Part shown: one piece after another, positions 1 to 64,000 of the stretch
Numbering within the stretch: the first letter of the stretch is position 1
Layout: the number at the start of each line of letters is the position of its first letter
NCBI GenBank assembly: GCA_028534125.1
Contig: CM052851.1
Coordinates: 38,936,001 to 39,000,000 of the forward strand
Direction of reading: 5' to 3'
From: Lama glama
Lineage: Eukaryota
DNA: 64,000 nucleotides
Notes under the pieces: model-generated
What the model was told of the DNA's origin: nothing
The model's input: only the letters and a program-made list of their open reading frames with translations
Databases searched by the model: none
Made by a program: the position numbers and the translations under genes

Positions 1-59
1 TTGTTGGTCTTGGTGCTCCAGGGCAGATGTTTCTCCTATAACGGAGGTATTGTGGTCAG

Positions 60-190
60 TTGGAAAGAGTGCTGGCCTAAAGGACGGAGCAGTGGATTCT
101 AACCCCTGCTGCGCTGCTAATTTGCAGTGTGATCTTGCGCAAGACACATTTCTATGTCTCAATTTCTTTTTGTCAAAAGGGACCTTATGA
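60..190 (+). repeat. MIR SINE fragment
   Basis: MIR core-like ...gctaatttgcagtgtgatcttgcgcaagacac...tctcaatttctttttgtcaaaaggg. Confidence 0.5.
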
Positions 191-1375
191 TAAAGAGGAC
201 AGGAATCTATGGATGTGAGATGGGGTCCCAGAGAGTCAGCCTGGGGGATCAAGGAGAGCCGATAAGCTAAGGCAGAGAGCCATGACCGTGAGTATCATTA
301 GTGGAACCAGAAGGAAACACAAATCTAAATAGAGATAAAATTAATATGTCTAGTCACTTTGTGAAAGTATAAACTGTGATAACAAAGTGGTGGAAGTTCT
401 CTGACAAGGATGACTCCAGGAGATAACTGCCTCATTAGACTGCTGGGCTTGCTCTAGGTCCACACCTGTTTGCTGTCACCCTTGGGATGTGGGAGGCTGG
501 GCCTTCAGTGGGTTCAGTTCCAGAATTCTGCCTCCCACCTTCCACCTCCTTCGTAAACCCAGGAATATTTGAAACTCAGCCCAGATCTTCACCTGGCTTT
601 GATTTCCCCATCATGTGGAGAATGGTCCTTGGAAGTTGTAGTTTCCAGAAACCTTAAATGTTTGCTAACACGTCCAACTTGAGCATTTGTTGATCACTCC
701 TTCTGTGCGTGGCTGCGTTCCAGTTCTTGTGCCCCGGGGGTGGTATGATTTGGTTCCAGCAAGGAAGTGGGGAATATTTGGGGGATCCTATCACCAGGAA
801 CTAGGAAATAAAAGTAGACAGAAGAACTGAGATGCTCCTTTGTCGTTTGTGAGAGGCAGGTCTTTGATGAAGAACAAAGAGGTTTAACGTCTGCCTGTGT
901 AAACCGTGGCCCTCGCACACATACTCAGGCAGAGCTGCATTTCTTCCTGATCCCTCCCTGTCCCCTTCTGAAATGATTGTGGGATTCAGTTGAGTCTTGC
1001 CTAGTTTATACTTTTTTCTTTCCAATTAAAGATTTGTATTGGTTTCTTCCAGTGCAGGCTTGGAAGACAGTCTTCAGAGTCTTTTGCTGCCCTGTGATCC
1101 TTTGTCAGGCATAAATCAGCAGAAAGTCCAGTAAATGGGTGCAGAGGGATACCTGTCTCTGCGGGGTTAGTATTAAGGACTGCATTTACTGTTGTTACAC
1201 CTAACCCGGGAGGCTCTCAGGCTGCTGAAACTTACTAGAGAAAGTCATGGAGCTGAGTAGAATAGTTCTGGGGAGAGGAGTTACTCTGTACACTCTCAAC
1301 TGGGCCTTCTTTGCTATTCTGCAATCCTTTAAGATATCTTTAAGTACCTGTGACACATGCCGCAGTGCTCATTCC

Positions 1376-1395
1376 CTTTTTTTTTTTTTTTTTTT
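1376..1395. repeat. Poly-T run
   Basis: About 20 consecutive T. Confidence 0.9.
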
Positions 1396-1439
1396 GGTGC
1401 TCCTTAACCTCTGATTCCATCCTGACTCTACATCACCAG

Positions 1440-1990
1440 TGAGGGAGCCTTCTATTTTGCTGAGACTGTTAGGGCTAGGTGACGTGAAACTCTGGGATAG
1501 TCCCTTTTCTTTAGATAGCTAGGTATCCTGTTCATCCAACACCAAGAGAACAGGCATAGGCATTTCCCGTAGGCTCTATAGATGTGTTTATTTTGAATGC
1601 CAGTGTCATTTGGGTGGAATGATGGACTTGATAAGAGTTGGGAGCCCATGTCTGGCTATTTGGTACTTTCCCCCCTCCCGCTTGTTCTTTAACCAAGTTA
1701 TCCTCCGAAGATCGTGCGGTTGGTAGCTGCCGTGTAATACCTGATGTGTCCTCCCCACCACTCCGGTTCTGGATACTCTGCCTTCTATGTCTCTCACGAA
1801 TCATAGCTGCTCATACAGTTCCCCCTCAGGTAGGTGTCTTTCCAGTCTTACTTGCATCCTCTTTAATCCTCCTCTTCTATTCTCTTCCTCTCCTGCCTAT
1901 TTTGCTACTTCGATAAATACCCTCCTTGTCCCCTTCCCTCTTTGATTGCGGAGTGAAAGCTAGCCCCAGTCACAGCTGATAAGCGTGACA
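1440..1990 (-). mobile_element. Probable ancient solo LTR (family unassigned)
   Basis: About 550 bp bounded by TG...CA, with near-duplicated flanks ccag (1436-1439) and ccaa (1991-1994). AATAAA on the minus strand at 1587-1592. Confidence 0.4.
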
Positions 1991-2559
1991 CCAAGAATAC
2001 TCCGGAAAGGAAAGCCACATATTCGGGAGTGAGATGAGCCGATGTGAAGAGTCATTGCTGTCTGTCTTGTCCTTGGGAATGCCTTTTCAGGTCTCTGATG
2101 ATACCTGTCTTTCAATTAACTTGTCCTTCTTCCTGGACCACAATTTTAGGATACATACAAATTATTTAATTTTTTCTCTTATGTTTTGTTTTATTGTAAG
2201 TATTTAGTTACATGGGTAATTTTTTTTTGTATCTTTACTATATTTAAACAGTATTTTAGCTATGTTGTTCAGTATTGAGTTTATCTGGGTACCCAGCTAC
2301 CATATCTAATACTGTTTCTTTGGGAAAATGTCTTCAACTTATAAAAATGACTGACTTGGAGTGTTCAATGAAAGCACAGTCTTCACCCTCTGGCCCTCCT
2401 GGTGATGCTGCTGTGGAAGGGCTGACTCCACTGCTACTGTGTGTTGAGGAAGAACACTGCTTCCCAGGGGTGCCTGGAGCTGGACCGGGAGAGCTTGGTC
2501 CTTCCTTTTTCTGAGTCTCTGAGTGGCAGCTAGGATGGCTGGAGTGTGCCATGCCTGAC

Positions 2560-2593
2560 TTCTCTCTCTCTCTTCTTTTTTTTTTTTTTTTTT
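2560..2593. repeat. (CT)n plus poly-T simple repeat
   Basis: ttctctctctctcttc followed by a T run. Confidence 0.85.
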
Positions 2594-5500
2594 GCTATGT
2601 GTCACTTCAGGAAATACTTTAGCTTAAAGCCTGAAGAAGTCCCCCCACTTTGAAAATCATGAACTAATTATGACAGGGCCACATTCTTTTAACATGTTGT
2701 CTAGTGGAGTTAATTGAAGTATCCCCTCCTATTTTCGAGTCGGCAGTAATACATTCTTGTTGTGATGCAATGTCAGGTCTCAAATGGAAAGCTTCTTGTT
2801 TGAAGCTGTGTGTTTCCAGTGGGGTAAGTCTGCTGCCAGTTTATGAAAACTGACGATGTCCCTGTGCTCTGTGTGTAGCATCTCCTTGTGGAATTGTGCC
2901 CGACGCAGTGAGGCCAGAAAAACCTAAAGGTAAGGCGTTTGGAGCAGAGAAAGGTTGATTGCAGGGCCAAGCAAGGAGGCCAGGTGGTTTGTGCTCAAAA
3001 AACCCAGACTCCCCGATGAGGGCAGCAGGGTGTGTGGCTTTCTTCTGATTGGTTGGTGTTGAAGTAACGGGGCACTGCTGCAGGAATCTTGTGTTCACCC
3101 TGAAGTTGCCATCCTCCACCTGGGTGGGATCTTCCTTTCTGCGGAAGAACTCAAAGACAGTGTTATGTGTATTCCTTGAGGAGGAAGCAGGCTTCTGCCC
3201 CAAGGCTGCACTATCATTTCTGGACTGCTCCCCCCTTGTTTCTGCGTTCCCTCCTTTCCCTGATTAGCAACTGTTTGAATCTGCTCTTTGGGACTCAGTG
3301 GGGGGTCAAGGAGGCTAAATGAAGTCTATTTCCTACAAAAGAGAAGTGAGGGACAGAAAGGATTTGTACCAGGAGGACCTCACTGGGTCCTGCTCTGTTT
3401 CAGAATGAACAATTCAGCAAAATGGAACAAGTTTTTGAATAAAATCCCAAGTTCTACTAGGTTCCAAGTGACTGAGAATTTCCTGTTAGAGTGGCAAAGT
3501 TTAACCATGTTTTTGCCTGGGGATAGTATGTGTCATGTCGTTCTAAAGAAGTATTGTCTGGAGCTGAATACCTTTTTTTTAAATTTGGCTTTCTTTCTAT
3601 GGTGCCCAGAGATGGTTTGAGGTCATCTTTAGTCTTGTCTCTTTGAAAAAAGCAGTGTGCATTTTATTCAAGGTATGGAAGTAAAACCTGTGGCTACAGG
3701 ACAGGGTGAAACTAATGATTCTGATAAGTAGCAAACCGTTTACCTTTGTCTCACTGGCCCCAGGCTGTAAGTCACTGAACTAACTAGCTACAGACACTTA
3801 TTGTGCAATCTTGAGGTGGGGATGGGCTAAATCCCAGAGGCTGGAAGGCAGACATGTGGCTACCAGAGAGATGAGGTCAGCTGGTTTACGGGTGTTGTGG
3901 AGGGAGGGGGGATTCCAGGTGCTCAGCCTCCTTCCTGCACGTGGGGGTGTCTGAAGCCACCCCCGTCATCCCCGATCCTGTTGGCAGCCAAGGCCTTTGC
4001 GTGGGAAAATGCTTCGTCTAATTCTTGCCTCCTGCTGTCCCCACAGAGACCTGAGATTGGAAAGGGTCTTTGACCTTGGCTGTGGGAACAAAGCTTTGAG
4101 GAATGAACAGGCATGTGTGTCTCTGTGTGCCTGTGTGTGTTTTGCGTTAATGCTGACAACTGACTGCCAGTTGGTCAAACTGGGGTTAGGTATGAGAGGA
4201 AAAGGGGAATCTGGGTTTTGGGGAATCTGTTTTAGGAATTGCCCTTTTCTTGGAAGAGAAAGCAGTTTATGATTTAACTTTTAATTAAAATTATCTGATT
4301 ATTTGCTTTTGATACTCTTGATGTGGATACTTAGCACACAACAGGGGGGCATTCCTCGTAACTTCCTTTCTGGGTTCTGCTGCTTCCCCTGTGCTTATCC
4401 TAGAACAGAGCCCCCCAAAGCCATAACTTGTGACATATCAGAGAGAGCACTTCTGCAGGGAAGATCTTCCTCTTTGCTGAGCCTTGCCTTGTGTATGGGT
4501 TTCTGGGAACTGAGGTGGGGCTCCTCGGGAAGCCTGCAGCTCGCAGTAGGAATGAAAAAGCTTTATATCCCTTGAAGCAGGACGGAGGGAACAGGGCTGG
4601 GAGGCACTGGAGCCCACGAAGCCCGCCTGCTTACCATCTTTGTTCTCCTGTCAGATGCGGGACACCCGCTGTGGTTTCACCCTCTTCCCCCAAGATGTGG
4701 ATGAAAAAAAAAGAAGCCTTTGCTTGGAAGGCAGGTGATAAAAGCACCAGCAAAGCTTATACTAAGAGGGTCACACATCCCCATCCCAGGCCTGCCTTGG
4801 GTTTCTTTGGGGCCATCGACGGCTTAGGGTTTCTCTAAGAGTCTTGCTCTCATTCAGTATGGCTGCTGCTTACCAGAAGCCAGGCTTGTAATGTCCAGGC
4901 GTGTTCCCACCACTGTACTTCTCTCTTCTTTTGGGCTTTCAGACACGAGGACCTTCAAGTTCTCCGAGCTGCAGAAATCTTTCTTCTGAGAGCCTAGTTC
5001 CTCCCCTTCTGGGCCCAGGAAGCTGTGGTAAGCTCTTTTCCTTCTCAGCTGGGCACTTCTGGGAAGCTGTCTGCATTCCTTTCTGCCCAGCTCTCTGCCC
5101 CTGGGGCTCTGTGGGGGTGTGGCTGTGACGCAGAATGCCAAGACAGTTCCATGGAGACCAGCCCCTGAAGATAACCAGGAGTTTGAATGTGGAATTGCCC
5201 TTTCTTGCAGTCTTGCAAACCTGGAACCAGGAGCTAGTTTTTCAAGGGGTGTGGTATGGTATTGATTCTCCTTAAAACTTTCTCTGAATTGCTCCCTGTC
5301 TCCTTGCGACTCTGGAAGGGAGGGAGTGATGAGGAGGGTTAGTGCTCAGTTCCTGTGATCTTTCTTGGGCTCTGGAGGTGGGTGCAGCAGATGTCTTCTG
5401 TGAGGAAGGAGCTTAGAGGCAGGTGAGAGCATCAGCGTGTCTTCTGGGTGTCTTTCCAGTCTGGCTATATTGACACTGAGGGTGGTGACAACATGTGTTA

Positions 5501-6089
5501 ACACCCCTCAGCAGGGATGGCCATCCAGAGTCCCACCTCCAGTTTGCTGGCTCTCTAAGGATGAGAAGCATTTTTGCAGCTGCCAGCCCTCAGTGGCATG
5601 CCCTTTAGAGCTGTCCATGCCCTGGCAGGTTACAGAGCTTTCCCATGGATGTGCTGCCTCTATGGGGCTTAATTTGAAGCAGACCTACCTCAAGGGCCCA
5701 AATCTGAAATGTACATTACATACAAAATTACTGCTAGTTTTGGCTCCTCTTCCTTCTGCATTTCTCTCTTGCCTTTACCTCCCCGTCACTGTGAGGGTTG
5801 TAAACAGCTGCTGCTATCACAGGGCTAATCAGGACTGATCAGGATTAAGAATGGAGCGAAATATAAGTAAATGTTACAGAGCATACTGCCCTGATGTGCT
5901 CAGGCTCATCCTTAGGGAAGAGTTTGATTTGAACCTGTGGTGGAGGGGTGAACAGAGTGGGTGAAAGTTGGGAGGAAAAAGTGGGAAGGAACTTCATGAG
6001 TTGGAGGAGTATTGATTCCACCCCTTCGTTCTCCCCTCCCTGCACCCCCAGCATTTCCTGTGAGTGGTGAAGGGCAAAAAGTCTTGCTT

Positions 6090-6780
6090 TTCACCAGTCA
6101 ACAATACTAGCTGAATTTTTCAGTTTAACCAACACTGTGATTCGAATATTATATAAAGCTTGTTTTCTCTCTGAGGGAATTTATAATCTATTGGAAGAGA
6201 CAAAATTTGTTAAACAAATAGAGACTGTTAGAGATCTTACCTGTGTTTGGTTACTGTGACCGTGTTTATAGTTCAGAAATAAGGCAGTTTTGTCTTAACA
6301 CTGCAGGAAAACTTTCTTGGAGGAGGCAGGGATCTTTTCTGGTCTTTGAAAGTTGAATCTACTTTATATAAGCAAGGGAGAGGTGGGGAGTGTTGTGGTT
6401 GTGGAGAACAGCAAGAGCATAGAGCATGTGGCTCTCCGCGGTCCCCGCGATGGTCTGTCTTGGGAGTGGGAGGTCCCAACTCTGCACGTTCTGCCTTGGT
6501 GCTTAGGAGATGAGAGGTGATGCAGTGAAAGTGGAGTTTTGTGGAAATCACTCTTGTAGAAGAAAGTAGGCGAGGACAGAGATTGGCTGACAGTCAGGAG
6601 ACCCATTAAAGACTATGGGTCATTTGCAGCAGGAATAGAGAGAAAGGGGGTGAATCCTAGAGAATTTTCAAAAGTTGAAAAGGTAGGACTAGACATGGGA
6701 TCTTAAGGATGCAGTTGAGGGGAAAAACAGAGGATGCCAAAATTTCTTCCCTGAGAAAGTTGACCATTACTGGTGTCTTA
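6090..6780 (-). mobile_element. Degraded L2 LINE fragments
   Basis: L2-like purine-rich passages (ttatatataagcaaggggagg..., ggaatagagagaaagggggtgaatcctagagaatttt). Confidence 0.4.
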
Positions 6781-9599
6781 TGTTTATGAAGTGCTGTTCA
6801 AAGCACTTTTTCATTCAGCAAGTATATCAGAGTTATCTGGACTCCTTGTTCACCCAGTCTGGCTTCATTTTCCAGATGGGGAGATTAGAACCAAGAAAGG
6901 AGAGGGTACAGTTCCAACTCACAGGACTGTTTAGTGGGTACACCGGCACCTCCAATCTTGGCCTTCTATTTCCTAGGGGAATTTTAAGACACGAGTAGCA
7001 GAGGAAGGAGTGTGAGGTCAGAGAAAAGCCCTGTCTAGCTGGGTGACATTAGGTGATTACCAGTTTTTCTGCACAAAATGAAGCTTATTCAGAAGCTTCA
7101 GACTAAATCAGTGGTTCTACTACTAAGAATTCTTTTTGAGAGCACTAGATGAGGAATGTGGATTCCTTGGCTCCTTTTTAGTTCTGAGATTCTTAAGAGT
7201 GCACAAAAATAATGTGTATGAGAAGTATTGAATTGGGTTTCCTCAGAGACTGTGGCTGGTTTCCAGGGTGGTGCCTTTCTAAGGGACTTTCAACAGTACT
7301 TTGATTCCCCATGATTTTCACCTTACAGACTGACCACAGAACCTAACTCGTGAGGACACAACTCTGCCGTTAGTAGGCTGTGGCCAAGATTTGAACTCAC
7401 TGTTCGTAGAGTTACACTTATGGCTCTGTTTGTGTTATCCATGTCCTCTCCCCACCACCTCTTAAAACACACATACACTTTTCTCCATTCCACTCTCTCT
7501 CTCCTTCCTTTCCTTTTCCATTCTTTCTCCTTCACTGTTTTTCTCATCTTATTCCCCTTCCTCCATCTCTGTTCTCTCCACTCCTGTCTGTCTTGTTGTC
7601 TAAATAACTTCCTGTGTTGGAACAGCTTCCCATCTTGGTTAAACTCAGACATGACCCCAGCAGAGCACCTGGGAATATTCTGTTTTGTCTGTATTCCCTG
7701 ATGTGGTGGCTGGTGCTTGGTGATCCGAGCCAGAATCTGGGAGTCATTCTGGACCCTTCCTCGCCTCCACGGTCAGTCACCCTTTAAGATCTTGCTTTCT
7801 GTGCAAAGAGCTCTTGATCCTCCCTCCTCATGTTCATTCTCACTGCCCCGTGCAGCAGGAGAGGGAGCAGAGTGCCATCATGGTCGAAGAAAGAAAAATA
7901 CAGAGGAGGGTCACCTTCATTGTCCTCAGAAACATTTTGCAAACCTTCAAAGCCCAGTTTAGTCTCCGTCTTTGCCTCTCACAGCTGTCTGTGGGCCTCT
8001 GACCCTCTGTGATGGGCTGGTCGCTGTGCTTCTGCTGGCTGTGTTTGGTGAAATCCTGAGTCTGAAAAGGAACACTGATTTAGGAAGCAGTGGTTACTCT
8101 CTTGGGAGCACAAAGGCAGAGTCAAGCCTCATGTTCTTGGTGGAGTTTCCCTGAGTAGCCTTCCCCTCCTTAGCTCCTGTGAGCCTTCTCCTTGGAAGAG
8201 GTGTGTCCATGTGTTACCGATGGCGGTTGTCACCTGCAGTGATGACAAGTGGCTGCAGTCTTTCACCACCTGGAGGACTCTCCCGTGGGTGGCTTTCTTG
8301 GCTTGCTCAGGTTTGAGGAGAGCCAGTGTCTCCCTAGAGCCTCTGGAGTCCCACGGCTTGTGAGAAAGAAGTCTTCTGCTGGCATCTGCTGTGCTAGGGA
8401 CACCTTGACTCCTTGTTTTTTGTTTGTTTTTACTCTGCCTTCATCCTCCTAATGATGCTGTCATTAGCAGCGTTAGCTAACCCGTTCTATTGCGTATAGG
8501 CAATCCCAGTAACCCAGGTAAGGAATATAGGCTTTCTGAATTTTCTTCTTTCCTTCAAAGGCTAAGTGGTACTCAGATGTGTTCTTTGACATTCCTGGGA
8601 GTAATGCCCAGGAATTCCCCCAGATATGCTGTTCTCAGACTTCTAAACAAGCGTCCTCCTATTTCTGTCCTTCAGAATCTTAAATTGCACTCCCCTCTCC
8701 CTGCATGTTCCTCTCTTTTCCCTCTCATCAGCTCACCCATCTTCCTTACCTTGAAACCTGGGGTCTGATTTTTTCCCCCTATTACACAGATTTCTCTGTG
8801 TTGATCTCTAAGAGGATGAACGTTTATAAGCACCTCTTTTTATACAAAACGCAAACTAGCTCTATTTTACATAAGAATGGGATACACCTAGTATGTGTAT
8901 TGTTAAGGAAGGAGTTAATCTTTGCATAAATTTGAAACTTCTAGGTTCTTATCCTTGGGAGGAAAGAGAGACTATGGTTTAAAAATGGCATCTTCTACTA
9001 TAGGACATTGACTTTTATTCAGTACGACACTTATCCGTAGACCAGGACCACCTTCCTCGTTCCTGGGATAAGAACTGAATTTTGAGAGGCCATGCTCTTC
9101 CCTCCTCCTGATTCTTCATAAGTCCTTAGAGGAAGCGTCATAGTTTCCCATTATGGGAGATATGCTGGGATGTATACATTCCAGCAGTGCCTCACCGAGC
9201 TGAAATGCTGCATTCCTGCTGTCTAATGTTTCAGTTACAACAGGCAAAGCCAAGGCCTTGCTCACAACAGCTATCTGATGACAGCTTAGTATAGAAGGTT
9301 AAAGAGCCAAAGAATTCACTCTGATGGTTAAAAATATCATTTTGTAATTCTGATCATGGTGAACCATGGTTTGGGGAGATGATGGGTAAGAATTGTTGGG
9401 ATTCCTGAGCTTTTCTGTGTCCTCGCTAGAGCTTGGATGGTCAGAGCCCCAAAGGAGAGGTTCTGAGTAGCAGGAGGGACACAGGGCAGATCGGGCCAGG
9501 GTCAGCTGTCTCTTCTGCGAGCTTTCTAGATCTCATCTAGCTGCTCGTTTCCAGAGACGACTCCATGGGGAATCACAGCGGTAGTTTTGTCTCTTCCTC

Positions 9600-10340
9600 T
9601 TCTGTGGGAGGACTTAAGGCGCTCACGAACCAGACATGTTATCTTATTTCTCAGTTTGAGGAGCTCCACAGACTTCATTTTCTTTTTTGTCTTCAGCATA
9701 CTTGCCTATGATGTTATTAGGACTGTATTTACTCCTGGGTCTACCAATACAGTGTATGTCCCCTTGATACACTGTTCTAACCAGAATGGAGCAAAGTAAG
9801 ACATGGACCTCATTTGATCTGGACTCTGTGTTTCAGTCGGTGAACTCAAAATCACATTGACCCATCAGTTAACACATATTGAACCATTCCTCAAGTCTCT
9901 TTCATTTATACCATTTCATCCTGTTGTCATGCAGTTTTTTTCTAAACTTAAGTGTAAACTATCTTTTGTACTTTTAAAGTTTCATTTTGTTATCCTTAAC
10001 CTGTGGTTCTAGTTTGTGGAGGCCTTTTTGGGGGATTCTCTCTAGTACATTAATTATCCCTCCCAATTGGTTTGTCATATGCATTTTTGATAAGCATGCC
10101 TTACCCAAGTTATTGATAAAAAGGGTGACCATGGTAGGATCTAGAACAGATGGGCATGTCCAGACTTCTAGGAGTTCCAGAGCACTCCTTCCTAGTTGAT
10201 TTGGATCCATTTTGCTCATCCATTTGGACCCAGCTGTCCTGAGTTACCAGATCCTGCAGCTGCCAGTGCATTTAAGTTTTACCCGCAAGATCAAGAGAGA
10301 TTTTTCTGAAGTCCAGATAAATTGTGTCCCAGCATTCTTT
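9600..10340 (-). mobile_element. CR1/L3 LINE fossil covering the reverse-transcriptase C-terminal region
   Basis: Minus-strand translation gives DTIYLDFRK (about 10302-10328; cf. CR1 DVIYLDFSKAFD) and PSVLDPTMVTLFINNL...LSKMHMTNQLGGIINVLE...QKGLHKLE...NKMKL (ORF 9974-10219; cf. GSVLGPVLFNIFINDL...LSKFADDTKLGG...IQKDLDRLE...NKMKF). Confidence 0.85.
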
Positions 10341-11049
10341 GATGTATATGTGTGCATATGAATGTATTTATTTATATGATACTTATATGTCATATACAAA
10401 TATATATCATGTAAATATGTGTGCGTATTATTTTTAAACCCCCAGACTACTGTTTATGGACCACATGCTATCTCTTGTTGAGTGTTTTACATATATTATC
10501 TCCTTTATTCTCTACTATAATTAATTCCATGTTAATTTCATTAAATAAAACTAATGAATTTTTTAGCATGGCTGTACTTAATCTCCAGTGATCAGTGTTT
10601 CCTTCCCTGTGTCCTTGCTACTTTTCATATTTCGTATACTCTGTTCTGGAGTTTTGCCCATGATATTGCCTACTTAATAAATACTTATTGAGCATTTGTT
10701 ACGTGTAAAGAAAGCACTGCATTACAGCCTGTTGGAAATTCAGAGATGAATAAGAAATGATCCCTTTGCTTAGAAGAGCTTACATGTGATTAAAAATATG
10801 AAGGAATAAACCCTGGCTTAGTGGGGGAAGGAGGGAAAGCAAAAAGGACACACCAAAAAAAGAGTCCTGAGTGTGACTGGGACACTGAAAGTAGCTCACC
10901 TACAAAGTTCTAAGTGGAAGTCTTTGGAAACCAGGTTCTAACATGTTAGAACCTCTTTTCAAAAATGGAAAGTATCTACTTGACTGACCATTTAAAATCC
11001 TATCCCAGCACTTTTTTGGAGTGTCTTCCTGTGTTTGAGGGTGAGGAGA

Positions 11050-12200
11050 GGCAGACCTGAAAAGAGGGTCCAGTTTTGCAGTCTTTGATTTAAAGAATAT
11101 TATTAAAAACATAGAGAGTATGGATTTTAATATGTACAGTTGAAATGTGAATATGCACATGCCTACCATGCAGCTTAATAAAGAAAACATTACCATTAGC
11201 TTTGAAATCTCCTATGTGCCCTTATCAATAATTGAATTACTTTTAGAAAATAAATATATATGTTAAATTGTAGAAGTGAAATAGTGGCAGTGTGGAGTAT
11301 TTAGAACTTAGTAAGAAGGAAAAAAATTGCTAACGTGATTATTGTTTTGGTATGATTTCCTTTTTCGCTTGTGTGTGTTTTACATTTGAATGTAGTTACA
11401 GTTGTGTCACGCATAATTAGCATTGTCCGATGCTGTTCAAGTCTTCACAGTCACTTTTTAAATAAGTAGTACATGTATGTATTGCAAATTCAAAAGGTAC
11501 AAAAAGGTGTACAGTGAAAAGCAAGTCTTCCACCTTCTCTTCTCTTGTTTCCCTAGAGTCAATCACTGTTACTAGTTTGTGGATTATAGTCATTTTCTTT
11601 TAATGGCTGCACAATACTCCATCTGGTGCAGTGTTTTTCAGCCAGCAGGTCATCATTAGTGGGTTGGGAAATCAATTTTGTGGAGTTTTACAAGCTTTGT
11701 TGTTTTCTTAATGAAATAGATTAGGATAGAAAATAGAGAGCATCACACATAATAAAGATAAGTATTGTTTGGAGAAACATTTTTGGTTCAGTTTTGTACA
11801 CAAACACACACGTGCATACATGCTCTCTCATACATGCTCATACTATGTTACTGGGTAAAACGTATGTTTTTACTGTGGGTCATGGTCAAAAAAAATTTGA
11901 AATTTACTGATCTAGTAATGACTGACATGGAGCTTTTTTCTAATTTTCAGGATTATAAATAATGCTGGGAATGTGCATTTTTTTTTCACATACTTAGGAA
12001 TTTTATTTGGGACAGCTTCCCAGAAGTGAGGCCACTGAGTCAAAGGGTATGAGCATTTTAATTGATCTAGCCAAGTTACTTTCCAAAAGTTGTATCACAT
12101 TTTCTGTTTACTAAATGCCACCTGTACTTTGTTCAACATAGGTTATTTTTATTTTAATGCAGACATTTTTTCTATGCATTATATATGTGATATATATGTT
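11050..12200 (-). mobile_element. Ancient L1M fragments interrupted by a hAT MITE
   Basis: L1ME-type motifs (tcaaaaggtacaaaaaggtgtacagtgaaaagcaagtc; gagtcaaagggtatgagcattttaa). Confidence 0.6.
11629..11909 (+). mobile_element. hAT-Charlie-type MITE (MER class), about 281 bp
   Basis: Ends CAGTG...TACTG with an imperfect 8-bp TSD atctggtg (11621-11628) / atctagta (11910-11917). Confidence 0.75.
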
Positions 12201-12419
12201 TTTAGCAAGTAGAATAATTACTTTTTCTCCAAGTAATACAAAGTGAACACTGCCCAGTTTTACTAAATATTCTTCTGTAGCTGTGGTTCTTATTTTGGGG
12301 CAGCTTTCCTTGGATGTAGGGTGTGAAGCGCGACCACTCTTGCTCTCAAACTTGAGTCATTCTTACTTGCCTTTTGTGATTTGTGCTGTATATACATTCA
12401 TCTATTTATCTTTAAATTG

Positions 12420-13560
12420 GCTTTTTAAAAACTTCTTAATTTTAAATAATTTTAGACTTGCATAAAAGCTGCAAAGACAGTAGACATTCCCCTAGTCTTA
12501 TGTAACTATGGTACATTTATCAGCTAGGAAATTAACATTGGTATACTGTAAACTAGACTTTGAGTTTCATTAGTCTTTCCTGGTGAGGTCCTTTTCCTAT
12601 TCCAGGATCAAATCCAAGATCCTACATTAAATTTAGGTGTTGTGTCTTAGTCTCCTCCAGTCTATGGCCATTCTTCAGTCTGACTTTGTCTTTTATGACC
12701 TTGAGACTTTTTTTTTTTTTTAGATGGAAGCATCAAATTATATTTGTATATATAAATTGATATATATTTTGTATAAAAAGAAATAAAAACATGAGAGCAA
12801 AAATTTATCAAAAGCCAAGCCAATCTGCAAGAAGAAAAGAATTTTTAGTAGCATATAATAGATGAAATTAAAACTCAACATATGCATCAGAGAACAGATA
12901 AAACCCAGGAAAACACAGAATTAGTGTGGTAGGAAAAAAAAGATCTGAATAAACATCCCAGAATATAGCATAAAAAGACTTGAAGGTGGAAAATAGAAAA
13001 TAAAGGTTGAAATACATGGAGAGCAGAGAGAGAAAGCTGACATACATCTACAGAGTAGGGACAATGGTATGGAAGCAATATTTCAAGAGACAATGCCTGA
13101 AAATTATTCAAAGTTCATGAAAGATACCAAACTAAATTCAGGAAGTCAACCAAATCCCAAATAGTATCAACAAAAAGAAATTCACAACTAGATATATATC
13201 ATGTATGACCTTGAGACTTTTGAGGAGGACTGGGCAGGTATTTTTTGTGTCCCTCAAGTTGGTTGGTTTGATGTTCTCTCATACTTAGATTGAGGTTGTG
13301 GATTTGGGAAAGGACCCTACAGAGGTGAAATGCTCTTCTCAGTGCTTTACGTCAGGGGTACATGACATACGTGTGCTTCGTACGAGGAATGTTAACGTTG
13401 ATCACTTGGTTAAGGTAATGTCTGCTAGGTTTCTTCATTGACAAGTTAACTATTTCTGCCTTTGTAATTAATAAATATTCTGAGAGAGATACTTTGAGGT
13501 TGTACAAGTATCTCATTTTTCTTTAAACTTTTACCCACTAAGTTTAGCAAAACAAAACTA
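12420..13560 (-). mobile_element. L1MB/MC-type 3' end, split by a younger retro-insert at 12712-13203
   Basis: Typical taattttagacttgcataaaagctgcaaag... and ...atgaccttgagacttttgaggaggactgggcaggtattttt... The sequence becomes contiguous once the insert and one TSD copy are removed. Confidence 0.75.
12712..13203 (-). pseudogene. L1-mediated retro-insert (retrocopy or orphan transduction) carrying antisense ancient L1 ORF1 sequence
   Basis: Perfect 18-bp TSD tatgaccttgagactttt (12694-12711 / 13204-13221) and poly-T 12708-12721 (poly-A on minus). The + strand cargo translates to EAIFQETMPENYSKFMKDT and IQEVNQIPNSINKKKFTTRYI, which are L1 ORF1-like. Confidence 0.8.
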
Positions 13561-15439
13561 AAAGCAAACCAAAAAAACATATGTACCTTCTTTAGCATTG
13601 GTCTAATCAATGAGACCAGTGAAAATGGGGTTAATAACTGGTTATCTTTTTTTAAATACACGTTAAGATAAATATGAAAGTATTAAAAATTTGAAAGTGT
13701 TCTGTACCACTTACAATTTTCTTGTGTACGTGCCACACCTTGAATACCCTAGACTGCTCGGAGCTGCTAAGCACCAAATGGTTTAGATTCTGTAGTGATA
13801 TCGTTGATCCCGTATTAGTTAGATTGATTAGTTGGTTGGTTTCTTTAGTTCATATAATAAAAATTTATTAACTGTACTTGGTACAGAGCCCCAGACTAGG
13901 ATTCATAGTTAGGACATAGGCTAGTAGGAGAAATGAGCTGAATAAGCCTTGGTGCACTGAAATACAAGGCACTGGACACGACTGACGCCAGTGGAGTAGA
14001 CTTTTCTAAGGAGCGCAGAAGGTGGAGTAGAGAATCCACTCCAGCCTGGGAAAATCAGGGGAGGTAGCATGGAGGAGGTGACATAGGCTGGGCCCATATT
14101 TTCTGCAGCTTTGCCCAGATCTTATTCTGAGGGATACTGCTTTCCCAGGCTCAAGGTATTTTCCTGGTTATATCATGGAAAAGCCATTTGAGTCTGTATT
14201 CCTCTTATTCCCCCATCTCCTTCCCTGCCACTTTGCACCCTACCTCTCCTATCCTGAAGTTTCAACCATGACAGGTTGAGATCTTGATTGAGGTCAGAGT
14301 TCTAAGCCAAATAAGCATGAGAAGCTCATTCTGGAAGGGTAAATGGTGCTTCTCGAGGGGGTTTGGGATACTGCGTCCTGGGTCCGGTCTTTCCTGGCCC
14401 CAAGACTGTATTTATGTGGCCCAGTGTTAAAACGTGTGGACTTAACAAGGGACATTGTTAAGGAGACTGTGGATTTGAGAGATGCCATAAATTAGTGCAT
14501 AGATGGACTTTGTGACGGATACTCCAAGAGACTGGATCAAGGCATTGGGTACCTTGTGCCCTGGGGATCTAAACTTTGAGCTTCATCCTGAGGGTTATGA
14601 GCTTAGTGGAGGTGAACTAGGGCTGGAAGGCTGGCACATGGAGGGAGAGTGTGCTCACCCCAGCATGAGATGTCCAGGAGCTGCTTCACCACTGGGCAGT
14701 GGGATCCAGGCTAATACAGGCTGAATCCCATACTTTCCTAGTTCAGAGCCTTAGGGTTGGAGGGGAGTGAGTGGAAAATGGGTCAGAGACAGGTGGGTTA
14801 GGGCAGGAATGAGGACCTGGAAGAATTTCCTACCATAAAATGCCAGGACTTGAGCATAGAGTGGGTATTTCTCTGTTTTCCCAGAAAGGCTGTGAAACAA
14901 GGTGTGTATAGCAGTGGTTGACACCCTGGCACTCCTGCAGGCCGAGGAGGGCTGGCACTGCCACCTGGATTCACAGGCCCTGGTAGAGCCCATGAAGAGA
15001 CTGCTTGATTGGCAGTAGGCAGACTGTCTTCCAGGAGAACTTAGATATTGCCAGTCCTTCTGCTTTGTGAAGGCTGCTTTGTCTCAGATGGATGGCAGAG
15101 CTGCAGTCTTCTTCCAGGCACTTCCCAGCCCGTCCTCTAATTTCCCCATCCTGTGTTTGGCGCCTTTCTTCTCTCTCCAGCTGTTCTTAGGCAGGAAGCC
15201 TGACTCTCCCATCTTTTCCTCCAGGAAAGGCTGCCTTTTGTTGGTGATGGTCTTCTATCTGATCCCAGACTCCAGATGACTCCAGAGCCTGTGGAGCTGC
15301 ACTGAGAGGGTTAGATTGGAGGTTGTGTAGCCCCTGAAACAAGAAGCCTTTGTACTGCTTTGGACTCATTCTGAAAGCACAGGGACAAGGTGAGTAGGAC
15401 AGAACAGCAGGACTGGGTGACTGCAAAGGAACAACGCAA

Positions 15440-15610
15440 TAGGACATTGAAGCTAGAAGGGGCCGTTGGAGAACAGCTAGTTCTAACAGCCCAGTAGCCG
15501 TCTCATTGTCTGCAGGAGAAAGCGGAGGCCCTGTGGGGGACAGGACTTGCTCAAGATCTCCCCACTACGTAACTGGGACCTGGGCTCCAGTCTGATGACC
15601 CTTCTCTACT
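15440..15610 (-). repeat. MIR fragment
   Basis: gaagggg...ctagttctaac...ggagaaagcggaggccc...gacttgctcaagatc. Confidence 0.55.
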
Positions 15611-16199
15611 CCTGGATTTTTAACTTTTCCCTGCTTAACCACATTGCCACTTAGAGGTAGAAAAGGAAAAATTGTAAAGTCCTAAAGTGTTCTTGTGTGA
15701 ACCTCCCTGCTCACATGGCAGCCAGAGTGCAATGTTGGAAAATGGGCCGGTCTCATGGGTAGAACTGGATGTCTTCAGTGGACATGTGGCTAGACCGCAA
15801 TCTGGTAGACACTGAGAGCTGGCCCCCCTAGAGACATCTGAAGTTATATGGCATCTCTCAGGCAGTCCAGGATCCAACCAGTAATACTGAGGTAACAGCT
15901 TTCTTTTCTTGAATTCTGTTCCCAAAGTAAGAAGTGACTTTAAAAGATTCATTCTGCTCCCATGTCTTCAGATTTGGAATTTCAGTTTTTAAAGTGACGA
16001 AAAGAAAAAAACCCCACTATAATCTTTTGTAGTAATCAAACCTAGAATCCAGTCATCATATAGATACATATGTATTTTTTTCTTCTCTTGAATTTGAGTG
16101 GACAGACTTAAATAGTAAGTAAGACTATGTAGGTACCTACTCAAATTCCCTCATCTTAAAGAGGGGACAGCTGTTTATGTTTTTCTTTTTTAAAGACTC

Positions 16200-16640
16200 T
16201 TTTTAAATGATTCACTTATCCAACACATTAATTAGTTGCCCACTCTGAATGAAATACGGAAGTGGATAGATTTCAAGGGGCTCATGACTGTGGGGGCAAT
16301 GGGAGCGCAGATGGTGACAAATGATATAAACACTGTAATTAAGGCATCTTCAGACTGCTATGGGCTTGCATAGTCGACAACCAGATTCTGCCAGGAGATC
16401 AAGAAATACTTCACAGAGGAGGTGATAACTGAATTGGGCCTTGAAGGCAATATGATTTTGCTAGTTGGGAAGGTAACGGTATGAGCCATTTGGGGAGGAA
16501 GAAGGAAAAGGCAGTTTTCAGAGCAACAGTGGTGTGCTGCGGTTGTGCCTGTAATGGGGTAGTGATGGAGGAGATGAGGCCAGAAGGGATTTCAAGTGGT
16601 GGTGGTGATGTATATCACGAGAAGGGGTTGGACTTAGTCA
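16200..16640 (-). mobile_element. L2 fragment
   Basis: attcacttatccaacacattaattaagttgcccactct...ttcacagaggaggtgataactgaattgggccttgaagg. Confidence 0.6.
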
Positions 16641-17194
16641 CACTCCCTGTTACTTAGTCCATTATTTTTTTCCCCAGACACTAGTATTCAGTTTTTGTTT
16701 TTTTTAGTAATGGAAAAACAATTTTTGTCAAACAACATTTACAACCCAACTCCAAATTATAAAACCTAAGATGACTTTTTAAAGCAAAAGTGTATTTTCT
16801 GTAAGCGCAGTGACTTGCGCAGTGGAGGTGAGAGAGCATTTTTGTCCTTGAATGGAGCTGACTCGAGAATCTTCGCATTGTGGGCGTTGGGCCATTCCTG
16901 CATCCCGCTTGGTTTGGCAGGACACTGGTGGTGGAGTGCCTGTGAGTGGGCACTCTGGGATTGGGAGAGGCTGTAAAACTCTGAAGCACATCCCCAGAAG
17001 AGTGACCTTAAGAGGAAAGTTCTGGGAAACAAACCACAGGGAGACTTTACAGGAATTTTTGGCTGTGCCCACAGGCAAGGCACATGAGGAAAGGAGATGT
17101 AATTATAGTTTGTAAGTCTATGAAAAGATACAATGAGTGACATGAAATAGCTGTTCTAAGTTTCTTCTTCCTGTTGGGCAGGAAGAAACGGGTT

Positions 17195-17970
17195 TTAATG
17201 CATTCATTCAGCAGATTTTCACTAAGCACCGGCAGTGAGCTGGGCCGTATACTAAATGCAGAGAATATGTTGGTTAGCAGAACAGTCAAGGTTCCTGCTC
17301 CTCAGGCGCTCACGGGAGAAGACTGACCTTAAGCAAATAATTGGACAAATGCACAATTAAAGGTTAAGGTGAGTGCCAGGGAGGATAAGTCCTCACTTAG
17401 AGTGGAGAACCATGGAAGACTTCTCTGAGGAGGTGAGAGGCAGGTTGAGGCGAGGCAAGTAAGATTCAGCCAGGCGAAGACGAGGGTGTGGGGGAGTGTC
17501 CCAGGCAAAGGGGAACAGCCTGGAGAAAATCTGACATTTTGAGGAACTAAAAGTAGCCCTGGGTAGCCAGCACCCAGAGGGGAGGGCAGGGGACGTGCGG
17601 AAAGGAGGCTGGGGAAGGATCATGCTGGGCCTTACAGGTCCTGGTGAGAATTTGATTTCATCCTAAATGCAGTGGGAAGCCATTGAAGTGTGTTAAGCAG
17701 GAAATGACGTGATCTTCTATGGAAGGGTGATTCAGACAGCCCTGGGAGAGTGGCGTTGTGAGGGCAAGAGTGAAAGCTGGGCAATTAGGAGGATTTTGTT
17801 AAGGGGAGAGACTAGGGTAGCAATGGAAGTGCAGAAAAATGGGCAGGTAAAAGATACATCTTGGAAGTAGAATTATTTGGAATTTGTAAGTGAATTGGCC
17901 GTGGGGAGAGAGAGGTAGGGATATGCAAGGTTGCAAGGACATCTCCCAGGTTTCTGGCACAAGCCTGCAC
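17195..17970 (-). mobile_element. L2 LINE 3' portion
   Basis: Begins with the reverse of the L2 tail (cattcattcagcagatttt...aagcacc) and continues with canonical L2 motifs (ggaagacttctctgaggaggtg, gtgggaagccattgaag, ctcccaggtttctggc). Confidence 0.85.
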
Positions 17971-19669
17971 GTGGGCCTCTCAGCAGATGCTGGACCACAT
18001 AAGGCAGTAAAAGCCCTATCCTTCGGGAAAGGTCCAGTAGGATTGATCTGGACCCAGCCTTGCAGAGGCAGCAGAAGGATTCAGCTGACCTCTTGCTCTG
18101 CCCAGTTCGCACAGCTTATACACAACCTCAGCACTCAAGCGAGGATTCCAGTTCTCCCATGAAGGGGGCTCTTAACTGCATCCTTACCTGGTCCCGCCCA
18201 GAGCAAGGCCCCAAGGAGTCTCTATCCGCAGTGTGCCGCTAGGGGGAGCATGGCCTGCATTCTGTGTCTGGTCTGGAGGGCTTTTTGAAGTTTATCTTAC
18301 TTTAGAGACTGACTTAGTACTCAGCCCTGGCCCCTGGCCCCTCTTACGGCTTAGAAGAATGCCTGACATATGGTAAGTGCTCAGTAAACATTAGTTGGTG
18401 TTAATGTTATAACTGTGAATGTTGTCTTATTGTAGAAATGAATGGGCGCCACCTCTTCTTTCTCAGTGGAGAAAGAGACTGGGCAGGTGGAATGTGCATT
18501 TTGGGGATCAGGAGAAGAGCTGGGGGTTGCCTGCTGGGAAGAGGAGTGGGGAGATGGGAGACATTCAGTGATTTGATGGTGTTGCCGTTGCCAGTTCACC
18601 CTGTCTTCCTCTGCAGACAGGATGGGGCACTAGGGCCTGCGAGGATTCCTGGGCTGGTACTCAGGTCAGATTGCGTATTTCTAGTGGGTGATTGATACGC
18701 CCTCTGAAGCTCTGAGTGCTTCACTCAAGCAGCAGTGCCCTCACTTAGGATTCGTGTCATCCTGTTATTTTCTGTTGGATTTGGTGACGTTCCTCCTACC
18801 TTTGCTCCTGACATACATCTACCTTTTAAACTCAAGTCAGTTAAAATCTTGTTTTAAGAAATTTGTGGTATGTTGGAGATGTCAGAAACACAAAGATTGT
18901 GCAGGGGATCGCTGCATTAAAGACTCTGTCAGGATCTCTCTAGCACTATTTTAGGAAGCAGCATTGAAAAATGTCTTGCTTGAGCCTCAGTGTCCTCTTC
19001 TTGGGGGCATTCCAGCTGTCCCAGGTTGTTTGTTTGTGGCGAGAAGCAGCTGAGATGAAGTTCTTAGCTCAGTGCCTGGTTTAGTGACAGAGCTTGCACA
19101 CACATCATCTCTTTTCATGCTCATCCCGGCCCCATTGCTTGCCCAGGGGGTGGGTTTTATAGGTGGAAACTGGGAGGCGAGGTGACTTGCCCAAGGGCAC
19201 ATGGCTGTTACGGATCCAGGCACTGCCACAGTCTTCTGACCCCTGCTCTGCCTGGTGCTCTCATAACTATTCTGCTTAATACACAGAAGAGAGTTGAAAG
19301 GCTTGGGTACATTTCTAGATTTGTTATTTTCTGTGACCTGGGGCTAGTTATTTGATCTCTTTTAGACTTTTTAACAAATCTATTTATAATAACACCAATT
19401 CTAACTTTCAGGTCTGTTGGGTTGAATAGATGAGCCAAGATTTGTGAGAGTATTTTGGGAAAGTGTAAGGTAATTTACAGCTATAGGACAGGTCTTTTTT
19501 CTTTTACCTGTGTACCACATTGCATAGATGCTATTGTGGAGTCTTCAGGCTAAAAGAATGGTAGGCCTACATCATCATGACTCGGAAAGAGTCTGTCTTC
19601 CCCTGGGAACCCAGCCTTGTATCTCATAACTGGCTGTCAAAAAAGTTGTTAGTTTTTAAGATCAGATGG

Positions 19670-19950
19670 CAGTGTACTTTAGTGGAAAGTACCAGACTAA
19701 GGAGTAGTGAACTGGTGTCTATTGTTCGTTCTTCGACTGCCTAACTAGCTTTATAACTGTGGACTAAACATTTGATCCCCCCGAACCTCAGTTTTCCCAT
19801 CTATAAAATGGTGATAATAATAGCTATCCAGTATACTTCAAAGGATTTTGAGGATCAGAGAAAATAGTGCATGTAAAAGAATATTACAAAGCAGAAATGT
19901 GCATGGGGGGATTAAACTTAGAGGGCCTACTGTGTCCTGGGCACTATGCT
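19670..19950 (+). repeat. MIR SINE
   Basis: Core gaacctcagttttcccatctataaaatggtgataataatagctatc. Confidence 0.8.
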
Positions 19951-20111
19951 AACTCTTGAACAGGACTGATATTATTTCTGGCTGTGACAGCAGCTTAAAA
20001 AAGCCTGGGCTCTAGGCTGTATTTGGGTCATGTTTGTTGCTTGGGTTGTGACTCTGGACTTTCCCAGGACTCTTACTGGTCCTGACCTAGTGTCTTCCCT
20101 CTCCGTTGCAG

Positions 20112-20200
20112 GAACATGAGAGACTGCTTTGGCACCAGCACTAGTACCATGAGTCCCTGCACTGGTTAAGGCCATCCCCACAACCTGGGCAGGCAGCAAG
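20112..20200 (+). other. DENND2B: Internal non-coding (5'UTR) exon, 89 nt, of the host gene (probably ST5/DENND2B long-5'UTR isoform)
   Basis: Branch-like CTGAC at 20082-20086, pyrimidine tract tgtcttccctctccgttgcag| acceptor ending at 20111, and donor AAG|GTAAGC at 20200/20201. The sequence resembles my recollection of the human ST5 5'UTR; the gene assignment is unverified. Confidence 0.65.
20116..20169 (+). CDS. Candidate 17-aa uORF MRDCFGTSTSTMSPCTG* wholly inside the 89-nt exon
   Basis: ATG at 20116 (aacATGA, -3 A), in-frame second ATG at 20149 (accATG), TAA at 20167-20169. Confidence 0.3.
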   Translation: MRDCFGTSTSTMSPCTG

Positions 20201-20379
20201 GTAAGCAGAGAGGCCAGTCTGGGCGAGCTCCTGGGATGTGAATGCGTTTCCGCCTCAACTGCTGCCCGGAAAATCCCAAGTGCACAAACAAGTCAAGGCA
20301 GTGCATCTGGGTCCTCCTCCCCGCACTCCAGGACCCAGAGGAAGGGCTTGCTTCCCCTCGAAGTGTTCCAGCAAGCTCC

Positions 20380-20760
20380 CTCCCCCCGGGCCGGGATTCT
20401 TCCGAGTTATAAAAAATGAGACACTGGAGGGGAGCAAAACAAGTCCACTCACTGTCTTCTCCCTTCTCCCCTCTGAGCTGTTGAAGCAAGTTCCCAGGAG
20501 CAGCCCAGATCCCTTGTTTGCCTGGAAGGGAGGTAGGAGGAGTGGAATGCGTGCAGAGACCCAGCCGATCAAAAGACAGTGCTGTTTCCTGAAAGCCTCC
20601 CAGAACTGAGGGAGCAGGGAGACAGAGAGGGAGGGGTTAGGGGAGAGAGAAAGGGAGGGAGGGAGAGCAGGGGAGGGAGGGAGAGATCGGGAGTGAGCGC
20701 GCTGGCGAGAGCAGGGTCTCCATGACGACTGGCCAGGCCGGCCAGCCGTGCTCTGCTCAT
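20380..20760 (+). promoter_or_regulatory. Alternative promoter: GA/GGGA-rich tract with locally raised CpG, plus an upstream TATAAAAA
   Basis: Purine tract gggagcagggagacagagagggaggggttagggg...gggagggagggagagatcggg at about 20609-20695, clustered CpGs 20685-20900 and TATAAAAA at 20408-20415. It lies directly upstream of a donor with no matching acceptor. Confidence 0.65.
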
Positions 20761-20930
20761 TTGGCTGGAGGGAGCGCCACGAAAGGTCAGAGGAAGGAGC
20801 TGTGGGAAGCTCGCAGCAGGTATCCGAGCCGAAGCGAGTGGATTTTGGGGCCCTGGGCTCCCTAACAGACTGTAGTGTGAGCCAGACTCTGCCGAGAATG
20901 GAGTGGGCAGGAAAGCACCGGGACTTTCAG
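20690..20930 (+). other. DENND2B: Alternative first exon of the host gene (probably ST5/DENND2B); TSS approximate
   Basis: Strong donor CAG|GTAAGG at 20930/20931, a CpG-containing exon body and a promoter-like upstream region. No further coding exon in the next 43 kb, consistent with a long first intron. Gene name from recall. Confidence 0.6.
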
Positions 20931-21050
20931 GTAAGGTCAGCTCCGGGCTTGGATTGTTTTTCCTCCTTTCCTGGCCACAGTCTTGGGCTGTTTTCTGGGA
21001 GGCAGGCGAGTGTCTGTACTCTCTGCGCTGGGTTTGGGGCTCAGCAATGA
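20898..21050 (+). CDS. Candidate uORF/microprotein MEWAGKHRDFQ (11 codons exonic); 50 aa if the intron is retained
   Basis: ATG at 20898 in strong Kozak context (AGAATGG: -3 A, +4 G). Exactly 33 nt to the donor. The frame stays open through the donor to TGA at 21048-21050. Confidence 0.35.
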   Translation: MEWAGKHRDFQVRSAPGLDCFSSFPGHSLGLFSGRQASVCTLCAGFGAQQ

Positions 21051-22649
21051 TGTCATGCTCCAACAGTTGGATTCTATTAGCTTAAGGAGGAGGGAAACAG
21101 CCAATTTTCTTGACTTTGCAAATCTAGCTGATCGCACTCTTGCTGAACCTAAGGTGTTTAGACTTCACTATAGGAATCACCTACTTTCATTTAGCACAAA
21201 GTCTCGAGATGTTTTACAGGGAGAGTCTTTTATGTAGGAAAAATGAGTTATCATCACTCCAGCATTATGTTTGTCGTTCTTACATGAAAACCCTGGTGTC
21301 TTTTGAGTGGCTTGGTTTGTTCTAGTGAACACTGTCTGTTTTGTCTCTTGGTGCTGCTGTGTCTGACCTAATGAAAAAAAAAAAGCTAATTAACTCAGCT
21401 GGGAGCCTGTGGCGAGTTCCAGGTCACTCTGGAGTAGTTATTAGGACAGAGGGACTGTCCCTAGAGGTATCTGAACCGAGCTCAGTCTCTCTCTCTTTCT
21501 CTGCTCCAGGTAACTTGGTAAGAAGCAAGCTTTCCTCCTTCATTAATAATAAAGTCCATCCTAAAAATATATATGGGATGACTTTCCTAAAAAAATACCT
21601 GGGGTGGCTTCCTAAGAATTATATGGGGTAGAGGCAGGGAGTATCTGGGGACTGAGGGGCCTGCAAAGAGGTTTCTTACCGAGATGCCTCAGAGTGAGCT
21701 GCTGCTAAGAGCCAGGTTGCCTGAAGAGACGTGAGGTACTGTGGTTCTGCCGAATGGATTCCTTAGTTAATATTTTAACCAAATCTTAGGGCACGCAGTG
21801 TCCATGCCATGTGCCCCTTCTGCTCTGTGTCCTATGTTTTGGTAAAACTTGTTCTGACCTGGAGGACTGCTGTGTGGTGAACTCCGGCCTAGGAGAGGAG
21901 ACCTTTCCAGAAAGGCACTTTTGTAGGTAACAGGGTCGCTAGGTTGTCAGTGATCTTATCAGGAGGATTGAAAGCCGAGGGCATTCCCTACGGTGGAGAC
22001 CCAACAGGGGATGTGCTTCCGCTTCAGCCATGTTGTATCTTAAACTTTCTCCCGGGCCTCAGGCAACTTGGTGGATGCCTTTGGTTTCTCTGTGGGATGA
22101 GGGAACAGCTGCCGTCCTGGCTCTTTGGTTTTTCTTCTTGAACTTTCTGAACAGAATGTCTTTTGTACTCTGGCAAACAATGAGGGGGCCTTCTGATTAA
22201 CTTCGGGTCAGCTTGCCAATGAAAGCACTGGCCGTGTCCCCAGTCGGGCTCCCTGAATGTGGACATGTGTGCATCACTGCTGTGGCCTGAGGCTCCACAA
22301 GGGTGAACTCAGTGGCCCTGGACCTCAGACGGGCCACTTCTAAAGTGATGCCTCCTTTCACTCCACTCCAGGGCTCCTCTGCTTGGTTGAAACCTCTGTT
22401 TCACTGGGGAGATGTGGTGTGGCACTGTTGGTTGGGACTCAAGTTGGGGGATGTGAGGAGGAGGCCTCTCTGAGTCTGCGGGTCCTTGGGTGGGCATCGC
22501 AAATCCAGGATCCCAGGATGGCCCCAGTTCCCTGCTTGTGTGGATGTGGTTGAGCAGCTCCTCTAATTGTATTGCCCCCACCTGTGTGAAGAGGGCGAGC
22601 AGGTGATCTTTCTTTTGGTGTAGCAGCATGCATAATGGGTGTGGGGTTT

Positions 22650-22830
22650 GGAGACTTAAACTGTGGCCAGGTTCTGCTATTTGCCATAAACGTGGCCCCG
22701 GGCAAGACCCTTAACTTCTACGACCTTCAGATTTATTAGCTGTGAACTGGAGATGATAGTAACTACTTTACGGGACTTTTGGGAGGAGCAAATGAAGTAA
22801 TTTCCATGAAAGTGGTTTTGAACAAGTCAA
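22650..22830 (+). repeat. MIR SINE
   Basis: gggcaagacccttaacttct...ttcagatttattagctgtgaactggagatgatagtaac. Confidence 0.7.
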
Positions 22831-25800
22831 GTTCTATATAACGTAAGATACACTTGATACACACTTGAAGGATGGCCCCTCTCTCTTCTGGAAAGTCACT
22901 TGGCCTCTCTATTCTGGTTTCCACATTTATAAAGTGTCTTCTTTTTTGCATTTATAAATAAAGTGAGAAAAACCTTTTAAACTTCAACATGTTAAGGGAA
23001 GGAAACAGTGCTTTCTTTGGGTTGGAAAGTATATAGTAAGATTGATGTTCAGTGTAGACTTGGAGCCTCATAAGTGATCCTTCAGAGATGAAGCTTTCCT
23101 TATAGGTCACCTGACTCATGTGTTTTGGAGGAGAGGGATTCCAAGAGACCCTTTGCTTTTCCAGTGTCCCACAGCAGTTATGAAGTCATAGACTTTAGTA
23201 GCTGGGAGAGGGGCTACTGGTTGCCAGGGCTGGTTCCCTCAGCCTGCTGAGTTCTGCTGGGGAAATTTTTTGAGTGAGCAGAGAGGCATTTCTCTGTTTT
23301 GGGTCTGTAAGGCAGGGTTCTAACCGGCAGGAAGAGTTGTTACTCTGAAAGGCCCTTGGGCGCTGGGCGGCTCTTTCAGGCACCTGTGGCTATAGCTTAG
23401 AAGGAAGCAAGCAAGCAACAGGGAGAGGGAATTCCAAGGGCAGAGACACTTGATACGCCGTGGGACTGTGCCAAGGAACCAAACAGCAGGGCAGCGGAGC
23501 CTCTGGGCAAGGGCACCCCAGATCTGTCCTGGGGACTCTGTGAGGCTCGTGGCATCCCAGGTGGGAACACAGGGAGGGGCCGGCACCCCACTAGCACCCC
23601 AGCTTTTGTTGTCGGGCTGGGGAACACCTGCCACCGGGCCCTGGCGTGGTGCCTGGGATGAAGCCCCTGAGGAGCCCTTCAGTAGGAAGATTTTTTTTAA
23701 ACAGAGCCTTTTTCCCCAGGTGAGTCCTGTCACAGCAGCCTCTCCGACCTGAGGGGAAAGCTGTCCACAGCGTAGCTTGGGGCTGCAGCTGTTCCCCACT
23801 CCTTGTCAGTCCAGCTTCCCAGAGCTGAGTCACCAATTGGATCTCTCCATGTTCCTTAAGGATTAAAAAGTAACATTCCTGTTCTCACTCCCTCTCTCCC
23901 TCTCCTCTGCTTCTCTTCCTGCGCACTCTCCCCCTGGACTCCCTCTCTAAAATTAGAATGATCATTTACCCAGGGAGGCTGAGACTGAAATACCTTGTAG
24001 GACAGGCCAGGGCCATCCTCACTTCTGCTGGCTCTGCCGCTGTCTCTGGAATAAAGGGCTTGGGTATACGACTTGGAGGGGCACCCCAGGCCCAGGTATC
24101 ATGGCCACACTGCTGGCCTGGAATTAAGAGAGGCTGTGCTTCATTCCCCACCTGGTCTGACACTGAGAGCTACTTCCAGGGTGGGATGTCTGCTGGGCAC
24201 CTGAGGGAGGTGGGAGGGTCTGAGTCCTGGGCCTTCCAGAGCATCTCCCTGAGACTGAGAGGCTGAGAATGTCCTCCTGTTGCTTTTCTTAGCTGTTACC
24301 TGTCACTGCCCTGGAGACTCCTGATTTCCAGTGTTGGGCCCAAGAGAGTTAGCCGAGCTAGCCACGCAAAGGGAATGTGTGTGGAGCCTGCAGGAGGCCA
24401 GGCAGCAACCCTGCAGGGCTTTGGCTTTCCTCCCTTCTGCGCCACCACCTTCACTTGGGAGAGCAGGCCGTGGGGAGGGGAGGGGAAGCCTGCTGGCAGG
24501 TAATTGAGTTCTTTGAGTTAGAAGAACCATGGGAAGTGTAGAAGGGGCTGGGAGGGCGTGAAAGAAAAAAATGACCATCTGGCATGGTCTGCAGAGATTT
24601 CTCTTTCTGTGGGAAAACTTGCATTAATGAGTGGCTGCTTCTGGGGGTGGGGAGGGAGACTCCGCAGGTCTATTTTATGCTGGGGAGGAGGTGCTATGTG
24701 CACCTGTCCCACTAGGAGGTAGGGTGAAATGCTGGGTACATCTTTCTTAGGGGGACATGCCACGTGATATTGTCTGATAGAAAAAAATCCTAGGGTCTCT
24801 GTTTCCAGCAGTAGGCCCTAGAAAATGTGCCTGTGTGTGTGTGTGAGTGTGTTTGTTGAGGGAAGAGGAGGATGTCATACGAGTCTAGACTACCTTATTG
24901 AAGGATTTCTCCAAAGATCCTTCTCTTGTTTTTTTTGGCTCTGGTAATACTGTTGTTGAGGGGCTGCTGAAATGATCACTATACTCTTCTTTCTCATCTA
25001 AAAACTGCCTGAATGTTAGATTGCACTGTCTCTATAAAGGGTGAATTAGATGTAATCAGGATACGAAGCCTTTTTAACCAAAGCTGACCTATTCCTAAGG
25101 GTTTGTCATGAAACTACCTGTTTCTCAGAGATCCTGACTCTTCTTCTGTGTGACTTGTCACTGAAGGTGTTTGCGTGTGAGCTGGAGATTGACTAACAGG
25201 AAGCATCACAGTGAATGAAGGACTGTTCGAACCTGGGGAGAGTAAGATAAACAGGGTTGGGGGAGATAAGATCTGAAGTAGTAGGGAGACTACTAGAAGG
25301 AGACAGGAGAGAGGCCCTGGACAAGGGGACTGGGGAGAAGGTGGTTCTCAGGGACAGCAGGGGTGAAATAGGGGGAACCTGGGCTGCCCTAGGAGGCCTC
25401 CATGGTTTAGCAGGCTGGCCTGTCCCCAGGGTACTCAAGAAGACAATGTTGTAGAGGGCCTAACAAGCCTTGGGAGGGCAGGGGTGGGTGGGGGTGGCTG
25501 GCACTGGGTTTGAGACCCCTGTTCATTTGCTCTTAGGCTTGGAGGTGTCTCTGGTGCCCATATGTCCTCTTAGTCTGTTTACCCATTAATCAGTGAATAC
25601 AGAGGATCTGGGCCAGGAGGTGGGGAGGATCTAAAAAAAAGTATGAACATGTAAGTTGTCCCATGTGAGCTGTATTAAATGTTGTGTCACAGTTATTTCC
25701 TCCCCAGTGTGAGCCTCTATGTGTGTGACTGAGTAGAAACCTAGACCTACTAACGTTTCAGGTTTTGAGGGTAGGGTTAATGACCATCTCACGCTTTAGG

Positions 25801-26269
25801 CTGGGAAAAAGAAGGAGGGTCCAACTCTTAGACTCTGATTTGTAGCCCTATTTGAATGATGGAAGAGAGCCAGCTGACGGACTGGAAATAGGAGCAGGGC
25901 GAGGGTTCGAGGCTTGGGCTGAAGCTTCTCTGAGAGTGTCAGACGTTGGGGGTAGGGGGTGTGTGTGGGGAGAGTGGAATAGGAAAGGGAAATGGGAAAA
26001 TTGGAAAGAAAACTATAAAGTCAGCTAGTTTCTAGAACTCCTGAGCTTTGTTCGAGGAACTGGATTTTGGTGTGCTCACTTGTGTCTTGGAACGCAGGCT
26101 CCCTTATGGAGTTCTGACAGTTGAGTTTTATAGTTTGCTTTTAAGTGAGTTAACCTGTAATGTGTTTGTTCAACCCTTAGTGACTGTTAGATACTCAGTG
26201 AGTGTATGGGGCTGCCTTAGAGCAGCTGTGATGGAACTATTTGCACATAATATGAGAGGATCTTGCATG

Positions 26270-26535
26270 CAGTGTGGAGAAGTGGTTAATAGCTGGACCT
26301 CAGGGGTCTTATTATAAGCCTGGATTTAGAACCGACATTACTGCTTATTAGCTGTGTGACCTAGGTAACTAATCTCTGAGCCTCAGTTTTCTATGAGGCA
26401 TCTGTAAAATGGATATAATGGTAGTACTTAACTTGTTAGAATTGTGGTGAGGATTGAATGAAATGGTAACACACAAAGCTCTCAGCCTGGTACCTGGCAC
26501 ACAGGAAGTGTTCAGTGCTTTCCATTATTATTATC
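26270..26535 (+). repeat. MIR SINE (near full length)
   Basis: tagctgtgtgacctaggtaac...tctctgagcctcagtttt...catctgtaaaatgg...cattattattat. Confidence 0.85.
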
Positions 26536-26939
26536 AACTTAGAGCAGGACTTTGAGGAGAGTAAGGCTGGCGTCTCTTACTCAGGTTAGGGTTTCTATGG
26601 CCAGAAAGTCAAATCAGATTCTTCTTTTAGAAGGAGTGTATGCTTTGCATTTTATTCATCTTTCTGTCAAGACTCCAGGAGAGTCTCTGAGGCGGTCCTT
26701 CCCAGCCCAGCCTCACAGGCTCAGCTTCATCCTCCTGCAGGATCCTTACCCGTCCCAGTCACGGGAGTTTAGAACTGCCTCTTGCCTGCCTCTTTCCTGT
26801 GGGCCAGCCCAGCAGGATCCCTGAGGTCCTCCCTAACCCAGCGTGGGAGGCCCTTACCAAGCTGCTCACAGGCCATCCCAGCATGTCTGACCTCCGCTTC
26901 CGTGAATTTTAATTCTGTGTCCTTCGAGTCCCAGCTTGG

Positions 26940-27360
26940 AGCACAGGCTTTATGGCCGGCTCTGGTGGCTTGCAGTCTGGCTCTTCCTCTTACTGTCTAT
27001 GGACCTCTGGAGAGTTAACCTCTGTAAACCTTCGTGTCTTCATCTGTAAATTGGGAGTAATGTTATCCATCTCAAAGATTTGTTGCCAGGATTAGATGAG
27101 TTAATTTATATAAAGCACTTAGCTTAGTTTCTGGCACGCATATGCTCTCAATAAATGTTTGCTGCTGCTGTTCTTAGAGATCTCTCCCTCCCGTGAATGT
27201 CTCTGCCTGCATTCAGCAGTGGAAAGGACCCTGGCCAGGTAGTAAGCAGATCCAAGCTTTAGTCCTGGCTCTCACTTGACTTGCTGGGTGACCTTGGGGA
27301 AGTAACTTGGCTTCTCTGGGCTTCAGTTTCCTCTTCTAGGAAGTTGGAGGTTTGGACTGG
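26940..27360 (+). repeat. Two tandem MIR SINEs
   Basis: cttcatctgtaaattgggagtaat...ctcaataaatgttt, and gggtgaccttggggaagtaacttggcttctctgggcttcagtttcctc. Confidence 0.8.
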
Positions 27361-27929
27361 GTGTTTTCATTGACATTCTCACTTGACTCTTGAGATGTAT
27401 ATCTTGTATTTCCAACTAGATTCCCTGAGGTTCTATGAAATTAAGGATAATATCTGATAATTTTATTTTCTCAAATTGACTAAGATATATAGTTTATGCT
27501 TAAAAAAATATTTGAATAATTTTTTTAAACCCCATCAGCTGGATTCTAGGAAGCATTTTGGCTTGGTTCTCGTAAATTGGAGACTGGGAATTTGATCTCA
27601 GCTGCATAGGGCCTAGTTGCAACAACCTGCAAAGAGACTGTAGCCCTCAGTAAGCTAGAAGGTCTCCCAGGTCAGTAGGAAAGGAGGTGGCTGGTTTCAC
27701 TTGGTGCCTCTGGGGAAATTTTGGTTGACAGATGTTTGGGGTACTCATTTGTTCTGCTATATAGACTTAGACCTGCTCTGTGAATAAACACTGCCATCAC
27801 TGCTTCCTTCTCTCAGTGAAAGAGCTGGCAGTGTTGTCCAACTGACCCTCCCTCCTTTTGAGCTCGCAGTGAGCCAGTTGTGCTCAAAGACAGGCCTGAG
27901 TGTTAGGGGAAGAGCCATCCAACGGAAGA

Positions 27930-28170
27930 ATGAAGTTTAGAGCCTGGGCTCTGGGGGTCAGGCTGTCGGGGTTCGCATTCTGGCTCTGCCACTTCTCAGC
28001 TCTGTAGCCGTGGGTAAGTGATTTAGCCTTCCATGCTCCGGTTCCTCTTCTGTAAAGTGGAGGTGGTGGCAGTCCTGTTTCCTAGGGTTGGAGTGAGGCG
28101 TAAATGTCAAGTGCTGAGAATAGTACCTCGTATTTGGTGCTTATGAAGTGTGAACAATTATTGTTATATT
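27930..28170 (+). repeat. MIR SINE
   Basis: gagcctgggctctgggg...tggctctgccacttctcagctctgtagccgtgggtaagtgatttagcc...ctgtaaagtgg. Confidence 0.8.
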
Positions 28171-30171
28171 TATGATTCCCTTGTAAGCCAAGCGGAGTGT
28201 GTTTCTGAGTGGCTAGTCTGTCTGGCTTGTTCTGCTGAGAAATGTCAGGCGCTGTCCCCTTCCTCTGTGTCTTGGACAGATATCTAGTATCAGTAGGGCA
28301 GTCCCCTGTCAGTACATGGATCATAGCTCTGTACCTTCTTGTGTAAGGAACTATGTAAACCAGAGGGGATTCTAGGCTGAAAAGATCCTCTCTGACGAGT
28401 GATGAGTGCTATGTGGCCGAGCCCTGTGTGCGAGAGCGAGATGGGAAGCGGGCTGAGGGAGCGCATGCACGCAGGAGCAGAGGAGCTAGGTCCCGACTAG
28501 CAGCCAGTATCTGCATCGGGCAGATGGTTGTGGCTCAGATAGCGCGCTGTGTAAGAAGCTCCTGGCACTTTGTCTTCCAAGAGACATGCTGCCTCCCCAG
28601 CCCCAGGTGAGACTTGCCTCAGCAGTGAACACGGAGGCCAGTCTCAGGAGCGGTGGGTTGGGACGAGGAGGTTCTAACTTGTTCCTCACGAGAACGAGTA
28701 GCACAAGTAGCTTGGTGCATCTTATCTACAAGTGTAATTATAAAGAGATTTCCTTTTCAACTGCAAGAAGCAGGAACATTTGCTGCCAAATTTAGCAGTG
28801 TGTTTTAAGTCCCTCAAATCTCCTTTGAGTGCTACCCAAGCTCTCAGCTTTGCTGTTATCTCTTGTTGAAATAGAGCCTGGGAAGGTCATATCAACAGTG
28901 CCAATTTATGGGCCTGCTGAACCCAGGCAGGCCTCAGGCGGAATGGGGAGTTCCTGGGAGTAGGTGCTTCACAAATTTTCCTTTTGAGTGAGGCTGTTTA
29001 TAATTTAAGGTTCCTCTTGCTTTAGAAGACCAAACTCTGCAGATTACGGTCAAACGTTTTCTTTCTTCTGCGGTTTTACTTCTGTAGGCTCCCACAGGCA
29101 GGAGCCCAGACCCCACAGCAGCTCCCTGTACAGTCAGGAGAAGCTCTTGGTGGCACTTTCAGCTACTAAAACTATGCCTGACACTCCTTGCTGGAGATGG
29201 GTTTCCTTGGCACAGAGTTATACCAGGCTCCCCCACCTCGCTTAGTGTATTAGCCACTTTTGACCTACCCTGTGTTCTGAAGGAGTAATTAAAAGAGGTG
29301 AAGACCACAGGGTGTGGAAACCACACATGGGGCTCTATCCTCATTTGTAGAGGTGGTTAGACCCATTTGTGCATATCCTTTGTCACTTGGCAAATGGGTG
29401 CAAGTAGGGAAGGGAAATTAAAGAACCTGACTGACCCTGACAACTATAAAGAAGTGTGGTATTTGAATTCAAAAGGAGAATACCTGGGATAGCTAAGGTG
29501 AACTTGGCAATGGCTGTGACCTTGGTTTGCAGCCTGTGACTTACCAACTCAGAGGCTGTGTTCAGAGAACTGGGACTTAGAATCTAGAAAGAGAGCACTG
29601 AAGTTTCTTATTTTCTTTGCCTCCCTCTAGCCCCCGATTTACTCAACCCGTTTGGTTTCAGACATAAATGGAAACGCCAGATACACTGCTGTTTTTGAAA
29701 TGGAATGGGCAGCGCCGTCCTCTCTGGGTCCCAGCCTCTCTGGGTTTGAGTCATCACTGCTGCTCAGGATTGGGTTACTGCTCAACTGTGCTGGGAGAGC
29801 CAGCTGTGAGGACACTGATGGGAAGGAGGGCAGTGGGTTTTATTAACTCTGAGTAAGTGCCCAAAGGGAAGTGTCAGGAATCAAGTTAAAAAGAAAACAA
29901 TGAAGAACAACTGGAAAATTTTGTTATATTTAAATCTCATTAAAGGGAAATAGAAAAGCTCCCCCCCCCCTTTCCCATTTCAAAATCCACAACTGTTTGG
30001 TAAACCCAGGTAGGTTTCAAAAGCAATGCCATCCAGATTTCTTTATACCTGAAAAGTACCCAAGGTCGATGTCTACATAGCTTTGCTGGAAGAACTTGAG
30101 CCCTGGGAAGCTATAGTAACTGGAGGAGAAAACCATGGAGTTATGTATATTTTACCACAATAAGAAAAGTT

Positions 30172-30310
30172 GGAGGGGGAAGAGTGTAGCTCAAGTGGTA
30201 GACCACATGCTTAGCATGCAGGAGGTCCTGGGTTCAATCCTCAGTACCTCCTCTAAAAAAATAAAGAAATAAATAAACCTAATTACCTCCCCCACCAAAG
30301 AAAAAAAGAA
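30172..30310 (+). mobile_element. Young tRNA-Ala-derived SINE (camelid vic-1-like)
   Basis: A box TAGCTCAAGTGG (30187-30198), B box GGTTCAATCC (30231-30240), AGC anticodon remnant, A-rich linker, aaacctaattacctcccc tail, and TSD aagaaaagtt (30162-30171 / 30311-30320). Confidence 0.9.
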
Positions 30311-30594
30311 AAGAAAAGTTAGTGAGGAAGTAAGGAAAGCTGTGGAGACTGCAGCATTTGGGCGCCATCCCAGCCCCTGACAGCAGTCAGTGTCAGTTGG
30401 GGAGCTGGGATGATTTTATCTGTTTGTGTTCCCCCAGGGGTTTATTTCTCTTCAGCCTTTGCTCTTTTTAGTGTACAGTCTTTCTCTGAGACCCCATCTT
30501 CTGCTGCCACCAATTAGCCTGGAGAAAGAGGCAGCAGGGTTGGGGTTAGAGGGGTGTCCAACTTTGCCTCTCTTGTTTAGAAACAGTTTTTATT

Positions 30595-31210
30595 TATGTA
30601 TTCATTCAGTACACCTTGACTGAGTATCCATTTCTGTTCTAGGCACCATTCTCTGCGCTGGGGATGGAGAGGTACCTAAGACAGCAAAGTCCTTGTGTCA
30701 TGGAGCTTCAAGGGTAGTGGGGAGCAGTCAGTAAACAAGCAAACAAATCAGTGAATGAGTTAAAGATAGTGATGTGTGCTATGAGGGAAATGATGGTGAA
30801 GTAAAAGAGAGAGAAACAGGAACTTGATAGCTATTTTCAAAAGAGAAGTTAGTGAAGACCTCTCTGAGAAGATGACATTTGAGCTGTAAGGTCAAGGATG
30901 AGAAGAAGCTGTGGATGTGCAGATCTGGGGAAAGCACATTCCTGGAAGAGGGAACAGCAAGGCAAAGCCCACGAGGCAGGGGAGAGCTTGGCATGTTGAA
31001 AGGACAGAAAGAAAGTCATCATTCCTAGCATATAGGGAGCCAGTGGTTGTAGGGGTATGAAATGGTGGGGCTAGTTCAGGTAGAGCCGTTTGCCATGGTA
31101 AGGACTTTGGAAAACCAGTGTGAGGGATACATGTTCTAGGTCTGTGGCATGACGAGGGGTAAGGTGGTACAATTTGAGAGGGATGGTTGGCTGAGAAAGA
31201 CACTGAATTT
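30595..31210 (-). mobile_element. L2 LINE 3' portion
   Basis: tattcattcag...gagtatccatttctgttctaggcacc...gacatttgagctg...cattcctggaagagggaacagcaaggcaaagccc. Confidence 0.85.
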
Positions 31211-31384
31211 GATTAAGAAGAATCCTGAAAAAAAATATGGGGAAATAGAAAGGATCTGCAGTGCGAAGAGGCACGTAGCTAATTAGCAAAAGAAAGCTGG
31301 ATAAATACAGTTCAGTTCTGCACAGTTCTTGGCATCAAGCAATATGTGTTTTTAAAAATTCCTGTAGATTTTAGATTTGTGGTA

Positions 31385-31580
31385 CATAATTAATAGAATG
31401 CTAGCTCTATTTCAGGCGTTGTGTTGTACTGGGTGTTTCCAGTTACATCATTTTAGCAAATTCTCTGTGTAAATGTGTTGATGTTCTGATGTCTACAGGT
31501 GAGGAACTCAGAGCAGCTAACTTACTTAAAATCCAAATCTAAGTGTGTATGATTCCGGAGGATGTGCTCTTTCTCAGTCC
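31385..31580 (-). repeat. MIR fragment
   Basis: tacaggtgaggaactcagag...aatccaaatctaag. Confidence 0.5.
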
Positions 31581-32829
31581 CTCCTCTGGTTGATGTGCCT
31601 CTTCATTACCTAGTTAATGAGCATTTTTCCCCCTGAATTGTTATGTGGTGTTTACCATCATGTTCTCTTGTCTATCCATTGGAAGCTAGGATAGCTTTTG
31701 GATGTTTGTGGAGTTGAATTAGTTTTTTTCGTCTTTTTCTGAAAGGTACCTGGTTAAATATTGGGAATACCAATCCATATCAAAAACTGGGGAGAACAGG
31801 ATGTGTGGCAAGACTTGGAAACAGATATTCTGAATCACCTCTCCTTTTCTGGGTAGGAGGAGTGATGGTCTTACTCATCAATACTTGACAAGAGTTTAAT
31901 TAGATGTCTTACATTACGATTTCCTCCTATTTTGTAGTAAGAAGATGGAGTTTGTTTTTGGTAGTTTGTTAGTAAACTACCACTTGTAAGTAAACTTATT
32001 TTCTAGTTTACAGGTTTCTTTTAGAGTCTCCAAGTTTATTGGAAATGTTTGAAGAAAGAAATTTATCAGGCCACAACTTCCACTTGCTGGAAATTGAACA
32101 TTGACTACTTTCTATTGGTGGATACTTCTTTTTTGAGGGACCGTTCCTGTTTGGATTCTGTAAATCAAGGGTCAGGATTCTTCTGAAAGAGCAGTGTATG
32201 GGGTGTTTATAAACCTTCAGTCCTCAGCGTTCATGAGACCTGTGTTCAGCCTAGTCAGCAGGCTAGATAGACTAGTTTGTGAAGGGCAGAGCAAGATGCG
32301 TTGAATTTCAGATTTAACATAGATTCCTGACACACAGAGGAATTTTTTTGTAAGTAATGGGATTCAGCTTTCCTGTCTCCCCTGTCCCTGTTTTAGTAAC
32401 TCTTTGTCTCTGAAGGAAAAAGATCTGTAGTTAGGAAGCACTCTTTTTGAGGGTGCTTTTATCTCCAGCACCAGTTCACTGAGCCCGCGGTCACCTACCG
32501 TGAGCAGAGACACCCAGATGAGCAGGGGGATGGGGCTGGAAAGACTGATTGAGGTCAGTGTTTGAAGTGTTTGACCCCTCTAGGAATTGTGCAATTGTTG
32601 TTCTTCTGAAAGCAGGAATGGAACACAATTGGATTTAGTCAGTAAAAAAGAAACCTGTAAGACCATGTGGAAGACAGAGCTGGAGGAAGAAACGTGTCTG
32701 TCTTACCGAGTGTAACCAGAGAAGTAATATTCTAGTCCCTCAAAATTCATTTAAAGCAGACTATAAGGGAAGTCGAGGGGTGGGGAGGGAGGGCTGAACT
32801 CCAGTCTTGAGCTCTCTAGGGCCATAGAG

Positions 32830-32975
32830 CAGTGGGTTTCAGACTTGAGCCTGCCCCAAACTCACCAGGAAAGCTTGTTTTCCAGTCCACTAGGTCGGAA
32901 GTGGGGCCTGAGAGTTTGCGTTTTTTACAAGTTTCTAAGTTGCTTGCTGCTGCTGATTGGGAACCATGGCTTAAC
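32830..32975 (+). mobile_element. MER5A-like hAT MITE
   Basis: cagtgggtttcagacttgagcctgc...gtggggcctgagagtttgcgttttttacaagtttc. Confidence 0.7.
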
Positions 32976-34429
32976 AGGCTCAACAGCTGAGATTCACGTA
33001 AGGGTGTGAGGGCCAGATGTTAACTGGTGTGCCTTCCTTCGTTAACTTAGAACTTCATGTCTGCACTTTAGAATCTCTTGGGGGGCTTACCCCGTAACAT
33101 CAGCAAAGCCTGGTCCAGGTTCGTGCCCTCAGGCCTAGGGGTCTTCTCACAGTATCCCTGCTACTTCCACTTGAGGTTTCCAACTGTGTGCTTGTCTCCA
33201 AACAGCTGTTGACTGGTTTTTTGGAAGATGCCCATCCCTGGCACGTGATTCTGTTAGGATAGGTGACTTTTATGCCGGGATAAACTCTCCCTGGCCCTTC
33301 AGCACAGCCTTCTGGTTGGCAGGACTGTTTCAGGGGCTGCAGGCAGGCTCAGCTTCAAGCGTGTTCCATTGATTAGCCAAGTTTACATGCCTGGGAGATT
33401 ATCTCTTTACCCCAGGAATTGAATTTCAAGGACAAAGTCCACAGTTGGCAACTGATGTGCCAAGAACACCTGGAAGGGAGGATTCCACTTGGTTTTCACT
33501 TAGCCAGGCCTCAGTGCCTCTTCCCACAGAGGTCAAGTTTTCTACTTGTCTTGCGCCCAAGCAGGTAACTTTGGGGTGGTTCTCCCAGAACAGCATGGCT
33601 CCAGGCCCTGCCCCTTGCCATCTACTTCAGGACCTGTGGCTTCAGGTGAGACACTAGACTTAGTCAGTACAAGCTGCCCTCTCTTCCGTGGAGTTCTCAC
33701 TTCTTGAATCCTTGTCTGTGCTTGCTTCTGCCCTTGAGGGTGGATCTTCATTTCTCCTGCATGATCAGTTACTCTTAGATTTTTCCTAAGGCTCTCCGTT
33801 TCTTAGCTTCCCTTGTTAGTTCAGCACAGTCAGAATTCTGTCTCAGTAGGGGAAGGGATATTAAAGGTTACCTGGTTTACTTCTGCTCAACCTTTTTCAT
33901 ATCCCTGCACACACAGAAAATGATGATTTTTGTAAGGCAAACTGGGATAAAAGGAGGAGGCTGCTGGTAGCTCTGAACCCTGGTGCTGTCCCAGGAGTTG
34001 AAGGAGTTAGTGTCTGCACCCGTTCTTGGGTGTAGCTGTAACCCATTCTTGGCATACTGATTGAGAGCTCTGATCTAATCCTAGGTGCATTAAGAGTTGA
34101 GAGGTGAGAAAACTGAGCATTCAAAGGTGTCAGAGTTCGGACTGGGAAACAGATCTTTTCATAGCATAAGAACTGAGATGTGTTACAATTTCAGATTAGC
34201 AAGCATGCACGAAACTGTCTCAGGCTAATTTTTGTTTAAGCTTTTTTTTGATAACAAAAGCAATACATTTGTTCTAAAAACTCTTACAAAATGGAAACAT
34301 GCATAAGTCAGACTATGAACGTATCCTATAAACACATACCTCAGAAATGTAATCATTGTTAATAGTTGGGTAACAATGAATTTTTTCTACATTTGTATAT
34401 ACATTTATTTTTTATAAAAATGATTATAC

Positions 34430-35105
34430 TCTAATTAAAAACTGGAAAATAGAAAGTGTTGGTGACATTGTGGAGAAATTTAGAACCCTTATATATTGCT
34501 GGTGGGGATGTAAATAGTGCAGTTGTCATGGAATTGAATTCTTTTGGTTTCTCAAAAAGCTAAAACTTACCATATGACCCAGCAATTCCACTCCTAGGTA
34601 TAAACCCAAAAGAATGGAAAACAGGGACTCAGGTCCTTTATACCAGTGTTCATAACAGCATAATTCACTGTAGCCAAAAGATGGAAATAACTCAAGTGTT
34701 CAGTCACAGATGAATGAATAAACAAAATGTGGTGTGTACATACAATGGAATATTATTCAGCCATAAAAGGTGTGAAATTCTTACACAACATGGCTGAAAC
34801 TTGAAAACATGCTAAGTGAAATAAATCAGGCATAAAAGGACAAATATTTTATGATTCCACTTACATGAAATATCTATAATAGGCAAAATTCACAGAGACA
34901 GAAAGTCGGATTAGAGGTTACCAGGAGCTTGGGGAGAGGGGAGAACTGGGACCTGTTGCTTAATGGTCACAGTGTGTCTGGGATCGTGAGTTTTGAAAAT
35001 AGTGGTGATGGTTGCACAACATTGTGAGTGTAATTAATCTACTGAATTTTAAACTTGAAAGTGCTTAAAGTGGCAAATTTTATATATATTTCAATATAGT
35101 AAAAA
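34430..35105 (+). mobile_element. L1MB-type 3' end (ORF2 C-terminus remnant plus 3'UTR) inserted in an older L1ME
   Basis: ttaccatatgacccagcaattccactcctaggtataaacccaaaagaa...gatgaatgaataaacaaaatgtgg...gtggtgatggttgcacaacattgtg. Confidence 0.9.
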
Positions 35106-35109
35106 ATGC

Positions 35110-36200
35110 TTGAAATTTTCTCACTTGGTAATTTACCTAGGCTATTGTTCATGTCAATACGTTTTAGCAGCAGTGCTGTGTTTCTTGAGGTAGATGTATC
35201 ATAATTTATTTAACCAAGCCTCTAATGAAGGACATTTGAGTTCTTTCCAGTTTTTCCTATTATTATCAGTGCTTCAATAAATAGCAGCAGACAGCTATCT
35301 TTTCCCAGTTGCTCTAGAACTTGTATTACCTTAGGCAAAATTCCTGGAAGGGCAGATTTGCTAATCAAAGGTTATGCTCATTTAAAATGTTAATAAATAT
35401 TGCCAAATTGCTTTCCAAAGAGATTTCATCAATTTAGTTCTCACCAACAGTATATTATGGTGCCTGTTTCCACCACACCTTTGCCAACATGGGTGTTATA
35501 GAGTGTTTTAGTCTTTGCCAATCTGATAGGTGAAAGAGGATTTCTTACTGTCGCTTTATTTAGAATTTAGTTATTAGTGAAATTGAATACCTTTTATGTT
35601 CACTGGCAGTTGTGCTTATTCATATGTGAACTTTCTGTTCAAATACTTTGTTCACTTTTCCATTTGGTCATAATTTTTCCCTGTGGATGTGTAAGAGCTT
35701 TTACATACATACTACAGTAGAGCTCTTTGCCGTAGGTGTCGCTGGTTTTTGTTTCCCTTGGCTTGTTTGATTTTAATTTTTGACTTTGTGCTAATTATTT
35801 GCCTTTCACATGTTTTAAATTTTTATGTAGGTAAATGTATGATATTTTCCTTCATAACTTTTTCCCCCCTTCATGACTTTTGAGTTGAATTTTGTGTCAT
35901 GCTTTGAAAATTTTTCTTCACTCATTAGAATTATAAAAATAATTCATTCATGTTTTTCCTAGTGTTTTTATCATTCTAATTCTTACAATTCAACTATAAT
36001 TAAGTTTGTAGTAAGAAGTGAAGTAGGAATTAAATTTTATTGATAAAAAACCTAAAATAACCTTTTTTTCCAAATTATGTCTGCTTTTTATATAAAATTT
36101 GTAAACTTCTGTTCACTTAGTGTTTTTAGTGAATAAGGCTACCTATATTCAAATTTTTATAATATTTCACATAACCATTAAAAACATATTCTGTAACATT
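35110..36200 (-). mobile_element. Ancient L1ME fragment (left part at about 34240-34430)
   Basis: ggacatttgagttctttccagtttt...tattgccaaattgctttccaaag...tttgccaatctgataggtgaaa. Confidence 0.75.
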
Positions 36201-37197
36201 ATAGAGGAACATTTCTGATTCATTTGAGCAAAAAAAAAAAAATCTGTAGTGAGAGATCAAGAGATTGTGCCCAGGTCATAGGAGTCCCAGTCCTGCTTTT
36301 TGTTTGTTTTCTATTATCCTTACACAGTACAGCCAGATTCTTTTTCTTAATGTTTTGGAATAATTGCCTCACTCTCGTTTTGAAAACCTGACAGTGAGTC
36401 CTGTCTGCAGTTGTGCTTGACACCCTAGACCTAGATGTGCGACCTGACAGCCTCTCTCCTAAGTTACCTGGTGTGACGGGCTCAGCCTGGCCCAGGTGGG
36501 CGCAGGCAGGCAGTTACCTGTTAAGCTGAGGGGACTCCGGGTCCAAGGCTGAAGGGCTGTTGAGACCTAGGAAGGGTGTGACTCTGTGGGAGGGGACCAG
36601 CAGGGTTCTTCCTCCTTAGGAGATGGATTAAGGACGACTTCCCAAGTGAGAGACGGAAGAGGAGTAATGGTTATGAGGACTCACCTGGGTCCCAGATGCT
36701 CAGCTGTAGGTCACTCCTAATTGTATCTTAAAAGTAAACTTTTAGCAACCTAAGGGTCATGAACCCAGAAAAGAAAGGCTTCGTCAAGGGTCAGAGTAAG
36801 TAAAATCCTAGAATGGGAAGTTAGGGTGGGAGACCCGGGAGAGAACAGCACTGAGCCGGCACCACCTCTGCTCTCGTCCGCCAAGGCAGAGGTGGGATTG
36901 TTTTTAGTGGAAGTAGACTAATAAGGAAGCAGAAGGAGAAACGACTTCAGATCCACAAACATTCATTGGGCCCCTGTAGGCCCAGCTGCACGCAGACATA
37001 CAGTCTTGACCCCGAGGGAACTTACTAGCTCACTAAGCAAGGCATATGCAAGGTCAGCGCACTGTGGTGTGATTTATGCCGCCATGCGAGTGGCACTGGG
37101 AGGAAAGGTTGAACTCAGTCACTGGTGGGAAGATGGCGAGAAGGATACGGGCAGGGTTTCACCGAGGGAATAGTGCTGGTTCAGATTTTGAACTATG

Positions 37198-37200
<3 letters not shown>

Positions 37201-37231
<31 letters not shown>
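37201..37231. repeat. (AT)n microsatellite
   Basis: About 15 AT units. Confidence 0.95.
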
Positions 37232-37236
<5 letters not shown>

Positions 37237-37469
37237 ATTTGTACCTTTTGGCCACTATGAATAGTTATTTTCTAAATGAACACAGCAAGGAGGGGCATTC
37301 CAGGTAGAGGAATTAGCATGTGCAAAGGCAGGTAAGAGTGAAGCAGTCTGTGCAGAGTTATATGCACATAACTACCAATTTGTTATTATTTTCTGCTGCA
37401 CATAGTAGGCAGTGTCCAGATGGGACTGTAGAGACAGGTCTCAGGGAATAGCTCTGGAAAGGCTGGATC

Positions 37470-37928
37470 TACCATTGTTCTGTATACCACATCACCCCAA
37501 AACACTGTGAATGTTTAAACAATAACTTTGTTACTATCTCTCGTGGTTTGGGGGGATCTTGCTTGAGGTCTTGTCACATAATGTTTTTCAAAAGGTGGCT
37601 GGGGCTGCACTCATTAGAAGACCCACTCACTTCCATGTGTGGTGCCTGAGTAGGGAAAGCTCAAGCAACAGGGACTTTTCAGCTCTACTCCCTGTGGTCC
37701 TACTCCCCTTTCCCATCATTACTCCCTGTGGTCCCTCCAGCATGGTGGCTCAGGACTGGAAGCCTGCCCCTAGACAGGGCAGAGGTTGCCTGGCCTCTAT
37801 CAACCTAGCCTTGGAAGTTAAGCACCTTCACGTAGGCCACATTCTGTTCCTGAGGTAGTTACAGGGGCCCTTCTGGTTCTCGGAGAGAAATACCAAACAA
37901 TTGGCAAGGTTGTTTTGAAATCACCACA
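37470..37928 (-). mobile_element. MaLR LTR (MLT1-type)
   Basis: cacatcaccccaaaacact...gtttaaacaataac...tccagcatggtggctcagg...cctagccttggaagt...ttttgaaatcaccaca. Confidence 0.75.
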
Positions 37929-37963
37929 ATCATACAGATTAATTTGAATTTTATGCTGTAGGG

Positions 37964-38389
37964 CAGTTTTCCCCAGGCTTAATTCATTCTTACCGTCTTC
38001 ACAGTGTTACCGTGGCCTCTCTGAACTATTATTTGCATGTTTAAGTCAGCGTACTTTTGAACTTAAATTTATTTTAAAAGGAAAAGTTATCTTACTTTCT
38101 TAAAGTGGAAAATCAATATTACTTGCCATACACAGAAGATAAGTTTTAAAGTAAATACAATGAAAACAAAAAATAATTGTCAAAAGAGTTTTGCCAGATA
38201 CTGCTGCCTCTGCACCTCTCCTCCACACAATTATCAAAGTGGAAACTTTCTTCTTAATCTAGTGAGAAGGTTTGAAAGATTTACAAAGTGAATAACTTGA
38301 TCACCTTGTGACTTCATGCCCTTTAATTCTGTGTAATACAGTGTTGAGTTCCTGCCACGCAATTCCTTACCACATTTTAGGAAGCGCTG
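37964..38389 (+). mobile_element. hAT-Charlie DNA transposon derivative
   Basis: CAG...CTG ends with an imperfect 8-bp TSD ctgtaggg (37956-37963) / ctgtgggc (38390-38397). Confidence 0.65.
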
Positions 38390-38789
38390 CTGTGGGCAGT
38401 GGAGCTGCTGAAAGAATTTGAGCACAGGAGTGATACGGTTACATCTGTATTTTAGTGAGATCACTTGGCTGAACTGTAGAAAGTAGTTTTGGAGAAAGTA
38501 AAACTAGGAGCAAGGAGATGGATTTTAGGAGATTATTGTAGTAAGTCAAGCAACCAGTAATAAAATCTGGGTCAAAGAGTGGCAGGGGAATGGAGGAGGT
38601 GAATGTAAGACCTCAAGGAGGTAGAATTTACAGCACTTGGTGATAGATTGAACTAGAGTAAGAAGAAGAATGAAAAGTCAGGGATGACTTGTAGAAACTT
38701 GGGTGACGTTGTGGAAAAAATACAGGAGGGGACAGTGTTTTATTGGGGGTAGAGTAGGAAATGATGAGTTCAGTTTTAGGCATTCCTTT

Positions 38790-39400
38790 TTCTTAAATTT
38801 TTAACATGAATTTTCTTGCCACTATATTTGTCTGATTGTTTCTTGGAGGAATTACTTGGGTTCTTCCTCTTTCCCCTGTATTTTCTGTGAACTGTAAGTT
38901 AGATATAGAGGCTTGATTAAACTTAAGTTAAGCATTTTAGGGGGGAAAAAACTATAAATGATGCAGCAGATCAGAGACACATAATGTCTGGTTTTCTCAC
39001 TGTTACTGATGCTAAATTTGGTTACTGCTTAAGGTAAGGGCAGCCAAATTTCTCCATTGTAAAATTATAGCTTTCACTTTGTAACTAGCAGATAATCTGT
39101 GGGCTACCTTTGGCACTACTCCCCATCAATCTTCAACTTAAGTGGTTTTCTTTTTTGAACTTGCTGTTATGTAAAATGTCAAACTACACAAAAAGTAGAG
39201 AAAACAGAAGATGAACACCCATATATCCATCATCAGCTTCAATTGTTGTCAACATTTGGGACTAGTTTGTTATTTTCTCTGTCCTTGTCCACTGTCCCTC
39301 CTTCTTCTTCAGTGGATTTTTGCAAGTGTATTCCAGCATCATACCATTTCATGCATAACTACTTCAGAATGTATCTCTAAAAGACCTTGCAGATATGTTT
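38790..39400 (-). mobile_element. L1ME-type 3' fragments
   Basis: agttagatatagaggcttgattaaac...cataatgtctggtt; aactacacaaaaagtagagaaaa...atgaacaccca. Confidence 0.6.
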
Positions 39401-39501
39401 AAATGTGTTGATTTCTGACCAGCGGTTTTCAGTTGTCCTCATGAAGGAACAGAGAATCTGGATGATTAAATTGATCCAGAGTTAGACTCCACAAGTAGGT
39501 C

Positions 39502-39861
39502 CAGTTGGTCCTTCGTATCTGTGACTTCTACATCCACAGATTCAACCAACCACGGATGGAAAATATTAGGAAAAAAATTCCAGAAAATTCCAAAAAGCAA
39601 GACTTGAGTTTGTCACACACAGACAGCTGTTTACATAGCATTTACATTGTATTTATAACTGTTTATGTATTTGCATAGTACTAGGTATTACAAGTTATCT
39701 AGAGATGGTTTAAAGTATATGGGAGTGTAGGCAGAGATCATATGTAAATACTGCACCATTTTATATAGGGTACTTGAGTATCCATGGATTTGTGGTATCT
39801 GTGGTGGCAGAGGGGAATGGTGTCCTGGAACCAGCTCCCCTCAGATACCAAGAGGCAGCTG
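39502..39861 (+). mobile_element. MER2 (Tigger-family MITE)
   Basis: cagttggtccttcgtatctgtg...atccacagattcaaccaacc...tcctggaaccagctcccctcagataccaagaggcagctg, followed by TA. Confidence 0.85.
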
Positions 39862-41569
39862 TACAGTGAGAAGAGAGGGGCCAGGGATTTGTGGACGTGA
39901 TGGGTAATGGGTTCTTGCCTGGAAAGACAGAAAGGTGGGCTGATGTAAATTAGGGAAAAGGAGGAGGGCTCAAGGAAAGAGAGACCTGACCAAGGTCAAA
40001 GAGCATCTGTTGAATAGTAAAAAGATCAAGTGGTAGGCAGGAAGGGCAATTGTGGTCAGGGAGTAGGATTTTGGAAGACAGGATTGAGATGGGTTATTTC
40101 AGGCAATGACAAGTTCCAAGAACTGTCCATAGGTATGAGTGGTAAAGTATAGTTGAAGTCAGGGAGTCAGTTGTGCGACAGGGGTTTTGAGTGGAGTCAT
40201 GCACGTAGGTATTGAAGTTGCCAGGGTAGAGAGAGAGCCATCAGGGAGAGCCTGGTGTGTGTCGGGGTGGTGTGTACAGCTGTGACGAGTGGGAGGCTCT
40301 GGGGTAGTTGCTTCATGGCAGAGCAGTGGCTCTCTGGAAGAGGCTGGAAGCACAGTCACTGGTGGTGGCAGAAGGCAAGGTGAACAAAAGGCAAACGCTT
40401 TAAACAGTTCTTAAGCTTGTTGTGCTCCAGTAAACTTTGCTGTCCACTGGGTGGGGTGGGAGGAAACTAATGGGGTGGGGGTTTAATAATGAACGGGAAG
40501 AATCGGGGTATGTGGGTGGGGGTGAAGCCGGAATGCTCCAGAGGAGACATGTTTGACCACGTGAGTAGTGCTGGTGTTGGGGGGACTGTCAGTGAGTCCC
40601 TGCTCACTGTTTTATCCCTAAGGGATCTCTTTGGGTAGTAGCCCCCGGTGCCTTTTGGTCGAGTCTTATTTTGTTAGCCAATCTTTGTGAAAATTTGTGT
40701 TGCATTCTTTGCATGTTGCTTATGGACTTCGGGTGGGAGCAGGCAGGGAGTGTGCCTGTCCCTGGGTGAAGCCCTGGTCCAGAGAACTGCTGGCATTTTC
40801 CTGCTGCTGGTGACCACTAGCCCCTTAAACTTCTAGAAAGCCATCCGTGCCTTGGAACTAGAGGTGGAGTGTCCCCTTTTCCGACCTTGTCTGTTCTGAA
40901 CTTTGGATCTGCAGTACTAGGGAAGGCATATGTATATTTCCCCTGAGGCATGGCCATGAAACTTACAGGAAAGCAGCACATTGTGGGTTTCAGAGTTTTG
41001 AAGAACTTTGAGCTAAAGTCACAGACTTATGGATGAATCAGAAATGAAAACTCGAAATGAGAATTCCTCCTCCCAAAGATAGTATCTTTTTGAAATAGTG
41101 CTTTTAGGATGGTCATCATGGAAGGAGAAGAGATTAAGAGGAATTGGGAGAAAAGAAGACCTAGCTGGCTTAACACCAGTGTCTGCTTGATTCCCAAGCA
41201 GGAGGAGTCTGTGCCCAGGGGAGGCTAAAAGTGTGATGATCTCTCACTGTCTTGCCAAACACCTATGTTTAAGGGAGTGACCACAGCACTTTCATGGTTT
41301 TATGAGTTTAAATGTTGAGAGAAAAGCTTTTCTATTGGGCTGTATTTGGAGTTCATTTCCTGCTGACTGCTGGTGTGCGTGCGTGTAAGTGGAAACGTCA
41401 GCCCTGCTCTATGCATCTTCTCCTGGAGGGCAGTGATGGTGGTTTGCATCTGAACAACTTACAGCATATAAGATATTTTTATGTACTCTATTTTCTTGGT
41501 TTTATATGTCTTTTCAGAAGAGGAACTGAGCTGGCTGGTCATGGAAGACATAATAAAAACAGCACCTGT

Positions 41570-41780
41570 ACTTTCCATGGGATAGTAGAAGGAACAGGAA
41601 CTTTAGTTTAAATTCTGCCTCCTTCTTTTACTAGCTGTGGGACCCTGGGCTTTAGTTTTCTTATTTGGTGAAATAGAATTGATAACATTTATGTCCTAGG
41701 ATTGGTTTAGAGCATTACATTAGTTAACATGATTAACACATGGGGATGATGCTGGTCACACAGTAGATAACTGATCAAGG
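41570..41780 (+). repeat. MIR SINE
   Basis: tttaaattctgcctcc...ttactagctgtgggaccctgggctttagttttctt. Confidence 0.65.
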
Positions 41781-42329
41781 GAAGTTTCTATAACATAGAA
41801 GCAGATCCTCAGCACCAAAGGAAAGAGGAGCAGGCGAGTGTCCTAACCTTGTTAACTGAGGTGGTTGCTGTGAATGGCCTTTGACTTTGACTCAGTTCTT
41901 TGGCAGTCTGGAAAACTGACCTTCTGATATCTTGCCACGAGGAAAGAGGAAACATACCATTTTCTCAAGACAGACAAAGTTTTATACTTTAATGTAATTT
42001 CTTACGCAGATATCTTTGTCAGAGATGTTGAACAATATAACAGATAGTAATCCTTACCTTTTTAATCGAGAGTTACGTTTCATTTATTTTTTTTCTTACT
42101 TTTACAACCACAAGGATATTTCTTTATCATTTTTTACAACAAATGCTTTTGCGATTTCGATTTCCAGTAGCTCTCTTACAGTGACTCCTGATAAAATACA
42201 GATGTGTTACATGAAATTGCAACTGAGTGAAAACCACCCTGTAAGGAGCTGAGTTACTGGAGTTGCTAGTGTATCTAGTAGCTTTCCTCTCAGAAATTGA
42301 TATGTTTCATTGCCACGAATATCTTATCC

Positions 42330-43170
42330 TTTTATATACACGAGTCCATAAAGGTATGTATAGTATTGTGTGTTAAAATTTTATACACATGACACCATTC
42401 CTGCATGCAGCCTTTTGCAGTTTGGTTTATTTCCCTCAGTGTTGGTTTTGAAAAGTGTGAATGTATAAAATCATTCAGTTTAATTGGTATATGATGTACC
42501 GTTGTATGATAGAGATGATTAAAGTCTTTCCCCTTTTTGTGTATTACAAACAATGCTGTGATGAACATCCTTGTACGAGGAATGCACAAGATTTTACTTG
42601 CAGCAGCTACCTGGAGTGGGCGTGTGATTCTTCAGCTTCATCAGGTCGTACCAGATTGCTGTCGATAGTGGTTGTATGTATTCACCAGCAATGATTACAG
42701 ATTTTCATTTCCCTAAATTTTTGCTGACACTTGGAGATTCCACATTTCTCAGTATTTTCTAATCTGATGAATATGAAATAATATGTCATGCTTTAATTTG
42801 CATTTTCCTGATTTCAGAGAGGTTGAGCATTGTTTCATATTTTATTGATTACATGGGTTTCCCTTTCTTTGAATTGTCTGTTCGTATCTTTTACCTGTTG
42901 TTCAGTTGAGTTATCTTTTTCCTATTGATTTTCTAAGTTCTTCATATGTTCTTATTTTTAATCATTTGTTGGTATTTTCTTCCTGTCTGTGGCTTGTGTG
43001 GCATATCACTGTGAGAATATACTTTTCAGAGCTTATTTCCTCAGTTTTCCTCAAGAAAGGTTGTGCTGGTTTACAGTAGCTCCAGCAGTGTCTGGGAATG
43101 CTCCATTCGCCACACCCTGTCTGACACTGGAATTAGTTTTATCATTTGATTGCCTGATCTGATAGAAGTG
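42330..43170 (-). mobile_element. L1M fragments
   Basis: tattacaaacaatgctgtgatgaacatccttgta...tttaatttgcattttcctgatt...aggttgagcat. Confidence 0.75.
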
Positions 43171-44440
43171 GTATTGCTTCTTGTTTTCCACCCTTTCCTT
43201 GAGCCTACCTGAAACCTGGATTTTCCCTGAAGATTTCACTTCCCTTGTGACCCTGTCTAATGAAGTAACTTTATCTCCTCCTCTGACTTTCACTCTGTGT
43301 TGCCTGACCTTGCTTCCAGCCCCACCTGGCAACCTTTCCCACTTGAAGTCAGTCTCTCCCTTCACATATATCTCCTTTCCTCATTTGTGGTGCTGACTTG
43401 CATGTTCATTGCTTACAACCTTCTTCATAGGTCTCCTGGCATAATTAGGACTTGGGACTTCATGCCAAGAGTCCTTCGGTGCTCTGGCCTCACAGTCCCT
43501 CCATCTTTTCCACTCTAAAGACTTCTTCTTCTTTTCTCTTAAGGCATTCGTAGCATGGCCATACCTTTGGCCTTATCACTTGCAGCTATTCCACTTTCAG
43601 GATCCTAAACTCTGAAATTCCATTCCCTCCCCAAGCTCCTAAAGGCTTACCCTCCCCACCGACACTTTCATGGCCCTCTCTGGACAGCTGGCTGTCCAGC
43701 CTTTCCCCACCCTCAGGAGTGCCTGCTTATTGTTCCGTCAGCCTGAACCTCAAAGACAGGAATTCCAGTTGTGTGCTTGATTACCTGCGTGCCCTCCCTC
43801 TCTTATCCTGTCTATAATCTCCACTCCTGGTGGACCACTAAAACAGACTTCTCTGCCATAGCCTCTAGATTTCTGAGTATGGCTTCATCTTTCAGAAGCA
43901 CAGTTCTTGACCCATCATTCCTTTCATTTCCCAAAGAAAATAGAAGATCCTTAATTTGGTTCTCAAAGCCTGTAAGATCTGATATTTCTCTGTCTTTCCA
44001 GCTTTCCTTCTCCCTGGTCTACTTCCAGTTAAACCCCCATCAAACTGAACATCTTGCTCTGCTTCATATGCTTCTACTTTCCTGCCCCTAAGACTTTTGC
44101 TTATGTGTTTCCATCTGCCCAGGATTGCCCCTGTATTCTTCTGCCGTTTGATCTTCCAGGACCAGTGCGAGGGTGGCCCTCTCTATGAACCCTTCCTGCT
44201 TCTTCAGTTGGAAGTAATCCCCTCTACTTAAATCCACAGACTTTCACCTCTCTAATGGCACTTAAAATAGTCTTCCTGGTATTTGTTATATTTGTATTTT
44301 TATCTGTATCTGCGTTACTAGAATGTAAGCTCTTTGAGGATGGACCCATGCCTAATGTATTTTGGTGCCCCATCCAGCACTAAGCACGTTAGTTTACACA
44401 TGGTTGGTGTTCAGTATGTGTTAGTTGAATGTATACATGA
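43170..44440 (+). mobile_element. L2 LINE (body to 3' tail)
   Basis: Pyrimidine-rich L2 body ending ctagaatgtaagctctttgagg...cagcactaagcac...gttagttgaatg. Confidence 0.75.
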
Positions 44441-46673
44441 CCATAAGTGTGAATGGAAGGAGGAGAGACTCTTGCCCGGGCTAGGCAGAGACTGTACTTA
44501 AAGCTTCATACCCCTTCTCCTGCTCTAGTGAGTGAAGAATCAGACTTAGCTTGACCTGGCCCAGCAGAAGAATAACCCCACCTCCTGACCCACTTTGCAG
44601 CTGGGGGAGCACGAAGCTTGTCCTTCTGTGGGAGTAGGAGCCTTGAGTACCAAGAGTTCCATCAGGGTGTTTTCAGGTTTAGGGAGTGGGGCTGGCTGCA
44701 TTCTCTGCTCGCTAGGCGAGAGGATTTCGCAGTAGTGCAGAGGAAGGAAACACTGAGCGTGCTCTTGGCAGTGGTAGGAGCAGAGGGACTGGAGAGCATG
44801 GTGACCCTGAGGGGAGGGTTTATTTTCGTGGTCAGGCCGGTCTCTTTCCTCCTTACCTCCTAGGGCTGAGCCTCAGTTGGATATGGGAAAACACTATGGG
44901 TATATTTGCCTTTTTTCCAGCCTTGGGACCTTGAGTCATAGTCCAGCTCGTCATCTCAAACAGCCTTTTGTCTCGTTCTGTCCAACTACTGTTTGTCTTT
45001 TAAAACCTGGCTCACAGGAATCCTGTTCTGAGCTACTCACGCCCCTCCACTCCCACCACGGTTCTTTAGATTACTTGTAGTCTGATTCTCACATTTGAAC
45101 TATTTTCTTTTGTATCCTATTTCCTGACAATAGCCCATGAGCTCCTTGAGTGCAGCCATGACGCCCATGAGTCACGGCTCATGTTTTTTTCTCTTCTGCT
45201 GAAAACAAAGCAGTGATCGGTAACTGCTGTTGATTTTATTGAGGAGCCTGATACTGGAACTTGGAAAATGATTGGTAGCAGGAAAACTGAAGATGGGAAA
45301 GGATGTGAAGGTAAAACTTAGCCTTGGGCCGCCTCTCCGGAGTCTGGGTCTAGGGAGGCGTTGCCTGTTCCTCTTTACCATAACCATCTCCTAGTGTGTA
45401 AGGGAGGAGAGTGGGTTTCCTGAATTCGGGCTTTTGAAGCTCTGCCTGCCAGCAGTAGTCAGCATCTAGGCAGGTAAGAGAATGAGGTGTTCAGGGTGTG
45501 ACCTCCAGGGAAGGAGAGGCAGGGCCGATGGTTGGTGCCCCACACAGCTGTGACCGACTTGGGGTGAACTGGCTCCGTGCCAGTTCTCCTAGTGCACGGG
45601 AGCTATAGACCCTCATGGTCGACTGGGGCTCGGAGGATCCCTTACAGCCTCTTCCCTGAGCTGGAAGCAGGATGGGGAGCAGCAGGCCAGTTGGCTGACT
45701 TGCCTTTTCTGCCTTGAAATACTTTGTTTCTGTTGCTAACAACAGACATGGGTAGTGTAAATAAAACTCAGACATGCAGACACATAGACACATATGTGGA
45801 GACTGAAAATTTGAGTTGTCAGGGGCAGGGGGAGGGGCTGAGGTGGAAGGGGACTGAAAGTGTGTAGCTGAGTCTCTGAAGACGCTTAGTGTGCCCCCGG
45901 CCCTGTCTTCAGCCTTTGGCGATGGGCCGCCTTCCGGAGTCGCTGAGTGGGGGCAGCCTGGGCGGTCAAGGAAGAGATGATGCTGTCTGGTTGCCACAGG
46001 TTTCAAAGACTAGGTGCCTGTTACAGTTAATGCAAAGCTTTGCTCAGGCTTTGCTCAGGCGTATACTCCTCTGTGCTAGGTGCTGGTGATCCGAGGGCTG
46101 GTGGCAGCTTCTTCTTTCTGTCCTGCCTTTTCTTCAAGGCTTTTGTCACTGGTCTGTTACTGTGCTCGCATGTGGTGTGCGTGGATCAGCAGCAGCTGCG
46201 GCCTTTCTGACAGCCCTGACTTAGCAGAGTCACCTGAGGTCTGCACCCTAAACACATGACTGGCCTTTTGGGTGAGCTCCTGAGCTTCTTTAGTATGGAC
46301 TGGGACCGATCCAGCCTTGCTAGGAGGGGTGGTCTTACTAGCAGGAGGCTGAATGCTTAGTGCATGAGAAGTAACAGTTGAGTCTCATGTGAGATGAGCT
46401 TTCAGCGACTCTTGAGGTTCAGGTAGAGTGGGATGAGGTTGGGTGATGAGGTAGACTGTGAGTCTCTATTGCTGGAAATATAAATAGGGATGGTTTTGGT
46501 GTTCTCTCTCCCTTCCTCCCTGGGTCTAAAAGGTCTCTAAAATTACACCTGGAGAGCCTCTTCTGTTTCTGATTGAGGGGGAAAAGAGGAACTGCATTGA
46601 TATGATAGGCCATGTGGACTCGTTACATTGGTTACTACAGGAGTCAAGACCAAGGTGCATGTGAATGAGTTAT

Positions 46674-46696
46674 CTTTTTTTTTTTTTTTTTTTTTT
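46674..46696. repeat. Poly-T run
   Basis: About 22 consecutive T. Confidence 0.9.
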
Positions 46697-49269
46697 ACAA
46701 TTTAGGAGGTATGCAGGATTATTCCTGTAATAATAGCAATCAGACTCATATTCCAATAACCTTTCTTAAATAGGAGCGAGAGGAGTAAAGTTACTATTAG
46801 GGTCTGAGAATTGCATGTTACCCTGGAGAGGCCTGAAGAGGTTGCCTCCCTTGTAGCCTCCAGTAGCTATGTGGTCACGGTGGCACTGGGAAGTCTGGGA
46901 ACTCCTGAGGACAGGGTTGGTCATTTTCTCTCTGTTCCTGGCTGAGGGTAGGAGTGTGAAGCCCTGTGCCTGATCTTTAGGTGCGGTTTTTATTGAGAGG
47001 GTTGGACCCCACCTACCTCTGAAGCTGCTAAAACTCCAAAGCAATGCAGGAGGCAGCGCTCCTCAAGGCCGTCAGAGACAGTGATGGTTCTTGTAGTAGA
47101 ACACATTCTAAACCACCAAGCCTGAGGGGCTTCTTAGAACAGCTGAAAGAGAGGTAGGAAGACCTCATCCAACTGGACTTCATCTCCGCCCCTACAAGTG
47201 CAGCAGCCAGCTGCCTCTGCGGTCTGATTGTTGACTCCCCTACCTGCACACTTCAGGTGAGCAGGGAGGTTCATGTTGAATCCCTTCCCACCAGTTAGCA
47301 TGGAGGACTGTGTTGTTTTTCTTACTGGGTCCTCAGTGTCTGCCCTAGTGCCTGGCACGAGGGAGGTGCCTGGTCATTGTTTGTGGATCTAATGGTTTTC
47401 CAACCTAAGTTTAAGAGGGACCTTAGACTGGGCCATGGAGCATGGATAGGATTTGGATAGCAGGGAGGACGGAAAATACTGAGCATAAAAAACATGGATA
47501 CAGCAATGGACATGTTTGGAGAAAGAGTCATCCTGCCTGGAGAGAGAAGTGCATTTGTGTGTGTGTATGTGTATGTGCGTGTATGCAAGTCTTGTGCCTT
47601 TGTGTGGAGGGAATGGAGGATGGGAGGGGAGTGGTGGTGGTAGGGTGGGATGAGTTGAAGGAGGAGGAAGGAAGAACAGGGAGGTGAGATTGGTTGGCAG
47701 CATTGGGCAGAGTTCTGGAAGAATTGGAGGAATCTGAATTTGGTGTGATTGGCAGTTAAGGAGTCCCGAGGAATGACATGATGATATTGAGATTGCAGGA
47801 TACGTAGCTTGTCATTTATGAGCAGAGGACTGGAGATGGAAGAAGAAAGGGAAATTAGTAATGATAATAGTAACACTTCACATTTATTTAAGTGCCTCCG
47901 TGGGCTGGCACTCGATAAAGTACTCTTTGTGTAATCAGAGACCATTGTAGTAAACTTGGTACGAGGTGATTAGCTGGAGAAAAATTGCACAGAAGATGAC
48001 ATAGTTAGCTTCTTCATTTTTGGCTATATTTGGCTCTTATTTGGTTAAATAAGAAATAGCTCCAAGGACATCTTCTTCCTGAGCTCTGCTTCCCAAAATG
48101 TGTCCTTGAAGCCCCTGGAGCTGGGACTGTTATCTGGCTCAGCTGGGCGGCTGGGCTTCTGCGTACTCCCTGCCAGGAACTAATGTCCTTGGGCCTCAGC
48201 TGGGGTGTGTCCCCAGTACAGCCATCTGGAAGGTCAGAGAAATTAGCCACTAGAATGTACCCATTAGTGCTTAGAGGGGTTACAACCTGTCAGTGGAATC
48301 CCAAGCCTGGGAACTGCTTCTCACAGGGTTTTCAGAGTTGGAACAGGCTCACTGTTCTAGCACTGACTGCTCCCTTATTTGGACACTGAATTTTCAGGGT
48401 GAGCCGGGACTTCTCTTTTAGTTTAGGAGAGTTTTTTAAGGACCTTATATCCTTGTGAGTGATCTTCAGAGACACAACATGACATCAGAGCTGTACCTTT
48501 CTTCACCTGATTCTGTCCTTGGCCTCCAGCCCATCCACTTATGAGACCGGGATGGGGCCTCAGTCTTGCTGGGGGGAAATGGACAACACATCATGGAGCC
48601 AGGAGTCAGGGTGGCTGAGGCTCAAGAGTCTGGCTCCAGGGCTTACGGGTGACTTCATGCCCAGCCTTGGGGCTTATCTCTTGGCTTTGGGGAACTTACT
48701 GTGCCCATTGCCTTGGCAGGTTTGTAGCTTATCAGCCCAGCTTGATGTGGGGCCAAGGTGGGGAGCAGGTTGCGGGGCGGGTGTGGGAGGTGGTAGTAGT
48801 GGTGCTGCTGGTGGGGAAGAGTCCTTTGTGGCAAATTTGAGAGCGGACTTCTTCCCCTGCCCACCTGACCACGGACGACTGATCCTACTGGAAGCCCCAC
48901 TCTGTCAACTTCTGCCTTTCCTTTTGGTTGACCCCTGCGAACCGCAGGAAAGTAATTCAGCTCCTGGCAGTGACACTGGATCCTGTTGGAGGAGGGGAAA
49001 GCAGGAAGAAGAACATGTTTCTGTCAACAAAGGTGTGCTTTCGCTAGTTGGAACCCGCTGTAAGGCGGCTTTCAGCCCTTTGGGCGATGACGGTGGGCTT
49101 GCAGTGTAATGCCAGCCGTGGACGAGGCTGTGAATCATCACGGCGCTAGGTCTGCGCAGTGGATCTGGGGCCTCCCACCGCAGCTGCCACGAACCCAAGG
49201 TGACGGGTGCCTGAACTGAGGAGCTGCCACTGCCCAGAAGGAAAGTGCCTTTGTCTGTGTTTTGTCCTT

Positions 49270-49430
49270 TCAGGCAATATCTAATTTAATCTGCACAACA
49301 ACACTCCGTGCTTGGAACTGTCCTCTCCATTTCATTGTTGAGGAAACTGAAGCTTAGAAAGGTTAGGTAACTCATCCACAGCTTCGTAACTGGTAGAGGC
49401 AGAGTTGGACTTTATATCCAAGATTACTCT
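49270..49430 (-). repeat. MIR SINE
   Basis: ccatttcattgttgaggaaactgaagcttagaaaggttaggtaactc. Confidence 0.8.
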
Positions 49431-49910
49431 TTTCTCATTATTGCTCACAAAGGAAACCATGACAAGCCATTAATTTTAATAAACTTTTTATATTAAAATA
49501 GTTATAGATTTACAGAAAAATTGCAAAGATAATACCGAGAGTTCCTGTAGACCCTGCAAGCCATTCATGTTTTCCTCCTCTTCTGGTCCATTTTATGAGG
49601 ATTCATTGGGGGTGAGGTACAGATTTGGAGTAAGGACATTTTTTCTAGGGATTCCAACTTAGTGATTTTTCAGCTAGAATTTTTGAAAGTCCATCAGAGT
49701 ATAATATTTCTTCCCCACTTCTCCTCTGCCTCAGCCCTGCTGGACTGGTCTAGAGCTGGCTTTGCCATCTAGTTTCAGAGTCAAATCCCCTACCTTCTGA
49801 CTCTCTCTATAGAGTTGGGTAGCAGCTGAGTTTCAGAGAGGTAGCGTAGGCAGGTAGCTGTGGGGAGGATCCTTACCAGCTAGGCTTCTGGACTTTCTTC
49901 TGCCTGATAA

Positions 49911-50410
49911 NNNNNNNNNNNNNNNNNNNNNNNNNNNNNNNNNNNNNNNNNNNNNNNNNNNNNNNNNNNNNNNNNNNNNNNNNNNNNNNNNNNNNNNNNN
50001 NNNNNNNNNNNNNNNNNNNNNNNNNNNNNNNNNNNNNNNNNNNNNNNNNNNNNNNNNNNNNNNNNNNNNNNNNNNNNNNNNNNNNNNNNNNNNNNNNNNN
50101 NNNNNNNNNNNNNNNNNNNNNNNNNNNNNNNNNNNNNNNNNNNNNNNNNNNNNNNNNNNNNNNNNNNNNNNNNNNNNNNNNNNNNNNNNNNNNNNNNNNN
50201 NNNNNNNNNNNNNNNNNNNNNNNNNNNNNNNNNNNNNNNNNNNNNNNNNNNNNNNNNNNNNNNNNNNNNNNNNNNNNNNNNNNNNNNNNNNNNNNNNNNN
50301 NNNNNNNNNNNNNNNNNNNNNNNNNNNNNNNNNNNNNNNNNNNNNNNNNNNNNNNNNNNNNNNNNNNNNNNNNNNNNNNNNNNNNNNNNNNNNNNNNNNN
50401 NNNNNNNNNN
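49911..50410. other. Assembly gap (500 N)
   Basis: Run of n. Confidence 1.
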
Positions 50411-50969
50411 TCTAAAACTCATTTCAGCGTTGCTTTTCTGAGCTCTGATGTGCTGCCCTCCAACAGTTATTTTCTGGCCCCTCTGTGCTGTCACCCCGCT
50501 TTGTGCATCCCATTCTTCCTGCACTTCTCATTGGTGTATTTGGAGGGCAAGGAATGTTCCCCCAGGGCTTGGTAAATAGTAGGTGCTCATTAAAAATGAT
50601 TGTTGAAGAAAGCAACCAAATGAAAGAAAAACTGGGTAGTGCAGGCAGAGCAAGACACAGAATGGTAGCTAACAAAGCATAAGTGACGTTGGAGGCCAGC
50701 AGACGAGAGAGTCAGGCTTGCAGAAAAGGTGGTGTATATGTGTATGCGTGTGCTCACAAAAGCAGGGGGAGTTTGTGGAGAGGTAAGATAGAGCACCCAG
50801 TGGATTTTAAGTTCCATAGGCAGATTGCAGGGACTAGGGCTGGACTCCCTCAAGGTTAGATGAAAGTGCCTCCTGAATTATCCTTGCAAGGTCGGAGAAG
50901 GATGGAGAGAAGAGCTTTAGGCTTGGAATTGGGATTCTGGGTGGTGGTGGCAATAATACTCTTAGTAGT

Positions 50970-51290
50970 AAGAACAACAGCAACAGTGACAACAGGTCCT
51001 TACTGTGAGTACTTTTCGTATTTTAGCCCTTTCACTCTCCCAGTAAGCCCTGTAGTTACTGTTAATTGCTGATGTATGAAGAACTGAGGTCGCACAGCTG
51101 CAGAGTAGTTCTAGACCTGGTTCTGCACTTACTGGCTGACTTTGGGGCAAGACAAGCTCCCTGAGCCTCAGTCTCCTTTTTGGTAAAAATGGGGAAAATA
51201 CCTATTGCATTTGACCTCTGGGGTTTGTTTGGCAGACTCAGCTCAGGTAGCATGTGAAAGCGTTTTTGAAAAGTGTAAAGCACTCTCAAG
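50970..51290. repeat. Two MIR fragments in opposite orientation
   Basis: gatgtatgaagaactgagg (minus), then gactttggggcaagacaagctccctgagcctcagtctcc...gtaaaaatgggg (plus). Confidence 0.7.
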
Positions 51291-53129
51291 TACTTGGAGC
51301 CAGCGCTGGGGAAGAAGGATAACTTGCAGAGTAATTGTGGTTGAGGTATTGAGCTCATACTTAATGTGTGTGCTGCTCTGAGTGTGGGCCATGGCTGTAC
51401 TTCCCAGCTGCACTGGGCTGGCTGGTGGCAGTACTTTAATTATATTTAGGATCAGGATTTGAGCTTCCATTAAAGAATCAAGAAACCAGTTTTTAATGGA
51501 GCTAAATATATATGTGAAATATCACCAGAGACAGATCTTGAGGGCTAAGCAGGCCTTCCCTCCTAGCCAGGGAAGCAGTGGGGAAGCAGGCTGGTGGGGG
51601 TTTGCCAGGGGGAGAATTACTCTGTTGGGCCATTGGGAACAGTGAGTCCCTGAAGCTGTTGACAGAGAGGCTGGCTCAGAGAGGTGGCCTGGGTCAGCTC
51701 CTGCAGCCCAGATGCACAGCAGTCCACTGACTGCTAGATTCTGTGGGCTGCTGGGTATGACCTGTTCTTCCTCAGATGAGAAATTTGTGGGGAGTTTGAG
51801 AAGTTGCTTTAAATTGCTGTTGCTTTTGCAATGGAGACTGTGTCCAATGAAGGGGTCCGTTTTTGTGGGCACTGGGCCCACAGAGGCGCCAGCCTTTGGG
51901 CTTGGGAGTGAGCTGTGCTGAGCCAGGCAGTGGATGAGGAATATTGGTGTAGGGTCAGAGGGGACAGTGTCTCCTTGTGCAGCCAAGGAAGAGCAATGTG
52001 GCCCTCTGAGGCCCGTCGCGAACCAGTATCCTCTGGACCTCCCTAAAGCTGAGCAGCCTCCTCCCTGAGGTCTCAGCTCAGCATGCCTCCAGCCTGACAG
52101 AAGCCTGGATTGGCCATGATGCCTGTGTGAATAATTATAGGTCACCGAACAGAACCGTAGTCAGCTACATCCCTCAAGAATGCCTAATTGTAGGCTACAA
52201 ATGTGAAAATATACAAGAGCTTAGATACATGTCATACCTCATTACAGAGAGCAGTGGCGTGAGTCAGATGTGACTTGGGTGGCTTTTAGTATGTTGGGAG
52301 CTGTTTGGTGAGCATGCTGGCTGGCCCTGAAGCAAGCAGGAGGCATATTCCCCATGCTTCCCACAGGGAGACAGAGGACTTGGGGAAAGGGGGGAATATG
52401 ACCACAGCTTGCTCTTTATATGTGCACTTACACAGCTAAACAAGGGTGGTCACTGAAGGTACATGTGATTCCTCTTTGGGATTGTCTTCTGCACCAGTTT
52501 ACAAACCGCATTAGAAAATGTCACATTTAGTCTCCGGATCTTTGGCATTTGTGAGTCTGATATTTTTGGCTTTATCTATTTCTAACACTCCTAAAGGCCT
52601 GTGGTATGTGGTAGTGTGTAAATTGCTGGCATGCAGGTTTGAAACAGTGCTGCAAGGACTCGGGAAGCAGGTGCCTCGCTGCCGGTGAGCCCCTTCTAGT
52701 GCCCAGCGTCAGCGTGCCTGCTGCGCTCTGTAGGTCTCCCTTCAGAACTACCGGTGCACTTACCAGGAAGGTGAAATGGATCAGGACGAGGATTCTTAAA
52801 ATGAGTCTGTGGAGGAACTTTGGGAGCTTGTGAACCCCCTAAAATGGCAGACAGAAATTTCTTAGAAATTTAGAAATTTTCTGTGGAAGCTCTTGGGGTT
52901 TATTAGATACCCACAGGGCTCTGTGACCTCGCAGTGAGTAACAGTGGCTGTGCTCTAAAGAGCGGAGATCTGGGGCAGTCTCACAATGCGCCCTTTTTGT
53001 TGTGACAGCCCCGCAGTGTACTTGACAATTACTACTTATTCTCACCCAAGATGCTCTTCTTTAGTTTCTCCTCTCTCTTGTCACACGGCTCTGAGTGAGT
53101 TAGCACCCTTGACGGATGCAGAGTTTCCT

Positions 53130-53340
53130 TCAGAGAAAATTCGGATAATGTTCCAAAGTCTCTGAGGGCAATTTCCAAACAGGAATTTCAGGAATGTTTT
53201 GAGAATGTATTAGAACAAACATTCAGGCCTCTAAGGACTACTTTGAAGAGATTAAGGTCTGTGTATATTGTGTATCTGGTATATTGTGTATCGTTATTGT
53301 TAAATCATCTGTTTCATTACCTAAAGTTTGACTCTCATAC
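53130..53340 (+). mobile_element. Mariner-derived element (MARNA-like) with transposase C-terminal remnant
   Basis: Translates LRAISKQEFQECFEN...DYFEE, similar to the mariner C-terminus LKAIPKEEFQKCFEQW...GDYFEG. Confidence 0.7.
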
Positions 53341-53809
53341 CCTCAGAAGTTGGAACCAAATCTATATCCCCAGCACAAAAAAATAGAGTATCTTGGAATT
53401 ATTTCCTTGAAAATTGCTCTGTAGTTACTACGTTGTCATTCAGATAGCCCCCAGTAGGCTAATTCACTCCTGGGGAAGTTCCTTAGAGAAGTGAGGGTAT
53501 CTGAAATACCTCATTTTACCTAACTGGACCATGCTTATCTATTGCTGGGCTGAGGGAGCCCAGGTTCACATAGGAGCCCACTTTGTCTTGTCTAGAGGGT
53601 TTGGGGCGCTTTGATAAAATGCCCAGCCCGGGTGGTCTGGTCTAGTCCACCATAGGGGCTGTCTCAGCATGAGGCCTCTCTCCAGCTGAGAAGGCAGCCT
53701 TAGCTTGGTCTAGATTTCTAGGCTTGTAAATAGTAGCAGTGGTGGTAGGTAGGGTTTATCTGTGGCTTTGGGGGTCCTCTTTCCTCTCAGTTTTAAATAT
53801 TTCAGTCAT

Positions 53810-54520
53810 CTCTAAGAATCAAGGAATCTCATTGTTGAAAAGGACCTTACATGCCACCTGTGCTAATCTGCAGAGCAAGGGTGGGGCAGGGGGTGCGGGG
53901 GGAGACCACTGACCTTACCTGCTTCTCTCACTGTTGTATCCCCAGCATCTTAACTTAACTGAGTGAGTGGCATGTGATAGGGGTTAAAAAAATACTTATT
54001 GAATGAGTGAGTCCCTTCAGCAGACCACTATCCTCGCTTCACTTGTTTATTCATTTGACAAATATTATTAAGTTCCTACTATGTGCCACTTAATCAGAAT
54101 TCTGGGGTATACTATAGTCAACAAGACATTCTTTGTCCTCAAGAGCCTAGTCTGTAATTGAGAAGTTAGGAATTAAAAAGAACTTATGGTCTCTAATTGG
54201 AATTTAAGAATAAGAAATTCTCTCTCATTTTGGCCATTCTAGATCTTCTTATTTTCTGAGATCTCTTTGGGGGACCATAGAAAACATATCTAATCCCTTT
54301 TTCACATGAGAGCCTTTCAGAATTCTTAAGGCAATTATCAGCCTTCTACATCCACAGCCTTCTCTTCTCCAGGGTAAACATTCTCAGTTCCTTTAGTCAT
54401 TTCTCCTGTGACATGCCTCTGAGTGCCCTCTCCATCCTGGTCACTATCCTTAGGGTGCAGTCCAAACTGAGTCTGTCCTTCTGACAGTGTGGAGTCCAGT
54501 CAGTGCAATATCCCAAACAT
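53810..54520 (-). mobile_element. CR1/L3 3' end interrupted by L2 tails (about 53930-54150)
   Basis: aggaatctcattgttgaaaaggaccttac (L3 tail, reverse) and agccttctcttctccagggtaaacattctcagttcctttagtcatttctc. Confidence 0.7.
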
Positions 54521-54811
54521 TAATTTCCAGGGAACATTCCAGCCTGGAGCCTTTCCTGGATTTCAGCTTTCCTCTGCTTCCTCTGGGCTCAGACGATGGA
54601 TAATGGAAAGAGACAGTCCTGGACTTGACCAGACTGAGAACATATTCATGTCTGGCTAATCCTGGAATTGAAAACTCCATTTTGTGCCCTTTCTGCCTTA
54701 GCGCTCCCCCACCCCGCCCCTCTCCCCTTGGTATAGATGGATCTACATACAGCCTTGCTGCCAGTGGCTGGCTTGCCTGGCCTTTTCTGAGTCATTGCCC
54801 TTCATTACCAG

Positions 54812-55064
54812 GAAAATTAGCATGAAAAAGCGAATTCCAGTTCTATAACTTTATTCTCTTCCAGCCCTTTGTCACATTGTCTCACCCCACTCCCCACCAA
54901 AAATGACAAAAGTTGAGTCTTGTGACATCACAACAGTTGGCTATTGTATCAACAGCTGTGATGTCACCAACAGAGGATTATGACTTCAGGGAAGAATTGA
55001 GGGAGGCTGTGTTTTAGGCAAGAAACCCCTTGTGAACAAAGGTGTCATTTTCATGCAGATCTTC
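54812..55064. repeat. Ancient palindromic element, possibly MER121-like; candidate conserved enhancer
   Basis: Inner 18-bp inverted repeat (54922-54939 / 54950-54967, 16/18 match) and outer 17-bp inverted repeat (54812-54828 / 55048-55064, 14/17 match). Family name from recall. Confidence 0.55.
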
Positions 55065-55494
55065 ACCCAGAAAGCCCATTTGGCCATTCAGTCAGTGGAT
55101 GGGCTGTCAGTGGACACCCGCTCCCAGATTCCCATCGTTCCCTCCCTGTGTGGATTAATGGCTGGGTTTGTGGCCATTGCCCAAGCCTGAGCCTGTGTGG
55201 AAGTCCCCTGCTGGCCGGCTGGCTTCTGGGCTGGCTTGGGTTTTATTCATGAGGTCTGTGCTGAATAGAGCTTTTCAGGAAGGGAGTTCAGAGGGGCGCC
55301 TGGGAGCCTGGGGTAAAGCTGATGCAGATGTGCACAGCCTCTGGACTGAGAAGGAGCTGGTGCTCTGTCAGCTGCAGTGGAAGCCTGAGTGTGCCGTCCA
55401 CTGGCCTGAGTGCTAGCTGCCCGCCTGCTGGGCAGGGTTGGGCCTGCCCTGGGAACTCCTCCTCAGCTGCTTGACACAGAGACTTAAAGACACC

Positions 55495-55668
55495 TGCTGC
55501 GTATAGCACAGGGAACTATATTCAATATCTTGTAGTAACTTACGGTGAAAAATATGAAAATGACTATATGTTCATGTATGACTGAAGCATTATGCTGAAC
55601 ACCAGAAATTGGCACATTGTAAAATGACTATACTTCAATCAATGAAAATATATATACGAAAAAAAAAA
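55495..55668 (+). mobile_element. Short 5'-truncated artiodactyl/camelid L1 3' end with A tail
   Basis: gtatagcacagggaactatattcaatatcttgtagtaac...actatacttcaat...A10. Confidence 0.85.
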
Positions 55669-55676
55669 TCCTGTTG

Positions 55677-56495
55677 CAGTGGTTTCCAGACTTTCTCAGT
55701 TCGTGGATCTTTATTTAGTGTTTTAGTAATTTTTCACAGTGCCCATAGGCCAAAAGAAATAACCTAAGTTTTATTTATTAAGTATTCAGATGTAAACTAC
55801 TTAGTAAGTGCTTATATCTTAATAACTGAGTAGGCATTTGAAAAAATTATACACATAAATTGAAAGGAAACATATTTTTAGAGGAGGGTTGGGGGGTGGG
55901 TGAAAGAGGTGAAGGGGGATTAAGAGGTATAAACCCCCTGTTATATATAATACATAACTCCTGAGGATGTAATATACAGCATAAGGAATATGGTCAATAA
56001 TACTGTAATAACTGTGTATGGGGACAGATGGTTACCAGGCTTATCGTGGTGATCATTCCATAATGTATGCAAATATCAAATCACTATGTGCTACACCTGA
56101 AACTAGCATAATATTGCACATCAATTTCATTTCAAAATATTTTAATTTCATTCTTAAATAATCACAGTCACTAACTTACGGAATGTACAGAGCACTGCAC
56201 AGCATCTCACATCTTGGAATCATTGAATTGAAAACTGCCATCCCCAGTTCCTGTTCCATACTGCTTTTCACATGGTTATTGCTTTTTATCACAGCAGCTG
56301 CTGAAAGCCCAGCTTCATAAAGAAATAACATCATTGAAAAGAATGTAGAGCAATCTAATGTTAAAACTGTGAACTCAGAGGGTGTCTGACAAATGTTGAA
56401 TATTGCTCTTATTTCCCTCAAACAGTTAAAGTCTCTTGCATCACTTCTGTGAGCTCACTGCGGTGCTCTAGGGCACCTCAGCACACAGGCTGAGC
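55677..56495 (+). mobile_element. Charlie1-like DNA transposon remnant, interrupted by an L1MA
   Basis: cagtggtttccagactttctcagttc...ggccaaaagaaataacct... and ...gaaaagaatgtagagcaatctaatgttaaaactgtgaac...gggcacctcagcacacag. Confidence 0.75.
55880..56140 (+). mobile_element. L1MA-type 3' end
   Basis: gaggatgtaatatacagcataaggaatatggtcaataatactgtaat...acacctgaaactagcataatattg. Confidence 0.85.
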
Positions 56496-56969
56496 CACAG
56501 AAGCCAGGTAGCACTTGCTTTATTTAAAGGAGGAAAAAGAGGCAAATTCCGTTCTCATCATAACCCTTAAAGAAGTTGGACAGATGGGTGGACGGACTCC
56601 CCTTATCTTCAGTCTCAGTACCAGTGGGACTGCATTTTTAGGGGAGGGCCTTTCTTTGACCAGGATTTCTGTGTTTGTGCCTCCATCCCCAGATAGGGAA
56701 GAATGATAAGGAGAAAAGGCCTGAAGATCAGCAAGAGAGGAGCATCTCTTATATTCATTTTGTGTTGATTCGGGGCCCTCTGAACTGGATGGCTTACAGA
56801 AAATGGGATTTTAACACCAAGAATTTGCAGGCCAGGCATGAGACCACTGCCAATATCCTTTTTTAACTGTCCAGACAGAGCAGGGCTGCAGGGGTTTACT
56901 TGGGATGGAAGATGGCGTCCTGCCGCAAGATATGACAGAGACCAAAGGACTTATGTGCTCTGGTTTCAA

Positions 56970-57150
56970 TTATAGAGCTCAGTGCCAACCCCTCCAGACT
57001 CTGGGATCTGCCACTTACTATGAAACCCTGGGCAAATTGCTTACCTGAACCTCAGTTTCTTTGTCTGTGAAATAGAGATAATGTCAGCTATGTTAATGAG
57101 ATAAATGCATACTTAGAAGCAGCAGAGCCTGGCTGTACACATGCACTTTC
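56970..57150 (+). repeat. MIR SINE
   Basis: tctgccacttacta...ctgggcaaattgcttacctgaacctcagtttctttgtctgtgaaatagagataat. Confidence 0.8.
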
Positions 57151-57465
57151 TTCTACTACCTTCCAAAACTGAGACTTTTCTCCAAAGAGAAATCCAGCCC
57201 TAATGGTTCTGTCCAAGATCTGAAGGTTGAGAGTTACCCTTCTTCTTGAAAACTTTGCTCTGTGATCTGATGTTCCCAAATCTGCAGAGCTCTGTAACCT
57301 GTGCACTCACTCTGAAGCTTCCTTTTTCACTCTCTAAATGGTATTTTTTCATGAACAGAGTTCTTATTTAGTGTTCTTATTTAATTTATCAATAGTTTAC
57401 ATTATGGTGGTTGCTTTTTGTATCCTGTTCAAGAAATCTGAGGCTTGCTTCAAGATCTCCTTGGC

Positions 57466-57604
57466 TTTTTTTTTTTTCTTAGGAGGAGGGTAATTAGGTT
57501 TTTATTTTACTTATTTGTTTATTTAATGGAGGTACTGGGGATTGAACCCAGGACTTTGTGCACACTAAGCATGGACTCTACCACTGAGCTATATCCTTCC
57601 CCCA
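57466..57604 (-). mobile_element. Second young tRNA-Ala-derived camelid SINE
   Basis: Reverse complement has A and B boxes (gatatagctcagtggtag; gggttcaatcccc), the aaacctaattaccctcc tail and poly-A. TSD-like ccttggctttt / ccttagctttt. Confidence 0.9.
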
Positions 57605-57619
57605 CCTTAGCTTTTACTT

Positions 57620-57970
57620 TTTTTTTTCTTTTTTTCTGTTTGCAGTGTTCTTCTGCCTTCTTTATCTTCTGCCTTCTTTATCTTCTACAAGTCATGCAAG
57701 ACTCAGCCCAGTGTCACTTCCTGTCTCCTGTGGAAGCTCTCCCCCATATCCACCCTGTCCACCTGATTAGATGTCCTTCTCCTTGCTCTCAGAGCTCTGT
57801 GTTCATACTTCTGTCACAGCTCTAGTTACATTGTACCAGAACCTTTTCTTTACTTGTCTGTCTCAGGCAGGATGGGGAACTGCTCAAGGGCAAGGACCAG
57901 AGCGTAGCACAGTAGCATGGGGGCCTGGCTGGGAAGGTGCCCTCAAAGGGTTCAAGTAAGTAAACAAATG
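57620..57970 (+). mobile_element. L2 3' end
   Basis: caagactcagcccagtgtcacttcc...gagcgtagcacagtagcatgg...aagtaagtaaacaaatg. Confidence 0.7.
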
Positions 57971-58509
57971 GAAGTCTTAGGTGCCCACCCTTGTGTCTCT
58001 GTTTCTTCTTCTCTGATGGTATTTCCCCACCTTTTCTTAAGCTGTGCCCTCTTTTGTTGAGCAGAAAGATTTTCCAGGGAGATTGTGAAATGCTCCCCCC
58101 AGAGAGTATGCTGCAGATTTAGAGTTAACTACCTTACAGTGCTTCCGAGAGGGCTGATCAGTAGTGTCTAAACAGTAGACATCAGGAAAGGAAGGTCTTA
58201 AAATTCATGCAATTTCAGAGAAGGACCCTTGCACTTTATAATAAGAATATAATGTAATATATTAAGAATGTAATGTAATCTTTGCGGAGAGCACTTTCAG
58301 TTGTTCTTGGGCTAAAGCCGCCCTTGCACTGAATCTTTTGGGTGTTTGGAGGATGTGGCCCCCTTTTGAATTTTCTGAGTGGGTGTGCTTGCTGCAGGTA
58401 GGTCAGACTGTGAACTGGGAAGGCTGGTGGGGTTGGAAGATGGGCCTGGATGGTGGAGCTGCTCACTCTCTCAAGGTGGGACCACTCTGAGCTGATGGCA
58501 GTTGTTTTC

Positions 58510-59200
58510 TCATTAAAAAATATTTATTGAGGGCCTACTGTGCACCAGGGTCTGTCCTAGGCACTGAGGGTACAGCTGTGAACAAAAACAAAAATCCCTA
58601 TATATATAAATATGGTAAATAAATTGCAGAAAGAAAAGCAAAATGTTAGATGGTGATAAATGCTATGGTAAACAGAAAAAGGGAGAGCAGGAGTGCTGAG
58701 GGGGCTGTGGGGTAGAGGAAGGTTTTTTTAAGAGCTTCAGTAAGAAGATGATGTCTGACCAGAGACTTGGGGGATGAGGGAGCAGGCTCTCTCAGTGGAG
58801 TATGCTCCAGGTACAGGAGACAGCAGGTCTGGAGGCCCGGAGTTGGAATGTGCCTGTGTATCAGAGGAAATGATAAGGAGTCAGTGTCGCTGGTGGGGAA
58901 AGAGTAGTTGAAATGAGGTCAGAGATGTCATTGGGACCCAGATGATGAAGACCTTGTAGGTCATTTTTTGGCTCTTGCTTTGAACAATTGGGAGCCACGT
59001 TAGGGTTTTGAGCAGAGAAGTGACAAGATCTGCACTGTTGCCAGTGGTGGTGAATGTGATGGTGGTAGTTTATTGAGGGTCCATTATGATTGTCTATTTT
59101 CTCAGTGAAATAGGAAACAAATTCGGCTAAGAGAGTGAGGACAAGGAAAGAAGTCTTGAGGCTGAGAGTTGGAGGAAAGTTAAACTCTTGGCCCAAAGGC
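58510..59200 (-). mobile_element. L2 LINE 3' portion
   Basis: aatatttattgagggcctactgtgcaccagg...gttttgagcagagaagtgacaagatc. Confidence 0.85.
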
Positions 59201-60148
59201 TTCAAGTGTGTTCCCTCTTGGTTCTGAGTGTCTTCTGTTTTTTTATACATGGCTTCTTACTGGTCTTCATGTTCTCATTATAGAGGTGGGGTATCCTTCC
59301 TTTGCTGCAGATAGGAAACTGAGGTATCCAGACTGGCTCTGTCACTTTAACCCTTCCTATTTCCTTCATCTTCTGAGAAAGTCAGCTTGTGGGTGGTGTG
59401 TTTTCCTGGAGCAGGGCAGGCATCTTGAGTTCAGCTAGACTGAAAAGCATGGGAAGGGTGAGAATGAGGTCAAGATTTAGTATCAGAAAAGGCTTCAGAA
59501 AGAAGTTGACATTTGAACTGGGTATTTAAGAAGCAGTGTGGGTGGAGGACTTGAAGATGGAAGGAATTGGCTGAATGAAAGCTTGGAGGCATGAACATTC
59601 CTGGCATGTGCAGGACGTGGCAGCCTGCTGTGAGTGGCCTAGGGAAGGCACTCGTGTGAGATAGGTCTGCGGCCTTGGAATCATCATGATTACAGGACCC
59701 ACCGGGTTCTTCTTGCCAAAGTGAAAGAGGGCAGGGCTCTGCAGGGTGGACTGGACCTCTGATCTGGGGACAGAGTGGGCTCCATCATCCTGGCAGAGCT
59801 GGGTTAAGCCGCTTGCTGAGAGGCTGAGAGTCTGGCAGAAACAGCTATGTCTAGGTTTTTAAAACTGTCTTGGAAGCAACCAGATTTCCTTTGGCCTGGA
59901 ATTGCCCAACGAGCCCTCACCCCATTTCAGGCTTTCAGGAAATATTTAAACCCAGCTTCAAACCTCCATAGAATCTGTACTGAAGTGGAGAAGGACCATC
60001 TGGCAGGAAAAGAGATTGAAATGGTTGAGGTTGAAAACTCAAACTTAAAGGCCTCTTTGGGGAGGAGAATTGGGAAAGAGGATGTGGGAGTTGATAAGTG
60101 GACAGTGAAGAGATGGAAATAGAGCTTAATTTTTTTCTGGTTATTATT

Positions 60149-60172
60149 CAACAACAACAACAACAACAACAA
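60149..60172. repeat. (CAA)n microsatellite
   Basis: About 8 CAA units; explains the poly-Leu start of ORF 59927..60172. Confidence 0.9.
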
Positions 60173-61268
60173 AAATCATCTTTTTTTGTTGCTGGTTGAG
60201 GAGGATTTCAGCCTCATAGGGACTTGTAAAAACACCCGGAAATTCTTCTGGTCTTTAGCAAAACAACTCTTGGTTCCACTCCATGTGATCAGCTCATAAT
60301 CCCCTTGACATTTTTGCTTGAAGGGCTTTCTGGACCTAGACTCTCAGAACCTGGGGCTGGAATGGAAGTGATCCAACGTACAAGGTATGTCAGAGCACTG
60401 ACCGAGGGAAGGTGTCGGGCGCCTTGGAGGGAATTAGGGGATAGACTTGAGAAAAACCTTCCTGGCTCCATTTTAAAGCTTTTGATACCCATCCACCCAA
60501 CCTCTGAGCCCACTGTCTCCCCTTTCCCTTGTAATCCCTTATTTTTAGGCACAACAGAGCCAAAGACAAGGTTGTGGGCAGAGAACCAGTGAGAAATGAA
60601 TCAGGAAAGGAGGAAAAAGGGAGGTGGAGGAGAAGAAAGCTTGCATGAATGAGATGAAGGCAAGTTTCCCGGAAACAGCCTTTCCTCATGGGTGTGTCAG
60701 ATGAGAACCTGTGGTTGCAGTAGGGTCCTGAAAGATAATAGGGGCACTAGGGAGGAGGTTGAAACTCTTGAGACAGACAGGATTGGCTGAGGGGTGGGAG
60801 GAAAAGGCCTGTGGTTGACAGTCCAGCTGGGTGGCAGCTATAGGTGGAAAACTCCCTTCCGTTGGTTTTTTAGCAGCCATGACTTTGGGGAGTGAACAGG
60901 TGCACCTTTAAAGCTTATGCCAGTGCTAGAATTTCTAGGGCCTTTTGTCTTCCTTGCCTTTGACTCCTTGGGGGCCTCCTTTGCCATCAGTTAATCAGTC
61001 AGTTAACATTTATTTGTGTGCCTTTTATGTGCAGAACTTTCTGCCGTGTTCTGAGTATTGTTCAAAACATGGAGAAGAACTAACTGGCACTGCCCTATGG
61101 CTTTCTCAGCTGTGGGTGGACAGAGTGGGCCACGATGTCAGGAGACCTGGGGGGTGGCTCAGTTTCCTAGGAAACCAGAGAACAGAGAGGCTGTGCAGGT
61201 GAGCTGCTAGGGCAAGGCCTGAGCTGTTAGTGCAGCGGAGCCATGAAGGGTAAACACAGTGCCTCCCA

Positions 61269-61296
61269 CCCAGCCCAGCCCAGCCCAGCCCAGCCC
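61269..61296. repeat. (CCAGC)n pentanucleotide repeat
   Basis: cccagcccagcccagcccagcccagccc. Confidence 0.9.
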
Positions 61297-62559
61297 AGGG
61301 GCACCTGCAGGAGAGAAAGAAAGAATCAAACGCTCAGGCTTTGGAGAACTCTGGTTTAGGTGCTTAGAAGGAGCTCTTTCTAACGATGACCCTCCTTGAA
61401 ACTTCACAGTGCCAATATTAGTTACTGAGAGACTCTTGGAGGAAGAAATGAAAGACCTAAGCTCTTCTCTAGGGGAGCTGCCTGTCTGTTCCTTATCCCC
61501 TGGCGGGGCCTAGGGCTGAGGAAAGGCTGCAGGAGGGAGTCAATAAGGAGGTGAAGCGGGTCTGGGGAGGTGTTCTTTGGGCAGGCTGACTCCTGGACAG
61601 GCGGACCGCTGCTGTAGCGAGCCGCAGAGTCCGTGGGCTGAAACCAGGTTCTCAGGGCACAGCAGAGCTCAGTTCCCCTCCTGCCTTCTTCTTCCCTCCA
61701 CGCTGCTTCCTCCGCTGTTACTTCCGCACCAGAGATTGCTTAGGAAATTAGTGAAATGTAGGGTCGGGAGAAATTCTCTCGTGTGGTTTAGAGGTCTCTT
61801 TGGTCGGTGTGTCGACTTCTTACCTGAACCGGAGAAGCAAAGTGCTTGGCAGTGTTTCCTCGGCGTGACAACTGACGTTAACCCCAGCACAGCGGGAGAC
61901 TTCCTCCAAATGCCGCATCTGTTCCTCATCGCCCTCAGGGTTCACATGCCTCCTTCCTCAGGGGCAGGGTGGACCATAATTAAGCCTCCAGAAAAGTACC
62001 ACACATTTAGAAATGTCACCTAAACAAGGTGTTTGTTGCTCTAGGAAGGTTCATTCTCAGAGGCTGGGCACTCCTTATAAGAAGCTCCTTTCAGAGACTG
62101 GTCTCTAATGGGTCCCTTCTCAGACCTTGGAGAGAGCGTCTGTGGATCAGGTGATGAGACTGGATTGTAGCGAGAGGGAGTGCTGAGGGGGCTGGAGAGA
62201 GCATTGCAGGATGAAGGCTGGCCTGAGCGAAAGCTTGGAGCCTTCCAGAGGGCCTCTCCTCCAGTGTCAGTGAGGGGGATAGATGAAGGGTTTTGGGCAG
62301 CCAAGAGGCACTGTCCTGACCAGGATGGGCTCCTCAAGCCCAGCCCCCCAGGATGCTATGTGTGGCTGCTTCCGGTGCCCTGCCCGCAACCCTTCCCTGC
62401 TGGGACCCAGGCTAGGGTGGTGGCTCTCAGCTGCCAACTGGGAGAGTCAGGGCCCAGAGCTGAGTGAAGCTGGCCAGCTGTAGGCCTGGGTGGGGAGGGA
62501 GGTAAACTGGAGAGAGCTTGCTACATCTAAATGGACTGCCAACTGCTGCCGTGTAGAAA

Positions 62560-62730
62560 GGTAGATGGTGATGGCAGATTTCTAATTTTTCAAGAGAAAC
62601 TAGAATCTGAATTTTTATTTGTGTTTTATATGTACTCACAATTTTTAAAATGTTTGACAACTAATTCAGTTTTTTAAAAACATTAAAGGAAGGCCATATA
62701 AGACATATTTTTGCTCTTGCAAACCACCTG
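62560..62730 (+). mobile_element. hAT MITE fragment (MER102-like)
   Basis: cagatttctaatttttcaagagaaactagaatc...aatttttaaaatgtttgacaactaattcag. Confidence 0.5.
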
Positions 62731-63129
62731 TTAATGTCTTCAGGTATAAACCCTCTTCCCCAGGAGTTTGGAAGCGACGGAATTGTGAGCGGAGCAGCTG
62801 CCAGCTACCGGGGTGGGCGGTGGGAAGGGGTGTTTTGAGATACAGGAACTGAGAGCACACTGAAGACTGAGGAAACTGTTTAGAGGAGACCGTGATAATG
62901 CTTCCACTGGGTCCTGTGATGTGCCTGCTCCTTTGTCGTTGAGGGTCGGTGGTTCTGTGCAGGTTGAAGAAGCTGGGGGTGTGGGAGAAGAGGGGCCGAG
63001 TGTTCATCTTTAATTTGCTCACAGCTGGGCAAACTCTTGGGAAGATGGTCAGTGGTGACCCTTCTTACCTCTCCAAGTCCTCAGAGAGCATGCTGTAGGA
63101 CACAGGTTTTCACAGTTACAGGTGTATAA

Positions 63130-63660
63130 GACTAGCCAAAATGCTTACTGAACATGCACATCCCTAGGCCTCATCCCCATAGATTTTGGATTCCTGTTCA
63201 GGCGGGGGAGCTGAGGCCTGGTACTCTGAATTTTTAACAAGTACCCCTATCAATGTTAAGGAGAGTAAGTGGACAGTAGAGTCAGACAGAGCTGAGTCCA
63301 CATTTATGCCCTCTTCCTTCACTAGGTGAGTGATCTTGGGCCAGTCATCAATCTCTCTGAACCTAAATTTCCTCATCGGAAAATTGAGTCTGTGTTATCA
63401 CCACCTCAGAGAATGGTGAGAGCTGAATTAGAAAGTGATTGGAGGCAGTGCTGAGCCTGACTCAGTGCTGAGGCTCCGGACAGGCCACTTGGGCTGAAAT
63501 TTCTGCCTTGTCATTTTCTAGCTGTGTGACTTGGAGCAAGCGATTTAACTGCTCTGTATCTTGGTTTCCTTGGTAACGTGTAAATAATAATAGTACCCCC
63601 TTCTTAGGGTTGTCACAAGGATTAAATGATTTAATCCTTTAAAATGCTTACAACTTTAAC
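63130..63660 (+). repeat. MER5-like fragment followed by two MIRs
   Basis: ctctgaatttttaacaagtaccc; gatcttgggccagtcatcaatctctctgaacctaaatttcctcatc; ctagctgtgtgacttggagcaagcgatttaac. Confidence 0.7.
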
Positions 63661-64000
63661 CATTATAATTATATAAAGAATCTGGCAGCACCTCTCATAA
63701 TAAACGTACATTTGCTTTCTTTAGGTCCTCTTACTGTGGCTAACAAATAGGTTCACCTCTCTATAAGGCCTTCCTGGCATCTACTTTTTACTTCACTTTT
63801 CTCCCTTTTTACAGTTAGCTTCTCCAGGGCAGGGACTGTGTCTGTCCATTTTTACATCCTAGTGCCTTGCATAGTGCCTCTCATACAGTAAATGGATTGG
63901 AGGGGAGTGCGGGGAATCCAAAAAATGACTAGCTTGGGAGTGAAGAGGGTGCCTTCCAAATACCTAGAGAAGCATGATCTGGAAGAAAAACATTTATTAA

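Follow-up and report, generated by a model that had tools for sequence, protein, structure and literature searches.

The locus described here raises two linked questions: which RNA was copied into it, and was a source LINE-1 (L1) beside the template needed for the copying? The window, i.e., the whole stretch of 64,000 nucleotides that was analysed (Lama glama contig CM052851.1, C36 below, positions 38,936,001 to 39,000,000), contains a tailed insert flanked by a target-site duplication (TSD), whose cargo carries decayed L1 ORF1 sequence opposite to the tail (Table 1). From the letters of the window, the original prediction had proposed a young retro-insert, in which the L1 machinery recently copied the 3′ end of a non-L1 RNA containing an old antisense L1 piece; this RNA would have been either an mRNA or lncRNA 3′ UTR, or the flank of an active L1. 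Its description of the insert holds, the word "young" excepted. The two TSD copies are identical (18/18), cannot be extended on either side, and occur exactly twice in the window, for a chance recurrence within 1 kb expected at 2.4e-7. They are separated by 492 nt, while the cargo itself measures 482 nt. The minus-strand poly(A) tail is present, with 10 T beyond the TSD, as are the AATATA variant before it and the TTTT/GA target.

Table 1. Features of the insert and of its landing site on contig C36 (window coordinates)
Feature	Position	Strand	Remarks
Left TSD, 18 bp	12694..12711		Identical to 13204-13221 (18/18)
Right TSD	13204..13221		First base also templated by the donor, i.e., 1-nt microhomology at the 5′ junction
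Poly(A) tail, T14 on the + strand	12708..12721	-	4 T within the TSD, 10 non-templated
Cargo, 482 nt, RNA sense on the minus strand	12722..13203	-	Copy of G000:C6:378995-379476, 98% identity
Variant poly(A) hexamer AATATA	12739..12744	-	Ends 17 nt before the tail; putative signal
Decayed L1 ORF1 fragment, antisense to the copied RNA	13051..13198	+	Inherited from the donor intron
L1 endonuclease-like nick site TTTT/GA	13218..13223	+	By sequence; one base off the TTTT/A consensus given in the parts consulted of PMC5110952
Old dispersed host repeat, split by the insert	12497..13479		Empty site colinear, 66-74% identity, 8/11 paralogues

The landing site is equally clear. When the insert was removed by script, the alignment crossed the junction with a single TSD copy at 8 of 11 paralogous loci, these being the best 11 of 39 non-self matches, picked by the left flank alone. 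The host repeat, a putative L1M 3′ region, thus rejoins once the insert is taken out, as had been claimed. The scan for TSDs also returned three direct repeats of 14 nt whose inner edge is rich in A or T (11968-11981/18489-18502, 42907-42920/46666-46679, and 10400-10413/13192-13205), which are probably low-complexity chance matches. Over the ~104 kb around the insert, none of the 125 candidate exons proposed by a crude exon predictor matched Pfam. This falls short of proving that the site is intergenic, but no function is expected for the retrocopy, which has neither promoter nor open frame and is most likely inert.

The donor was found by searching the same genome with the cargo. Ten candidates were obtained, namely the window, one copy at 98% identity on the opposite strand of contig C6, and eight old-repeat matches, which reach 70-83% over 59-136 nt. 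It had been anticipated that such a search would reveal a single near-identical donor devoid of the TSDs and lying downstream of an intact L1 or at a transcript 3′ end: the donor exists without TSDs, but no young sense L1 was found in the 59 kb upstream. Its RNA sense is the + strand of C6, it carries neither TSD nor tail, and its flanks are single-copy (no near-identical second copy in the genome) and share no word longer than 4 nt. Between donor and insert, we count 8 internal substitutions (1.66%, 95% range 0.7-3.3%), besides a changed base at the junction and one 2-nt gap, and the cargo is colinear with the donor intron over its 482 nt, i.e., unspliced. Past the junction, the donor presents no A run longer than 4 within 20 nt, the A4 run sitting 3 nt away. 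We are highly confident that the L1 machinery copied an RNA of the + strand of this donor. The donor junction (L002:1975-1992, C6:~379469-379486) falls in a short A/T palindrome resembling an L1 nick site on both strands.

The donor lies inside a gene. An exon scan identified a signal-peptide-like exon at C6:374272-374378, of which 4/7 homologues are named TAFA2/FAM19A2, the other 3/7 being unnamed or hypothetical; a search of the ESM Atlas with this exon gave no usable match. Two exons encoding the TAFA domain are found on the + strand at C6:441141 and 442390, in a splice phase which fits that of the signal-peptide exon. These homologues, the common strand, and the matching phase place the donor 4.6 kb past the first coding exon of TAFA2, within the following intron (66,748 nt, with three 500-N gaps) and in gene sense. 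TAFA-domain matches are also scattered over numerous small unplaced contigs, frequently in identical pairs, a sign that the assembly may hold redundant or haplotype contigs. Concerning the origin of the RNA, the prediction of a non-L1 template is therefore upheld, while its alternatives of an active-L1 flank or a 3′ UTR are not borne out as worded: the donor is the interior of a TAFA2 intron, with no spliced exon or demonstrated 3′ UTR, and no young sense L1 was found in the 59 kb upstream of it. A TAFA2 isoform of 49-50 residues, in which another tail follows the first coding exon, is annotated in human, other primates, tiger, and cattle (F8VVD7 and orthologues; P0001, P0002, P0008-P0013). 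We considered its 49-residue form as the source RNA and rejected it, the 14-residue tail having no convincing counterpart in C6:320001-470000 (+ strand scores of 23-26 at best); here this tail is lost, diverged, or within a gap.

The antisense L1 content that first drew attention to the locus has an ordinary explanation. Both peptides which had been quoted for the cargo were found on the + strand and match L1 ORF1 frames of the same genome at 30-52% identity (best E 1e-5), so that ORF1 does run antisense to the tail. With natural ORF1 frames as tblastn queries, the fragment aligns at 36% and 52% identity in two frames; in the donor, it forms one frame with one stop, and the old fragment ends inside ORF1. 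None of the short ORF1 peptide pieces submitted to Pfam was matched (0/4). This antisense ORF1 is incidental content of the intron, an old L1 fragment copied along with its surroundings. The 5′ end of the insert lies within about 5-16 nt of the end of the donor ORF1 homology and 3-4 nt after a CAG (L002:1485-1510), next to a MIR-like stretch. Two readings of this neighbourhood were rejected. The first, in which the donor would itself be an insertion, as the ORF1 homology stops near the insert 5′ end, conflicts with the absence of a flanking repeat and with contigs from a relative that span both ends. The second, a cryptic splice acceptor at the CAG, meets a short pyrimidine tract and a proximity estimated to be at chance level.

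The direction and age of the copying were examined with runs aligned to the donor, i.e., the DNA runs X6 and X7 (organisms C and D) and the RNA-labelled X15 and X16, or 4 of the 24 listed (RNA runs X17-X20 and DNA runs X1-X5 and X8-X14 were left aside). X6 and X7 show 0 differences from the donor flanks. On the donor, they are split into three contigs (1240-1529, 1500-1942, and 1913-2600), the middle one of which begins exactly at the insert 5′ boundary and carries insert alleles, two in X6 and one in X7. The depth of this middle contig is 1.57x that of the flank, where a homozygous second copy should give 1.67 and a heterozygous one 1.33. A second copy is present in the DNA runs of these two other organisms (2/2), as seen from the donor side. 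The insert alleles, contig breaks, and depth make the copy older than the separation of these organisms, and in this assembly and the two others, a small sample with near-homozygous depth, the insert appears fixed and not polymorphic.

X15, at 3.3% from the donor, and X16, at 3.5%, serve as an outgroup (a ~3.4%-diverged relative). This relative's contigs cross both donor boundaries, which identifies the donor as the older locus. At the 5 covered donor/insert differences, the outgroup agrees 4 times with the insert and once with the donor, the 3 others being uncovered; at 5 further sites, donor and insert are identical and the outgroup differs; the 2-nt gap is derived in the insert. By these alignments, the insert keeps ancestral alleles since lost by the donor. 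The partition of the outgroup (4 with the insert, 1 with the donor, and 5 sites shared by the pair) gives an insertion age of about half of the outgroup split by overall divergence, with a range from one fifth to the whole. If the present genome is that of a South American camelid and the relative is an Old World camel, with a split of ~16-17 My, the insertion would date to roughly 8 My (3-17 My). The insert is thus a retrocopy, as proposed, but not a young one: with 8 internal differences, a copy in 2/2 other organisms, and ancestral alleles retained, it is likely millions of years old. The perfection of the TSD is no sign of youth, since its survival over 18 bp is expected at the insert/donor divergence (P = 0.74).

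What was the RNA, and why did it end there? We consider it probable that the insert is a 5′-truncated, L1-made copy of the 482-nt stretch of TAFA2 intron, taken from an RNA cut and polyadenylated at a cryptic intronic signal. This RNA would have started at the TAFA2 promoter; its end would lie ~5.1 kb downstream of the first coding exon and 17 nt beyond AATATA, where an old L1 presents its T-rich antisense strand. The L1 ORF2p would then have nicked TTTT/GA within the C36 repeat, used the poly(A) for priming, and halted once 482 nt had been copied. This event may be placed in a germ cell or early embryo, since the insert is inherited, and germ-line transcription of TAFA2, a gene known mainly from brain, is assumed. 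The insert would imply the existence, in the germ line or embryo, of TAFA2 intron RNA that probably bore a poly(A) tail.

The signal itself has changed since. AATATA is found in the insert and in the outgroup runs and is ancestral, while the present donor reads AATACA; both are weak variants of the poly(A) signal. Between the TAFA2 exon and the donor site there are stronger hexamers, the canonical AATAAA twice and ATTAAA once, so that the source RNA must have read through them. T content around the site is 45% downstream versus 51% upstream, and a T-rich downstream element is not diagnostic here. Contigs of X16 run through the site and that of X15 passes it by 38 nt, neither with an A-rich loose end; such RNA-labelled contigs from the relative cannot show RNA ends or strand and may hold DNA. 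The loose ends of X16 resemble adapter sequence, presumably a template-switch adapter, which suggests that X16 is a cDNA library. We infer the 3′ end of the source RNA at this site from the fossil that the insert constitutes. Literature searches, thin in subscription papers, found nothing on TAFA2 intronic polyadenylation, on FAM19A2 together with testis and spermatocytes, or on retroposed products of intronic polyadenylation.

An unspliced RNA ending at the site would encode 46 residues. We can tentatively go further, to a possibility that we regard as doubtful: the insert might be a datable relic of a hitherto undescribed TAFA2 isoform from the germ line or early embryo, encoding only the signal peptide plus 11 residues, with a poly(A) site provided by the ancient antisense L1. 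If so, the change from AATATA to AATACA in the donor may have altered the site, and the retrocopy would record an extinct RNA end.

The RNA need not have begun at the TAFA2 promoter. The same L1 copying could have used a non-coding RNA of ~0.9 kb started within the intron, for instance from the antisense promoter of an old L1 5′ region ~340 nt upstream. L1 antisense promoters are known from human and mouse work. Here, C6:~378494-378656 is an L1 5′ region in antisense, whose paralogues L061 and L062 continue into ORF1 in L1 sense, and an antisense promoter at this place would point at the donor. However, this old L1 is broken and at most 81% identical to its paralogues, the CpG observed/expected ratio of the region is about 0.2, and the TAFA2 transcription unit already spans the donor on the same strand, all of which leaves this origin unlikely.

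The other candidate source is an active L1 that an ancestral haplotype once carried upstream of the donor and that was then lost, which would make the insert a true orphan 3′ transduction. The anatomy of the insert is by itself compatible with both origins, and, in the parts consulted of PMC12350158, any tailed insert mapping outside exons receives this label; moreover, a polymorphic source L1 would leave no trace. We searched C6:320001-420000 with L1 queries from the same genome, taken from gapped or partial reference loci and covering ORF1, both ORF2 ends, and the 3′ end, but not mid-ORF2. Among the matches in C6:320001-379476, the 59 kb upstream of the donor, none was a young sense L1: no match reached 90% identity, and none in sense exceeded ~240 nt. 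Every sizeable match there is antisense and at most 88% identical, and those in sense are short and old (70-73% identity at distances of 14 and 30 kb, and one of 140 nt at 86%, 54 kb away). The single upstream gap (337485-337984, 500 N) is 41 kb from the donor, beyond the TAFA2 exon, and no sister retrocopies were found for the neighbouring intron parts searched (about 5 kb in all). With no young sense L1 in these 59 kb, transduction by a source L1 is not supported by the assembled sequence, and we judge it quite improbable. On the other side of the donor, a young antisense L1 3′ end (L014, G000:C6:383580-384549, 91-97% identical to paralogues) adjoins a 500-N gap 4 kb downstream; together they are probably a collapsed young L1, which, being downstream and antisense, is on the wrong side and strand for a source.

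A polyadenylated RNA might also be dispensed with, if the enzyme had started inside intron RNA that bore no tail, with the short A run past the junction as its priming site and T14 arising by slippage. The A4 run lying 3 nt past the junction and the weakness of the hexamer lend themselves to this, but it calls for ~3 substitutions and an expansion by 7 nt, where a real tail takes a single change, and it leaves aside the variant hexamer at the expected 17 nt before the tail, so that we hold it to be very unlikely. Almost certainly wrong are a DNA-level duplication (a break-repair patch of the class 2 type), in spite of the colinearity of the cargo with genomic DNA and the 1-nt microhomology at the 5′ junction, as the 18-bp TSD, non-templated tail, and T-rich nick site are features absent from class 2 in the parts consulted of PMC5110952, and the twin-primed young L1 that the original prediction named as a finding against itself, as the cargo matches no young L1 family, its non-donor matches reach 70-83% only, and no young L1 3′ UTR lies in sense beside the tail.

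The preferred reading, an L1-made copy of TAFA2 intron RNA, belongs to a known kind of event. A 5′-truncated processed pseudogene shares with the insert the enzyme, the TSD, the tail, and the truncation, but differs from it in that the cargo here has no annotated exon or splice junction. Closer are the class 1 templated sequence insertions described by Onozawa and Aplan (PMC5110952), which, in the portions of that paper available to us, have a TSD, a poly(A) tail, and an L1 target site, with intronic non-annotated templates included; humans are said there to carry 25-30 templated insertions each, some with intronic templates, and insertion at TTTT/A is a preference of class 1 polymorphisms (TSIP). 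The likeness, as far as these portions go, extends to a TSD of at least 5 bp (here 18/18); to 10-40 non-templated A (here 10 beyond the TSD, the donor having at most A4); to a cryptic signal 10-30 nt before the tail (here the variant AATATA at 17 nt); to an intact, unique, and distant donor at 95% identity or more (here one at 98% on another contig); and to a T-rich L1 nick site, an intronic template, and L1 ORF2p acting on a non-L1 RNA. Unlike TSIPs as presented in the same portions, which are polymorphic, the insert appears fixed across related organisms, and it further departs from them by AATATA instead of AATAAA, TTTT/GA instead of TTTT/A, and a non-human genome. Hence, it works like a class 1 insertion, but its apparent lack of polymorphism keeps us from filing it as a TSIP.

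Orphan L1 3′ transductions, in the parts consulted of PMC12350158, are likewise tailed and TSD-flanked without a companion young element, and the operational label given there (at least 75% outside exons) applies here, the whole cargo being intronic; unlike them, the insert has no source L1 in the 59 kb searched upstream of its donor, which is in the sense strand of the host gene. It therefore fits the operational but not the mechanistic definition of an orphan transduction. An insert that pipelines would label orphan transduction need not have a source L1. Ejima and Yang are said to have reported in 2003, as trans-mobilisation, the retroposition of a gene-internal sequence by way of a cryptic poly(A) site, from a donor lacking an L1; reportedly, an exon was carried and read opposite to the gene, unlike the present insert, which has no exon and an RNA in gene sense. 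Retrocopies of this kind are already known and ordinary, and the TAFA2 case is a clean donor-insert pair, in which the insert may serve as a presence/absence lineage marker.
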